DNA of 10,361 bases from Candidatus Micrarchaeia archaeon. GTDB taxonomy: Archaea; Micrarchaeota; Micrarchaeia; Burarchaeales; JACRGF01. A model generated the notes under the pieces. It worked only from the letters and a program-made list of their open reading frames with translations. It had not been told where the DNA came from and did not search any database. Positions 1 to 10,361 of the stretch are shown piece by piece (the first letter of the stretch is position 1; every line of letters starts with the position of its first letter). A program made the position numbers and the translations under genes. The DNA lies in assembly GCA_038870455.1 (NCBI GenBank), contig JAWCPB010000033.1, positions 1 to 10,361 of the forward strand, given 5' to 3'.

Positions 1-143
1 TTATGGCGAGGAGTGAGAAGATGCGCCTCGTGCCGCTCGCGCTCGCACTCGCCCCGCTCCTCATCGGCCTCTTCTCCTTCCCATTCGTGGGAGTGCTCGT
101 GGCGGCTGTGGAAACGCTGTTCTTTGCGCTGGCGAGAAAATAG
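1..143 (+). CDS. 3' end of a membrane protein (probably truncated at the window edge; alternatively a 46-aa membrane protein starting at ATG 3)
   Basis: Frame from position 3 reads MARSEKMRLVPLALALAPLLIGLFSFPFVGVLVAAVETLFFALARK then TAG at 141-143. It is strongly hydrophobic with a basic C-terminus and ends just before the RBS of the next gene. It is not in the supplied ORF track. Confidence 0.7.
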   Translation, partial: MARSEKMRLVPLALALAPLLIGLFSFPFVGVLVAAVETLFFALARK

Positions 144-160
144 TGAGAGGTTGCGATCGC

Positions 161-1582
161 ATGAAGGCAGGGTTGTGTCTCCTGCTGCTGGCGGGCGCGG
201 TTTTTGCAGCGCAGAACGTCATGCTGGAAGCGCCGGTGAAGGAAGTCGTGCTGTACTCGAACGGGTTTGCGTACGCCACAAGAGAGGGAAGCGCGAGCCT
301 CGGCGCGGGAGAGTTCGCCCTGCAGATCGAGAACCTCACGCAGAACGCCATAGACGCGAGCATTTCTGTCCTCGACAACACCGGGACGCTGATTGAGATA
401 GCGCGCTACAGCGATTCCTTCACAAAGACGCTGAACCGTAGCCGCCTTCTGTTTTTCGAGGAGATTCTTAACGAGAGCATGGGAAAAAACGTTGTCGTGG
501 TGCTTGAGGGAAGCCAGAAGAGCGGCAAGCTTGTCTGGTTCGACTCCGAGAGGATAGGCGTGGCGTCGCAGGCGGGCGTGGATATTGTTGCGGTGAAGGA
601 TGTGAAGGAAATACGCGCGCCGGTGAGCGAGCTGAACAGGACAGAGGAGTACAACGAGACGGAGTGGAGGAGGGGGGTGAGAGTAGTGGTCAGAGCGGGC
701 GCGCCGGCCACACACGCGGTGAGCGTGGGGTATCTGGTATCCGGAGCGAGCTGGAGCGAGCACTACAAGCTGTATCTGGATAGCGATGTGGCGGAGGGAA
801 GCGCGCTCCTGCAGGCCTGGGCGGACATCAGCAACAACGTTGGCGAGGACTGGGAGAACGTGAGCGCGACGCTCATCATCGGCTTTCCGAGGATAATCAG
901 CGGGTGGCGGCCCTACTTCACAGATACCGGAGTGGTCAGGAGCGCGTTGAAGGCGGCGGCCGCGCCAGCTGCACTGGCTGAGGCGCTGCCGAGCGTAAGC
1001 GCGGGCTACTGGAGTTATACGCTGCCCTATCCCGTGAGCATGAAGAGTGGGGAGAGCAGCACGAGGCCGCTCTTCTCGAAGAGCGTGCCCTTCAAGCGCG
1101 AGTTCGTGTGGGAGACTGAAAACGAGCGCGTGCACAGGAACTACAAGCTCAACAACACCGGCAGGGAGAGCCTCGGAGAAGGTGTGGTGAGGGCGTATAT
1201 CGGGGGAAAGTTCATCGGAGAGGACAGCATCGAGTTCGTGCCGCCCGGCCTGGAGAAGGAAATTTATGTCGCGGACGTGCCCGAGATCGAGGTGAAGAAA
1301 ACGGTTTTGAACGAGAGCTCGCGCGAGGAGTTTAACGTGAGGGAGACGAAGAGAAGAATAGAGCTGAGCATGGAGAACAGGCGAGAGGAAAGCGCAGAGC
1401 TCGTGGTGCGCGACTCCATGGGATACGCTGACGAGGTCGTGCTCGTGAGCGCGAGCGTCCAGCCGGCCCAGAAGCCCGGCAACGTGCTCGAGTGGAAGGT
1501 TCCGCTGAAGAAAGGCGAGAAAAAAACGATAGTCTTCGAGTACATCCTGCGGTGGCACCAGACCCCGAGACCAATTTATTAA
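161..1582 (+). CDS. Secreted DUF4139/DUF4140-family protein with N-terminal signal peptide
   Basis: ATG at 161 follows an SD-like GAGGT. The signal peptide reads MKAGLCLLLLAGAVFA. Family-like segments recognised by eye: PVKEVVLYSNGFAYATREG, GYLVSGASW..HYKL, QAWADISNNVGEDWENVSATL and the C-terminal LEWKVPLKKGEKKTIVFEY. Confidence 0.8.
   Translation: MKAGLCLLLLAGAVFAAQNVMLEAPVKEVVLYSNGFAYATREGSASLGAGEFALQIENLTQNAIDASISVLDNTGTLIEIARYSDSFTKTLNRSRLLFFEEILNESMGKNVVVVLEGSQKSGKLVWFDSERIGVASQAGVDIVAVKDVKEIRAPVSELNRTEEYNETEWRRGVRVVVRAGAPATHAVSVGYLVSGASWSEHYKLYLDSDVAEGSALLQAWADISNNVGEDWENVSATLIIGFPRIISGWRPYFTDTGVVRSALKAAAAPAALAEALPSVSAGYWSYTLPYPVSMKSGESSTRPLFSKSVPFKREFVWETENERVHRNYKLNNTGRESLGEGVVRAYIGGKFIGEDSIEFVPPGLEKEIYVADVPEIEVKKTVLNESSREEFNVRETKRRIELSMENRREESAELVVRDSMGYADEVVLVSASVQPAQKPGNVLEWKVPLKKGEKKTIVFEYILRWHQTPRPIY
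1575..1582 (+). promoter_or_regulatory. Putative archaeal TATA box for glmS (overlaps the upstream stop codon)
   Basis: TTTATTAA sits 30-23 nt upstream of the glmS GTG, in an AT-rich patch within GC-rich DNA. Confidence 0.55.
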
Positions 1583-1604
1583 CATTCCCTCCCAAAAACA
1601 CATC

Positions 1605-3368
1605 GTGTGCGGCATAGTGGGCTACATAGGTGGGGAGAGGGCTGCGCCCCTGATTCTCAAGAGCCTTAAGAACCTTGACTACAGGGGGTACGACAGCGCG
1701 GGAATCGCCACGCTCGACGGCAAGGGAATACACGCCAGGAAAGACAAGGGAAAAATCGAGGAAATCGAGAGGAAGATGGATTTCACCGCCCTCCCCGGAA
1801 GCATCGGCATCGGGCACACGAGGTGGGCAACCCACGGCATACCGAGCAGGAGGAACGCCCATCCGCACTTCGACTGCAGGGGAAGCGTGTGCCTCGTGCA
1901 CAACGGCGTCATAGAGAACTACGCCGAGCTCAGGGAGTCCCTCAAGCAAAAGGGGCACAGGTTCTCCAGCGACACCGACAGCGAGGTTGTGGCTCACCTT
2001 GTTGAGGAAAAGCTGAAGGCGGCGAGGAACGCGGGCGAGGCGGTGAAGCAGGCCGTGGCGGAGCTAAAAGGGGCTTGGGCGCTCGCGGTGCTGGTCAAGG
2101 GCGAGGAGAGGATATTCCTGGCGAGAAGCCAGAGCCCGCTCGTGATAGGCGTGGGAAATGGCGAAATGTGGTGCGCCTCGGATGTTCCGGCCCTGCTCGC
2201 GCACACGAAAAAGTTCGTTTTCCTAGAGGACGGCGAGTTCGCGGTGTTGAGCCGCTGTGGTTATGAGGCGGAAAGGGAGGGGAGGAGGACCGCGCGCAAG
2301 CCCGTCGAAGTCGCCTGGACGACTGAGATGGCGCAGAGGGGGGGCTATCCGCACTTCATGCTCAAGGAAATAGAGGAACAGCCTCAGAGCGTGGCGCAGA
2401 CGCTGGCGCTCGACGTTGGCGAAGCCGCGGAGTTCGCCAGAAAATTCAAGCGCATTCACGTGGTCGCGGCAGGCACGAGCTATCACGCGGGGCTCGTGTT
2501 CAAGTACCTGGCGGCCCGGCTCGGGCTGCAGCCCGCCGATGCATTCATTGCCAGCGAGTACGCGCAGGCGTTCGCCGGCGGCGCGGGCGGCGAGACGCTC
2601 GTCCTCGCGATTAGCCAGTCGGGCGAGACCGCGGACACGCTCGCAGCGGTCAGGGAAGCCAAGAAAAGGGGAGCCAGGACGCTCGCCATAACGAACGTGG
2701 TCGGCAGCTCGCTCGCGCGGGAAGCGGACGTGGTGCTGTGCATGCAGGCTGGCCCGGAGATTTCTGTCGTCGCGACAAAGACTTTCCTCGCCCAGCTCGC
2801 CGTGCTGTGCGCGCTGGCCGCGCGCATGGCAGGTGATGAAAAGCTCCGGAAAGAGCTGGAGCGCGTGCCTGAGCTGGTGCGGGATGTGCTGAAAAAACGC
2901 GGGGAAATCGAGAGAGTAGCGGAAAGGATTTCGCGCAAGAGGGACTTTTTCTTCATAGGCAGGGGGCTCGGCTACCCGATCGCGCTCGAGGGCGCGCTCA
3001 AGCTCAAGGAAATAACCTACACGCACGCCGAGGCGTATCCCGGCGGCGAGCTCAAGCACGGGCCGCTGAGCCTGCTCGAGAAAGGCGTGCCGGTCATTGC
3101 CATAGCCCCTTCTGACGCCACGCTGCCCAAAATGCTGGGCAACATACAGGAGTGCAGGGCCAGGGAGGCGCAGCTCATAGTGTTGTCCGACAGCAGCCAA
3201 GCGCTTGCCGCGGCCGACGAACGCATCCGCATGCCGAAGGCGAGCCCGCTGCTGGCGCCCTTCCTTTACATCGTGCCGCTCCAGCTGCTCGCCTACCACG
3301 CGGCGGTGTTGCGCGGGGCGGATCCGGACAAGCCCAGGAACCTGGCCAAGAGCGTAACCGTTGAATAA
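1605..3368 (+). CDS. glmS: Glutamine--fructose-6-phosphate aminotransferase (isomerizing)
   Basis: N-terminal MCGIVG (Ntn nucleophile Cys), YRGYDSAG, GHTRWATHG, HNGVIEN, DTDSEV, the SIS-domain motifs SQSGETADT and GELKHGP, and the C-terminal PRNLAKSVTVE. Start codon is GTG. Confidence 0.98.
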   Translation: MCGIVGYIGGERAAPLILKSLKNLDYRGYDSAGIATLDGKGIHARKDKGKIEEIERKMDFTALPGSIGIGHTRWATHGIPSRRNAHPHFDCRGSVCLVHNGVIENYAELRESLKQKGHRFSSDTDSEVVAHLVEEKLKAARNAGEAVKQAVAELKGAWALAVLVKGEERIFLARSQSPLVIGVGNGEMWCASDVPALLAHTKKFVFLEDGEFAVLSRCGYEAEREGRRTARKPVEVAWTTEMAQRGGYPHFMLKEIEEQPQSVAQTLALDVGEAAEFARKFKRIHVVAAGTSYHAGLVFKYLAARLGLQPADAFIASEYAQAFAGGAGGETLVLAISQSGETADTLAAVREAKKRGARTLAITNVVGSSLAREADVVLCMQAGPEISVVATKTFLAQLAVLCALAARMAGDEKLRKELERVPELVRDVLKKRGEIERVAERISRKRDFFFIGRGLGYPIALEGALKLKEITYTHAEAYPGGELKHGPLSLLEKGVPVIAIAPSDATLPKMLGNIQECRAREAQLIVLSDSSQALAAADERIRMPKASPLLAPFLYIVPLQLLAYHAAVLRGADPDKPRNLAKSVTVE

Positions 3369-3404
3369 ATAAATGGGCGCTGTGAAAAGCGGTTGGTGGT
3401 TGCC

Positions 3405-3728
3405 ATGGCGGAAAGCGTGCGCGTGCACAAGACGATTGCGTGCTCGTGCGGAAGGGATTACTCGCTTGAACTCGCGACGGAGCTTGGTCTGAACTCGGTA
3501 ATGCTGGAGCTCGAGTGCCCGGGTTGTTCGGCGCGATTTACGGTGACGCTCGAGGCCCTGCTGCGGAACAAGCCCGCCGCCAAGGCTGAGGCGAGCGGCC
3601 TCGGCGAGAACCCGCTCGCGTTCATGGAAACGCCCGAGAGCACGCGGGCTGGCGAGGCGCAGGCGTCTTCAACGAGCGCGAGCGGAGAGCGCTCGCCCCT
3701 CGAGGAGCTTTTCGAGGAGGAGCTTTAA
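3405..3728 (+). CDS. Small hypothetical protein with a putative Zn ribbon (CSC...CPGC) and an acidic C-terminal tail
   Basis: ATG at 3405 follows an SD-like GGTGGT. The ORF fills the gap between glmS and mscS, and its stop directly abuts the next ATG (TAAATG). Confidence 0.75.
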   Translation: MAESVRVHKTIACSCGRDYSLELATELGLNSVMLELECPGCSARFTVTLEALLRNKPAAKAEASGLGENPLAFMETPESTRAGEAQASSTSASGERSPLEELFEEEL

Positions 3729-4559
3729 ATGCAGGGACAGACAGGAAGCCTCGCGCTCGTTCTCGCGCTGCTGCTTCTGCTCGCCGCGCTGCTGTTTCTC
3801 GCGGGCACCTACGCGAGGGTTGAGATAAGGCAGACGCTGCTCGACGCGAGCGCGTTCATCGCACCCGCGACCTGGAGCGTGCTCATCCTCCTCGCGGCCA
3901 TAGCCGCGCGCGCCCTGATGAACGCGTTCTTCGACTACTCCATGCGCAAGTATCCCTTGGACGTGCTGAAGTCGCTCAAGGCGCTCACCTCCGCAATATT
4001 GTTCGCGGCAGCGCTGCTCATCATCATCGCAATATTCACGAGGGACGAGGCGATATTCACCGTGATCATCGCCGGCTTCGTGCTGACAATCGTCATAACT
4101 GGCAGGGAGTTCCTCGAGGACTTTGCGCGCAGGTTCGCTCTCCTCTCCTCGGCGGCCATCAACATCGGCGACTATGTCGAGGTCGATGGCGTCAAGGGAA
4201 GGGTCGTGGAGTTCGGTGTGGTCTACACCACGATAAGGAAGGACGACAACACGCTCGTGAGCATTCCGAACAAGGAGCTGCTGGGCATGCGCGTCATAAA
4301 CTACTCGAAGGCGCCCCACCTCAAGGTGCAGGACAGCATAGAACTGCGTGTCGGAAAGAGGGAGGCGGAGAAAATAGCCGGCGAGATACAGGCCGAGCTC
4401 GAGCTCAAGGGCTTCGGAAGGTGCCGCGTGACGCCCTTCAAGTCTGGCGATAGGGTGCGTTTCGTGGCGACAATCATGCTTGATGAAACCGCAGACATGC
4501 GGGAGGCGAGCGAGGCCCTCGCCAGGGCACTGAAAAAGGCGTTGAGCAGCCACGGTTGA
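3729..4559 (+). CDS. mscS: Small-conductance mechanosensitive channel family protein
   Basis: N-terminal transmembrane helices followed by the MscS beta-domain signature IGDYVEVDGVKGRVVEFGVVYTTIRKDDNTLVSIPN...VINYS. Confidence 0.9.
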   Translation: MQGQTGSLALVLALLLLLAALLFLAGTYARVEIRQTLLDASAFIAPATWSVLILLAAIAARALMNAFFDYSMRKYPLDVLKSLKALTSAILFAAALLIIIAIFTRDEAIFTVIIAGFVLTIVITGREFLEDFARRFALLSSAAINIGDYVEVDGVKGRVVEFGVVYTTIRKDDNTLVSIPNKELLGMRVINYSKAPHLKVQDSIELRVGKREAEKIAGEIQAELELKGFGRCRVTPFKSGDRVRFVATIMLDETADMREASEALARALKKALSSHG

Positions 4560-4563
4560 TGGC

Positions 4564-6345
4564 ATGCGCGCGCGCCTTGCGCCAAGCCCGCCGCTCAAGA
4601 AAGAGCTGGGGCTGTTCGGCTCGTTCTCGCTCGGCTTTGCGGACGTCGGCGCAGACATCTTCCTCGCGCTCGGCCTCATCGCGGCTTACGCGGGCGGCGC
4701 CATGCCGTTCGCCATACTCGTGGCCGCGTTCGTGTACGCCTGCACGGGCCTGGCGTACGCGGAGCTCGCGAGCGCGATTCCGGTGGCCGGGGGAGCGGCT
4801 TCTTACGGCAGGAGGGCTTTCGGAGACTTCGTGGGATTCCTCGGTGGGTGGGGGCTCGCGCTCGACTACCTCATCTGCATAGCGCTCTTCGCGGTCGCGT
4901 CGGCCGGCTACCTGAGCGTGCTGTTTCCCGGAGTGAGAGAGTTCTTTTCCTTCGCGACCGCGGGCATCATACTTTCTCTCGCGGGGATAAACCTGCTGGG
5001 AATCAGGGAGTCCTCGCTCGTGAACACGGCGCTCACCCTCACGACAATGGGGGTCGTCGCCATTCTCCTGCTCGCGGGCTTCGGCGCGGCCTTCAGCCTC
5101 CCGCTCTTTCTCTCAACCATCCAGCCGATTGGCAGCGCTGTGGGATGGCCGGACTTCCTGTTTTCCATAACGCTCGCCATGGTGACCTTCATCGGCATAG
5201 AGAGCATCTCGCAGGCCGCGGAGGAGACGAGGGAGCCCGGCAGGATAATACCGAGGGCGTCGGGCCTGGCGGTGCTGCTCGTGGTGCTGTTCGCCGTGCT
5301 GGTGAGCGTGCTGGCGCTCGGCATCGTCCCCCCGAGCGAGCTTGCCGCGAGGATGGACAACCCGCTGACCGCCGTGGCGCTCCGCCTCCCGCACGCGGGC
5401 ATACTCGTTCCCCTCGTTGCTTTCGCAGGCTTTCTCATCTGCCTCGTGAGCGCCAACACGGGCGTCATCGGCGTCTCGCGCGTGCTGTACTCGCTCAGCA
5501 AGGCGAACCTCATCTCCAAGAGGTTTAGGTGGGTGCATCCAAGGTACGGAACGCCGTGGATGACGATCATCCCTTTTTCGGCCATCGCGCTCGCCCTCGC
5601 CTTCGCCGGAGACATGCGCCTGCTGGGAGAGCTTTACGCGTTCGGCGCGCTGCTCGCCTACCTCATAGCGAACGTCTCGCTCGTCGCCCTGAGGATAAAG
5701 GAGCCGGCGCTTGCCAGGCCCTTCAGGCTCGGGTTCAACGTCCGCGTGGGGGGCGCCGACGTACCGCTGATAGGCGTGCTCGGGTCGCTGTCCTGCGGCG
5801 CGGTGTTCGCGCTCGTCATCCTGCTGCACGAGCAGGGAAGAATTTTCGCCGGCCTCTGGTTCCTCTTAGGAATAATCGCGCACTTCGCGTACGCGAGGTA
5901 CAAGGAGGTCGCGCCGGAGCTCGAGGCCTACCTGGAAGAGAGGGCGATGAAGGGAAGGAAGACCGTGCTTGTTCCGCTCAAGCTCGCTGGCGAGGAGGCG
6001 GCCGTGCTCGACTTCGTGGCGAAGCTCTGCTCGGACCTCGGGGCCAGCGCCACGCTGCTTCACATTGTCGAGGTGCCGCTCTCGGTGCCGCTCAAGGAAG
6101 CGGCCGCCAGGCTCGGCGAAGAGGAGAAGAAGGTGCTGGACAAGTGGAAGAACGCGCTGGCCAAAAGAGGGCTTGAGGTCGTGGTGGCGGTGCGCGCGGC
6201 GAGAAGCGCGAGCGAGGGAGTGGTCGACTTTGCCGAAGAAAACGAGGTGCCGTACATCTTCCTGAGCAAGGAGGAGGCTGTCTCGCGCGTGGTGCAGGAA
6301 ATAGAGGACAGCACTGGAGCGCAGCTCATCGTCTATACGCGTTAA
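4564..6345 (+). CDS. APC-superfamily (amino acid permease-like) transporter with C-terminal universal stress protein (USP)-like domain
   Basis: LKKELG N-terminus, YAELASAIPVAGG, FIGIESISQAAEE, SRVLYSLS, HPRYGTPW and RPFR motifs, with about 12 hydrophobic segments. The C-terminal KTVLVPL...ATLLHIVEVP...EGVVDFAEE region is USP-like. Confidence 0.9.
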   Translation: MRARLAPSPPLKKELGLFGSFSLGFADVGADIFLALGLIAAYAGGAMPFAILVAAFVYACTGLAYAELASAIPVAGGAASYGRRAFGDFVGFLGGWGLALDYLICIALFAVASAGYLSVLFPGVREFFSFATAGIILSLAGINLLGIRESSLVNTALTLTTMGVVAILLLAGFGAAFSLPLFLSTIQPIGSAVGWPDFLFSITLAMVTFIGIESISQAAEETREPGRIIPRASGLAVLLVVLFAVLVSVLALGIVPPSELAARMDNPLTAVALRLPHAGILVPLVAFAGFLICLVSANTGVIGVSRVLYSLSKANLISKRFRWVHPRYGTPWMTIIPFSAIALALAFAGDMRLLGELYAFGALLAYLIANVSLVALRIKEPALARPFRLGFNVRVGGADVPLIGVLGSLSCGAVFALVILLHEQGRIFAGLWFLLGIIAHFAYARYKEVAPELEAYLEERAMKGRKTVLVPLKLAGEEAAVLDFVAKLCSDLGASATLLHIVEVPLSVPLKEAAARLGEEEKKVLDKWKNALAKRGLEVVVAVRAARSASEGVVDFAEENEVPYIFLSKEEAVSRVVQEIEDSTGAQLIVYTR

Positions 6346-8981
6346 GCGAAGACGACGGGGTCCCGCGTCTTTCCCTGGGCAAGGCGGTCGCTGCCGCCCC
6401 CGCCTCCGCCGAAGGCCGCGCACACTTCGCCGAGCAGCTCTTTCGCGCTCCGCCCGCTCTGCCTTCCGGCAGCGCACACCACGTCATTGCTTTTGTTGGC
6501 GAACACCACGGCACAGCCCTCGTCGCCCTCGACCATCTTGAGCGCGATTTTCTTGAGCAGCCCGGCATCAACATCGAGCGCCTTGCGCACGAGCTTCCCC
6601 TCCTTCCTGAAGCGCGCTGCGGAGATTTCCGCCAGCGTGTCCTCGAGCTCGGCCACAGCCTTGCCCCTCTCCTTCCACTCGTTGAAAAAGCGTTCGACGG
6701 CAGCCGGCAGCGAGGCGGGCGGGACCTTGAGCCTGTCGGCAGCCTGCTCGAGCAGCGCTTCCCGCTCCTGGATGAAGGCGAGCGCGGCCTCTCCGGCGCA
6801 GTACTCGATGCGGTTCACGCCGTCCTGAATGCGCTCCTCCTTGATTATTTTTATGAGGCCGAGCTTTCCCGTGCTCGCCACGTGAATGCCGCCGCACGCT
6901 TCCTGGTCGGTGCCCTCGATGTCGACAACGCGCACGGTCTTGCCGGGAGCCCCTCCCCCTTGGTAGAGGGTGAAGCCGTACCGCCTCTCAGCCTCTCCCC
7001 TGTCCAGGCTCCGCACGACAACGGGCTTGTCGGCGAACACGATGGCGTTGGCCGCGCGCTCGATCTCCTTGAGCTGTTCCGGAGAGATCTTTTCGTAGTG
7101 CGTGATGTCCAAGTGCGCCTTGTCCGGCTCCTTGCGCGCGCCCGCCTGCCACACGTGGTTGCCGAGCACCGCGCGTGCCGCAGCCGCCATGACGTGCGTG
7201 GCGGTGTGATGGCGAGCCAGCGCCCTCCTCCTGTCCGCATCCACGGCGCACCTCACCCTCTGGTTGACCGTGAAGATGCGCGCATCCTCCACCTCGTGAA
7301 ACACGACGCCCCCGGCAATCTGGACGTCCAGCACGCGCTTGCCGTGAATCGTTCCCAAGTCAGGGGCCTGCCCCCCTCCCTCTGCGTAGAAGCACGTCTG
7401 GTCGAGCACGAGCGCGTTCCCGCGGATGGCGACCACGCTCGCCTCGCACGCTGTCGCGCCCGTCTCGTAATAGAGCAGGCGCGTCTTCGGAAGCCCCTCG
7501 GGGTTGTACTTCGCCTCTTCCCTCGCCTCGTGGAAAACGTGCTGCTGGGTGAGGTTCTTGTAGAAGTCGCTTGGAATCTCAACGGGCTTGCCGAGGCCAG
7601 CGGCCACCTCCTCGGCGAGCTCGGGCGTCACGCCGTGGCTCTCGTAAAGCTCGGAGAACTTTTCCTCCGTCAGCCTTCCTTTTTCTATCAGGTCGCTGAC
7701 CAGGCGCTTGGCCCTCTCAAAGGAAGCCCTGTACCGCCTTTCCTCGACTTCGAGAATGGCGTGAATTTCGGAAACGTTCTGCGACAGCTCTGGAAAAAGC
7801 GGGCGCAGGTACTTGGCGTGCGCCTCCGCCACCTCGCCGAGGGCGAACGGGAGCTTGTACTGGTCGATGAACGACAGCGCGCGCCGCAGCACCACGCGCA
7901 GGTTGTACCCGCCTCCGACGTTGCTGGGCAGCCCTCCGTCTGCGATGGCGAACGCGAGCGCCCGCGCATGGTCTGCGACCGCGTAAATGGCTTCCAGAAC
8001 AGCAATTTTCTTCTCGAGCTCGTCAAGCGACACGCCGAGCTCGCGGGCCACTCCCTCCTTCACTTTCCTGATGTCAGCGTGCTCCTCCAAATCGAGCCTG
8101 CTCGAGAGCGCGGCGTACTTGAGGAAAAGCTCCTTGTCGTAATCCACGCCGGCCTGCCTTATCAGCTCAGGAACGACGGGACCGAATGCGCAGTCGTACG
8201 CGGTGGGCGTGCCTGCGGCGTACCAGACGAGCCTCTCGAAGCCCCATCCCACGTCAATGACTTTCGCCGCGAGCTCGCGCGGAGAGCCTCCCGGAGGCTT
8301 GGTGAATTCGGTGAACACCGAATTGACCAGCTCGAGGCCGTTCGCGAAAGTTTCGACGCACGGGCCGAAGGAAGACAGGTCTGGCATGGCCCAAACGTCC
8401 TCCAAGTAAGTCAGTTCCTCCGGCTTGATTTCCAGCACGCGGGTCAAGTAGTTGAAGTTCAGCTCGATGCACCTGTCCTTCCAATAGCCTTCGGCTGGGT
8501 AGTTGAAGGAATGCTGGCCGGCCATGACAAAACACGAGAAATGCCTGCCCGTAACCCCGACGTTTGGAATGTCGTTGAAGCGCAGGCACATCTGTGGCAC
8601 GACGAGCGGGTTCTCAGGGTACTCCCACGCCACGGCCCCTCCCTCGAGGCGCATGAAGTCGACGATGCTCGCGATGGTGAAGTAAAGGTCGTCGCGCCAG
8701 CGGCAGATGACAGGATAGCGGGGAATGCTGGCGTGCCCGTTGTCGGTGAAAAACTTCTCAAACCCCCGCCACACTTCGATGTAGTCCGCGCTAGCCGGCC
8801 TGAAGAACGAGTACGGCTCGCACTTGGAGTCGCCGCACACTTCTTTGCCCAGGCTCCAGAAAAAGCGGCCGCACTTGGGGCACTGCCTCCTGGCAAAGCC
8901 CTTTTCCTTGAAGAGAGCAACCTCATAATGCCGCTGCGGCTCGCGGCTGAACTGCGCGCGCAGCTCCTCCTTGACGCCCAT
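6342..8981 (-). CDS. alaS: Alanine--tRNA ligase, archaeal type
   Basis: N-terminal CPKC...C...C region, RWRDDLYFTIASI, VGVTGRH, DVGWGFERL, ADHARAL, LDQTCFYAEGGGQ, editing-domain HTATH and EACGGIH motifs, and the C-terminal GGGGGGSDRLAQG. Confidence 0.98.
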   Translation of the reverse strand: MGVKEELRAQFSREPQRHYEVALFKEKGFARRQCPKCGRFFWSLGKEVCGDSKCEPYSFFRPASADYIEVWRGFEKFFTDNGHASIPRYPVICRWRDDLYFTIASIVDFMRLEGGAVAWEYPENPLVVPQMCLRFNDIPNVGVTGRHFSCFVMAGQHSFNYPAEGYWKDRCIELNFNYLTRVLEIKPEELTYLEDVWAMPDLSSFGPCVETFANGLELVNSVFTEFTKPPGGSPRELAAKVIDVGWGFERLVWYAAGTPTAYDCAFGPVVPELIRQAGVDYDKELFLKYAALSSRLDLEEHADIRKVKEGVARELGVSLDELEKKIAVLEAIYAVADHARALAFAIADGGLPSNVGGGYNLRVVLRRALSFIDQYKLPFALGEVAEAHAKYLRPLFPELSQNVSEIHAILEVEERRYRASFERAKRLVSDLIEKGRLTEEKFSELYESHGVTPELAEEVAAGLGKPVEIPSDFYKNLTQQHVFHEAREEAKYNPEGLPKTRLLYYETGATACEASVVAIRGNALVLDQTCFYAEGGGQAPDLGTIHGKRVLDVQIAGGVVFHEVEDARIFTVNQRVRCAVDADRRRALARHHTATHVMAAAARAVLGNHVWQAGARKEPDKAHLDITHYEKISPEQLKEIERAANAIVFADKPVVVRSLDRGEAERRYGFTLYQGGGAPGKTVRVVDIEGTDQEACGGIHVASTGKLGLIKIIKEERIQDGVNRIEYCAGEAALAFIQEREALLEQAADRLKVPPASLPAAVERFFNEWKERGKAVAELEDTLAEISAARFRKEGKLVRKALDVDAGLLKKIALKMVEGDEGCAVVFANKSNDVVCAAGRQSGRSAKELLGEVCAAFGGGGGGSDRLAQGKTRDPVVFA

Positions 8982-9004
8982 CGAGAAAGCTTATCGAAAA
9001 GAAG

Positions 9005-9011
9005 ATTTAAA
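9005..9011 (-). promoter_or_regulatory. Putative TATA box for alaS
   Basis: TTTAAAT on the minus strand lies 30-24 nt upstream of the alaS ATG (8981). This spacing is typical of a leaderless or short-leader archaeal transcript. Confidence 0.55.
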
Positions 9012-9048
9012 GCCCTTCGGAGGAAAAAAGTTCCCCCCTCCCGCTCGC

Positions 9049-9056
9049 TTTAAAAT
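9049..9056 (+). promoter_or_regulatory. Putative TATA box for tRNA-Val
   Basis: TTTAAAAT begins 30 nt upstream of the mature tRNA 5' end (9079) and is divergent from the alaS promoter. Confidence 0.55.
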
Positions 9057-9112
9057 TTATCTCGACAAAAACAATTCCGGGCCCGTAGTCGAATGGTAAG
9101 ACGTCAGTCTCA

Positions 9113-9212
9113 CAACCCTTTTCCGACGCTTCGGAAAAGCGTTGACGGAAAAAAGGAGAGCGCCTTCGGCGCCAACCCTTTTCCGACGCTTCGGAAAAGC
9201 GTTGACGGAAAA
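9113..9212 (+). repeat. Exact 40-nt direct repeat (9113-9152 = 9173-9212, 60-nt period), each copy palindromic
   Basis: CAACCCTTTTCCGACGCTTCGGAAAAGCGTTGACGGAAAA occurs twice, and each copy is followed shortly by GGAGAGC. The copies are separated by a GCGCC-TTC-GGCGC hairpin. Confidence 0.97.
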
Positions 9213-9221
9213 GGGGGAGAG
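9115..9221 (+). other. Archaeal BHB-type tRNA intron (relaxed BHB)
   Basis: Bulge CAA (9113-9115), central helix CTCA/GGAG (3 pairs plus an A·G mismatch), bulge AGC (9220-9222), and intron-side helix CCCTTTTCCG (9116-9125)/CGGAAAAGGG (9206-9215). Confidence 0.85.
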
Positions 9222-9267
9222 CACTGAAGATTCGGCGTTCGATTCGCCGCGGGCCCACTCCAGAAAC

Positions 9268-9275
9268 TATTAAAA
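9268..9275 (+). promoter_or_regulatory. Putative BRE/TATA for the orphan ORF
   Basis: A purine-rich CAGAAA is followed by TATTAAAA, 29-22 nt upstream of GTG 9297. Confidence 0.5.
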
Positions 9276-9296
9276 ACTCGACAACAAAAAACTCTC

Positions 9297-10052
9297 GTGG
9301 CAGAACCGAAGACAGTCGTAAAGACAGGTGGTTCCGAACGCGCTCAGGATCCGCAAGAAAGTTTTTCCAGATTAAAACTTAGCCCAGACATACCACCAGT
9401 CAGCGGCAGGTTTACTGCTGAGTTGGAATTAGGTATGCCCCTCTGGGGAATGTCGGTAGAGGGCGTCTTATCCCAAAGAGAAAAGCATCCTCAACTCGCA
9501 GCGAAAGTGGAAAAAGCAATCGAAAGAAAGAAGGCTTTTGATGCCCGTTTCGAAAAATTGATTGAAGCGACTGCACAAAAGGCGAAAAAGGCGCTTACGC
9601 CAGATACCATCGCGAAATTCAAAAAAGAGGTTCTCGCCTCCTCCGAAATCAAGCCAGAAGACCTTGCTGATGATGAGAAAGTGGCTGAAATGCTGGCCAG
9701 AACCATAGCCCGTATGCATATAAGAGAAAACCTCAAGAAGGAAGTGCCGTCGCCAAATGATATAAAGGGATGGCTGACTTGGACGAAAGAACATTTTGGA
9801 GACGACATTATGAGACTGGCCCTGCGAGTGCTGCTTCCGGAGGACCTGCCGAATTTGCCTAAAGGCAATCTTGATTTTGATGACCTCCTTCTCGCCGCTC
9901 CGCTGGCAGCGCACAATGCCCTTGGCTTTATTCGCGCCTACCCCCAGGATTCTTCGAAAAAAACGGATGAGGAAGAGTTGATTTATAGGTTCGCGAACCT
10001 GCACTTATGTGTGATTGCAAAAAATTTACTTAAACAACTTACAGAGAAGTGA
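9297..10052 (+). CDS. Hypothetical protein (251 aa, Lys/Glu-rich, predicted helical), lower GC than neighbours
   Basis: A long ORF fills the space between two tRNA genes, has a natural amino-acid composition and has its own TATA-like element. I recognise no family. Confidence 0.8.
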   Translation: MAEPKTVVKTGGSERAQDPQESFSRLKLSPDIPPVSGRFTAELELGMPLWGMSVEGVLSQREKHPQLAAKVEKAIERKKAFDARFEKLIEATAQKAKKALTPDTIAKFKKEVLASSEIKPEDLADDEKVAEMLARTIARMHIRENLKKEVPSPNDIKGWLTWTKEHFGDDIMRLALRVLLPEDLPNLPKGNLDFDDLLLAAPLAAHNALGFIRAYPQDSSKKTDEEELIYRFANLHLCVIAKNLLKQLTEK

Positions 10053-10094
10053 ATGCTGGAGAGAACAGGCGCGCTAACCACCATCCCTTTTTGA

Positions 10095-10102
10095 TTTAAT
10101 AT
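10095..10102 (+). promoter_or_regulatory. Putative TATA box for tRNA-Glu
   Basis: TTTAATAT lies 32-25 nt upstream of the mature tRNA 5' end (10127). Confidence 0.5.
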
Positions 10103-10126
10103 TTTGCTTTACTAAAAATAGCTCGG

Positions 10127-10244
10127 GCTCCGATCGTCTAGTCCGGTCAAGGATGCAGGCCTCTCGAGCAACCTTTTCGCGTTGCGCGAAAAAGCGTTGG
10201 CATGGGGGAAGCCTGAGACCCGGGTTCAAATCCCGGCCGGAGCA
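10127..10244 (+). tRNA. tRNA-Glu(CTC) with a 43-nt intron at position 37/38 (exons 10127-10166 and 10210-10244)
   Basis: Acceptor stem GCTCCGA/CCGGAGC (A7·C66 mismatch) plus A73. D arm GTCT-AGTCCGGTCAA-GGAT. Anticodon stem CAGGC/GCCTG with loop CT-CTC-G|A. Short variable loop AGAC. T arm CCGGG-TTCAAAT-CCCGG. Confidence 0.93.
10167..10209 (+). other. Archaeal BHB/BHL-type tRNA intron
   Basis: Bulge CGA (10165-10167), central helix CTCT/GGGG (two G-C and two G·U pairs), bulge GAA (10208-10210), and an internal hairpin TTTTCGCG-TTG-CGCGAAAA closed by CAAC/GTTG. Confidence 0.85.
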
Positions 10245-10247
10245 TAA

Positions 10248-10350
10248 GACAAAGGGGGGAGGTGTCCCCCCTTCGTCCTCGACCTTCCCCCCTCTCGGGG
10301 AGGGTCAGGAGGAACATCAAACTGGGGAGGGGCGCAGCCCCTCCGCGGTT
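10248..10350. repeat. Cluster of three adjacent GC-rich inverted repeats of unknown function
   Basis: AAGGGGGGA-GGTG-TCCCCCCTT (10252-10273); GACCTTCCCC-CCTCTC-GGGGAGGGTC (10281-10306, one G·T pair); GGAGGGGC-GCA-GCCCCTCC (10326-10344). Each stem can be extended further past a mismatch or bulge. Confidence 0.85.
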
Positions 10351-10361
10351 CGGAGGTATCG

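Follow-up and report, generated by a model that had tools for sequence, protein, structure and literature searches.

Introduction

Short, imperfect hairpins that occur in multiple copies and often lie just past genes are known from REP elements, with their RAYT transposases, and from the ends of IS200/IS605 elements. Families of tRNA introns that have been transposed between genes are described for the Thermoproteales (Fujishima et al. 2010, Mol Biol Evol, as cited in PMC3239211 and bioRxiv 10.64898/2026.10.13.758758). The available text of the second of these citing sources, a 2026 preprint (bioRxiv 10.64898/2026.10.13.758758), treats the Thermoproteales as the one case of shared intron families; it regards the route by which archaeal tRNA introns arrive as still open, and no general route had been found. 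A further type of repeat, represented in bacteria by BoxC, PIT and TM_ECO, is classed as a class II purine-motif intrastrand triplex repeat in the accessible part of its description, where the class is defined by pyrimidine, purine and mirror purine domains on one strand (Holder et al. 2015, PMC4666352).

Here we analyse a 10,361-nt stretch of DNA from a Candidatus Micrarchaeia archaeon, the whole of which we call the window. An earlier note on this DNA had proposed that two of its tRNA genes carry introns built from one palindromic element, and that this element may belong to a mobile, REP-like family.

Results

Two interrupted tRNA genes

The window comes from a GC-rich archaeon; its GC content is 0.57-0.67 in coding DNA and 0.48-0.50 over the last 1.4 kb. 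The tRNA-Val and tRNA-Glu genes (Table 1) lie 870 nt apart. By sequence reading both introns occupy the canonical 37/38 site, and the bound of the Glu intron can be moved by one base, an A being repeated at the junction. ARAGORN reported 0 tRNA genes in the intact window, and a fast Rfam scan found tRNA-Glu and missed tRNA-Val, which was recovered with laxer filters; the Rfam tRNA model spans its positions 1-71 across both inserts. When the Glu insert is removed in silico, ARAGORN reports tRNA-Glu(ctc). Removal of the Val insert yields a tRNA of undetermined type, the Val exon bounds being our own reading of the sequence. An archaeal bulge-helix-bulge (BHB) tRNA intron, the type cleaved by EndA with ligation by RtcB, is expected to interrupt a tRNA gene and to leave a standard tRNA on removal, and both inserts agree with this expectation.

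The closest public sequence to the window is a Candidatus Micrarchaeia MAG contig, JAWAFC010000014.1 (locus L105). Both interrupted tRNA genes (Val and Glu) are present there as in the window, together with an additional tRNA-Val 5' fragment upstream.

Table 1. Coordinates of genes, introns and element copies in the window.
Feature	Position	Strand	Basis and remarks
Alanyl-tRNA synthetase gene	6342-8981	minus	
GlmS-type amidotransferase, mechanosensitive channel and amino-acid permease genes			
tRNA-Val(CAC), interrupted at 37/38	9079..9257	+	Rfam tRNA model positions 1-71, 51.1 bits
tRNA-Val exon 1	9079-9114	+	sequence reading
tRNA-Val anticodon CAC	9111-9113	+	sequence reading
Val intron, 107 nt, two element copies	9115..9221	+	bounded by anticodon stem TCAGT (9104-9108)/ACTGA (9223-9227)
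Copy 1: hairpin core 9113-9144; linker and purine tract ACGGAAAAAAGGAGAG 9145-9160	9113..9160	+	covariance model, 49.9 bits
Spacer hairpin GCGCC-TTCG-GCGC between copies 1 and 2	9160..9172	+	sequence reading; paired in RNAfold fold
Copy 2: core 9173-9204; linker AC 9205-9206; third segment GGAAAAGGG 9207-9215; GGAGAG to 3' splice site	9173..9221	+	covariance model, 59.4 bits
tRNA-Val exon 2	9222-9257	+	sequence reading
tRNA-Glu(CUC), interrupted at 37/38	10127..10244	+	Rfam tRNA model, 42.3 bits
tRNA-Glu anticodon CTC	10163-10165	+	sequence reading
Glu intron, 43 nt, one degenerate element copy	10167..10209	+	sequence reading; RNAfold fold
Copy 3 (Glu), degenerate; 5' arm one C shorter; without ACGGAAAAG tail	10169..10199	+	covariance model, 32.4 bits

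Copies of the element in the window

That a single palindromic element is present twice in the Val intron and once in the Glu intron proved correct, as did the positions given for the three copies. The two Val 32-mers (9113-9144 and 9173-9204) are identical, and the exact direct repeat in the Val intron extends over 40 nt (9113-9152 and 9173-9212) with a spacing of 60. The Glu copy and both Val copies have CAACC, TTTTC and the 10-mer AAAAGCGTTG in common. This 10-mer occurs exactly three times in the window, at 9135, 9195 and 10190; with at most one mismatch it has 8 matches against 0.78 expected, and a count of 8 is reached in 0/200 shuffles. The two leading bases of the first CAAC in Val are exon bases 36 and 37. 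GGGGG runs near the 3' splice sites were correctly noted (9213-9217 and 10204-10208), but they are not a feature in their own right; they fall within the third segment and within the strand that is paired to the anticodon loop (see below).

The family covariance model, run over the window with filters off, gave no fourth copy above 17 bits; it was trained on 80 sequences that include two of the three window copies. In L105 the spacer hairpin has TCCG in place of TTCG, and the site of copy 3 is occupied by fuller copies in two tRNA-Glu genes of Micrarchaeota (L053 and L084).

An archaeal repeat family

One genome per prokaryotic species was scanned with the pattern CAACC-N(0-1)-TTTTC-N(8-16)-AAAAGCGTTG. 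The scan of these species-representative genomes returned at least 118 loci and at least 125 de-duplicated matches; among the matches listed, 81 carry the tail ACGGAAAAG or a near variant of it, which had not been part of the search, and all 81 are archaeal. Four further archaeal matches among those listed are family members whose tail is variant or missing. All 39 bacterial matches listed, and one from Hodarchaeota, are without the tail and look like chance matches. Because the loci were selected for holding the pattern, its fixed bases are conserved by construction.

Among the matches listed, the family comprises at least about 92 copies, a count slightly inflated by a few overlapping loci, in 65 archaeal assemblies with 24 taxon labels. 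The labels include Methanophagales/ANME-1, Methanocellales, Methanosarcinales, Syntrophoarchaeum, Micrarchaeota, Parvarchaeota, Woesearchaeota, Nanoarchaeota, Aenigmatarchaeota, Diapherotrites/Iainarchaeum, Undinarchaeota, Altiarchaeota, Thermoplasmatota and one Bathyarchaeia, with the reservation that MAG labels are possibly wrong and that the 5S context labelled Bathyarchaeia resembles ANME-1. In 659 kb of archaeal flanks the covariance model recovered the seeds at 38-74 bits and 14-15 new, diverged copies that were beyond the pattern's reach, and in 430 kb of bacterial flanks it recovered the seeds alone, at 18-32 bits, and no further copy. The pattern and covariance searches bear out the expectation of further copies: this is a real repeat family, whose members occupy more than one tRNA gene and more than one intron position and occur in rRNA and intergenic DNA as well. 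The earlier note had named a lack of further copies as the outcome that would speak against its proposal; since copies lie in many genes and contexts, this outcome did not occur.

No Rfam 15 family corresponded to the element in the window and 20 loci, either at gathering thresholds or at loose E-values (up to 1-10); only tRNA and 5S rRNA reached threshold there, and weak rows for microRNAs and small RNAs were dismissed as chance matches. In BLASTN searches with the Val intron region, a phage collection gave no match and a plasmid collection no copy (three chance matches of 27-30 nt at E=0.3). Box C/D, K-turn, known small ribozymes, CRISPR repeats and integron attC sites were considered by eye and rejected: their required motifs are absent, there are no ORF-plus-element arrays, and Rfam is silent. 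Literature searches by motif strings, which gave chance primer matches only, and by keywords found no earlier description of the element; supplements might list related introns. The accessible part of the ARMAN endonuclease paper makes no mention of it.

Architecture and covariation of the hairpin

The palindrome that the earlier note took as the unit is only part of it. The full unit, of 55-65 nt, reads CAACCC-U4-C-stem/loop-G-A4-G-C-GUUG-AC-GG-A4-G plus a purine tail, so that GTTG-ACGGAAAAG and the tail belong to it as well. It has three matched segments: Y, the 5' pyrimidine arm (CC-Un-C-...); R1, the purine arm that pairs with Y; and R2, a second purine tract (GG-An-G-...). The conserved linker C-GUUG-AC lies between R1 and R2.

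In the part of the hairpin that was not fixed by the search 92% of cells pair, compared to 46-53% when the register is slid. Double-change cells number 75 versus 29 in shuffles, and 0/500 shuffles are as high; the apical stem covaries in the family, in support of what had been read from the window copies. The base of the stem with its conserved imperfection is likewise a property of the family. In diverged copies the basal stem has changed by compensation (CGAC:GTCG, TAAC:GTTA, AAAC:GTTT twice, CAAG:CTTG, GAAC:GTTC, AGG:CCT), and the C-C mismatch is retained in 9/9 diverged copies read. What we observe is a multi-copy, imperfect palindromic hairpin, as in REP-type elements.

The run lengths of the 5'-arm U, the 3'-arm A and the A after ACGG change together. 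Diverged copies have U/A/A runs of 3/3/3 (L064, L053, L035) or 5/5/5 (L069, L045, L074, L053:717), and two Methanocellales differ likewise in an orthologous tRNA-Leu(TAA) D-loop intron, with 4/4/4 in one and 5/5/5 in the other. CGCT is present in 21/33 G/C-type versus 4/47 A/T-type copies, and A/T-type copies have T runs on both strands. The apical variant CCGCTTCGCGC recurs in Aenigmatarchaeota, Parvarchaeota, Methanocellales and an unclassified archaeon, in different genes.

Location and orientation of the copies

After in silico removal of a copy and its variable tail, ARAGORN found a tRNA across the junction in 46/97 copies. Sorted by hand, these 46 comprise 36 true introns, 5 copies just past a tRNA 3' end, and 5 cases in which a duplicated gene fragment had been removed. 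The 36 introns lie mostly at 37/38, some in the D-loop or T-loop. Isotypes called after such brute-force removal are noisy (L003 was called Val and reads as Gly(TCC)), and ARAGORN was therefore used solely for the presence of a tRNA. By flank reading, the D-loop and the 37/38 site of the L053 tRNA-Val each hold a copy, as do the 37/38 site and the T-loop of its tRNA-Glu; L064 is similar. L064 has 4 copies within 4 kb, and L053 also has 4.

Copies also lie outside tRNA introns. A tRNA-Gly gene is immediately 5' of the copy in five ANME-1-type genomes and a 5S rRNA gene in four genomes (the 5S of L117 confirmed by Rfam). One 16S rRNA gene holds two inserts, one of which, in the 515 region, splits the universal GTGCCAGC/AGCCGCGGTAA site. 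At the ends of protein genes copies begin 1-8 nt past stop codons, and in L007 the element occupies the entire gap between two convergent genes. These positions, shortly after stop codons and directly after tRNA and 5S rRNA genes, agree with the REP-like habit that the earlier note had suggested. In every intron copy seen the orientation is sense. Orthologous copies are found in the tRNA-Gln of three Methanocellales, beside tRNA-Gly in the five ANME-1-type genomes, and in the Val and Glu genes of the window and L105. Because many within-lineage copies are clearly orthologous, vertical descent explains part of the spread.

Predicted folding and splicing of the pre-tRNAs

In the RNAfold structure of Val, CCCUUUUCC of copy 1 (9116-9124) pairs with GGAAAAGGG of copy 2 (9207-9215). 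In the minimum-energy fold the anticodon stem is retained, a CUC:GAG helix joins the anticodon loop to the intron end, and next to this helix lies that of 5' arm and tail. Folded alone, copy 2 reaches -22.9 kcal/mol when it uses its tail versus -15.7 kcal/mol as the palindrome. Hand reading of the Val splice sites gives the bulges CAA (9113-9115) and AGC (9220-9222), an outer 9-bp helix, and a central helix of C-G, U-A and C-G plus an A-G mismatch; this register sits two bases off the RNAfold optimum, whose GAG lies two bases further 3'. In the canonical BHB a 4-bp helix lies between two 3-nt bulges at the splice sites; with this two-base shift Val would form a near-canonical one, with two 3-nt bulges and a helix of 3 bp plus mismatch. 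In Glu, also read by hand, the central helix CUCU:GGGG includes two G-U pairs and a 1x4 loop displaces the outer helix; the BHB of this copy, which has lost its third segment, would be relaxed.

For other G/C-type introns the predicted fold combines the helix of 5' arm and tail with an inner hairpin, in which CGCU pairs with a conserved AGCG. Since CGCU is paired in this fold, the C that is unpaired in the palindrome can find a partner there; the retention of the mismatch in A/T-type copies is left unexplained.

We propose that in tRNA and rRNA genes the helices on the intron side of the BHB substrate would come from the element. For tRNA-Val this would mean that Y of copy 1 pairs with R2 of copy 2, adjoining the helix between the intron's last bases and the anticodon loop, which would allow the splicing endonuclease to excise the whole insert.

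The third segment

Read outward from the base, the nucleotides past GGAAAAG repeat the 3' arm, and the second segment thus has its mirror image in the third. The summed common prefix is 135 versus 80 in permutations (p<1e-4, 43 unique copies), and in homopurine/homopyrimidine stems with an interruption the mirror fits 40/44 positions and a direct repeat 24/44, statistics that come from related copies of low complexity. In mixed G/C stems the mirror fits just 4/15. A fixed-column test of parallel complementarity of the 5' arm to the third tract scores above shuffles, but neighbouring registers do so too, so that the register is not fixed. Watson-Crick pairing of these two tracts was rejected because it is confined to the symmetric core, the outward extension pairing in 7-24/80 sequences. 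Also discarded was a pseudoknot between apical loop and tail, which by eye fits L089 and L047 alone.

In the family alignment the order of domains, pyrimidine, purine and reverse-Hoogsteen purine, matches the definition of the class II triplex. The requirement of this class that the third domain mirror the purine domain agrees with the homopurine stems and the prefix test. Window copy 2 read by hand allows 7 triads. According to the part of PMC4666352 available to us, RNA does not form purine-motif triplexes.

Discussion

The family, with its distribution, its covarying hairpin, its three matched segments and its predicted folds, suggests that both introns of the window belong to a large archaeal family of structured insertions that supply BHB helices and have spread between genes and between distant lineages. 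We regard this reading as probable, though well short of certain. The same unit sits at gene 3' ends outside introns. If the reading is correct, intron copies are spliced, and the family has moved between genes and distant lineages beyond what descent alone would bring about. The interpretation given in the earlier note is, as a whole, partly supported.

A more specific version of this reading is tentative, and we think it rather unlikely. The element could be a natural class II triplex on the non-template DNA of heavily transcribed genes or, unexpectedly, in RNA, and as such drive its own copying and insertion into stable-RNA genes and gene ends, giving rise to a mobile BHB mini-intron family across archaeal phyla. 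Were the putative triplex real, it would provide a concrete route of archaeal tRNA and rRNA intron gain.

The copies that lie right where tRNA, 5S and protein genes end, the copy that fills the convergent-gene gap in L007, the T runs on both strands of A/T-type copies and the persistence of orthologous copies within lineages could also reflect a selected but immobile module, which would act as a two-way oligo-T terminator or 3'-end stabiliser, or as a folding aid in introns, and would have spread by descent, duplication and conversion. We consider this explanation unlikely, as a terminator would be harmful inside tRNA and rRNA introns. It also leaves unexplained the agreement of G interruptions between third tract and stem, and the occurrence of identical apical variants in unrelated genes of distant lineages.

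The flanks of the copies bear on another alternative. For 10/91 copies the 11-40 nt immediately upstream recur within 400 nt downstream, usually so that a gene 5' fragment is followed by the element, a spacer and the intact gene (L005, L011, L027, L038, L050, L060, L096, L115). In a control that compared the upstream 60 nt with the 400 nt further upstream, recurrence was seen in 6/91, which is why we treat the signal as a lead only, not clearly above control. By analogy with the model proposed in the accessible text on the Caldiarchaeum tRNA-Thr (PMC3293823), the element might be an end or attachment-site arm of a tRNA-targeting integrative element with a tyrosine recombinase, the short copies being remnants after integration and deletion. 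The flank recurrence would fit this, as would the extra tRNA-Val 5' fragment in L105 and a tyrosine (phage-family) integrase gene in L031, about 185 nt from an intron-bearing tRNA-Tyr. However, this integrase is the sole recombinase among 150 ORFs near elements, the control recurrence is not far from the signal, most copies have no flank duplication, and the 16S rRNA and T-loop copies are precise small inserts; attachment-arm remnants are thus quite unlikely.

A REP or IS200/IS605-like element, in which the hairpin with its unpaired C would be a Y1/HUH site on single-stranded DNA and introns would be sites that tolerate insertion, would account for the imperfect hairpin with invariant mismatch and covarying stems, for the copies just past stop codons, and for multiple copies per genome (L064, L053). 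Nevertheless, it appears very doubtful. Of the 321 ORFs lying within 3.5 kb of an element, the 150 scanned included no Y1/HUH gene (RAYT, TnpA), OrfB or other transposase, and no inverted pair of copies flanking a gene was seen in the 659 kb of archaeal flanks; intron copies are all sense, and their exon-specific 3' tails do not match a simple cut-and-paste process. The view that the two introns are alike by chance, or through a one-off local gene conversion, has the short distance between the tRNA genes in its favor and virtually no likelihood of being correct, as the scan and the diverged copies refute it, with the element in 65 archaeal assemblies and in the orthologous Val and Glu introns of L105, L053 and L084.

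With a probable family of BHB-supplying insertions, the recurrence of a sequence-defined core makes the question of intron arrival testable, through model searches, the dating of gains and losses, and the search for a partner protein. The role of the three-segment architecture in splicing, DNA structure or spread is likewise now open to testing. In practical terms, neither tRNA gene was detected by ARAGORN, and tRNA-Val escaped the fast Rfam scan; tRNA sets will therefore be under-annotated wherever a genome is rich in the element.

Among known systems, the hairpins of REP and IS200/IS605 resemble the element in that it is short, imperfect, multi-copy and often placed just after genes. However, these systems offer no known parallel to its sense bias, its third segment or its location in introns, and the 150/321 nearby ORFs include no HUH gene. 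The Caldiarchaeum locus, as far as the available text describes it (Sugahara et al. 2012, PMC3293823), shares with element loci a tRNA 5' fragment upstream of an intron-bearing tRNA and inserted DNA between the two; the insert there is 1.8 kb long and encodes a recombinase, whereas the inserts here are of 60-200 nt and non-coding. With BoxC the element has in common the order of pyrimidine, purine and mirror purine on one strand, and both are conserved and multi-copy. A further likeness is that BoxC is mostly intergenic and linked to local rearrangement (PMC4666352, in the part available). BoxC repeats are, however, G/C-rich, bacterial and, in that part of the source, not reported in introns, and we claim no sequence similarity; the element, whose triplex is putative, also conserves a linker and a basal stem. 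The transposed introns of the Thermoproteales are like the element in their BHB-dependent splicing, which for the element is predicted. What this analysis provides is a sequence-defined intron core that recurs across tRNA genes and positions, in 16S rRNA, at non-intron sites and in distant archaeal lineages. Compared by description, and as far as the accessible sources go, the Thermoproteales case concerns one order, whereas the core of the element spans DPANN lineages, Methanocellales, ANME-1, Altiarchaeota and more, in addition to its non-intron sites.

Element copies behind duplicated gene fragments and at gene ends

A frequent layout among the loci matched by the element pattern scan is a duplicated 5' fragment of a gene followed by the element (L005, L011, L027, L038, L050, L060, L096, L115), and in each of these loci an intact copy of the source gene lies 25-185 nt further downstream. 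The duplicated fragments begin close to the first base of their source gene, which in L050 is protein-coding, and tandem arrays of fragment plus element are found in L065/L066 and L115.

In ANME-1-type genomes (L007, L097, L100, L108) the archease gene, whose product acts as the cofactor for the tRNA-splicing ligase, is followed by the element, which begins 5 nt past the stop codon. The L007 copy occupies the whole gap up to a convergent DUF447 gene. The element beside archease in these genomes probably represents a single inherited insertion. The locus L042 is labelled Bathyarchaeia; its 5S rRNA and element context closely resembles that of the ANME-1 genomes L048, L059 and L117, and this contig may have been binned or labelled wrongly.

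The tRNA region and its nearest relative

In L105, the nearest public relative, the first 19 nt of tRNA-Val are present as an additional copy about 110-130 nt upstream of the tRNA-Val gene, followed by a G/C hairpin, and both sit within a stretch of about 130 nt that is absent from the window. Two copies of a unit similar to the window's G/C hairpin run are found 3' of tRNA-Glu in L105. The two tRNA genes lie about 670 nt closer together in L105 than in the window, and the 251-aa ORF survives there only as its two ends and a piece from the middle. This ORF has no Pfam match, and its GC content is 0.48-0.50, whereas the rest of the window has 0.57-0.67. The three long antisense ORFs, opposite AlaRS, GlmS and a DUF4139 protein, likewise have no Pfam match; they are shadow frames of the kind common in GC-rich DNA.

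Coordinates of features in the window and in other loci
Feature	Location	Strand	Remarks
G/C hairpin run after tRNA-Glu	window 10250-10345		GGGGGGAGGTGTCCCCCC, CCCCCCTCTCGGGGAGGG, GGGGAGGGGCGCAGCCCCTCC
251-aa ORF	window 9297-10052	+	between the two tRNA genes
Long ORF	window 6882-9053	+	antisense to real gene
Long ORF	window 2223-3428	-	antisense to real gene
Long ORF	window 2-1615	-	antisense to real gene
Archease/element site	L007 8942-9355 and 9360-9422
Two element-type inserts	L069 3273-3337 and 3501-3561		one 16S rRNA gene, uncultured archaeon

Inserts in 16S rRNA

One of the two inserts in the L069 16S rRNA gene interrupts the universal 515 primer site, and standard amplicon primers would therefore fail on this gene.
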